Source: Methylophilaceae bacterium
GTDB taxonomy: Bacteria; Pseudomonadota; Gammaproteobacteria; Burkholderiales; Methylophilaceae
Length of the DNA: 45,494 nt
NCBI GenBank assembly: GCA_014190615.1
Contig: BJGS01000002.1
Coordinates: 1 to 45,494, forward strand
Direction: 5' to 3'
In this document: piece after piece, positions 1-45,494 of the stretch
How positions within the stretch are numbered: position 1 is the stretch's first letter
How the letters are laid out: every line of letters starts with the position of its first letter
Position numbers and translations under genes: made by a program
The notes under the pieces: model-generated
Database searches by the model: none
What the model was told of the DNA's origin: nothing
Seen by the model: only the letters and a program-made list of their open reading frames with translations

Positions 1-1
1 A

Positions 2-1837
2 TGGAAATATGGCCTCGTTTTAATTGCAATTTTTATTGGCCTTATCTATTCAATTCCTAACTTTTTTGGTGAATCTCCCGCTCTTCAGGTAAAGACAACC
101 AAAACATCGGATAAGCTAGATCTATCTATTTTAGGCACCATTGAAAATTCCTTAAAAGAAGCTAATCTTCCCTTTGATGGTATTGTGCAAGAACCTAATG
201 GCATTAAAATTAAGTTTGCAAGTCCTGACAGTCAAGTCAAAGCAAAAGATGTGCTTCAAAATGCTCTAGGCAGTAATTATGTGATTGCGCTAAATCTTGT
301 CTCTAAGTCACCTTCATGGTTATCTAAAATTGGTGCCATTCCAATGTATCTGGGTTTAGATTTACGAGGTGGGGTTCATTTTCTCCTTCAGGTCGATATG
401 AAAGCTGCGGCTGAAAAGGCGGCTGAAAGCTATTTAAATGACTTCCGCATGACGTTAAGAAAAGAACGTATTTCATATATCGGCGCTTCAAGATTAAACG
501 AAATCGTAAAGATTCAGTTTGATAGCCAAGAAGAATTAGATAAAGCTAAAAAATTGATTAAAGTTAATTATCCAGACTTGATGATAAACGACTCATCTTC
601 AGGAAAAGATAAAGCGCTTGATATCAGCATGAGTGAAATGGGTAAGAAAAAAATTCAAGAATTTGCGCTGAAACAAAACTTACAGACACTTCATAACCGA
701 ATTAATGAATTAGGCGTTGCAGAACCTATTATCCAGCAACAAGGCCTGGATAGAATCGTTGTTCAATTGCCTGGTGTTCAAGATACTGCAAAGGCTAAAG
801 AAATTCTTGGAAGAACAGCCACGCTAGAAATAAGATTAGTCGATGAAGATAAAACTGATATAGCGACTTTAGAAAGCGCTCAGAAAGGTAACGCACCTTT
901 TGGTGATGATCTCTTTAAAGATAGAGATGGCAGATCAATTCTTGTAAAAAAGAATGTGCTTCTTACAGGAGACAGAATTACTGATGCTGGTCCTGGCGTA
1001 GATCAGCAATCAGGAAGATCAGTTGTTCATGTAACACTTGATGGAAGAGGTTCAAATATCTTTAAACAAGTGACGCGCGAAAATGTAGGTAAACGTTTAG
1101 CTATCCTTCTTATTGAAAAAGGACAAACAGAAGTTGTCACAGCACCAGTGATCCAGCAAGAAATTGGTGGTGGTCGCGTCCAAATTTCTGGTATGAATAG
1201 CCCTCAAGAAGCTACCGATATATCGCTTTTATTAAGGGCTGGTGCCCTTGCAGCGCCTATGCAAATTATTGAAGAGCGCACAGTGGGGCCAAGTATGGGT
1301 GAAGAAAATATCAAGCGCGGTGTTCACTCTACGCTATGGGGATTTGCAGCTATATCAGTGATGATGGCGATCTACTATATGCTATTTGGTGGTGTTTCTA
1401 TTTTTGCACTTGCTGTCAATTTATTGCTGCTCGTGGCATTACTATCTATTCTCCAAGCTACATTAACCCTTCCTGGCCTAGCAGCAATTGCATTGGCTTT
1501 AGGTATGGCAATTGATGCAAACGTGCTCATTAACGAAAGAATTAGAGAAGAGCTTAGAAATGGAAATACGCCTCAAGCAAGCATCCATGCTGGCTATGAT
1601 CGAGCTTTCGATACGATTCTAGATTCGAATGTAACGACATTGATTGCAGGTCTTGCCTTATTTATGTTTGGTACGGGTCCTATTAAAGGATTTGCTGTAG
1701 TGCACGTTCTAGGTATTTTGACTTCGATGTTTAGTGCTATTTTGGTATCTAGAGCGCTGGTAAATATTATTTACGGTTATCGCCGCAAAATTGATAAATT
1801 ATCTATTGGTCAAATTTACAGGCCTGATAAAGATTAA
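2..1837 (+). CDS. secD: Protein translocase subunit SecD (5'-truncated by window edge)
   Basis: Frame is open from base 2 (WKYGLVLIAIFIGLIYSIPNFFGESPALQV, the typical SecD N-terminus), so the ORF-track start at 185 is internal. Motifs LGLDLRGG, RIVVQLPG, GMAIDANVLINERIREE. Adjacent to secF. Confidence 0.97.
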   Translation, partial: WKYGLVLIAIFIGLIYSIPNFFGESPALQVKTTKTSDKLDLSILGTIENSLKEANLPFDGIVQEPNGIKIKFASPDSQVKAKDVLQNALGSNYVIALNLVSKSPSWLSKIGAIPMYLGLDLRGGVHFLLQVDMKAAAEKAAESYLNDFRMTLRKERISYIGASRLNEIVKIQFDSQEELDKAKKLIKVNYPDLMINDSSSGKDKALDISMSEMGKKKIQEFALKQNLQTLHNRINELGVAEPIIQQQGLDRIVVQLPGVQDTAKAKEILGRTATLEIRLVDEDKTDIATLESAQKGNAPFGDDLFKDRDGRSILVKKNVLLTGDRITDAGPGVDQQSGRSVVHVTLDGRGSNIFKQVTRENVGKRLAILLIEKGQTEVVTAPVIQQEIGGGRVQISGMNSPQEATDISLLLRAGALAAPMQIIEERTVGPSMGEENIKRGVHSTLWGFAAISVMMAIYYMLFGGVSIFALAVNLLLLVALLSILQATLTLPGLAAIALALGMAIDANVLINERIREELRNGNTPQASIHAGYDRAFDTILDSNVTTLIAGLALFMFGTGPIKGFAVVHVLGILTSMFSAILVSRALVNIIYGYRRKIDKLSIGQIYRPDKD

Positions 1838-1840
1838 ATT

Positions 1841-2779
1841 ATGGAATTATTTAGAATAAAAAAAGATATCCCTTTTATGAGTTATGGTCGATTAACAACG
1901 ACTATTTCGCTTATTACATTTATATTGGCGATTATTTTCTTGCTCGCCAAAGGTCTTAATCTTGGTGTCGATTTTACGGGTGGCACACTTATGGAAGTAA
2001 GTTATACCCATCCAGCTGATATCGATAAAATTCGTCAAGTAATGGATAAAATTGAACTTAAAGATGCCACAGTACAAAATTTTGGCACAAGTAAAGATGT
2101 ATTAATCCGTTTACCCTTAAGACAAGAATTATCAATAGCGCAATTATCAGAAAAAGTTTCTGCGGCTCTTATTGAAAGTGATAAAGATACAAAAATTCAA
2201 AGAGTTGAATCTGTGGGATCACAAGTTGGTGACGAGCTTTATTCAAATGGTGCGCTAGCCCTCCTTCTTGTTTGCTTTGGCATTATTGCTTACCTAGCAT
2301 TAAGATTTGAATGGCGATTTGCAATTGCTGCCATTATTGCAAATATGCATGATGTCATCATCATTCTAGGCTTCTTTGCATTTTTCCAATGGGAATTTAA
2401 CTTGACTGTTCTTGCAGCTATTCTTGCTGTTTTAGGTTACTCAGTCAATGAATCAGTAGTGGTCTTTGATCGCGTAAGAGAAAACTTTAGAAAAATGCGA
2501 AAATCAAGTGTTGTTGAAGTTATTGATAATGCGATTACCAGAACAATGTCTCGCACTGTGATTACTCACCTAATGACGCAAACTATGGTGTGTTCAATGC
2601 TATTTTTTGGAGGTGAAACGCTTCACAATTTTTCACTTGCACTAACGATTGGTATTTTATTTGGTATTTACTCATCAGTACTTGTTGCCTGTCCAGTTGC
2701 CATGTGGCTTGGTGTATCTCATCGCAACCTTATTCAAGATCAACCCAAAGAAAACTCGTCACCAGAAATCACTCCATAA
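1841..2779 (+). CDS. secF: Protein translocase subunit SecF
   Basis: GLNLGVDFTGG and GYSVNESVVVFDRVREN motifs; 3 nt after secD. Confidence 0.97.
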   Translation: MELFRIKKDIPFMSYGRLTTTISLITFILAIIFLLAKGLNLGVDFTGGTLMEVSYTHPADIDKIRQVMDKIELKDATVQNFGTSKDVLIRLPLRQELSIAQLSEKVSAALIESDKDTKIQRVESVGSQVGDELYSNGALALLLVCFGIIAYLALRFEWRFAIAAIIANMHDVIIILGFFAFFQWEFNLTVLAAILAVLGYSVNESVVVFDRVRENFRKMRKSSVVEVIDNAITRTMSRTVITHLMTQTMVCSMLFFGGETLHNFSLALTIGILFGIYSSVLVACPVAMWLGVSHRNLIQDQPKENSSPEITP

Positions 2780-2793
2780 GTTTTTTTAAAACT

Positions 2794-4071
2794 TTGAACA
2801 CCCTATCCCTTAGTTATCAATTTGTCGTTCTTGCAGCGTTAATAGCTATCTCGGCTTTCTTTTCACTTGCCGAAACAAGTTTAATGACGCTTAATCGTTA
2901 TCGATTAAAACATTTGGTATCTCAAGGAAATCGTGCAGCTAAACTCACACATAAACTTCTATCTTCGACTGACAAACTTTTAGGTGTTATTTTGCTATGT
3001 AAGGAATTTGCAAATGCAGCCTCTGCAATGTTTGTCACCGTGATTACAGTGCGCTTATATGGGGAAGGTCAAATCGCTCTGATGGTAGGCACTTTAGTGA
3101 CTACCTTCTTAATTCTTATTTTTGGTGAAGTTTCACCTAAAGTCATTGCCGCATCGAAACCTGAGCGATACGCTTTTTTCTGTAGTTATATTCTCTACCC
3201 TCTTTTAAAAATTCTTTATCCTATTGTCATAATAGTTAACTTTTTTGTATTAACTTTTGTCAAAATATTTAACGTCAAAATTGATTTTAATAATAATCTT
3301 CATGCCATATCTATGGATGAATTAAGAAGTATTATTTCTGAGGCTGGTCAGTTTATTCCTAACCAACATCGAAAAATACTCCTTAATTTATTTGAACTAG
3401 AGCGTATTACTGTGGATGACATTATGATTCCCCATACTTTTGTAGAGTCGATTGATTTTGATTTATCAGATGAGGAAATTATTCAGAAATTACTCACCTT
3501 TCAGCACAGCAGAATATTAGTAAAAACAAATTCTCCTGAAAGTATTTTGGGGCTTCTGGATACACAAAAAATTATCAAGCAGCTAAATATTCATGATGCT
3601 TTAAGTAAAATTACAAAAAAGGACTTAGAGGCCCTAATTACCGAGCCTTATTTCATTCCATCTGGCACACCTTTATATAATCAATTGCAGCAATTTCAAG
3701 ATAAGCAAGAAAGAATTGGTTTGATTGTAAATGAGCACGGAGAATTTATAGGGCTTTTAAGCCTAGAAGATATTCTAGAAGAAGTAGTGGGTGAATTTAA
3801 TTTAGATTTTCTATCAAGATCATCTAAATTTAGTCAAGATGAAGATGGCGGATGGATTGTAGATGGAAGTGTAACGATAAGAACGCTTAATAAAAAGCTC
3901 AATCTTCATTTTCCAGTTGACGGTCCTAAAACTCTCAATGGATTAGTATTGGAATACTTTGAAGATATCCCTGAACCGAACACAAGCTTTAAAATAGCCA
4001 ACCATACATTAGAAGTTCTTCAATCGCATGATCGCATTGTGAAGAGCATAAAAATCTACCCTCTTTCTTAA
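2794..4071 (+). CDS. HlyC/CorC (CNNM/DUF21-CBS-CorC) family Mg2+/Co2+ transporter
   Basis: SAFFSLAETSL, LIFGEVSPK, CBS pair (GLLSLEDILEEVVGE), C-terminal CorC domain (PKTLNGLVLEYFEDIP). In-frame TTG at 2794 chosen because it avoids the 76-nt overlap with secF. Confidence 0.88.
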   Translation: MNTLSLSYQFVVLAALIAISAFFSLAETSLMTLNRYRLKHLVSQGNRAAKLTHKLLSSTDKLLGVILLCKEFANAASAMFVTVITVRLYGEGQIALMVGTLVTTFLILIFGEVSPKVIAASKPERYAFFCSYILYPLLKILYPIVIIVNFFVLTFVKIFNVKIDFNNNLHAISMDELRSIISEAGQFIPNQHRKILLNLFELERITVDDIMIPHTFVESIDFDLSDEEIIQKLLTFQHSRILVKTNSPESILGLLDTQKIIKQLNIHDALSKITKKDLEALITEPYFIPSGTPLYNQLQQFQDKQERIGLIVNEHGEFIGLLSLEDILEEVVGEFNLDFLSRSSKFSQDEDGGWIVDGSVTIRTLNKKLNLHFPVDGPKTLNGLVLEYFEDIPEPNTSFKIANHTLEVLQSHDRIVKSIKIYPLS

Positions 4072-4146
4072 ATTTTTATAAATTCTCACAAAGAATCGCT
4101 TGAGTTTTTATTTTTTTTAATCACAATAATCATTAGGGTTTAGCAA

Positions 4147-4461
4147 ATGCCAAAAATAAATGCAACCGATGACATAAAGCTTAGTCCAAAGAAAACTAAG
4201 ACTAAATTGCCAAGTATGTACAAAGTTATCATACTTAACGATGACTTTACCCCTATGGAATTTGTTGTTAATACAATTCAGCGTATTTTTAATAAAAGTG
4301 TTGATGAAGCTACTCGTATAATGTTAAAAATACATACAGAGGGTATAGGTGTATGCGGCATATTCCCTGTAGATATCGCAGAAACAAAAATGAATCAGGT
4401 GTTAAACTATGCTAAAGAACATCAACATCCGTTGCAATGTATTATTGAAAGAATAGATTAA
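4147..4461 (+). CDS. clpS: ATP-dependent Clp protease adaptor ClpS
   Basis: [17 protein letters not shown] and HPLQC motifs; directly upstream of clpA. Confidence 0.97.
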
Positions 4462-4470
4462 ACTTAAATT

Positions 4471-6738
4471 ATGATTGCTCAAGAACTTGAAGTAAGTCTA
4501 CATATGGCATTTATGGACGCAAGACAGAAGCGTCATGAGCTTATTACGGTTGAACATTTACTTCTGGCTATGCTTGATAACCCCTCTGCAGCAGAAGTCC
4601 TTAAAGCATGCGGCTCAAACATTGAAACACTTAGAAATGAATTAACTCAATATATCGATGACCATACGCCTACTATCTCTGGTGAAGATGAAGTAGATAC
4701 ACAGCCTACACTAGGTTTTCAAAGAGTCATTCAAAGAGCTATGCTTCACGTCCAATCTTCTGGCAAAAAAGAAGTGAATGGATCAAATATTTTAGTTGCT
4801 ATCTATGGCGAAAAAGATTCGCATGCAGTTTATTTTCTACATCAGCAAGGTGTAACACGTCTTGATGTGGTTAACTTTATTGCGCATGGAGTTTCTAAGT
4901 TAAATGAGGGTGACACTAATAAGTCATCTATAGAACAAGAAAGTGACCAAGAGTCTTCAAGCGCCAAAGCGTTAGATAGTTACACAATTAATTTAAACAA
5001 GATGGTGTTGGCTGGAAAAATTGACCCACTGATTGGTCGTGATTCAGAAATTCAACGTGTGATTCAAACGCTATGCAGAAGAAGAAAAAACAACCCTCTC
5101 TTAGTGGGTGAAGCAGGCGTTGGTAAAACAGCTATTGCAGAAGGCTTAGCAAAAAGAATTGTTGATAAAGAAGTGCCCGTCATTTTAGAAGATACCACTA
5201 TATTTTCACTCGACATGGGTGCCTTATTAGCCGGTACTAAATACCGCGGAGATTTTGAACAGCGACTTAAAGCGGTGATGAAGCAACTCAATGAACATAA
5301 AGATGCGATTTTGTTTATTGATGAAATTCATACTCTCATCGGTGCGGGATCTGCAAGTGGAGGAACGCTTGACGCATCTAATCTTCTTAAGCCTGCTCTA
5401 TCTAATGGATCAATTAAATGTATAGGTGCTACAACCTATCAAGAATATAGAACTGTATTTGAAAAAGATCACGCACTTACAAGAAGATTCCAAAAAATTG
5501 ATGTTGAAGAGCCAAGCATTCTTGATACGATTAATATTCTTAAAGGTCTTAAAACAAGATTCGAAAAACATCATAATGTGAAATATTCTGTTGCTGCAAT
5601 TAACAGTGCGGCGGAACTTTCTGCAAAATATATTAACGATAGACATCTTCCTGATAAAGCTATTGATGTGATTGATGAAGCTGGAGCTGCACAAAGAATA
5701 CTCCCAAAAAATAAACAAAAGAAAGTCATTACAAATAAAGAGATTGAAGAAGTGGTCGCAAAGATTGCTAAGATACCACCAAAAAATATTTCTAATGATG
5801 ATAGACATGCCCTTAAAAATCTTGAGCGTGATCTTAAAGCAGTTATTTTTGGCCAAGAAAAAGCCATTGAAAATTTAGCTAGTGCTATCAAAATGACTAG
5901 AAGTGGATTGGGCATTCCAAATAAACCCATTGGTAACTTCCTTTTTAGTGGGCCTACAGGTGTAGGAAAAACTGAAGTTGCTCGTCAGCTTGCTTATATT
6001 CTCGGTATTGAATTGATTCGGATTGATATGAGTGAATATATGGAAAGACATGCTGTTTCGAGACTAATTGGAGCTCCTCCAGGTTACGTAGGTTTTGAGC
6101 AAGGTGGATTGATGACTGAAGCTGTTAATAAGCAGCCTTACTGTGTGCTTCTTCTCGATGAAATTGAAAAAGCTCATCCTGATATATTTAATATTCTTCT
6201 GCAAGTTATGGATCATGGATCCTTAACGGACAGCAATGGAAGAAAAACAGACTTTAGAAATGTCACGCTTATCATGACGACAAATGCTGGAGCAGAATCA
6301 ATCTCAAAATCTTCAATGGGATTTACTCAATCTAAAAAAATGGGAGATGAACAAGCTGAAATTAAGCGGCTATTCACGCCTGAATTCAGAAATAGACTTG
6401 ATGCGACGGTATCATTCGCTCCACTTAGTCATGATGTGATCCTAAAAGTTGTTGATAAATTCCTTATGCAACTTGAAGATCAATTGCACGAGAAAAAAGT
6501 AGACGCGACTTTTACAGAAAACCTCAAATCATATTTAGCTAAAAATGGATTTGATCCTAGTATGGGAGCAAGACCTATGTCACGACTTATTCAAGACACC
6601 ATCAGGAAAGCTTTAGCAGATGAACTGCTTTTTGGTCAATTGACTAACGGCGGCATTGTAATCATTGATATCGACGAGAATGATAAAGTAAAATTAATTT
6701 TTGAAACAGAAAATAAAGCAGCATTACAAGAATCTTAA
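4471..6738 (+). CDS. clpA: ATP-dependent Clp protease ATP-binding subunit ClpA
   Basis: Clp-N domain, two AAA+ modules (GEAGVGKT, GPTGVGKT), no ClpB middle domain, 755 aa. Confidence 0.97.
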   Translation: MIAQELEVSLHMAFMDARQKRHELITVEHLLLAMLDNPSAAEVLKACGSNIETLRNELTQYIDDHTPTISGEDEVDTQPTLGFQRVIQRAMLHVQSSGKKEVNGSNILVAIYGEKDSHAVYFLHQQGVTRLDVVNFIAHGVSKLNEGDTNKSSIEQESDQESSSAKALDSYTINLNKMVLAGKIDPLIGRDSEIQRVIQTLCRRRKNNPLLVGEAGVGKTAIAEGLAKRIVDKEVPVILEDTTIFSLDMGALLAGTKYRGDFEQRLKAVMKQLNEHKDAILFIDEIHTLIGAGSASGGTLDASNLLKPALSNGSIKCIGATTYQEYRTVFEKDHALTRRFQKIDVEEPSILDTINILKGLKTRFEKHHNVKYSVAAINSAAELSAKYINDRHLPDKAIDVIDEAGAAQRILPKNKQKKVITNKEIEEVVAKIAKIPPKNISNDDRHALKNLERDLKAVIFGQEKAIENLASAIKMTRSGLGIPNKPIGNFLFSGPTGVGKTEVARQLAYILGIELIRIDMSEYMERHAVSRLIGAPPGYVGFEQGGLMTEAVNKQPYCVLLLDEIEKAHPDIFNILLQVMDHGSLTDSNGRKTDFRNVTLIMTTNAGAESISKSSMGFTQSKKMGDEQAEIKRLFTPEFRNRLDATVSFAPLSHDVILKVVDKFLMQLEDQLHEKKVDATFTENLKSYLAKNGFDPSMGARPMSRLIQDTIRKALADELLFGQLTNGGIVIIDIDENDKVKLIFETENKAALQES

Positions 6739-7331
6739 TTCTTTTTCATTACCTCTTTAAACATACAGCTGTTTATCAAACCATGTAACCATTTTTTTAA
6801 TGCGTCGTATTTAGAATTCAAGAACCAATTTTCGTCGACTAAACGAAATTGTCTTATGAACGGAAAGATTGCGATATCAGCGATACTAATTCTGTCTTCT
6901 ATTAAATATAATTTAAACTTTAACTTTTCTTCTAATGCATTTAAAAATATTTCACATTGAGAGCGATAATATTCTTTTGAGTGCTCTGGAAATCGATCAG
7001 CATATTTATATTTGTCTAAATTTTTTTTAAAATGAAAATCATTTTCAAAAATAAGTTTTTGACATAAGTCATTGTCTTTTAAAACCCAATGCTCTCGATC
7101 GTTTATATTAAGCGCCCATAACATAATCTCTAAACTCTCTTCTATTATTTTTCCATCTGACTGAACTAATACAGGCACAGTACCTTTTGGACTTAAAGCT
7201 AAAAAATCTCCGGGCTTATCTTTAAGTGAAATTTCTATAGATTCATAGTCGATACCTGCTTGATATAAAGCAAGCCTAGATCGAATTGCATAAGGACAGC
7301 GTCTGTAAGTGAATAATTTTGGCTTATGCAC
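6735..7331 (-). CDS. Glutathione S-transferase family protein
   Basis: YRRCPYAIRSRLAL, SPKGTVPVL, ESLEI and SIADIAIFPFIRQF GST motifs. Confidence 0.9.
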   Translation of the reverse strand: MHKPKLFTYRRCPYAIRSRLALYQAGIDYESIEISLKDKPGDFLALSPKGTVPVLVQSDGKIIEESLEIMLWALNINDREHWVLKDNDLCQKLIFENDFHFKKNLDKYKYADRFPEHSKEYYRSQCEIFLNALEEKLKFKLYLIEDRISIADIAIFPFIRQFRLVDENWFLNSKYDALKKWLHGLINSCMFKEVMKKN

Positions 7332-7337
7332 AGCTGA

Positions 7338-8351
7338 CTAACCAATAGAGCGACAAGCGTCTAGAATAAGCTTTCTTCCGTGGTAGATAAGACCTGAATA
7401 CATTTGGATGAGCTCAGCACCGGCTTTAATTTTCTCTAAGGCATCTTCTCCAGAAGATATGCCCCCTACACCAATAATCGGAATTTCACCTTGAAGTCTC
7501 TCATAGAGCTCGTGAATAATTGAATTAGACAATTTAAATAAAGGCTTGCCTGACATACCACCGGATTCATTGCCGCGAGCTATATCGCCGAGAGAATCTC
7601 TGCTAATCGTTGTATTGGTTGCTATCACCCCATCAATTTTATTTTTAATCATAGTTTTTGATATGGCATTTAAATGTTTAGATGTTAAATCAGGAGAAAT
7701 TTTTAAGGCAATGGGGACGTAGCGACCGTAATAATCAGCAAGTCTAGTTTGTTCCTTTTTAAGGTCCACTAATAAGCTGTTAAGCGCTTTTGTTTCCTGA
7801 AGATCTCTTAAATTTTTTGTATTGGGCGAAGAAATATTAATCGCAATATAATTTGAGTATTGATAGACCTTCCTCATACATAAAAGATAATCATCCGCCG
7901 CCTTTTCTATGGGCGTATCAAAATTTTTGCCAATATTGATTCCAAGGACGCCTTTATAATTACTTAATCTGATATTTTCAACTGCAGCATCGACACCTAC
8001 ATTATTAAAACCGAATCGATTAATAATGCCTTGATCCTCTGGTAATCTAAATAACCTTGGCATTGGATTGCCTAACTGAGGTCTTGGGGTAATTGTTCCA
8101 ATTTCAATAAAGCCAAACCCTAACTTCCCCAGCGCATCGATATGACTTCCGTTTTTATCAAGCCCTGCAGCAAGTCCTACTGGATTTTGAAATGGGATGC
8201 CCATGACAGTCCTTAACTTTGAGGGATGGGGGGCTTCTAATAAACGCAATAGGCCGATTTTATTGGAAAGAGATAGTGCCTTAAGGGTTAAGTCGTGCGA
8301 AAATTCTGCATCAAACTTAAATAGTAGGGAACGAATCAATTGGTAGCTCAT
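7338..8351 (-). CDS. pyrD: Quinone-dependent dihydroorotate dehydrogenase (class 2)
   Basis: NPVGLAAGLDKN, INRFGFNN, NISSPNT, KISPDL, ATNTT motifs. Confidence 0.97.
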   Translation of the reverse strand: MSYQLIRSLLFKFDAEFSHDLTLKALSLSNKIGLLRLLEAPHPSKLRTVMGIPFQNPVGLAAGLDKNGSHIDALGKLGFGFIEIGTITPRPQLGNPMPRLFRLPEDQGIINRFGFNNVGVDAAVENIRLSNYKGVLGINIGKNFDTPIEKAADDYLLCMRKVYQYSNYIAINISSPNTKNLRDLQETKALNSLLVDLKKEQTRLADYYGRYVPIALKISPDLTSKHLNAISKTMIKNKIDGVIATNTTISRDSLGDIARGNESGGMSGKPLFKLSNSIIHELYERLQGEIPIIGVGGISSGEDALEKIKAGAELIQMYSGLIYHGRKLILDACRSIG

Positions 8352-8396
8352 AACGTTACTATTTTAACTGAGGAAGTTATAAGACTTAATAAAATT

Positions 8397-9545
8397 ATGC
8401 GATTAAATCGTAAAACTCATATTCTAGGAAAAACATCCGTCAATAATTTTCTAAAAAACTATTGGCAAAAAAAACCTCTACTCATTAAAAATGCAATTGC
8501 AAATTTTGTTTCCCCCGTCACAGCAAGTGATCTTTTTACAATTGCCCAGAATGAAGAGGCCATATCACGTCTTATTGAACATAAGCAAGGTATTTGGCAA
8601 GTGAAGTATGGTCCTTTTAAAAGATCTGATTTACTTAAAAAAACAAATATTCCGTGGACAATCCTTGTTCAAAATATTAATCATTACCTCCCCTTTGCTG
8701 AATCATTTCTAAATCTTTTTAAATTTATCCCTTATGCACGTCTTGATGATCTTATGATTAGTTATGCGACAAAAAAAGGTAGCGTCGGCCCTCACTTCGA
8801 CTCCTATGACGTATTCTTATTTCAGGCACAAGGTGTAAGAGAATGGAAGATTAGCGATCAGAAAAAATTTACTTTGGATAAGAAGTCACCAATTAAAATA
8901 ATCACCAATTTTAAATCTAAAAATTCATGGTTACTTAAGCCAGGCGATATGCTCTATTTACCTCCTAACATTGGCCATTGGGGCATTTCTCAAAGCGATG
9001 ATTGCCTTACTTATTCTATTGGTTTTAGGGCGCCTGGGACATTTGAGATTCAGTCTAATTTTTTAGATTTTATTCAAGATCATTTAATTACTAATGTAAA
9101 TGAAATTTATAAAGATCCAAACTTAACCCTTCAAAAAAATCCTGCTGAGATTAGCTCTAATATGACTAAATCGATAAGGGGTATAGTGGATCGTTTGCGA
9201 TGGGATAAATCTTCAATCAATCATTTTATCGGTCAATTTCTTTCTGAGCCCATAGAAAGCTCAATCTTCGAAGCGCAAAAGCCATTAAGCCTTAAAGTTT
9301 TTGAAAAAAGTCTTATTAGTAAAACATTAAGACTCAATCCAAAAGCAAGGATGCTTTTTATAAAAAATAATTTCTATGTAAATGGTGAATATATAAAAAT
9401 TGATAAAAAATACACTCCATATTTAAAGTGCCTTGCCAATGACCGAGAAATTTCTTTGGAATCCACTTTAAATAAAAAAGATTTAAGCGCTTTGGGGATA
9501 ATATTACTGCCTTTATATCTCTCCGGATTCGTTGGATTTATTTAA
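8397..9545 (+). CDS. roxA: JmjC/cupin-4 2OG-Fe(II) oxygenase, RoxA/YcfD-like (ribosomal protein uL16 hydroxylase)
   Basis: FLKNYWQKKPLLI, RLDDLMISYA, VGPHFDSYDVFL (HxD), PGDMLYLPP..H, TYSIGFRAP. In-frame ATG at 8397 avoids overlap with pyrD. Confidence 0.85.
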   Translation: MRLNRKTHILGKTSVNNFLKNYWQKKPLLIKNAIANFVSPVTASDLFTIAQNEEAISRLIEHKQGIWQVKYGPFKRSDLLKKTNIPWTILVQNINHYLPFAESFLNLFKFIPYARLDDLMISYATKKGSVGPHFDSYDVFLFQAQGVREWKISDQKKFTLDKKSPIKIITNFKSKNSWLLKPGDMLYLPPNIGHWGISQSDDCLTYSIGFRAPGTFEIQSNFLDFIQDHLITNVNEIYKDPNLTLQKNPAEISSNMTKSIRGIVDRLRWDKSSINHFIGQFLSEPIESSIFEAQKPLSLKVFEKSLISKTLRLNPKARMLFIKNNFYVNGEYIKIDKKYTPYLKCLANDREISLESTLNKKDLSALGIILLPLYLSGFVGFI

Positions 9546-9639
9546 CAATAAATAACCATTCTACTTTTTTTATTGTAAAATAATGGTAGGAAGCCATTTT
9601 TATAGGCTCCAAATTCAACTTCTATTTTAAGGATTAAAA

Positions 9640-9762
9640 ATGACACGTTCACTACTTATCGCTTTATTATTAGCTATTGGTTTAACTGCTTGCGGCAACA
9701 AAGAAGAAATGGCTCCTGCTGCTGATGCAGCTCCAGCTGCTCCAGCTGCTGAAGCTAAATAA
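9640..9762 (+). CDS. Small Ala/Pro-rich lipoprotein, 40 aa (not in ORF track)
   Basis: Manual translation MTRSLLIALLLAIGLTACGNKEEMAPAADAAPAAPAAEAK*. AAGGA RBS, lipobox LTA-C, followed by a terminator. Confidence 0.85.
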   Translation: MTRSLLIALLLAIGLTACGNKEEMAPAADAAPAAPAAEAK

Positions 9763-9788
9763 TAGATAATTAATCTATTATTTACGTG

Positions 9789-9817
9789 AAAAAGCCGGCT
9801 TATAGCCGGCTTTTTTT
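9789..9817. terminator. Bidirectional intrinsic terminator
   Basis: AAAAAGCCGGCT-TAT-AGCCGGCTTTTTTT hairpin with A/T tracts, between the convergent lipoprotein and MBL hydrolase genes. Confidence 0.88.
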
Positions 9818-10586
9818 ATATGATTTGCCAGGAAGTCCCTTCAGCCTGGGTTGCAATCTTAATCCAATTACGGTCGCATTCTATTTTTTTTACAATAGCC
9901 TCTTTAACCAAGTCTTCAGTATTATTTTTTTCACTAAGGTGAGCTGCGACAAGATGTTTTAATTTCTTATATTGAATTTTTCCTAAAATATCGGCCGCTG
10001 TCTGATTATCTAAATGGCCTAATTTACCGCTTATTCTTTTCTTAAGACTGTAGGTATATTCGCTTGATTCGAGCAAATTCAGATCGTGATTAAATTCAAT
10101 AATAAGCGCATCTAGATTTTGTAGTACTTTTTCAATGTGAGGGGTTGAACTACCTGTGTCTGTCAAAATGCCTAATTTATGATTGCCATTACTTAAAGTA
10201 AATTGAGTAGGCTCCCTTGCGTCATGAGGGACGGGGAAAGGCTCGACTAAAAAATCTTGTATTTCAAATGTATTGTGGCTATCAATCATATTCAAATCAA
10301 TTTCATAAGATTCAATAATATGTTTTGCACACATTTTAAAAGTGCCATATGAAAGCCATATGGGAATTTTGAATTTATTAGCGAATTTAAACGCGCCTTT
10401 GACATGATCCTCGTGCTCGTGAGTCAGCAAGATTCCCGAGAGACTTTCAGGGGTTTCATTGAGGCGTTCTAATCGAGATACGACATCTTGAATAGCAAAG
10501 CCGCAGTCCACCATTAAAAGCGATTTGTTTTGCTTAACTACAAATGAATTACCAGCGCTTCCGCTTCCTAAGGATGCAAACTGCAT
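9816..10586 (-). CDS. MBL-fold metallo-hydrolase (YycJ/WalJ-like)
   Basis: ASLGSGSAGN, THEHEDH, VPHDA, TDTG, GHLDN, AHLSEKNN. Usual position downstream of bamC. Confidence 0.9.
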   Translation of the reverse strand: MQFASLGSGSAGNSFVVKQNKSLLMVDCGFAIQDVVSRLERLNETPESLSGILLTHEHEDHVKGAFKFANKFKIPIWLSYGTFKMCAKHIIESYEIDLNMIDSHNTFEIQDFLVEPFPVPHDAREPTQFTLSNGNHKLGILTDTGSSTPHIEKVLQNLDALIIEFNHDLNLLESSEYTYSLKKRISGKLGHLDNQTAADILGKIQYKKLKHLVAAHLSEKNNTEDLVKEAIVKKIECDRNWIKIATQAEGTSWQII

Positions 10587-10588
10587 CT

Positions 10589-11866
10589 TTATTTTAATTG
10601 ATCATAAAGAAGTGAAATAATTCGATTCGCGGTGGAAGAATTATTTCTTTTGCCGTCTTGATATTCAATCACAACTTGAGAGCCACCATTGTCTAGAGAA
10701 ACAATTTTGATGCGATATTGTTTTTCTGGATTCGTTTTTTCTTTATCACTCCCGCCCCAGAATTTAAGCCTCTCAGATAAAGGCTTATCTTTAGTTTGAC
10801 TTGTGTCTTTATTTTGCTTATCTTTTTTATCGTCGTCACTCCAGAACATAAGAGAATCTAATACTCCTTTTTTCTTTTTAGGGCTGTCATCAATATCGAC
10901 ATCAGCATACTTTACAAAGTAGATCCCATTTGACCTATCTTTATCTTCAATAACAAAGCCAACAATATCCAGAGCCAAGCCAACTCTGCGCCACGCGCGG
11001 TCAAATGGATCTTGAATTTCGAGAAATGAGCTTCCATCTGCTTCTTTTTTAATCTCAGCTCTCTTTTGATTGACAGGGGTAGCAATAATCTCTTTCGCAC
11101 GCTTATCTGCTACACCAAGCCTTACCATTAACCTTCTTAAAATTTCGGCGTCCAGCTCATCATCTTTCGAATCTACTTTTTGTTCAGATTGAGTTTTTGT
11201 ATCATTTTTATATCCAGTATCTACATAACCATAAGGTGTCATCACTTTTTCTTTCCCACTATCAGTTGCATCCACACTGCGATGCGTCATATATATCTCA
11301 GTCGTACCTTCTTGAAGGCCACGGTCGAGACGTGTCCTAAATTTTTTACGATTTGCCGGTCCTGATGAAAGATCATCAAGCCATGCATCGAATCTATCAA
11401 TTCCAGCTTTCTTTCCTTCTTCAATATTGAGGTCGCCTTGCTTAATCCACTCAGTTTCCATTACTCCTGTTTCGGGATTTTCTTTTTTAACAGCAAACCC
11501 CATATCAAGCCAAAAATCTCTTATGACTGGCCAAATTTTTTCTGCAGGTGCATTAACGACAAGCCATCTTTGTGCACCCGCTTTTACAATCTTCATACCT
11601 TCTGGATTAGGTAAAATTTTTGACTGACCATTATCTTGTTTTTGGCCATTTTTAAAATCTGAATAGCTTGTCGAGCCTGGAATTGCATAACTGTCATTTG
11701 TGGTCGCTGATGTTAAATCTGGAGGTACTTCTAGTGGGCGAGATCTTCCTGTGGCTTTGTAATCAGGCTGAGTCACTTGATCCACAAAAGGAATACTGTC
11801 ACATCCATATAAAACTAAGAATAAAGGTAATGCGAAGAACCATTTACTTTTTGCTAGTAATTTCAT
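10589..11866 (-). CDS. bamC: Outer membrane protein assembly lipoprotein BamC (NlpB/DapX)
   Basis: Lipobox LYGC, LEVPPDL, QRWLVV, FDRAWRRVGLALD; overlaps the dapA stop. Confidence 0.9.
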   Translation of the reverse strand: MKLLAKSKWFFALPLFLVLYGCDSIPFVDQVTQPDYKATGRSRPLEVPPDLTSATTNDSYAIPGSTSYSDFKNGQKQDNGQSKILPNPEGMKIVKAGAQRWLVVNAPAEKIWPVIRDFWLDMGFAVKKENPETGVMETEWIKQGDLNIEEGKKAGIDRFDAWLDDLSSGPANRKKFRTRLDRGLQEGTTEIYMTHRSVDATDSGKEKVMTPYGYVDTGYKNDTKTQSEQKVDSKDDELDAEILRRLMVRLGVADKRAKEIIATPVNQKRAEIKKEADGSSFLEIQDPFDRAWRRVGLALDIVGFVIEDKDRSNGIYFVKYADVDIDDSPKKKKGVLDSLMFWSDDDKKDKQNKDTSQTKDKPLSERLKFWGGSDKEKTNPEKQYRIKIVSLDNGGSQVVIEYQDGKRNNSSTANRIISLLYDQLK

Positions 11867-12741
11867 TGAATATGGGCTTCCTTCATGGCAGTTTGTATAG
11901 TTTTATAATGTTCTGGGTTAAGTTCCACCAAAGGCAATCGAATACCTTCTTTGATAAGGCCCATGGTTTTGAGTGCCCATTTTACAGGGATTGGATTCGG
12001 CTCTATAAATAGATTAGTGTGAAGTGAAAATAATTGTTGGTTAATCTCAATTGCTTTTTCATTCTGTTTGGCCATGACACAAGCATACATTTCATGCATA
12101 AGTTTAGGGGCAACATTTGCGGTCACAGAAATGACGCCCGTGCCACCGAGTAACATAAAAGTTAAAGCGGTAGCATCATCTCCGCTTATGACTGAAAAAT
12201 GAGCTGGCAATCTTTTAATAAGATCAATCCCTCGGGTCAGATCTCCTGTGGCATCCTTAATACCCACAATATTAGGAATATCACTTAACTTTAATACTGT
12301 GTCATTTTTTAAATCGCAGCCCGTTCTGGAAGGAACGTTATAAAGAATTTGATCAATGGCGACCTCATTTGCAATCTTAGCGAAGTGTTGAAAAAGCCCG
12401 GCTTGATTGGGTTTATTATAATAAGGTGTTACTAATAAACATGCATCTGCGCCGAGGCGCTTAGCTTCTTTCGTGAGGTCGATAGCTTCTTGCGTAGAAT
12501 TCGCTCCTGTGCCGGCTATTACTGGAATTCGTTTCTTCACATGCTTAACAGTCGTTTCGATAAGCTGGCAATGTTCTTCACAATTTACGGTAGGCGATTC
12601 GCCTGTTGTGCCTACAATAACAATACCGTCTGTACCTTCCTCGACATGAAAATCAATCAAGCCATGAAGCGCTTGTATGTCAAGACTTCCGTCAGGAAAC
12701 ATAGGGGTAACAATTGCAACAATACTACCTTGAGGTGACAT
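11863..12741 (-). CDS. dapA: 4-hydroxy-tetrahydrodipicolinate synthase
   Basis: GTTGES, TPYYNKP, LYNVPSRTG, GIKDATG motifs. Confidence 0.97.
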   Translation of the reverse strand: MSPQGSIVAIVTPMFPDGSLDIQALHGLIDFHVEEGTDGIVIVGTTGESPTVNCEEHCQLIETTVKHVKKRIPVIAGTGANSTQEAIDLTKEAKRLGADACLLVTPYYNKPNQAGLFQHFAKIANEVAIDQILYNVPSRTGCDLKNDTVLKLSDIPNIVGIKDATGDLTRGIDLIKRLPAHFSVISGDDATALTFMLLGGTGVISVTANVAPKLMHEMYACVMAKQNEKAIEINQQLFSLHTNLFIEPNPIPVKWALKTMGLIKEGIRLPLVELNPEHYKTIQTAMKEAHIQ

Positions 12742-12980
12742 GAGATTGACTATTAATTTGTAAAGTCGCTATTTTAACTTAAATAGCTAAACACCAAAAA
12801 AATTGATCTCCCTATATATATTAAATAGTTATATTACTATAAAACATTATTCTTTGAAGATATATAGATTTATTGGTATATTTCAACTCTAAAAAAAACT
12901 TAGTCGCGAATTAGAAGTCACATGCAGAGAACTTTAGCGTCAGGAACTTTTCGACAATTTTAAACGTATAATTTAACTTT

Positions 12981-13562
12981 ATGATTCAACATTACTTCTT
13001 AATCATCATCAGCACTGTATTAGTTAATAATATTGTGCTTGTAAAAATACTAGGGCTCTGTCCTTTTATGGGAGTATCTAAGAAGCTTGAAACTTCAATC
13101 AGTATGTCAGCGGCCACCGCTTTTGTACTGACCATAGGATCAATGACAAGCTGGGCTATTAGTCACTATTTGCTTGAGCCCAATGACCTTGTTTATTTAA
13201 GAACACTTTCATTTATTGTGGTCATCGCAGGCGTTGTTCAATTTACTGAGATGATCATGGAAAAAAACTTTCCATTACTCCATCAACTCTTAGGTATTTT
13301 TCTTCCTCTAATTACCACTAATTGCGCTGTATTGGGCATTCCACTCTTAAATGCCCAATCAAGTCATACCCTTATCGAATCAGCTCTATTTGGCTTTGGG
13401 GGTGGTATCGGCTTTTCAATAGTGCTCATTTTATTTGCATCATTGAGAGAGCGTTTAGAGGGCGCTGAAATACCTACTCCTTTCAAAGGTGCTGCTATAG
13501 CACTTGTTACGGCATCCATTATGAGTCTTGCCTTTATGGGTTTCGCAGGTTTGGATCGCTAA
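12981..13562 (+). CDS. rnfA: Rnf/Rsx electron transport complex subunit A
   Basis: [12 protein letters not shown] and [12 protein letters not shown]. Confidence 0.95.
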
Positions 13563-14119
13563 TGATTACAGCGCTCCTAGTCATGATTTTTCTCGCTGTT
13601 GTCTTAGGGCTAGTCTTAGGTTATTCGGCGATTAAATTTAAGGTAGATGGCGACCCTATGGTTGCAAGAATTGACGCCATACTTCCCCAAACACAATGTG
13701 GTCAATGTGGCTATCCAGGTTGTAAGCCCTATGCAACCGCCATTGCTAAAGGTGAAGCTGATATTAATCAATGTCCGCCAGGAGGGGATGCTGGTGCTAA
13801 AGCGCTAGCGGAGCTTATGGGTATGGAATTTAAACCACTTAATCAAGAACATGGCGAACAAAAACCAAGAGCAGTGGCCTTAATTGATGAGTCTACTTGC
13901 ATTGGCTGTACTTTGTGTATTCAAGCGTGTCCAGTAGATGCTATTTTAGGTGCTGCAAAACAAATGCATACCATCATTGCGAGCGAATGCACGGGTTGCG
14001 AATTGTGTTTACCTCCATGCCCTGTCGACTGCATCACTATGGAGCCTGTCCTTGAGAACTCACAATCGTGGAAATGGAAATATCCTGTCTACAACATTCA
14101 AAACGTTAGTAAAGCCTAA
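13562..14119 (+). CDS. rnfB: Rnf/Rsx subunit B (ferredoxin-type Fe-S)
   Basis: [38 protein letters not shown]. Confidence 0.95.
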
Positions 14120-14123
14120 ATAT

Positions 14124-15647
14124 ATGGAATTAAAAAATATTTTTAAATTTAACGGTGGTGTTCACCCCAATGAAAATAAATCGCTATCATCAAGCTTACC
14201 TATTGCAAGATTGCCTATTCCAAAAACATTAGTACTCCCTTTAAGGCAGCATGTAGGTCATGTTGCGAAACTTAAGGTTAAGGTAGGTGATCAAGTTCTT
14301 AAAGGTCAAATCATAGCTGAGGCTGACGGCAATATCTCGGCAGCTATTCATGCGCCAACATCAGGAACAATTTTAAAGATCAGTGAAGAAATTATTCCTC
14401 ATCCATCAGGTCTTCCTGATTTTTGTGTCACGATAGAGTCTGATCTAAAAGATAAGTGGATTGAAAAAAAACCTATTGCGTGGAAAAAATTAGATAGCGC
14501 TGCTTTAATTGAAGCGATCTCTAGTTCAGGTATCGTAGGTTTAGGTGGTGCAGTTTTTCCATCACATATGAAATTGAAAGTAAATCAAAACCAATCTATC
14601 GAAACTTTAGTTATTAATGCTGCAGAATGCGAACCCTTTATTACTTGTGATGACATGTTTATGAGGGAAACAGCTGATGAAATTATTCAAGGCACCCTTA
14701 TTGCCCAAACTATTCTTCAAGCAAAACAATGTGTGATTGGTATAGAAGATAACAAAATAGAGGCTTATCAAGCCTTAAAAAAAGCTGCACAAAAAACATC
14801 GATTGAAATAAAAATTGTCCCAACTCTTTATCCAAGTGGCGATGCAAAAAGACTCATTTACCTTCTTATGGGTATTGAAGTTCCAAAGGAAAAACGTTCA
14901 GTGGATTTAGGTATTCAAGTATTTAATGTGGCAACAGTTGCGGCCATTTATAGATATCTCGAATTAGGTGAGCCATCTATCAGTCGTATTGTTACTATTA
15001 CGGGTAATGTACAAAATCCTCAAAACTATGAAGCGCTATTCGGAACACCTTTATCAGAATTAATTGAGGCCGCAGGTGGAAAATTAAATAAAACACAAAA
15101 ATTTATTATGGGCGGTCCTATGATGGGTTTTGATTTACCATCTATTAATGTGCCAGTGACTAAAGCCATGAATTGTGTGATTGAAAGCTCTCCAGAATTA
15201 TTTCCTTCTCCAAAACCTGTCATGCCTTGTATCCGATGTGCTCGATGTGCCGATGCATGCCCTGTCAACTTGCAGCCTCAAGAATTATACTGGTTCTCAA
15301 AATCATCACAACTTGAAAAGGCTAAAGATTACAATTTGTTTGATTGTATTGAATGTGGATGCTGTACTTATGTTTGTCCAAGCAACATTCCTCTTGTGCA
15401 GTTTTATAGGTATGCGAAAAGTGAGATCATTGCTCAAGATAAAGCAAAAGAAGCTGCTAATACTGCTCGAGAAAGAAATGAATCAAGACTAGCTAGAATA
15501 GAAAGAGAGAAAAAAGAGCGCGCTGAAAAGCATGCACAAAAGGCTTTAGGTGCTCAAGAAAAAAATTCAGACGATGAAAAAAAACTGACGATTGCTGCTG
15601 CTATGGAAAGAGTTAAACAAACCCAACAAGAAAATATAAAAAATTAA
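14124..15647 (+). CDS. rnfC: Rnf/Rsx subunit C
   Basis: FNGGVHP, GLGGAVFP, INAAECEPFITCDD, two CxxCxxCxxxCP clusters. True start likely ATG 14124, just after the rnfB stop. Confidence 0.95.
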   Translation: MELKNIFKFNGGVHPNENKSLSSSLPIARLPIPKTLVLPLRQHVGHVAKLKVKVGDQVLKGQIIAEADGNISAAIHAPTSGTILKISEEIIPHPSGLPDFCVTIESDLKDKWIEKKPIAWKKLDSAALIEAISSSGIVGLGGAVFPSHMKLKVNQNQSIETLVINAAECEPFITCDDMFMRETADEIIQGTLIAQTILQAKQCVIGIEDNKIEAYQALKKAAQKTSIEIKIVPTLYPSGDAKRLIYLLMGIEVPKEKRSVDLGIQVFNVATVAAIYRYLELGEPSISRIVTITGNVQNPQNYEALFGTPLSELIEAAGGKLNKTQKFIMGGPMMGFDLPSINVPVTKAMNCVIESSPELFPSPKPVMPCIRCARCADACPVNLQPQELYWFSKSSQLEKAKDYNLFDCIECGCCTYVCPSNIPLVQFYRYAKSEIIAQDKAKEAANTARERNESRLARIEREKKERAEKHAQKALGAQEKNSDDEKKLTIAAAMERVKQTQQENIKN

Positions 15648-15648
15648 T

Positions 15649-16668
15649 ATGGATAACAGATCACCTTATATTGCAGATGCTCCCTCAGTCAGCGTCATTA
15701 TGTTTAAAGTTTTGCTCGCTTTAATTCCAGGTATTGCTTTATATGTCTATGTATTCGGACTGGGTGTGATTGTGAATATCATTTTAGCGTCAATCACTGT
15801 GGTATTAGCTGAAAGCACTATTCTTGCAATAAGGAAGTTACCTATCAAACCATTTATTTTGGACGGCAGCGGTCTGGTAGCTGCATGGCTCCTTGCCGTA
15901 TCTATCCCATCGATCGCACCTTGGTGGATTATTGTTATAGGGACGCTCCTTTGTATCACCTTTGGTAAACATATTTATGGGGGGCTTGGTTACAACTTAT
16001 TTAATCCAGCTATGGTGGGGTATGCCATTTTGCTTATCTCTTTCCCATCGATTATGACGCACTGGCAAATACCTATAAATCTTATGGAGAACCATATTGA
16101 ATGGCTTGATCAAATCAAAATTGTTATGAATAGCCATTTATTATCAAAAGAAACAATCGACGCTATGAGCTCTGCAACGCCACTTGATTATATAAAGACC
16201 CAGCTCACGTTAAATCAGCCATTAAATATCATTCAGCAGAATAAAATATTTGGCTTTCTTGGAGGGAAAGGTTTGGATTTAGTGAATCTAGGCTATCTTG
16301 TAGGAGGTCTTTATATGCTTAAAGAAAAAATTATTTCATGGCATTTACCTGTTGCATTCTTAGCAAGCTTATTTTTTATAGCATTAATATTTTATAGTAT
16401 TGCGCCCGATACGTATGCCTCACCTCTCTTTCATATCATGAGTGGTGGAAGCATACTCTGTGCTTTTTTTATTATTACGGATCCTGTAAGTGGTCCTACA
16501 ACCCCCAAAGGAAAAATATATTTTGGTATTGCAATAGGGTTATTGGTCTTCATTATTCGAATTTTTGGTGGTTATCCAGAAGGCGTTGCTTTTGCTGTAT
16601 TACTTATGAATATTTTTGTGCCCCTAATAGACAGCCTTACTCAACCAAGAATTTTTGGTCATAAATAA
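15649..16668 (+). CDS. rnfD: Rnf/Rsx subunit D
   Basis: GKHIYGGLGYNLFNPAMVG, FMN site SSATPL, FIITDPVS. Confidence 0.95.
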   Translation: MDNRSPYIADAPSVSVIMFKVLLALIPGIALYVYVFGLGVIVNIILASITVVLAESTILAIRKLPIKPFILDGSGLVAAWLLAVSIPSIAPWWIIVIGTLLCITFGKHIYGGLGYNLFNPAMVGYAILLISFPSIMTHWQIPINLMENHIEWLDQIKIVMNSHLLSKETIDAMSSATPLDYIKTQLTLNQPLNIIQQNKIFGFLGGKGLDLVNLGYLVGGLYMLKEKIISWHLPVAFLASLFFIALIFYSIAPDTYASPLFHIMSGGSILCAFFIITDPVSGPTTPKGKIYFGIAIGLLVFIIRIFGGYPEGVAFAVLLMNIFVPLIDSLTQPRIFGHK

Positions 16669-16672
16669 CTGT

Positions 16673-17296
16673 ATGTTTAAAGATCACTTTAAAAAAGTTT
16701 CAATCACTGCTACAGCCATGATTATTTTTTCATTACTTGCTTCAACTGCATTAAGCATTTCTTATTTCGTCACAAAAACGCCCATTGAGGAAAGTGATGC
16801 AAAAGCAAAGCGTACATTTTTAAATCAAGTAATTCCGTCTAATCTTTATGATAATAATTTAGTAAAAGATACGATTTCCGTAGAACCTAGTCCCCTTATA
16901 GGCAATAAAAAAAACATCGATGTCTATCGTGCTAAAAAAAATAATCAAGTTATTGCGGTAATTATTGAAACGATAGCGCCTGACGGTTATAGTGGCGAAA
17001 TAAAAACGCTTGTGGGTATTGATCGCGAAGATAAAATACTCGGTGTGAGAGTTATTATTCATAAAGAAACTCCTGGATTAGGTGATTATATTGAAATCGA
17101 AAAGAGTCAGTGGATTAAGAATTTTGATCTTAAGTCTTTAGGCAAGATGACAGAAAAAGAATGGGCGGTAAAAAAAGATGGTGGTAGTTTCGACTACGTA
17201 TCCGGGGCCACAATTACATCTCGAGCAGTCATTAAATCTACTTACAAAAGTCTTCTTTATGTCAAAGAAAATAAAAAAAGGTTATTTTCATCATGA
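16673..17296 (+). CDS. rnfG: Rnf/Rsx subunit G
   Basis: PDGYSGEI, HKETPGLGD, FMN site SGATITS; in-frame ATG at 16673. Confidence 0.93.
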   Translation: MFKDHFKKVSITATAMIIFSLLASTALSISYFVTKTPIEESDAKAKRTFLNQVIPSNLYDNNLVKDTISVEPSPLIGNKKNIDVYRAKKNNQVIAVIIETIAPDGYSGEIKTLVGIDREDKILGVRVIIHKETPGLGDYIEIEKSQWIKNFDLKSLGKMTEKEWAVKKDGGSFDYVSGATITSRAVIKSTYKSLLYVKENKKRLFSS

Positions 17297-17922
17297 GTAA
17301 AATTAAAGGAATTGCATTAGATGGATTTTGGAAACAAAACCCTGGAGTCGTTCAGCTTCTTGGGTTATGTCCAACACTTGCAGTAACAACTTCTGTCATC
17401 AACGGCTTGAGTCTTGGTATTGCCACTGCAATCGTCATGGCGCTATCAAATGCTTCTGTATCTCCCATTAGAAAATTTATACCTACAGAAATTAGAGTCC
17501 CTGTTTTTATTCTTATCATTGCGGCACTTGTGACAATCATTGATTTTAGTATTCATGCATTTATTCAGCCACTTTATAAAGCCTTAGGCATTTTTATTCC
17601 CCTGATTGTTACGAATTGTATTGTGCTAGCTCGCGTTGAATCTTTTGCAGCGAAAAATAAAACAACACCCTCTTTCTTCGATGGCCTTTTTATGGGCCTT
17701 GGTTTAGCAGTTGTTCTAGCCATGCTTGGCGCAATAAGAGAGCTCTTTGGTAAAGGCACTTTGTTATCCGGCATTGATCTTATCTTGGGTCCGTCAGCAA
17801 ATAACCTTGTCTTGCATTTCTTTGGTGACTACCAAGGATTTCTATTAGCAATACTTCCCCCAGGAGCCTTTATTAGTTTAGCTTGCCTCATTGCATTAAA
17901 AAATCATATCGAAGCACGTTAA
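17293..17922 (+). CDS. rnfE: Rnf/Rsx subunit E
   Basis: LLGLCPTLAVT, IPLIVTNC, ILPPGAF. Confidence 0.95.
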   Translation: MSKIKGIALDGFWKQNPGVVQLLGLCPTLAVTTSVINGLSLGIATAIVMALSNASVSPIRKFIPTEIRVPVFILIIAALVTIIDFSIHAFIQPLYKALGIFIPLIVTNCIVLARVESFAAKNKTTPSFFDGLFMGLGLAVVLAMLGAIRELFGKGTLLSGIDLILGPSANNLVLHFFGDYQGFLLAILPPGAFISLACLIALKNHIEAR

Positions 17923-17934
17923 TTAGGTTCCCCT

Positions 17935-18570
17935 TTGAATCCTCAAAAGCGATTTAAGATTTTTGAAGCGCTATCGAATGTAACGCCAAATCCTACAACT
18001 GAACTTATCTATCAAAATCCGTTTCAGCTTCTCATCGCAGTCATATTATCTGCTCAAGCTACAGACAAATCAGTAAATAAAGCAACGTTTTTGTTATTCA
18101 ATAAAGCCCCTAACGCAGAAAAGCTTTCTCAGATGAAGTTGAGTGCTATTGAATCTTTTATAAAAACAATTGGCTTATATAAAACCAAAGCAAAAAATAT
18201 ACTCGAAACAGCGAAAATTATTCATACTCAATATAAGGGGATTGTGCCAAAAGAGAGGATTTTTCTTGAAGCTCTTCCTGGCGTGGGAAGAAAAACGGCT
18301 AATGTTATTCTAAATACTATCTTTAATGAGCCCGCAATAGCTGTCGATACTCATATTTTTAGAATTGCAAATCGCATCAATCTAGCGCCTGGAGAAACGG
18401 TGCTTCAGGTAGAAAAAAAATTAATGAAATCAACACCAGAAGTATTCTTGAAAAATGCTCACCATTTATTGATTCTTCATGGAAGATATATTTGCACTGC
18501 GAGAAAACCAAAATGCGCACAGTGCGTCATTTATGATTTATGTGAATATAAGAAAAAGAGCTTGGTCTAG
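17935..18570 (+). CDS. nth: Endonuclease III
   Basis: LSAQATD, HhH LPGVGRKTA, VDTH, C-terminal CTARKPKCAQCVIYDLC Fe-S motif. TTG start; usual position after rnfE. Confidence 0.96.
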   Translation: MNPQKRFKIFEALSNVTPNPTTELIYQNPFQLLIAVILSAQATDKSVNKATFLLFNKAPNAEKLSQMKLSAIESFIKTIGLYKTKAKNILETAKIIHTQYKGIVPKERIFLEALPGVGRKTANVILNTIFNEPAIAVDTHIFRIANRINLAPGETVLQVEKKLMKSTPEVFLKNAHHLLILHGRYICTARKPKCAQCVIYDLCEYKKKSLV

Positions 18571-18740
18571 AAAGAGATTAGATCGATCTGTCTTTGAATA
18601 GTGAGTTGGATAACCTCTTTTTTTTGAGTGTCGCTCAATGCTATCCATTCAGTAATTTCTTCTTTGCTTCTGAAGCAACCATTACAGAAATTATGCTCAT
18701 CATTAATAAAACAGACGCCGATACAGGGTGATTCAATCAA
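18567..18740 (-). CDS. DUF1289 family Cys-rich putative Fe-S protein, 57 aa (not in ORF track)
   Basis: Manual translation (TTG start) MIESPCIGVCFINDEHNFCNGCFRSKEEITEWIALSDTQKKEVIQLTIQRQIDLISF*, matching the SPCxxxC...CxGCxRxxxEIxxW pattern; fills the nth-secA gap. Confidence 0.85.
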   Translation of the reverse strand: MIESPCIGVCFINDEHNFCNGCFRSKEEITEWIALSDTQKKEVIQLTIQRQIDLISF

Positions 18741-18759
18741 AATTATTCTCTTCTTTCAA

Positions 18760-21429
18760 TTATTCTAAACTGCCATGGCAATGTTTATATTTTTTATTAC
18801 TTCCACATGGGCATAGATCATTTCTACCAACTTTAGGTAAAATTTCTTCTGCAGCATTTTTTTTTATGGATGACTTTTTTACTTCATCTTTATTTTTTTT
18901 ATCAATCTCGTCGACTTCTGCTTCATTTTTTATTTTAACCACCATAGTAATACGCGTAACTTCAGTTTTTACAGTATCTAAAAGATAGCCAAATAATTCA
19001 AAAGCTTCTTTTTTGTATTCTTGTTTTGGATTTTTTTGAGCGTATGAACGTAAATGGATGCCTTGTCTTAAATGATCAAGTGAAGACAAATGCTCTCTCC
19101 AGTGATGATCGATACTTTGTAACATCACCGTCTTTTCAAAATGTCGAATCACGTCTTTACCTACTAATGATTCTTTTTCTTGGTATAGCTTATTAGCTAT
19201 TGTAATCACGCGTTCATAGATTTCTTCTATATCAATCTGAGGCTCTTTATCTACCCATGCCTTAATAGACAAACTTAAGCCATAATCAGAGAATAAAATC
19301 TTTTCTAGAGATGAAATATCCCACATATCTTCCATGCTGCCTGGCGGTATATGGCTTTGCATAAGACCTCGAATCACATCCCCCCTCATTGCCGAAATGG
19401 TTTCACTTGTTTGATCAGAATCAAGTAATTCATTTCTTTGCTCATAAATCACTTTTCTTTGATCATTTGAAACATCATCGTATTCAAGAAGTTGTTTTCT
19501 AATATCAAAATTTCGACCTTCAACTTTCCTTTGTGCATTTTCAATAGCCTTCGTAACCCATGAATGCTCAATCGCTTCACCTTCAGGCATTTTTAATTTT
19601 TCCATAATGGCTGACACTCGGTCAGAAGCAAATATTCTTAATAGTGAGTCTTCGAGTGATAAGTAAAAGCGACTTGAGCCTGGATCACCCTGTCTGCCTG
19701 CACGACCTCGTAATTGATTATCTACGCGCCGAGATTCATGTCTCTCAGTACCAATAATATGAAGGCCGCCTGCTTTAACAACCAAACCGCCTTGTTCTTT
19801 CCATGTTTCTTTAATCATTTTAATTTCTTTTTCTTTTTTGCTTTCGGTCAGTTTGTCATTCAACTTAATTTCATGAATATCAGCTTCAATACTGCCACCA
19901 AGCACAATATCTGTTCCGCGTCCCGCCATATTTGTTGCAATCGTAATCATCCCTGGACGACCAGCTTGCGCAATAATATGCGCTTCTTTTTCATGATGTT
20001 TAGCATTCAATACCTGATGTTTTAATTTTGCTTTTGTAAGTAATTCAGAAATAAGTTCTGAATTTTCAATTGAAGTTGTACCCACAAGAACGGGTTGATC
20101 TTCTTTTTGACATACTTTAATGTCTTCAATCACTGCCTCATATCGCTCTTGTGAAGTGCGATAGACTTTATCCATCATATCTTTTCTTTGCGTCATACGA
20201 TGAGGAGGAATAATAATCGTCTCTAAACCATAAATTTGGTTAAATTCGTAGGCTTCAGTATCTGCAGTCCCTGTCATGCCAGATAATTTTTGATACATCC
20301 TAAAATAATTTTGGAAGGTAATCGATGCTAATGTTTGATTTTCTTTTTGTATCTCAACACCTTCTTTAGCTTCGACAGCTTGGTGAATGCCTTCTGACCA
20401 TCTCCGACCAGGCATCATTCTTCCGGTGAACTCATCCACAATGATGATGCTATTGTCTTTTACGACATAGTGTTGATCTTTATTGAAAAGATTCCGTGCT
20501 TTTAAGGATGCGTTGATGTGGTGCACAAGTGAAATATTTGTAGCATCATATAAGCTCGACTGTTCTGACAAAAGCCCTGCCTTGATCAATAGTTTTTCAA
20601 CATTTTCATGGCCATTTTCTGAAAGAACCACTTGATGTGCTTTTTCGTCAACCCAGTAATCACCAGTTTCTTCTTCAGTTTTTTGTCTTGAAAGCTTGCC
20701 GACGATGACATTAATTTTAGTATAAAGATCGACATTGTCTTCAGCTTGCCCAGAAATGATGAGGGGCGTTCTTGCTTCGTCAATCAATATAGAATCTACT
20801 TCATCGACTAAACCATAATGTAATTTTCTTTGGACTCGCTCTTCTTTAGAGAAGATCATGTTATCTCTCAGATAATCAAAGCCAAACTCATTGTTCGTTC
20901 CATATGTAATATCGGCTTCATAGGCTTTTTTCTTCTCGTCGCCTGAAATGTTAGATAAATTAATACCTACCTCTAACCCTAAGAACCTATAAATCTGACC
21001 CATCCACTCTGCGTCTCGTTTTGCAAGATAATCATTCACAGTAATCACGTGAACACCTTTACCTTCAAGTGCGTTTAAATAAGTGGGTAATGTTGCAACA
21101 AGCGTTTTACCCTCGCCGGTTCGCATTTCTGAAATTTTTCCATTATGAAGTGCCATGCCACCAACTAGCTGTACATCAAAATGACGCATTTCTAATACGC
21201 GTCGACTTACTTCTCTCACAACGGCAAAAGCTTCAACTAATAAATCATCAAGCGCTTGTCCTTGCTTAAGGCGATTTTTAAATTCTGTAGTTTTGGCTTT
21301 TAGTGCTGAATCGCTAAGTTTCTTTGTAGCATCTTCAAGCGCATTTATTTGTTGGACTTTTTTGCCGTATTCTTTTAGCAGCCTGTCGTTTCTACTTCCA
21401 AATAAATTATTAACAATGGTCTTTAACAT
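18760..21429 (-). CDS. secA: Preprotein translocase ATPase SecA
   Basis: [34 protein letters not shown]-terminal SEC-C motif [14 protein letters not shown]. Confidence 0.98.
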
Positions 21430-21465
21430 AATATGAATATTCTTAATCGAGAGTGTTTGAAATAA

Positions 21466-22356
21466 TTAATACTTAAGATATTTTCGAGGGTCAAGTGATT
21501 CGCCATTCATTCTAATTTCGTAATGGAGATGGGGCCCTGTGGATCTTCCAGTATTACCTACAAGCGCTATAACTTGATTCTTTTTAATACGATCACCTTC
21601 TTTAACTAATAATTTGGATGCATGCGCATATCGCGTTTCAAGGCCAGATCCATGAGAAATACGTAACATATTGCCATATTCTGGAGTAACTTCAGCAGCA
21701 ATCACAATGCCTGCAGCCGTCGCCTTAATAGGCTGACCGACCTCTGAACTAAAATCTAATCCTTCATGAAACGCTCTCACGCCCAACAAAGGATCAACTC
21801 TCCAGCCATAACTAGATGAATTATAAGGGGCATTCACGGGCGTTGCATTAGGCAAAGTATCTTTCAATACGGTTTGCTTTAAATAAATAGCCTCTAAATT
21901 ATTGAAGTGCTCTTCGTGTTTTTCAATATCAAGTGTCAATTGATTAATAAAGGCTTGAAGCTCAGACTCAGAAAAATTTTTCTCGCTGACGAAGGGACCT
22001 CCTTGACCTGGCACTTTAGCGGGGTCGGCTTTGGGTAGCTTTTGATTTGGCTTCAATTTTTCTTTAGAAAAATCTTGAAGTCTTTGGGATTGGTTATCAA
22101 TACGCATCAGTCTTGCCTGAAGCTCGCCGATTTGAATCGCATAGATATCTAAATTCTTTTGAAAACTGCCTAAGTTAAGGTCAAGTTTAAGGTTTATTAA
22201 TGATTTTTTTTCTTCAACATCGCCGTTATATTTTGAGTCGAGCCAGTTAATAGCCTGAATGAGGGCGATGAATAGCAAAAAGATTATGGCAATAAAAGTC
22301 ATTGCATGGATACTTTTTGGCTTTGATGTACTATTTGTTACAAAGATAATTCGCAT
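21466..22356 (-). CDS. M23 family metallopeptidase
   Basis: N-terminal TM and coiled coil; HEGLD, YAH and GRSTGPHLHYE zinc motifs; usual position upstream of secA. Confidence 0.93.
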   Translation of the reverse strand: MRIIFVTNSTSKPKSIHAMTFIAIIFLLFIALIQAINWLDSKYNGDVEEKKSLINLKLDLNLGSFQKNLDIYAIQIGELQARLMRIDNQSQRLQDFSKEKLKPNQKLPKADPAKVPGQGGPFVSEKNFSESELQAFINQLTLDIEKHEEHFNNLEAIYLKQTVLKDTLPNATPVNAPYNSSSYGWRVDPLLGVRAFHEGLDFSSEVGQPIKATAAGIVIAAEVTPEYGNMLRISHGSGLETRYAHASKLLVKEGDRIKKNQVIALVGNTGRSTGPHLHYEIRMNGESLDPRKYLKY

Positions 22357-22398
22357 TGAGCTCTAAAATTTAGCCTAAATAATAGATAATTATAACTT

Positions 22399-22842
22399 AT
22401 GAAGCCTGTGAACAAGCTTTTGGAAAGTGAAGTATTTTCCCTAATAAGAGAGAAAAATCGCTCTATTTCTAGCTATCAAAAGTTATGGGTCATGAAAGCA
22501 CCGAGTAAATTATCCTCTCTCTCTCATGTTGGGGGAATTCAAAATGATGTTTTGACTGTATATGTTGAAAATAGTGGTATTGCGAGTAAATTAAAATTTA
22601 TTGAATCCACACTAGTCAGAGATCTAAATGAGTCGATTCAAAAAGAAATGCCCTATGCCAACCCAATTAAATCCTTAAAAATAAAATTAATTATTAAGAA
22701 TTCAAAAGCTACCCCTTTAAGGTCAAAAAGTATTCCCGCTCAAGCCAAGCTTGCTTTTGAAAATTTGTTAAATCATCTTGAGGAGTCGCCTTTAAAACTT
22801 CGTCTCATTAAGTTCATTAAGCATCATGCAGATAATGACTGA
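22399..22842 (+). CDS. DUF721/DciA family protein (putative replicative helicase loader)
   Basis: W...LTVYVENSGIASKLKF...LVRDLN...IKSLKIK pattern; divergent from M23-secA as in betaproteobacterial synteny. Confidence 0.7.
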   Translation: MKPVNKLLESEVFSLIREKNRSISSYQKLWVMKAPSKLSSLSHVGGIQNDVLTVYVENSGIASKLKFIESTLVRDLNESIQKEMPYANPIKSLKIKLIIKNSKATPLRSKSIPAQAKLAFENLLNHLEESPLKLRLIKFIKHHADND

Positions 22843-23629
22843 ACTTATTATTCTTATACTCACTGGCAGCTTCGTAGGAATTCTATCAGGCCTCCTAGGT
22901 ATTGGTGGTGGTCTTATTATTGTACCGGCACTTACTTTTGTTTTAATGCATTTTCATGATGTCGCATTTAATCAAGCCATATTAATGGCTATTGGGACGT
23001 CACTCGCATCGATTATTTTTACAGCAGCGATGTCGAGTTACTTTCATAAAAAAAGAAATAATATGGACTGGTTCATAGTAGTAAATTATATTCCTGGCGT
23101 TTTATTAGGCGCCTCTGTCATGGCTTTAATCATCCCGCATTTAAATATTACATTTATTAAACATTCATTCATTATCTATACTTTTATTGCTGCTTATGAA
23201 ATCGCTAAATCGCCAAAAATAAAAAGTGTAGTTCAATTACCAACCTTTATTTTGGCTAACTTTTATGGATTTATCATAGCCTCTATTTCAACAATCATTG
23301 GGATTGGGGGCGGCACGATGTTTGTTCCTTATTTTATTTACCATAAAGTTAATCCACGACTTGCTGTTGCACTTTCGAGCTCTTTAGCTATTTTTATAGG
23401 CTTAGGTGCCACATTTGGATTTATAAAAAATGGCTTACATGTCGACCATTTGCCAGAATTCAGCATTGGTTATATTTATTTGCCTGGTCTTTTACTAATT
23501 ACCTCATCAAGCCTCATTTTTGTGAGGCTCGCTACAAAATGGATTCATCAAATTTCTGTTTTATCTTTAAAAAGACTATTTGCCTGTCTATTATTTTTAA
23601 TCGGCTTGTCAATGCTTTTTACAGGGTAA
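22826..23629 (+). CDS. Sulfite exporter TauE/SafE (TSUP) family permease
   Basis: Duplicated GLLGIGGG / IIGIGGG motifs, AIGTSLA, about 8 TM segments. Confidence 0.9.
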   Translation: MQIMTELIILILTGSFVGILSGLLGIGGGLIIVPALTFVLMHFHDVAFNQAILMAIGTSLASIIFTAAMSSYFHKKRNNMDWFIVVNYIPGVLLGASVMALIIPHLNITFIKHSFIIYTFIAAYEIAKSPKIKSVVQLPTFILANFYGFIIASISTIIGIGGGTMFVPYFIYHKVNPRLAVALSSSLAIFIGLGATFGFIKNGLHVDHLPEFSIGYIYLPGLLLITSSSLIFVRLATKWIHQISVLSLKRLFACLLFLIGLSMLFTG

Positions 23630-23732
23630 TCTTTAATTAAAAGATATAGTTTTATAGTGACAAAGTTATTCAATGTGATAATTTATTGCTTAAGTTTTTT
23701 ATTTTTAAGATTTCCAAAATTTAGGAGAATGT

Positions 23733-25757
23733 ATGTCAGAACTTAACCTTATTATTGGTGCAGCGCTATTAGCAATTCTTTATGGTGCGGTCATGAGCGC
23801 CTGGATATTTAAACTTCCTGCAGGTAATGCAAAAATGCAGGCTATTGCTCTTGCCATTCAAGAAGGTGCTAAAGCCTATCTTGCAAGACAATATAAAGCT
23901 ATTTCAATTGTAGGTATCGTTTTAGCTGTGCTCATTGGTATCTTCATATCAAAAGATACCGCAATAGGTTTTGTGATTGGCGCATTTCTCTCTGGTGCCT
24001 GCGGATTTATTGGTATGAACGTATCCGTTAAGGCTAATGTTCGAACAGCGCAAGCAGCCACAAAAGGTATCGTTCCGGCTCTTGATGTTGCTTTCAAAGG
24101 TGGCGCTATTACAGGTCTCTTAGTTGTAGGTCTTGGTTTACTTGGTGTCACAGGTTTTTATATGTACCTGGGTGGTGCTGAAGCAACTAATTTAAATCCT
24201 CTAATTGGGCTCGCGTTTGGCTCCTCACTTATTTCAATTTTTGCCCGTTTAGGTGGCGGTATCTTTACTAAAGGCGCTGATGTAGGTGCCGACTTAGTGG
24301 GTAAAGTTGAAGCTGGTATTCCAGAAGATGATCCAAGAAATCCTGCTGTGATTGCAGATAACGTCGGTGATAATGTTGGTGATTGCGCAGGTATGGCAGC
24401 AGATTTATTCGAAACTTATGCGGTAACTTTAATTGCAACCATGCTGCTTGGCGGGCTCGTGATTACAAACAATGGTGCAAACGGAATTATTTATCCACTT
24501 CTGTTAGGCGCAGTTTCTATCGTGACATCGATTGTTGGATGTTTCTTTGTAAGAGCTACTCCTAAAATGAAAAATGTAATGCCTGCTTTATATAAAGGTC
24601 TCATCGTAGCCGGCGGACTTTCGCTTATAGCTTTCTACTATGTAACAAACTTTGTATTTCCTGAAGGCGTTTCAATCCAAAATGTAAACGTTTCATCTAT
24701 GGCTTTATTTCAAGCATGCATTGTAGGTCTGGTATTAACGGCAGCTTTGGTATGGATTACGGAATATTATACTGGCACAGATTATGAGCCGGTAAGGCAC
24801 GTTGCACGTGCTTCCAAAACAGGTCACGCAACAAACATTATTGCTGGTATTGGCATTTCAATGAAATCAACAGCCCTTCCTGTGTTGTCTGTATGTGTTG
24901 CAATTTTTGTATCTCATCATCTTGCAGGTCTTTATGGTGTCGCAGTTGCTGCCACATCTATGTTAAGTATGGCTGGCATTATTGTCGCATTAGATGCATA
25001 TGGTCCAATTACTGATAACGCAGGTGGTATTGCTGAAATGGCTGGATTACCTAAAAGCGTTCGTGATGTAACTGATCCATTAGATGCGGTTGGTAATACA
25101 ACTAAAGCAGTCACTAAAGGTTATGCGATAGGATCAGCCGGCCTTGCTGCTCTTGTTCTTTTTGCAGACTACACACATAAATTAGAATCTGTAGGTATTG
25201 CAACCACATTTGATCTAAGTGACCCGTTAGTTATTATTGGATTAATTATTGGCGGTCTTATTCCTTACCTTTTTGCTGCGATGGCCATGGAAGCTGTAGG
25301 AAGAGCTGCAGGAGCAGTAGTTGAAGAAGTCAGACGTCAATTCAAAACTATCAAGGGCATCATGACTGGTAAAGGTAAGCCTGATTATGCTCGCGCAGTT
25401 GATATGTTAACCACAGCAGCTATTAAGGAAATGATTGTACCTTCATTGCTTCCAGTTGCAATTCCAATTGTTGTGGGCTTAACTTTAGGCCCTAAAGCAT
25501 TAGGCGGGCTTCTCATGGGAACGATTGTTACCGGCTTATTTGTTGCTATCTCGATGTGCACAGGTGGTGGTGCTTGGGATAATGCAAAAAAATATATTGA
25601 AGATGGTAATCACGGCGGTAAAGGTTCAGAGGCTCATAAAGCAGCTATTACAGGAGACACTGTAGGTGATCCTTATAAAGATACCGCAGGTCCTGCCATT
25701 AATCCGCTTATTAAAATTATTAATATTGTGGCGCTTCTAATTGTGCCACTTCTTTAA
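23733..25757 (+). CDS. hppA: Membrane-bound H+-translocating pyrophosphatase, K+-independent type
   Basis: [35 protein letters not shown] (Lys at the K+-independence position), [10 protein letters not shown]; AGGAG RBS. Confidence 0.95.
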
Positions 25758-25773
25758 TTTTAATGTTTAAATT

Positions 25774-25806
25774 AAAAGGCGCTTTTTAAAGCGCCTTATT
25801 TATTTT
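25774..25806. terminator. Bidirectional intrinsic terminator (hppA / purC)
   Basis: AAAAGGCGCTTT-TT-AAAGCGCCTTATTTATTTT between convergent genes. Confidence 0.85.
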
Positions 25807-26705
25807 TACCTTTTAATATCTTGCCCTGTCAATTTTCTAAAAGCTTCTAAATATTTTTCACTTGTTTTATTAATCACATCATCTGGGAGTGCCGGTGGTG
25901 GTGCAGTTTTATTCCATCCACTTTTCTCTAACCAGTCTCTTATAAATTGTTTATCAAAACTTGGTTGCGAAGCGCCTTCTTGATACTGATCGAGCGGCCA
26001 AAAACGTGATGAATCTGGCGTTAATATTTCATCAATCAGCACTAAATGATTTTGCTCATCCAAACCAAATTCAAATTTAGTATCGGCAATAATAATGCCT
26101 TTCGTAAGCGCAAAAGAAGCTGCTTCTTGATATAACTGAATACTAATTTTTTTAATGCGAGATGTAATATCTTTTCCTATACGCGCTTCACATTCTTCAT
26201 ATGAAATATTTTCATCGTGTCTACCAACTGCTTCTTTACTAGAAGGTGTAAATATGGGCTCACTTAATTTTGCAGACTCTTTTAAGCCTTGCGGAAGTTT
26301 TATGCCACATACTGATTGTGTTTTTTGATAATCTTTCCAACCACTTCCTGATAAATACCCTCGAATAATTGCTTCAATAGGTAGTGCTTTTAATTTTCTC
26401 GCCACAATGGCACGATTTTTTACTTGAATTACTTCATTTTCGGCTACAACACTTTCCGGTATAGTTCCTGACAAATGATTTGCAACTACAAAGGAAAGTT
26501 TATTAAACCAAAAGTCAGCCATTTGCGTAAGAACTAATCCCTTAAATGGAATAGGTTCTCTCATCACAACGTCAAATGCAGATAATCGATCTGTTGTAAC
26601 AATCAATAGATGTTTATCATCAATCTCATAAATATCTCTCACCTTGCCTTTATGAAGCAAGGGGAGGCTTTTTATTGATGTCGCTATTAATTGATTTTCA
26701 GACAT
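25806..26705 (-). CDS. purC: Phosphoribosylaminoimidazole-succinocarboxamide synthase
   Basis: GKVRDIY, TDRLSAFD, IADTKFEFG, DEILTPDSSRFW, SFDKQFIRDWL. Confidence 0.97.
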   Translation of the reverse strand: MSENQLIATSIKSLPLLHKGKVRDIYEIDDKHLLIVTTDRLSAFDVVMREPIPFKGLVLTQMADFWFNKLSFVVANHLSGTIPESVVAENEVIQVKNRAIVARKLKALPIEAIIRGYLSGSGWKDYQKTQSVCGIKLPQGLKESAKLSEPIFTPSSKEAVGRHDENISYEECEARIGKDITSRIKKISIQLYQEAASFALTKGIIIADTKFEFGLDEQNHLVLIDEILTPDSSRFWPLDQYQEGASQPSFDKQFIRDWLEKSGWNKTAPPPALPDDVINKTSEKYLEAFRKLTGQDIKR

Positions 26706-27881
26706 TCAAAATCTTCTTTCTAAGATTTCAATTGCAGGAAGTTTTTTGCCTTCTGCAAACTCTAAAAATGCACCGCCTGCTGTTGAAATATATGAAATAT
26801 CATTTGCAACGTTAAATTTTTCAATCGCAGCAATAGTGTCACCACCGCCTGCTAATGAAAATGCTGGCACGTCTGCAATTGCTCGCGTCATGGTTTCGGT
26901 GCCTTTTGCAAACTGATCAAATTCAAATACACCGATGGGACCATTCCAAATAATAGTTTTTGCATTGCGTATACATTTCACGATTACATCTACCGAGTCT
27001 TTGCCTAGATCAAAGATCATGTCATCTTTACTAACGTCTTTAATATTTTTTGTTATTGCTCTTTCATTTGCATCTAACTTCTTACCACAAACTACATCTG
27101 AAATAACAGGCAACGATGCTCCTCGCTTAGATAGTTTATCTATAATTTTTTTTGCTGCAGGAACGAGCTCTTCTTCATACATGGAGCTTCCAACTTCGAA
27201 GCCCATTGCCTTGATAAAGGTATTCGCAATCCCACCACCAACGATGAGCTGATCAACTTTGTCAGACAATGTATCTAATATACTTAACTTAGATGAAACT
27301 TTGCTGCCCCCCACAATAGCAATCATCGGTCTTGAAGGATTTAATAAGGCTTTTTCAAGAGCCTCTAGTTCAGCCAAAAATAAAATACCTGCACATGCGA
27401 TATCTATGTGTTCTGCAATACCGTAAGTTGATGCTTCTTTGCGATGGGCAGTTCCAAATGCATCCATGACAAAAATATCTGCGAATGAAGCATATTTTTT
27501 TGCTAATACGTCTTCATTTCGTTTCTCGCCAATATTAAATCTACAATTCTCTAAAACTATTAATTGGCCTGGAGCTATATCAAAGGGTGTTTTAATCCAA
27601 TCCGAAACAAGGCGAACAGGATAATCAAGATGGTTTTTTAAGAACTCCACTACGGGCTGTAAAGAATCATTCTCATTAAATTTTCCTTCTTCTGGCCTAC
27701 CTAGATGAGACGTCACCATAACACTGGCACCTTTTTGAAGTGCAAATGTAATACTCGGAATAGAAGCTAGAATTCTTTTAGGGGAAGTAATTTTCCCATC
27801 TTGAATAGGGACATTCAAGTCAGAGCGAATAAAAACTCTTTTATCTTTAAGATTTAAATCAATTAATCTTTTGATATTCAT
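26706..27881 (-). CDS. pgk: Phosphoglycerate kinase
   Basis: RSDLNVP, SHLGRP, LENCRF, DAFGTAHR, GGGDT, STAGGAFLE. Confidence 0.97.
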   Translation of the reverse strand: MNIKRLIDLNLKDKRVFIRSDLNVPIQDGKITSPKRILASIPSITFALQKGASVMVTSHLGRPEEGKFNENDSLQPVVEFLKNHLDYPVRLVSDWIKTPFDIAPGQLIVLENCRFNIGEKRNEDVLAKKYASFADIFVMDAFGTAHRKEASTYGIAEHIDIACAGILFLAELEALEKALLNPSRPMIAIVGGSKVSSKLSILDTLSDKVDQLIVGGGIANTFIKAMGFEVGSSMYEEELVPAAKKIIDKLSKRGASLPVISDVVCGKKLDANERAITKNIKDVSKDDMIFDLGKDSVDVIVKCIRNAKTIIWNGPIGVFEFDQFAKGTETMTRAIADVPAFSLAGGGDTIAAIEKFNVANDISYISTAGGAFLEFAEGKKLPAIEILERRF

Positions 27882-27891
27882 TAATCAAATA

Positions 27892-28911
27892 TTATTTAGC
27901 TGCCATCATAGCTAAGGCTGTATCAATCATGCGGCAACTAAAGCCCCATTCATTGTCATACCAGCCAAAGACTTTTACGAGTAATCCGTCTTCACTTACT
28001 TTAGTTAAATTCGCATCAAAATAAGAAGAAGCTTCTGTATGATTAAAATCGACTGAAACTAAAGGCTCATCATTGTAAATTAATATGTTCTTTAAACTGC
28101 CTTGATTAGCCGCTTCTTTCATGATGCGATTGATTTCTTCTTTTGAGGTTGCTTTCTTTGGTATGAATGTAAGATCAATTAATGAAACATTTTGCGTTGG
28201 CACTCTAATAGCAATCCCATCAAGCTTACCTTTAAGTTCAGGTATTACTAAGCTAATAGCTTCTGCTGCTCCTGTTTTCGTGGGTATCATAGAAGCCGTT
28301 GCTGATCGAGCTCTTCTTGAGTCTTTATGATAATGATCATTCAAATATTGATCATTTGTATATGAATGAATAGTTGTCATTAGGCCACTTACAATACCTA
28401 ATTTATCATGCAAGGGTTTAACAATAGGGGCTAATCCATTTGTTGTGCACGAAGCATTTGAAATTACCTGATCTGAAGATTTTAAAATATGATGATTAAC
28501 CCCATAAACTATTGTTGCATCAACATCTTCACCTCCAGGTGCTGAAATAATGACTTTTTTTGCGCCTTGTTTAATGTGTATCATTGACAGCTCTTTACTT
28601 GTGAAGGCGCCTGAACATTCCATCACTACATCCACATTTAAATCGCCCCAAGGTAATTCTTTTGGATTTCTGGTGCTATAAAATTTAATAGTGTCGTCGT
28701 TCACGATAATTTCGTGATCATTTGTCTTAATTTCTGCATTAAATCTTCCATGCGCACTATCATATTTAAGTAAATGCGCATTGGAAACTGAATCGCCACG
28801 ACTCGAATTAATAGCAACAACTTTAATATCTTGACGATTTGTTTCATAAATCGCTCTTAATATTAAACGGCCAATTCTTCCAAATCCTGTGATTGCTAAA
28901 TTAACTGCCAT
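27892..28911 (-). CDS. gap: Type I glyceraldehyde-3-phosphate dehydrogenase
   Basis: [32 protein letters not shown]. Confidence 0.95.
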
Positions 28912-28925
28912 AAAGATTTCCTCGG

Positions 28926-28962
28926 TAAAAAATAAGGCATCTCAAATTTGAGATGCCTTATT
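28926..28962 (-). terminator. Intrinsic terminator between tkt and gap
   Basis: Perfect 32-bp palindrome AATAAGGCATCTCAAA|TTTGAGATGCCTTATT (28931-28962), followed on the minus strand by a T-tract. Confidence 0.8.
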
Positions 28963-28980
28963 CAACTTACTCAATAATAA

Positions 28981-30972
28981 TTACAGAATTGATTTAACAG
29001 TTGAAACGACATTTTCTACTGTAAATCCAAAGTGTTTAAATAATGCGCCACCAGGTGCTGACTCGCCAAATGTATCAATACCAACAGCTGCACCGTCTAG
29101 ACCAATATATTTTCTCCAGAAATCGGTAACGCCTGCTTCAATCGATACACGTTTTACCCCTTTAGTTAATACGCTATCTTTGTATACCTGATCTTGACGA
29201 TCAAACACATTTGTTGAAGGCATAGAAACAACTCTAGCATTAATATTTTGCTCCTTGAGCGCTGTTTGTGATTTCAATGCAAGATCAATTTCCGATCCAG
29301 TTGCAATGAGGATCACATCTGCTTTGCCGCCTTCTGATTCTGCTAAGACATAACCACCCTTGCGAATTAGATCTATTTGCGTATCAGTTCTTTTTGTAAA
29401 CGAAGTATTTTGTCGGCTTAAGACTAAGCTCGTTGGGTTATGAATACTTTCAACAGCCACCACCCAAGCCACCGCAGTTTCAGTTGAATCTGCTGGTCTC
29501 CAAACATCCATTCTTGGAATATAACGAAGTCCTGAAGTGTTTTCGATTGGTTGATGTGTTGGACCATCTTCACCCTGACCAATTGAATCATGCGTTAACA
29601 CATAGATCACTCTTTGTTTCATAAGCGCTGCCATTCTCATACCATTCTTCATATAGTCAGTGAAAATATGGAAGGTGCCACCAAAAGGAAGTATGCCGCC
29701 ATGAAGCGCCATACCGTTCATAATAGCTGCCATACCAAATTCACGAACGCCATAAGAAATATAATTGCCTGGTGTCTTTCCGCTTACGTGCTGAAAAGAT
29801 GAACAGCTTGTTAAATTAGATCCTGTTAAGTCTGCTGAACCACCCACAAATTCTGGCAATATTGGTGCAAGGGCCGCAATAGCGTTTTGTGAAGCTTTAC
29901 GCGTCGCTAATACTTCAGCTTTTTCATTTACTGATTTAATCATGGCATCTGTTGATGCTTTCCAATTTTTTGGAAGATCACCCTTCATGCGACGTTTAAA
30001 TTCAGCTGCTAAATCTGGGAATTCTTTTTCGTAAGCTGCGAATTTATCGTTCCATGCTGCTTCAGCTTTTGCACCTTTATCCTTAGCGCTCCATCCTGCA
30101 TATACGTCTTCAGGAATTACAAAAGGATCGTGCTTCCAACCAATGGCTTCTCTTGTAGCAGCAACTTCAGCATCACCTAATGCTGACCCATGACAATCAT
30201 GTGATCCAGATTTGTTAGGTGAGCCTTTGCCGATAATAGTTTTACAACAAATTAATGACGGCTTATCTGTGATTTTCTTAGCCGCTTCAACTGCTTTATT
30301 GATGGCTTCAAAATCATGGCCATCTATATTTGGAATTACATGCCAACCATATGATTCAAAACGTTTAGCTGTATCGTCTGTATACCAACCTTCGATGTGA
30401 CCATCGATAGAAATACCGTTGTCATCCCAGAATGCAATTAAATTTCCAAGGCCCCATGTTCCTGCAAGGGCAGAAGCTTCATGAGAAACTCCTTCCATCA
30501 TACAACCGTCACCTAAAAATACATATGTGTGGTGATCTACAATTTTATGATTGGGTTTATTAAATTGGTTAGCGAGTAATTTTTCTGCCATTGCGAAACC
30601 TACCGCATTACTTATGCCCTGACCTAAAGGTCCTGTGGTTGTTTCAACACCAGGTGCATAACCGTATTCGGGGTGGCCTGCACATTTAGAATGAAGTTGA
30701 CGGAATGTTTTGATTTCGTCCATCGGTAAATCGTAACCTGTGAGATGAAGTAATGAATAAATCAACATCGATCCATGGCCATTTGAAAGAATAAAACGAT
30801 CACGATTAGCCCAGTTTGGATTAGAAGGGTTATGTTGTAAATGATGATTCCATAAAACCTCTGCAATTTCAGCCATACCCATCGGCGCGCCTGGGTGTCC
30901 TGAGTTTGCTTTTTGAACTGCATCCATTGATAACGCACGAATTGCGTTAGCTAAATCTTGACGTGTTGCCAT
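28981..30972 (-). CDS. tkt: Transketolase
   Basis: [27 protein letters not shown] (TPP), [21 protein letters not shown]; GGAGG RBS. Confidence 0.98.
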
Positions 30973-31140
30973 TATTGCCTCCCGAAATTGACAGCATTAC
31001 AAATATTTTTTGAATATTTGTCTACTAAATGTAAAGTTAAAAAATTGATGTTATTTTTACCTAAATTATTGCTTAAATACCCCTTTTCAGCAAGGTGAAT
31101 AGGGTCTTTTTGCCCCTTGATTATTTCATCCAAATACTTT

Positions 31141-31695
31141 TCATTCTCGCCATTTAATCGAACAACCGATGCTAGATTTTTGCTCTAAGGGCCCTACTTG
31201 CTTTTCCGAAATATGCTTCATGGCTTCAAATAAATCTCGCGCGTTATCTGGAGGTGGTTCGCCACGGCCGGTAGCATCAAAACGTCCACGATACTGCAAT
31301 TCTAAGTTACGATTAAACCCATAAAAATCTGGCGTGCAGATCGCATTGAAAGCACGGGCAGTTTCCTGAGTGTGATCGATCACGTAAGGAAAAGAAAAAT
31401 CAAATTGATCTGCGATCAATTTCATATTCTCAAATGAGTCTTCTGGATAATTAACGGAGTCATTACTCTGAATAGCGATTGTTTCAATGCCTAAATCTTT
31501 TAACAAACGAATATCTTTGACGAGCCTCGGTAATATAGCTTTCACATAAGGGCAGTGATTACATATGAACATCACAACTAAACCATAAGGTCCTTTTGCT
31601 TTTTCTAAACTCCAATAGGTGCCATCTACACCTTCCAAATTAAAATCAATGGCTTTCCAACCAAAATCACAAAGAGGAGTATTTAAACTAGCCAT
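31141..31695 (-). CDS. Thioredoxin-fold AhpC/TSA (peroxiredoxin-like) protein
   Basis: MFICNHCPYV, YPEDSFENM, CTPDF, SIGCSIKW. Confidence 0.9.
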   Translation of the reverse strand: MASLNTPLCDFGWKAIDFNLEGVDGTYWSLEKAKGPYGLVVMFICNHCPYVKAILPRLVKDIRLLKDLGIETIAIQSNDSVNYPEDSFENMKLIADQFDFSFPYVIDHTQETARAFNAICTPDFYGFNRNLELQYRGRFDATGRGEPPPDNARDLFEAMKHISEKQVGPLEQKSSIGCSIKWRE

Positions 31696-31738
31696 GTTTT
31701 ATGCCTTAATATAGCTTACCTAATAAATAAAATTAACT

Positions 31739-32479
31739 ATGGAAGAAAATCGATTTTACCACTCTGAAAACCTAGAACTCAAACAAGTCGTTGAGTTAGG
31801 TTCACAAACCCATATTCACGCAACTAAAGTCTTAAGACTTAAAACGGGCGATAAATTCGCGCTTTTTAATGGTGATGGTTTTGACTATGTTGCTAAGGTG
31901 GCTGAAGTCACTAAACACAAAACACTTGTTGAAATTATTGATAAGTATGAAGTCAATCATGAGTCCCCTTTAACCATTACCCTTGCGCAAGGTCTTGCTG
32001 CAAGCGACAAAATGGACTGGATTATTCAAAAAGCGGTTGAGCTTGGCATCCAATCCATCCAACCTCTATTTACTGAGCGATCAATCGTTAAGCTGGATCG
32101 TGAAAGAGCAGATAAAAAACTGGAGCACTGGAGAACGGTGGCTCTTGCAGCATGTGAACAAACAGGACGAAGTGCTATTCCAAAAATTTTAAGCCCTCTT
32201 CCCTTAAGCCAATGGCTTAGTGATCAAGAGAAGCAAACTGAGACTTTGCGATTAATTCTCACGCCAGTCAAGGCACAAAATATTAATCATCTAAATCAAA
32301 AGCCTTCCTCTATTATTTTTATGGTGGGGCCTGAAGGAGGCTTCTCAGAAAAAGAAATGGCCTTAGCTTCCCATAGCGCTTTTATCCCGGTGAATTTTGG
32401 TGAGCGCATTTTAAGAACAGAAACGGCATCCATTGTGGCACTCTCCATTATGCAAAATTTATGGGGTGATTTTGCATAA
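31739..32479 (+). CDS. rsmE: 16S rRNA m3U1498 methyltransferase
   Basis: H..KVLRL, QKAVELG, ACEQTGR, VGPEGGFS, RILRTETA. Confidence 0.96.
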   Translation: MEENRFYHSENLELKQVVELGSQTHIHATKVLRLKTGDKFALFNGDGFDYVAKVAEVTKHKTLVEIIDKYEVNHESPLTITLAQGLAASDKMDWIIQKAVELGIQSIQPLFTERSIVKLDRERADKKLEHWRTVALAACEQTGRSAIPKILSPLPLSQWLSDQEKQTETLRLILTPVKAQNINHLNQKPSSIIFMVGPEGGFSEKEMALASHSAFIPVNFGERILRTETASIVALSIMQNLWGDFA

Positions 32480-32536
32480 AACGCAAAAAATTTGATATTT
32501 TTGTGAAAAATGTATGTAAAATATGCATTTTAAACA
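32473..32536. promoter_or_regulatory. Candidate operator boxes upstream of HTH-argA
   Basis: Three 13-bp pseudo-palindromes: TGCATAAAACGCA (32473), TGTAAAATATGCA (32515), TGCATTTTAAACA (32524). They lie near a TTGATA...TAAAAT promoter-like pair. Confidence 0.35.
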
Positions 32537-32548
32537 AATTATTAAATT

Positions 32549-34102
32549 ATGTCTCTCGGCGAAGCCATTAGAAAAAGAAGAAAGTCCTTAGGGGTCACTC
32601 TTCAAACACTCGCGCAAAACATTATGAGCGACCCTGGTAATCTTTCCAGAATAGAAAGAGGGGAGCAAAATGTCAGCGAAGCACAACTCTTAAAAATTTG
32701 TGAGGCTCTCAACTGCGCACCTTCGAGTCTTTTTGAGAATAACTTAGCCATCCATCCTATCCCAAAATTAGATAGTCAAACATTCGCAAGGTGGTTTAGA
32801 TTAGCTGCGCCCTTCATCAACACCTTTAGCAATAAAACATTTGTGATTGCTTTTGGTGGCGAGCTTCTCGATGAAAATCAATTTACTGCCCTTTCGCATG
32901 ACATCAATTTATTAACCTGTTTAAACGTCAAAATCGTTCTAGTTCATGGGGCAAGACCCCAGATTGATCAGAAACTCAAGAACAAGAAAATCTTTACCCA
33001 ACTCGTAAGAAATGTCCGTGTGACAGACGACTTTGTTATGGAGGGGGTGAAAGAAGCTAATGGCCTTATCAAAATTAATATTGAATCGACACTCTCCTCA
33101 AGTTTATTAAATTCACCCATGGCAGGAAGCGACATTAAAGTTTCGAGTGGAAATTTTATAACAGCCAAACCACTAGGCGTCATCGATGGTGTGGATATGC
33201 AACATACAGGGGAAGTAAGAAAAATTGATAGCGCTGCCATTAAGAAAAAATTAGAAAATAAAGAATTGGTTGTAATATCTCCTATTGGGTATTCACCTAC
33301 AGGTGAAGTATTCAATCTCACAATGGAAGATGTTGCGCTTAAAACTTCGATAGCATTAGAAGCAGATAAACTTATTCTTCTGATTGATTCGGATGGTATC
33401 TTTAATTTAAGAAATGAATTGCTTCATGAAATGACGTTAGAGAAAGCTATTAATCTTTATAAGAGCATTGAAAAAAATAACCCTAAAAAGCGTGACCTCA
33501 TTAACATTAGCACAAATGAATTAGATCTATTAGAGATTGCCATAAAAGCTTCCGAAGCAGGTATTCACAAAATTCATTTAATTAATAGGCATATTGATGG
33601 TGCAATCCTCCAGGAATTATTTACCGATGAGGGTGTAGGTACTGTGATTACCGAGAAAGCGCTCGATTCAATTAGACCCGCCACACATAATGATGTTAAA
33701 GGTATTCATAAACTCATTAACCCTCTAGAAGTTGGAGGCTATCTTATTAAAAGAGGTAAAGAAAGAATTGATCATGAGATAGAAAATTTCTTTGTGATCG
33801 AACATGATAATAAAATTATTGGCTGTGCTGCGCTTTATCCTTACATCGATCATGTCGAATTTTCATGTTTTGCTATTAATAAAAATTATCAATCAAAGGG
33901 CTTTGGTTCAAAACTTTATAATTACTGTGAGAGTATTGCGCGAGATAAAAAATATAAATATTTTTTTGCTTTAACCACAAGAACTGAGCATTGGTTCATC
34001 GAGAAGGGGTTTAAGGAAGAGAGTATTGAGAAGCTTCCTAAAGAAAGATTAGAATCTTATCAGCCTCAAAGAAATTCAAAATTTTTTATTAAAAAGCTTT
34101 AA
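32549..34102 (+). CDS. argA: Amino-acid N-acetyltransferase (N-acetylglutamate synthase) with N-terminal XRE-family HTH domain
   Basis: aa 1-63 are a Cro/C1-type HTH (LGEAIRKRRKSLGVTLQTLA...LSRIERGEQN...LLKICEALNC..SSLF). Then an AAK domain (FARWFRLAAPFI..KTFVIAFGGE, LVHGARPQI, GYSPTGEVFNL, ELFTDEGVGT) and a GNAT domain (QSKGFG, LTTRTEHWF, RNSK). Confidence 0.93.
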   Translation: MSLGEAIRKRRKSLGVTLQTLAQNIMSDPGNLSRIERGEQNVSEAQLLKICEALNCAPSSLFENNLAIHPIPKLDSQTFARWFRLAAPFINTFSNKTFVIAFGGELLDENQFTALSHDINLLTCLNVKIVLVHGARPQIDQKLKNKKIFTQLVRNVRVTDDFVMEGVKEANGLIKINIESTLSSSLLNSPMAGSDIKVSSGNFITAKPLGVIDGVDMQHTGEVRKIDSAAIKKKLENKELVVISPIGYSPTGEVFNLTMEDVALKTSIALEADKLILLIDSDGIFNLRNELLHEMTLEKAINLYKSIEKNNPKKRDLINISTNELDLLEIAIKASEAGIHKIHLINRHIDGAILQELFTDEGVGTVITEKALDSIRPATHNDVKGIHKLINPLEVGGYLIKRGKERIDHEIENFFVIEHDNKIIGCAALYPYIDHVEFSCFAINKNYQSKGFGSKLYNYCESIARDKKYKYFFALTTRTEHWFIEKGFKEESIEKLPKERLESYQPQRNSKFFIKKL

Positions 34103-34128
34103 AATCTTAGAAAAAGATAGGTAGATAA

Positions 34129-35013
<885 letters not shown>

Positions 35014-35640
35014 TTGTCAAAAATTTGGATTTTTGATTTAGACGATACGCTACACGACGCAAGCTCTAAAATATTCCCAAGAATAAATCAGTCTATGACG
35101 GCTTATGTTAGTAATAAACTTAACATTAGCCTTGCCGATGCGCACCAACTTCGAGATAAATATTGGAAGGTATATGGTGCGACCTTAAAAGGTCTCATTC
35201 AAAATCATGGTGTGGATCCACAAGAGTTTTTACTCAACACACATGATGCAGAAGAACTATCCAAGTTTGTAAAACAATCTCATGCTCTAGAAAATACATT
35301 AAAAAAACTTAAAGGCAAAAAAATTGTTTTTACAAATGCGCCACTACATTATGCAATGGCTGTTATCAAAGCACTTCGTATTCAAAAATATTTTTCAGGG
35401 ATCTACAGCATTGAATCTACCAACTATAACCCTAAGCCTTCTCTCTATGCATTTAGGAAAATTCTAAAGCAACTTGGAAAAAGACCTAATCAATGTGTGA
35501 TGGTGGAAGATGATCTTGCTAATTTAAAAACAGCGCACATGATAGGCATGCAAACTATTTTAGTATCAAAGCTAAACAAAAAAACTGCTTTTGTCACAAA
35601 AAGAATTTCAAAAATACAGTACCTAACAAGAGAAGTTTAA
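35014..35640 (+). CDS. Pyrimidine 5'-nucleotidase-like HAD hydrolase
   Basis: FDLDDTL, YGATLKGL, FTNAP, PKP, MVEDDLANL; TTG start abutting argB. Confidence 0.88.
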   Translation: MSKIWIFDLDDTLHDASSKIFPRINQSMTAYVSNKLNISLADAHQLRDKYWKVYGATLKGLIQNHGVDPQEFLLNTHDAEELSKFVKQSHALENTLKKLKGKKIVFTNAPLHYAMAVIKALRIQKYFSGIYSIESTNYNPKPSLYAFRKILKQLGKRPNQCVMVEDDLANLKTAHMIGMQTILVSKLNKKTAFVTKRISKIQYLTREV

Positions 35641-36761
35641 ATAAACTTTTTTAATACATGAAGGCGCGCTTCATAAATTGACGCCTTAATATCAAGATTA
35701 GTTTTATTTTGACTAATTAATCCAAGATTTAGTTTATTAAGATGCTTGAGGTATTTTTGCAGTGCTTTTAAAGTGCTGCCTACTGACTTATATTTTTTAG
35801 CTTGGCCTTCATTGTATGCTTCCAATATCTTGATGATATCAATCAGCACATCTGGATTCCTAAATAAATCCATTTTATAAATTAAATCTAAAATTTGACG
35901 GGGCTTTAACTTTTTAAACTCTTTAAGATCAGTCATATTATCAGCTAATTTCTCAGTTAACTTTCTAACTGAGTTTGGTACTGATAGTCTTGTATAGATC
36001 TTTGCTATGTCTTTGACACTAGTCTTGGAGGTATATACATGCATGAAGAAAATTGCTGCTTTAATATCTAGCGAATATTTAAACTTATTTCCATATTCTA
36101 GGCTTCTCTTAATATAATTTTTATTTTTAACGTAATTAATTTCTGGAATCAATACCTGCAAAGCACCACATTGATGCAATACATCAAACATGAAGTGTGA
36201 TTTCTTTTCTAATAAACCAACTGAGATCTCATGCCAAACTCTTTCAGACGCTACCGCTTCTATCTCTTTGTTTTTTACGATTTTCTTGAGAATGGTTTGT
36301 GTCGTAGGATGAATTTTGAATTGATAAAATCTTGCAGAAAATCTAGCAATACGAAGAACTCTAATCGGGTCCTCTACAAAAGCTGAACTTACATGCCGAA
36401 GAATTTTATTTCTGATATCATCTATGCCGTTAAAAGGATCGATGAACTGTCCTCTTTTATCTTTTGCAATAGCATTTATAGTGAGATCTCTTCTTTCTAG
36501 ATCTTCTTCTAGCGTCACTTCCTTCGAAGCGTAAACTTTAAATCCCTTATAGCCTTTCGACACTTTTCTTTCAGTTCTAGCAAGCGCATATTCATAATGT
36601 GTCTTTGGGTGCAAAAAAACAGGAAAATCTTTACCTACAGGCTTATAGCCCAATTTGACCATTTCTTCACTCGTAGAGCCAACCACGACATAGTCTCTAT
36701 CCTTGACCGTTAAGCCCATGATTTGATCTCGAACCGCACCTCCTACAAGATATACCTTCAT
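35637..36761 (-). CDS. cca: tRNA CCA-adding nucleotidyltransferase (class II), lacking a recognisable HD domain
   Basis: YLVGGAVRD..DRDYVV, VGKDFPVFLHP, EYALARTERK, EEDLERRDLTINA, EDPIRVLRIARF. Confidence 0.93.
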   Translation of the reverse strand: MKVYLVGGAVRDQIMGLTVKDRDYVVVGSTSEEMVKLGYKPVGKDFPVFLHPKTHYEYALARTERKVSKGYKGFKVYASKEVTLEEDLERRDLTINAIAKDKRGQFIDPFNGIDDIRNKILRHVSSAFVEDPIRVLRIARFSARFYQFKIHPTTQTILKKIVKNKEIEAVASERVWHEISVGLLEKKSHFMFDVLHQCGALQVLIPEINYVKNKNYIKRSLEYGNKFKYSLDIKAAIFFMHVYTSKTSVKDIAKIYTRLSVPNSVRKLTEKLADNMTDLKEFKKLKPRQILDLIYKMDLFRNPDVLIDIIKILEAYNEGQAKKYKSVGSTLKALQKYLKHLNKLNLGLISQNKTNLDIKASIYEARLHVLKKFI

Positions 36762-37715
36762 TTATCGGCCAGATTTACTTCTATAAAAGTCATACTTAGA
36801 TCGTATGAGATGCTTATTTTTTTTATTTTTATCTAAATAGTTCTCTAATCGTTCAAAAGTATACCGATAAGGAATTACATGATCTCTACTCACGACATTA
36901 TCAATCTGCATAGATCTCCAATTATCACGCGTCAATACTTTAATCGGCATGAATTCCATACTGAAAGCGAATAAATAAGAGAAGCTTTTATTTAAAGGCA
37001 TGATGAATCGATTTAATTTTTCTGACTTAATAATAAGGCGAATAATATCTTTTAATGAATAAATATCAGGACCACCTAGATCATAAACTTTGCCATAAGT
37101 TTTTTTATCAAACATACTTTTAATTAAAATTTTTGATACATCTTCAATATAAATAGGTTGAAATCTAGATTGGGGCGATAAGAGAATGATAATTGGCACC
37201 CATTTCACAAGGGCCTTAAACATATTAATGAAATTATCCCTAGCACCAAAAATAATTGAAGGTCTTAGGATAGTGACATCTAAATATTTTTGTTTCATTA
37301 GGTCGAATTCACCCAAAGTTTTAGATTTAAGATATAAACTCGGTGCATCCCTTCCAGAGCCAAGAGCGCCGACATGAATAAGCCTTTTAATGCCTGCTTC
37401 TTTCATTATTTTAGCCAAACTACTTGGCCATAGATGATGTATTTTGTCGAATGACTCTTTTTTTGATTGATGCAATATGCCCAAAAGATTAATAACGGTA
37501 TCAGTTTTTTTTAAATCTTTTTTTACCTTTTCGAGATTATGTAGATCGAAATCAAATATTTCAATTTGAGGATCTACAGTGAAAAGTTTGATTTTCTCCT
37601 TATTGCGAGAAAATAATTTTAAATGGTAATTAGATTGGCTTAATTGTGCGACAAGACTTGATCCTATAAATCCTGATGCACCAAAAATTGCAATTGTTTT
37701 TTTTGAATTAATCAC
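36762..37715 (-). CDS. NDUFA9-like atypical SDR / NAD-dependent epimerase
   Basis: GASGFIG, VINLLGIL, YLKSK, RPSIIFG..DNF, FQPIYIEDV; upstream of cca. Confidence 0.88.
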   Translation of the reverse strand: MINSKKTIAIFGASGFIGSSLVAQLSQSNYHLKLFSRNKEKIKLFTVDPQIEIFDFDLHNLEKVKKDLKKTDTVINLLGILHQSKKESFDKIHHLWPSSLAKIMKEAGIKRLIHVGALGSGRDAPSLYLKSKTLGEFDLMKQKYLDVTILRPSIIFGARDNFINMFKALVKWVPIIILLSPQSRFQPIYIEDVSKILIKSMFDKKTYGKVYDLGGPDIYSLKDIIRLIIKSEKLNRFIMPLNKSFSYLFAFSMEFMPIKVLTRDNWRSMQIDNVVSRDHVIPYRYTFERLENYLDKNKKNKHLIRSKYDFYRSKSGR

Positions 37716-37880
37716 TGCGATGTTAGAGCATTCTTATAATAAATATAAGAAGCAGAATTAATGTAATATTTGTGGTCAGCTTTAAATATTTAATATATTT
37801 CTTATTTTTTGTATTTAAATACAAAAAAGTAAAGGCTATCAGTATGGCAAGCAATAAAAATATACAAGCTCTTAATATCA

Positions 37881-38837
37881 TCATTGGTAAACTCCGTTCA
37901 TCGCTTGATTTAAGATATTATTTTTTGAATTAAGATAGCGTGCTGCTAAGTCAGATGTTTTTGGATCTTTACTATCTAAGGAAATGAGATCCCATGACGA
38001 CTTATTCAACTTAAGCGCGAGTAATAATTTATTGTTTAACTCATGGCCCGATTTATATGCTTTGAAATTACCAATAATTGAATACCCCAGCATATAAAGA
38101 TCACCTACTGCATCTAGAACCTTATGTCGGACAAATTCATCATCGTAACGTAAGCCATCAGAGTTGATAATTTTGTACTCGTCTAATACGATTGCATTAT
38201 CAAGGGAACCGCCTCTTGCAAGTCCATTAGATCTTAAATATTCAACCTCTTGCATGAATCCGAACGTGCGTGCACGACTAATTTCAGTAATATAGGATTC
38301 ATCATAAAAATCGACAGCGACTTGATTCGTTAATGCATTATTAAAAACGGGATGAGGAAAGTCGATTGTAAAATCAACTTTAAATCCATCGTAAGGCTCA
38401 AATCTTGCCCACTTATCTTTATCTTTGACTTCAATCACATCCTTAATAAAGACAAACTTCTTTGGGAACTCTTGTTCTTTGATTTTTGCTGTCTGTAAAA
38501 GGTATATAAAAGATATGGAGCTGCCATCCATAATAGGCACTTCTGAACCATCAAGCTCCACAATCACATTATCAATACCTGTTGCAGATAAAGCCGACAT
38601 AAGATGTTCAACTGTTGCAACACGTGAATTATCTTCTCCAATAGCAGAACACATTTTAGTGTCTTTCACAGCTTCAGGGCTCACTTTAATCTCACTTGCT
38701 TTTTTTTGATCAGCTCTTCTAAACACAATACCTTGATCTACTTCAGCTGGCTTTAATGTAATGGTGACTTTTTCACCGTTATGTAAACCCACACCTGAGG
38801 TGTGTACACTTTTTTGTATAGTTCTTTGTCTTATCAT
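37881..38837 (-). CDS. lpxC: UDP-3-O-acyl-GlcNAc deacetylase
   Basis: RQRT, GVGLH, TVEHLMSAL, EVPIMDGS, ARTFGF, RHKVLDAVGDL, KSGH. Confidence 0.97.
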   Translation of the reverse strand: MIRQRTIQKSVHTSGVGLHNGEKVTITLKPAEVDQGIVFRRADQKKASEIKVSPEAVKDTKMCSAIGEDNSRVATVEHLMSALSATGIDNVIVELDGSEVPIMDGSSISFIYLLQTAKIKEQEFPKKFVFIKDVIEVKDKDKWARFEPYDGFKVDFTIDFPHPVFNNALTNQVAVDFYDESYITEISRARTFGFMQEVEYLRSNGLARGGSLDNAIVLDEYKIINSDGLRYDDEFVRHKVLDAVGDLYMLGYSIIGNFKAYKSGHELNNKLLLALKLNKSSWDLISLDSKDPKTSDLAARYLNSKNNILNQAMNGVYQ

Positions 38838-38845
38838 AAAAATAC

Positions 38846-39994
38846 TTATTCGCCTTTTTTCCTTAAGAAAGAAGGAATGTCATATTCTTCCATACCTGAC
38901 ATCTTCATAATTTCAACTTGTGCTCTATTTTCATTTGAGCTAAAAACATCCGGTTCATCATCGCTCGGAATGTCTTCTTCAATAGATGGTTTATTTTGCA
39001 TCATAGGTTTAGGTTCGATACGTGGCATTCTTTGTTTTACATTTTGAGCTAGGCCTGTAGCAACTACAGTCACTCGAATAGAGTTACCCATAGCTTCATC
39101 AATCACATTACCCACGATGACGGTAGCATCAATATCGGCAAATTGTTTAATTGTCTCCATCACCTCATGATATTCCTTCAATGTAAATGCACTACTTGCA
39201 GAAATATTTACGAGTACACCGCGCGCATTAACTAAATTCACATCTTCTAATAATGGGCTTGCAACTGCAGCTTGGGATGCTTTATATGCTCGATGTTCGC
39301 CTTCGGCTAAACCTGAACCAATCATCGCCATGCCCATTTCACCCATCACTGTTTTAACATCGGCAAAATCCACATTGACTAAACCTGGACTATTAATAAT
39401 TTCTGAGATACCTGAAACGGCATTATGCAACACGTCGTTAGCTGCATTAAAGGCTTCTAAGAAGGGAATGCTTTCACCTAATACTTCCATAAGCTTTTCA
39501 TTTGGGATAACAATTAAAGAATCCACATTTTGCACTAATTCATTAATGCCCTCTGCAGCGATAGCCGTTCTTTTACCTTCGAATAAAAAAGGTTTTGTAA
39601 CAACCGCAATAGTTAAAATACCTAACTCTTTTGCAATCTGAGCAATCACGGGTGCTGCGCCTGTTCCAGTTCCGCCGCCCATACCTGCTGTAATAAACAA
39701 CATGTCAGCGCCTTTAATTGAATTAATAATCTTTTCTTTATCTTCGATGGCGGCTTGTTTTCCTATTTCAGGTTTAGCACCTGCGCCTAATCCTTTGGTC
39801 ATCGCTTGGCCAATTTGTAATATATGACTTGCACGGCTTTTCTTTAGCGCTTGCATATCAGTATTGGCACATATGAATTCAACGCCTGTTAAATTCTTAT
39901 TAATCATATGATCAATAGCATTTCCACCGCAGCCACCTACCCCAATGACTTTTATGATGGCATTTTGAGACTTGCTATCAATAACTTCAAACAT
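38846..39994 (-). CDS. ftsZ: Cell division protein FtsZ
   Basis: GVGGCGGNA, GMGGGTGTG, NVDFAD, C-terminal DIPSFLRK. Confidence 0.98.
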   Translation of the reverse strand: MFEVIDSKSQNAIIKVIGVGGCGGNAIDHMINKNLTGVEFICANTDMQALKKSRASHILQIGQAMTKGLGAGAKPEIGKQAAIEDKEKIINSIKGADMLFITAGMGGGTGTGAAPVIAQIAKELGILTIAVVTKPFLFEGKRTAIAAEGINELVQNVDSLIVIPNEKLMEVLGESIPFLEAFNAANDVLHNAVSGISEIINSPGLVNVDFADVKTVMGEMGMAMIGSGLAEGEHRAYKASQAAVASPLLEDVNLVNARGVLVNISASSAFTLKEYHEVMETIKQFADIDATVIVGNVIDEAMGNSIRVTVVATGLAQNVKQRMPRIEPKPMMQNKPSIEEDIPSDDEPDVFSSNENRAQVEIMKMSGMEEYDIPSFLRKKGE

Positions 39995-40010
39995 ATCTTA
40001 TCTCCAAGAA

Positions 40011-41249
40011 TTAAAAGTTACCTTGAAACCAATTCTTCATTCTCATAAAGACTTGATTTATGGAATTGCCATCAATCTGATTCATCATTTCTTTTTCTAA
40101 TTGTCTCTTGCCCATAAGCAACAATCCAATACCTGTTGAATATCGTGGGTTATCTACGATTTCTGATAGGCCACCTATATCTCGCGGTGTGCCAATTCTT
40201 ACAGGCATCCTAAATACACTTTCACCAAGATTAACCATACCTCTTAACAAAGAAGAACCCCCTGTAATCACAATGCCAGAAGCTATCATATCTTCCATAC
40301 CACTTCGTTTCAACTCATGGGCAACTAGCTCATAAAGCTCGACCAATCGAGCCTCAATAACTTCTGCTAAAGCAAGCTTTGAAATCGTTTTGGATTCTTT
40401 TCCATCGACTACAGGAATTTCTATTTGCTCAGTTGCTGATGCTAAACTTCTAGCCGCATACCCATGTTTGATCTTAATATCTTCTGCAGATGGTAAAGGC
40501 GTTCTGAATGCAACAGCAATATCGTTATTGATTTGATCCCCAGCAATAGGGATGACCGCTGTATGACGAATAGAGCCATGTCTTAACACGGCAATATCTG
40601 TAGTACCGCCGCCAATATCTACCAAACACACTCCTAATTCTTTTTCATCATCTGTAAGGACGGCCATGCTTGAAGCTAAAGGTTGTAAGACTAATTCAGA
40701 TACCTCGAGTCCACAGCGCTTAATGCATTTCACGATGTTTTGAGCTGCAGCGATAGCGCCTGTGACGATATGCACTTTTACCTCTAACTTCATTCCGCTC
40801 ATACCGAGTGGCTGACGGACGTCTTCTTGCCCGTCAATGACATATTCCTGAGTCAAAATATGAAGCACTTGCTGATCATTAGGAAGTGTAATGGCGCAAG
40901 CAGTTTCAATCACTTTCTCGACATCTAATTGAGATACTTCTGTATCTTTAATTTTAACCATACCGTGAGAATTAATACTTTTAATATGGCTGCCTGCAAT
41001 GCCTGCATAAACATCAGTAATTTTGCAATTAGCCATCAACTCTGCCTCTTCAATAGCTCTTTGAATTGATTCCATTGTGGAATCAATATTAATCACCACG
41101 CCTTTTTTTAAGCCTTTTGAACTATGCTGCCCCAAACCAATGATATTAAGTAAGCCATCGGGTTTTAGCTCTGCCACAATGGCAACAATTTTGGAGGTCC
41201 CAATATCAAGTCCAACGATTAATTTTTTATCTTCTTTATTTTTGATCAT
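40011..41249 (-). CDS. ftsA: Cell division protein FtsA
   Basis: GLDIGTSK, VDIGGGTTD, ITGG, C-terminal amphipathic MKNWFQGNF. Confidence 0.97.
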   Translation of the reverse strand: MIKNKEDKKLIVGLDIGTSKIVAIVAELKPDGLLNIIGLGQHSSKGLKKGVVINIDSTMESIQRAIEEAELMANCKITDVYAGIAGSHIKSINSHGMVKIKDTEVSQLDVEKVIETACAITLPNDQQVLHILTQEYVIDGQEDVRQPLGMSGMKLEVKVHIVTGAIAAAQNIVKCIKRCGLEVSELVLQPLASSMAVLTDDEKELGVCLVDIGGGTTDIAVLRHGSIRHTAVIPIAGDQINNDIAVAFRTPLPSAEDIKIKHGYAARSLASATEQIEIPVVDGKESKTISKLALAEVIEARLVELYELVAHELKRSGMEDMIASGIVITGGSSLLRGMVNLGESVFRMPVRIGTPRDIGGLSEIVDNPRYSTGIGLLLMGKRQLEKEMMNQIDGNSINQVFMRMKNWFQGNF

Positions 41250-41980
41250 ATCAGCGGCCTCTCACCACTATCTATTTTCTGAATCGGTTCATTTGATTTT
41301 CTTATTGCAAAACCATTAGGGTATCTTAAGTCGGCGGAGCCAATTCTTTTGACTGAGGATAAGACATTGTCGTATTGAGTAACGAAGCGAGACAGATTTT
41401 CTTCGATATTATCTTTACTTAAAATAATTTTCATATTATTAGTTGTTCTAATATCCCAAGTGTACCTAGATGACAGAGAAAGTTGCGCAATTTTTAATTG
41501 TTTTTTATCTAAAATACTTTGCATTTTTTTATACTCTAATGCTATATAACTTTCAGTTCCCTCTGGGCCAAAAAATAAAGGGAGATCTTGATCTGAGGCC
41601 CCATGAAAAATTTCACCATTTTCATTTACAAGCGCTATAGCCCCCCATCTTCCGATCGCTTGATGTTCCTCAACTACTACCTCTAATCGGTCTGGCCACA
41701 CTCTTCTTAAGCTGACATTTCTTACCCATGGCAATTTAGTAAAAGCTTCTTTTGTACTAAATAAATCAAGTGAGAAAAAATTACCTTTTACAAAGCGATC
41801 TGAAATCATACTGACTTGATCTTCATCAAGATGTTGGTATTGGCCAACAACTTTTATTTCTCTAATAGGGAACTTTGCAAAATGCATAAATTGATAACTT
41901 AATAAAAAGAGTACCAAAATAATATTAAGTAAGAAAACTAAATTACCTAACCAATATACTTTTAAATAATTATTTAACAT
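41246..41980 (-). CDS. ftsQ: Cell division protein FtsQ
   Basis: Single TM, POTRA (LPWVRNVSLRRVWPDRL), DLRYPNGFA. Confidence 0.93.
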   Translation of the reverse strand: MLNNYLKVYWLGNLVFLLNIILVLFLLSYQFMHFAKFPIREIKVVGQYQHLDEDQVSMISDRFVKGNFFSLDLFSTKEAFTKLPWVRNVSLRRVWPDRLEVVVEEHQAIGRWGAIALVNENGEIFHGASDQDLPLFFGPEGTESYIALEYKKMQSILDKKQLKIAQLSLSSRYTWDIRTTNNMKIILSKDNIEENLSRFVTQYDNVLSSVKRIGSADLRYPNGFAIRKSNEPIQKIDSGERPLI

Positions 41981-42878
41981 CTGCTGTTTTCAGTATCTCT
42001 AAAACTAATTGATCAAAATTAATACCTACCTCTTTTGCTGCCATAGGAACTAAACTATGGCTTGTCATGCCCGGCGACGTATTAACTTCAATAAAATAAT
42101 GTCGACCTGCTTTATCCATCATAAAATCTACACGGCCCCAACTCGAACATCCAACTGCTTTAAATGCTTTTAATGCTTCCTCAGATATTGAAGCCTCTTT
42201 ATTCTTTTCAATACCTGAAGGACAAATGTACTGTGTATCATCTTTAATATACTTAGCTTCGTAATCATAAAATTCATTACTGGGTTTAATTTTAATTACT
42301 GGAAAGGTTTTACCATTCACAATAGCGACCGTAAATTCTTCTCCATCCACAAATTTTTCAACGATCACATTTGTATCGATCTTCGATGTTTTTAGAAAGG
42401 CTTCTTGATATTGTTTTTCGTTCTTTATCTTATCAATACCAATACTAGAACCTTCATTAGATGGCTTAATAAAAAAAGGTACACTAATAGCATCTAAAAT
42501 CTCTATATAAGAAGTCTTTTCGTTTACTTGCAGAAAATCAGGTGTTGGAATATTTAATGAGCGCCATAATAATTTTGTTTTAATTTTGTCCATTCCAATA
42601 GCCGAACTTAATGAATCACTACCGGTATAAGCAACATTTTTTGATTTTAAGAAAGCTTGCACCGAGCCATCTTCGCCGCCTCTACCGTGCAAGGTAATAA
42701 AGACTCTGTTATAGCTTTGAATCTCATTAATATCTCTATCTGAAGGATCAAAAGCTTCCGCCTCAATACCCAAACGTTTTAATGCGAGGAATACTGCACC
42801 GCCACTTAAAAGTGAGACAGCCCTTTCATTGGAGTCGCCTCCCATGAGCACTGCAACTTTTCCAAAATCATCTCTCAA
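41970..42878 (-). CDS. ddl: D-alanine--D-alanine ligase
   Basis: GGDSNERAVSLLSG, LHGRGGEDG, EGSSIG, YDYEAKY, EVNTSPGMT. Confidence 0.96.
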   Translation of the reverse strand: MRDDFGKVAVLMGGDSNERAVSLLSGGAVFLALKRLGIEAEAFDPSDRDINEIQSYNRVFITLHGRGGEDGSVQAFLKSKNVAYTGSDSLSSAIGMDKIKTKLLWRSLNIPTPDFLQVNEKTSYIEILDAISVPFFIKPSNEGSSIGIDKIKNEKQYQEAFLKTSKIDTNVIVEKFVDGEEFTVAIVNGKTFPVIKIKPSNEFYDYEAKYIKDDTQYICPSGIEKNKEASISEEALKAFKAVGCSSWGRVDFMMDKAGRHYFIEVNTSPGMTSHSLVPMAAKEVGINFDQLVLEILKTADVK

Positions 42879-43753
42879 TTCAAGAAGTCTCCTAAAATTT
42901 TAACTTCTCTTTCTAACTTGACACCTTTTTTGTTCAGCACTTCTGATTCAACATGATCAATAATACTTTCGATATCTTTTGCAGATGCATTACCTAAATT
43001 AATAATAAAATTGGCATGCTTATCTGAAACTTCTGCATTTCCCACTCTAAAACCTTTCAAGCCACACTCTTCAATAAGTTTCGCAGCAAATGTGTCTTTA
43101 GGGTTTCTAAACGTCGAACCCGCTGTAGGCCAACTTAGTGGCTGTGTATTTTTTCTATGATTTAAATATTCCTTAATCTTGCTCTCAGGATCAGCGTCCA
43201 TATCTTTTTTAAAATTAAACCAAGCCCCTACAAACCATTCATTTAAATTTGGTTTAATCACTTCACGATAAGAGATGCCAAACATATCCTTACTTCTTGT
43301 CACTAAATTACCTGTCTCATCAATCATATGAACTTTGGTCACGTAATTCCATGTTTCAGAGCCGTAACATCCTGAATTCATAGCCAAAGCTCCACCAACT
43401 GTGCCTGGGATGCCTGCAAAAAACTCTTCGCCTACGAAATGCTCCTTAGCCAGATGCTTTGCGATTCTTGCACATGTATTTCCTGCTTCAGCATAAACAC
43501 CCTCGTCAGTAATTTGAATTTCATTTAATGCAGCGTGCATCACAACAACTGTGCCTCGAATACCGCCATCCCTGACTAAAATATTTGAACCAAGTCCGAT
43601 GAAGGTTAAAGGTTTTACATATGTTTCTTTTTTTAAAAAATTTTTTAGATCTTCCAAATTTCTAGGTATAAATAAAATATCGGCAAAACCTCCTACGCGC
43701 CAACTATTGTATTTATTTAATGGCTCTTTTTTTAAAATTAATGCACTTGTCAT
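42875..43753 (-). CDS. murB: UDP-N-acetylenolpyruvoylglucosamine reductase
   Basis: GLGSNILVRDGG, IPGTVGGALAMN, AGSTFRNP, HANFIIN, LEREV. Confidence 0.96.
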   Translation of the reverse strand: MTSALILKKEPLNKYNSWRVGGFADILFIPRNLEDLKNFLKKETYVKPLTFIGLGSNILVRDGGIRGTVVVMHAALNEIQITDEGVYAEAGNTCARIAKHLAKEHFVGEEFFAGIPGTVGGALAMNSGCYGSETWNYVTKVHMIDETGNLVTRSKDMFGISYREVIKPNLNEWFVGAWFNFKKDMDADPESKIKEYLNHRKNTQPLSWPTAGSTFRNPKDTFAAKLIEECGLKGFRVGNAEVSDKHANFIINLGNASAKDIESIIDHVESEVLNKKGVKLEREVKILGDFLN

Positions 43754-45141
43754 GAGTTCACAATATTTAAAATATCTTTTGTCACCGTACCTACAGAACC
43801 AGCGCCCATAACTATCAAGATCGAATCTTGATCAATCTGTTGAAGCGCTTTTTTTGCTAAGTCTGTAAGCTCTTTCTCAAATGAAACTTTATGCGTTATC
43901 TTATTAATGCTATCCATCAGGGCTAATGAATTCACGCCTGGTATCACTTTTTCTCCAGCGGAATAAATATCTGTAAGAAGTACTTTGTCAGCTTTATGGA
44001 GCACTCTTACAAACTCATCAAAATAATCTCGTGTTCTCGTATAACGATGAGGCTGAAATACAAGACAGATAGATTTTTTTGGAAAAGCCTCTCTTGCAGC
44101 ATCCAAAACAGCTTCAATCTCTACAGGATGATGTCCATAATCATCTACCAAAACAAAAGGCTTAGCGTTAAAAGTTAAACCTTTATAGGTTTCGAATCTA
44201 CGTCCAACACCTTTAAAATTCTTTAACGCATCTATTGTTTTTTCAATAGGGATTTCAAGTTCATCAGCAAGCGCAATCGCTGCTAGCGCATTTCTTACAT
44301 AGTGCTTGCCTGGAAGATTTAAAGTGATATCTTTTTTCACAACATCAGAATGTTTAATAGTGACTTTAAAATGCATTTTACCAGCATCAGCAGTTACTTC
44401 TTCTGCATGAACATCTGCATCATCAGACAAACCATAAGAAATAATGGGCCTAGAAATTTCAGAAAGAATCGATTTAATAACAGGGTCATCAATACATACA
44501 ATTACCACCCCATAAAATGGCAGTCGATGTATAAATTCAATATAAGTTTTTTTAAGTTTATCAAAATCATTATCATAAGTTTCCATATGATCTTGATCGA
44601 TATTCGTCACAATGGAATAAACAGGTGTCAGGTGTAAAAATGATGCATCTGATTCATCAGCTTCCACAACAATATATTCGCCATTACCTAACTTAGCATT
44701 TGCATTCAGCGAAGATAGTCTTCCACCTATTACGTAAGTAGGGTCCATTGAAGCTTCAGCTAAAATAGATGCGATTAAACTTGTTGTAGTTGTTTTTCCA
44801 TGAGTACCTGCAACCGCAATCCCTTTTTTAAAACGCATTAATTCTGAAAGCATTTCTGCTCTTGGCATAATAGGGATTTTATTTTTAATCGCTGCTTCGA
44901 ATTCAGGATTATCTTTATCTATTGCAGATGAAATAACAATTACATCAACATTTTTAATATTGTCAGCTGAATGATTAATAAATATTTTAATGCCAAGCTC
45001 TTTAAGCCGAGAAGTGACCAGAGACTCTTGAATATCTGATCCTGAAATATGATAGCCTAAATTGTGCATAACCTCAGCAATGCCGCTCATACCTGAGCCG
45101 CCTATACCTAGAAAATGAATTCGATTAATGTTATGTTTCAT
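43750..45141 (-). CDS. murC: UDP-N-acetylmuramate--L-alanine ligase
   Basis: GIGGSGMSG, AGTHGKTTT, EADESD, DDYGHHP, FQPHRYTRT. Confidence 0.97.
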   Translation of the reverse strand: MKHNINRIHFLGIGGSGMSGIAEVMHNLGYHISGSDIQESLVTSRLKELGIKIFINHSADNIKNVDVIVISSAIDKDNPEFEAAIKNKIPIMPRAEMLSELMRFKKGIAVAGTHGKTTTTSLIASILAEASMDPTYVIGGRLSSLNANAKLGNGEYIVVEADESDASFLHLTPVYSIVTNIDQDHMETYDNDFDKLKKTYIEFIHRLPFYGVVIVCIDDPVIKSILSEISRPIISYGLSDDADVHAEEVTADAGKMHFKVTIKHSDVVKKDITLNLPGKHYVRNALAAIALADELEIPIEKTIDALKNFKGVGRRFETYKGLTFNAKPFVLVDDYGHHPVEIEAVLDAAREAFPKKSICLVFQPHRYTRTRDYFDEFVRVLHKADKVLLTDIYSAGEKVIPGVNSLALMDSINKITHKVSFEKELTDLAKKALQQIDQDSILIVMGAGSVGTVTKDILNIVNS

Positions 45142-45494
45142 TTTTTAATTAGTCGCTGACATTCTTGATAAATTACTTCTTCAGGTTTCGTCACTACATT
45201 TTCTAACGCTGCTTTTGCCATTTTTAAGCACTTATTTCTTGTGAGGCTTTGAATAAAACTACTCAAATCTTGGGACGTTAAGTCCTCTTGAATTATAAGT
45301 CTTGCAGCCTTTTTATCGCTTAAGTATTTTGCATTGTAAAACTGATGGTTATCTACAGCAAAAGGGAATGGAACAAGCAGGCTAGCAATGCCAGCTGCTG
45401 AAAATTCAGATACAGTAAGTGCTCCAGCTCTTGCAACGACAAGATCTGCCCATGCATATACTTTATCAATATCCACGAGATAAGCCCTGCAATC
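45138..45494 (-). CDS. murG: Undecaprenyl-PP-MurNAc-pentapeptide GlcNAc transferase (5'-truncated by window edge)
   Basis: YAWADLVVARAGALTVSE...LVPFPFAVDNHQFYNA; frame is open to the window end. Confidence 0.95.
   Translation of the reverse strand, partial: DCRAYLVDIDKVYAWADLVVARAGALTVSEFSAAGIASLLVPFPFAVDNHQFYNAKYLSDKKAARLIIQEDLTSQDLSSFIQSLTRNKCLKMAKAALENVVTKPEEVIYQECQRLIKK

Follow-up and report, generated by a model that had tools for sequence, protein, structure and literature searches.

ArgR (AhrC) is an arginine-binding hexamer that reads tandem boxes. To our knowledge, the transcriptional control of arginine synthesis in betaproteobacteria, which lack ArgR, has been poorly described. 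Enzymes that double as repressors, or "trigger enzymes," form a known class that includes RbkR, BirA, NadR, and PutA (PMC5397151). In N-acetylglutamate synthase (NAGS, or ArgA) of the classical kind from Neisseria gonorrhoeae (NgNAGS), the N-terminal helices of neighboring subunits interlace on the two-fold axes of the hexamer, and arginine binds beside the C-terminal end of this helix, moves it, and contracts/widens the ring by ~20/10 Å (Shi et al. 2015; PMC4490483). The same source reports that arginine stabilizes the hexamer of Escherichia coli NAGS and that the Pseudomonas aeruginosa enzyme is hexameric with or without arginine; its main text contains no occurrence of "helix-turn-helix," "DNA-binding," or "transcription." Among prophage regulators, FsoR of the Salmonella phage Fels-1 has been described as a cleavable CI-like repressor (PMC3121763).

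We examined a 45,494-nt stretch of DNA from a bacterium of the Methylophilaceae, a family that uses methanol (contig BJGS01000002.1 of assembly GCA_014190615.1; the window). The initial annotation had described one uninterrupted 517-aa ORF in which an XRE helix-turn-helix (HTH) precedes a full ArgA with intact amino-acid-kinase (AAK) and GNAT domains and a retained ELFTxxGxGT arginine motif, with no convincing start at the junction. The gene (32549-34102, plus strand) is indeed a single open frame of 517 aa, and the Pfam scan suggested at the time placed HTH_3 (residues 7-59; E 2.5e-10, above the cut-off), AA_kinase (96-346), and Acetyltransf_1 (391-478) on the one chain. The NCBIfam amino-acid N-acetyltransferase models PRK05279 (569 bits; cut-off 344) and TIGR01890 (487; cut-off 203) matched from residue 75 or 79 to the C-terminal end. 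Codons 60-79 contain no in-frame ATG, GTG, or TTG, and a linker ATG occurs in only 7/106 distinct family genes. An independent contig from a public run crosses the HTH-ArgA junction; its linker has a +1/-1 pair that cancels out, leaving the frame intact. Over the first 100 aa, the closest named records are from Ca. Methylopumilus and other Methylophilaceae (81-92%).

An AlphaFold model of the fusion, built on a 56-row alignment, had a mean pLDDT of 82.3. The HTH (residues 1-63; 32549..32737, plus strand), delimited by the HTH_3 match, the model, and comparison with CI-type repressors, forms five confidently modeled helices (pLDDT 82-90 over residues 1-60), including the recognition helix D28-G38 (32630-32662, plus strand). 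Residues 64-78 are disordered (pLDDT under 50), and the rest adopts the NAGS fold. Within the disordered part, the linker proper (residues 64-76; 32738..32776, plus strand) is weakly conserved: none of its columns is 95% conserved, and its length varies from 6 to 51 residues across Methylophilaceae. We conclude that a DNA-binding domain is joined in frame to a complete ArgA on one chain in a real fusion.

The enzyme part consists of the ArgA N-terminal helix and amino-acid-kinase-fold domain with the arginine site (32777..33658), followed by the GNAT catalytic domain and the stop codon (33659..34102), all on the plus strand. Its best match, by sequence (E 5.7e-77) as well as by fold, is NgNAGS (PDB 2r8v, 3d2p). 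The residues that Shi et al. 2015 (PMC4490483) single out were placed by alignment to NgNAGS, with an inferred 20-residue offset: the arginine-site residues K201 and E270 correspond to K274 and E356 of the fusion, and the substrate-site residues R316, E353, C356, R425, and S427 to R402, E437, C440, R508, and S510. These positions are 99-100% conserved in 114 aligned proteins, with pattern counts of 96-98/99. The ELFTxxGxGT arginine loop lies at residues 356-365 and recurs as E-[LI]-[FM]-[TS]-x-x-G-x-G-T in 99/99 distinct full-length fusions, and the acetyl-CoA motif [RQ]xxGxG is Q448-G453. Residue 89 is Phe in the 517-aa protein and Tyr in 103/106. Judged by alignment, the catalytic and arginine-site residues are intact, and we infer by homology alone that the fused ArgA is hexameric, catalytically active, and inhibited by arginine. 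Because argJ is present in each of the 30 family genomes tested, a route for recycling acetyl groups coexists with ArgA, whose role may be limited to topping up the acetyl cycle; such a role is in keeping with tight control of only argA. Two family genomes carry frameshifts within ArgA, near residue 282 in one and residue 166 in the other; these may be sequencing errors, and neither disturbs the HTH-ArgA junction.

The survey of Methylophilaceae that had been called for found the fusion in frame in 146/151 genomes. The listed match starts at or before residue 10 in 128 of the 151. Of the 21 further genomes listed, we retrieved 20: in 18 of them the HTH and the ArgA helix share one frame, in one the linker contains a run of N, and in one the locus meets a contig end. 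As for the remainder, one is cut by a contig end (judged from coordinates), and two, of 71-74% completeness, have no argA entry. A stop or frameshift between the HTH and ArgA, named earlier as a possible sign of an assembly artefact, was not seen in the family, the single apparent break being the run of N; because the frame is kept in 146/151 genomes, the fusion is not such an artefact. We saw no HTH-less, split, or unfused argA in the 151 genomes, and eight shorter family matches considered as unfused forms look like fragments. Outside the family, none of the 145 matches listed in other families of the order starts before residue 49 (order-wide search of 201 genomes, 190 with a match; 42 matches lie beyond those listed, and one unpublished genome enters this tally alone). 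Such an HTH was found within 1.5 kb upstream of argA at 0/25 outside loci, and a FastTree tree of the enzyme part split the 25 outside sequences from all family sequences with a support of 1.0 (an unrooted split).

The HTH is under purifying selection. A check of dN/dS, also proposed at the outset, gave 0.093 for the HTH, 0.014 for the recognition helix, 0.023 for the AAK domain, and 0.037 for the GNAT domain across 17 genes of the genus; of the parts tested, the recognition helix is under the tightest constraint, and the HTH is conserved. Identity to 107 distant homologues, which were found using the N-terminus, was 62% for the HTH vs. 59% for the AAK domain. The fusion is also present in relatives with genomes of 3-3.7 Mb. 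It thus predates streamlining, which we reject as its cause, and the initial suggestion that the arrangement suits a streamlined genome is not upheld. Searches of 5 neighboring genomes turned up no free-standing precursor of the HTH, and a class-wide search of 300 genomes returned one unrelated XRE in a 158-aa frame. At five loci, the protein is a compact version of 500 aa whose linker has 6 residues and whose recognition helix has Lys in place of Arg34, and the TGTA-N5-TACA boxes are spaced by 41-42 bp; the HTH of this version stands apart from other ArgA HTHs in a weak tree, through drift or replacement. Databases name the fusion proteins simply "amino-acid N-acetyltransferase." A full-text search, from which subscription journals are mostly absent, returned no description of an HTH-ArgA fusion, and a mention elsewhere is possible; the fusion is apparently undescribed, although the enzyme-repressor class itself is already known.

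Two candidate operators lie at the argA promoter. The box matrix was trained only on 19 leaders from other genera, in which the palindrome found de novo, WWTGC-N7-GCAWW, had an information content of 12.5 bits vs. 5.1-5.6 bits in 8 shuffles. In the window, it identified a distal palindromic box, TTTGC-N7-GCAAA (32471..32487, no strand assigned; 19.6 bits), and a proximal one, TATGC-N7-ACAAA (32522..32538, no strand assigned; 14.8 bits), 27 bases before the start codon; both are predicted operators. A candidate -10 hexamer, TAAAAT (32517..32522, plus strand), suggested by sequence and family geometry, abuts the proximal box. The distal box is the top-scoring site in its own 1,218,605-base genome, and of the 18 sites of at least 13.5 bits there, these two are the sole intergenic ones by a crude ORF call. 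Two box copies were present in 11/11 held-out leaders of the window's genus. We fetched 80 family leaders, some of them counted as held out although their genomes had also entered the training, and scored 77, of which 71 contained a box of at least 12 bits, compared to 0/385 shuffles and 1/25 unfused argA leaders outside the family, which are GC-richer (A+T 0.29-0.58), a composition that by itself lowers their scores. At a threshold of at least 10 bits, the box was found in 100/104 distinct fusion leaders (104 of 106 genes had enough leader). A conserved candidate operator therefore accompanies the DNA-binding domain at its own gene.

The two boxes are mostly 29-30 bp apart, and otherwise 41-42 or 50-51 bp. 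Where the spacing is 29-30 bp, 56 loci have a distal box that opens with a TTG(C)A hexamer, and 17 nt on, a TA---T hexamer abuts the proximal box; this is the geometry of a repressor, although the hexamers are predicted and the region is A+T-rich. In the genus of the window, the distal box sits above the -35 region, 51 bp before the proximal one, and a sigma-70 consensus scan of the window's argA leader found no promoter on the plus strand. Here, the left half of the distal box (32471-32479) coincides with the last codons and stop of the upstream neighbor rsmE (31739..32479, plus strand; assigned by domain and family matches and given as context only). Because this half-site doubles as the -35 hexamer in most genera and as rsmE codons in this one, its conservation is partly of other cause. 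At loci with TGT-type boxes, the last rsmE codon is GTA instead of GCA. In a divergent small-genome clade (genus g26), the box persists at a shifted position, -10 to +7, where it overlaps the ATG and the conserved Met-Gln start forms its right half; the HTHs of this genus have a changed helix start, with Ser at 28 and mostly Ser at 30. One genome outside the family has a 15.2-bit box ~100 nt before the first helix of an argA that lacks the HTH; a search of that genome turned up no related HTH, and the box may be chance or a relic. Leu or Ile at residue 40 accompanies TGTA-N5-TACA proximal boxes in 24/29 genes vs. 0/72 scored Gln40 genes, in two lineages. As a specificity switch, residue 40 was rejected, since in five Leu40 genes of one clade a TGC half-site covers the start codon and Fels-1 has Gln yet TGT boxes; as a specificity determinant, it is a lead only.

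The operator appears to be confined to argA. Among 30 family genomes, a box of at least 12 bits was present within 400 nt of argD in 0/30, argJ in 0/30, argC in 0/29 (one locus being truncated), argH in 1/30, and carA in 0/30, or 1/149 in total, and within 1.5 kb for 7/149 of these genes, at scattered places. The genome of the window has no box at any of these genes or their operon leaders. The absence of the box before argD, argJ, argC, argH, and carA points to a self-repressor, not an ArgR substitute. ArgR was above the family cut-off in 0/151 family genomes; this says little, since ArgR is reported to be confined to gammaproteobacterial groups (Leyn et al.; accessible text of PMC5343134), and the anticorrelation with argR that had been proposed for examination is uninformative for the same reason. 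Thus the reading of the initial annotation as an enzyme-repressor stands insofar as an enzyme carries a DNA-binding domain and has a candidate operator at its own promoter; its extension to an ArgR-independent regulator of the pathway is contradicted by the 1/149 count. The next gene, argB (acetylglutamate kinase; 34129..35013, plus strand; TIGR00761 above the cut-off), begins 26 bases downstream of argA, and the two are likely co-transcribed; argB adjoins argA in 45/100 evaluable fusion loci, duplicates included. On the other side, rsmE is upstream in 94/124 fusion loci and also before most unfused argA genes. A HAD pyrimidine 5'-nucleotidase gene and then another gene, which by its motif looks like one for a CCA-adding enzyme, follow argB without gaps (34129-36761), and they may share the transcript.

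We searched the HTH against 1.84 billion representatives. The search returned fragments of the fusion, weaker multi-HTH proteins, and proteins of 210-220 aa with the same recognition helix; Peptidase_S24 was present in 4/5 aligned proteins of this last kind. On viral contigs, the best 80 of 275 matching stretches gave 56 distinct leaders; at 70% identity these fall into 8 clusters, one of which contributes 32/56. Scored with the argA-trained matrix, these phage cI leaders had a median best box of at least 10 bits in 7/8 clusters, vs. 1% of shuffles, mostly at -85 and -37. The commonest palindrome found de novo in the phage cI-cro gaps was TGCG-N5-CGCA (8/8 clusters), and the divergent phage Cro genes encode the same recognition helix. 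From 25 control repressor loci chosen without this helix, 17, mostly with other helices, were scored (5 had no start and 3 were duplicate or short); one, whose own helix is similar, reached 10 bits. Intended as a negative control, the 250 nt downstream of phage cI reached at least 10 bits in 65% of 54 cases, and we read these boxes as left-operator-like sites. In Fels-1, FsoR has the helix in common with its Cro, and three TGT-N7-ACA boxes of 11.7-12.4 bits lie between them (590-673). These loci describe a group of prophages with one recognition helix common to CI and Cro, and with TG(C/T)-N7-(G/A)CA palindromes between the two genes and often downstream of cI. These palindromes predict operators for Fels-1 and its relatives; a mapped phage operator of this type was not found in the accessible Fels-1 FsoR literature (PMC3121763).

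Among unfused HTHs, those of CI-type prophage repressors come nearest to the ArgA HTH, which is on average 48% identical (maximum 59%) to the CI repressors vs. 32% to Cro. Since a common helix and palindrome occur in two unrelated gene contexts, the fused HTH is likely the reader of the box and a CI repressor likely the donor of the HTH, on present sequence comparisons. A tree of the HTH (64 residues) was poorly resolved, with the HTHs of the divergent small-genome clade apart from the rest, and so fixes neither the donor nor a single origin. CI repressors of this recognition-helix type were not found in the 151 family genomes at E 1e-30, in a search without a positive control. The fusion itself has no S24 match and is flanked by rsmE and argB, and its prophage likeness is limited to the HTH.

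We propose that this ArgA with a CI-like HTH represses its own gene via two TGC-N7-GCA palindromes at the promoter, possibly with arginine as corepressor, and we consider this explanation as a whole to be probable. The fused enzyme would form the classical NAGS hexamer and, because the N-terminal helices of NAGS interlace, would display its six HTHs as three two-fold pairs, with ArgA standing in for the C-terminal oligomerization domain of CI. Two HTH pairs would hold both boxes; given that these, in most genera, lie over the predicted -35 and just after the predicted -10, RNA polymerase would be blocked at argA, and at argB where adjacent. Autorepression of this kind is, in our judgment, very probable. 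Arginine, bound beside the N-terminal helix, might then move the helix, reshape the ring, and tighten DNA binding, such that one signal would halt catalysis and synthesis of the enzyme alike; by analogy with NgNAGS, we put this arginine dependence at an even chance. At 75 loci, linkers of up to 16 residues accompany box spacings of 41-51 bp, and linkers of at least 20 residues accompany spacings of 29-34 bp, a relation that hints at bridging of the boxes, though largely in one clade; one locus, with 52 bp spacing and a long linker, is an apparent exception.

The main rival retains this autorepression core and drops the response to arginine. The hexamer would then supply HTH pairing and avidity only, holding the enzyme level steady at any arginine concentration, and we regard such ligand-blind dosage control as a serious contender, though less likely than not. 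Conservation of the arginine site (99/99) does not discriminate here, because feedback inhibition needs the site anyway. A linker that is long, variable, and disordered (6-51 residues) would relay a change of 10-20 Å poorly, weakening any rigid-coupling model, the P. aeruginosa hexamer does not dissociate, and the box is found at essentially no other arg gene (1/149). Set against this are the attachment of the HTH to the very helix that arginine moves in NgNAGS and the tracking of box spacing by linker length, mostly in one clade.

A second alternative is that the fusion acts as an activator or dual switch, stimulating argA at low occupancy and repressing it at high, or that arginine releases it from the DNA. 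Lambda CI acts dually at its own maintenance promoter. The CI ancestry of the HTH and the high distal box in the window's own genus are compatible with such behavior, but boxes on a -35-like hexamer and after a -10-like one at 56 loci, and over the start codon in one clade, occupy the positions of a repressor, and we find this alternative improbable. It is very unlikely that a separate regulator reads the palindromes and that the HTH does something else or nothing. The argA box fits the LysR T-N11-A pattern, the genome has two LysR-type and two other HTH_3 genes, and one outside genome has the box without the fused HTH; yet phages whose repressors share the recognition helix also have the palindrome in their cI-cro gap, box and fusion co-occur (71/77 vs. 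1/25 leaders), and the recognition helix is the part under strongest constraint. Hardly any weight can be given to a pathway-wide arginine regulator in place of ArgR, an idea that the finding of ArgR over the cut-off in 0/151 genomes invites and that the distribution of the box (1/149 genes at 400 nt, 7/149 at 1.5 kb, none in the genome of the window) opposes. An assembly or gene-calling artefact, or a vestigial domain, is refuted by family-wide conservation, the junction-spanning contig, and dN/dS, with a run of N as the sole break.

For the self-repressing HTH-ArgA, a tentative evolutionary history can be drawn, to which we attach limited confidence: a Methylophilaceae ancestor may have captured a prophage CI domain together with its operator, exchanging the cleavable oligomerization domain of CI for the arginine-sensing NAGS hexamer. 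A switch for phage lysogeny would thereby have become an enzyme-repressor gated by arginine, with one ring bridging the two operators. Since the operator is common to host and phage, the enzyme could also shut off invading phages that belong to this immunity group. The proposal offers a concrete circuit, with a named protein and sites, for Methylobacillus, Methylovorus, Methylotenera, Methylophilus, and freshwater Ca. Methylopumilus. If it is true, a hexameric, feedback-inhibited enzyme joins the short list of enzyme-repressors, a host gene has clearly adopted a phage repressor domain plus its operator, and an arginine-responsive single-chain repressor with a 17-bp site becomes a candidate biosensor part.

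Compared with classical NAGS (ArgA; N. gonorrhoeae), the fusion has the same AAK and GNAT domains, arginine site, and glutamate and acetyl-CoA residues, and differs by an added 63-residue HTH and linker. With the CI-type prophage repressors (xDxGN[LIV]SR[IL]ERG helix; Fels-1 FsoR), it shares the recognition helix and TG(C/T)-N7-(G/A)CA palindromes beside the gene; in place of Peptidase_S24 it has ArgA, and hence no self-cleavage, and argA has no divergent cro or prophage context. ArgR/AhrC is a functional parallel to the role proposed for HTH-ArgA, but has an unrelated fold, is not an enzyme, controls a whole regulon, and was not found in Methylophilaceae (0/151). RbkR resembles the fusion in its tandem palindromes and autoregulation (PMC5397151), both of which are predicted for HTH-ArgA. 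PutA, BirA, NadR, and RbkR belong to other enzymes and pathways, whereas the HTH-ArgA scaffold is predicted to be hexameric, its apparent target is its own gene only, and its HTH and operator trace to the prophage CI family.
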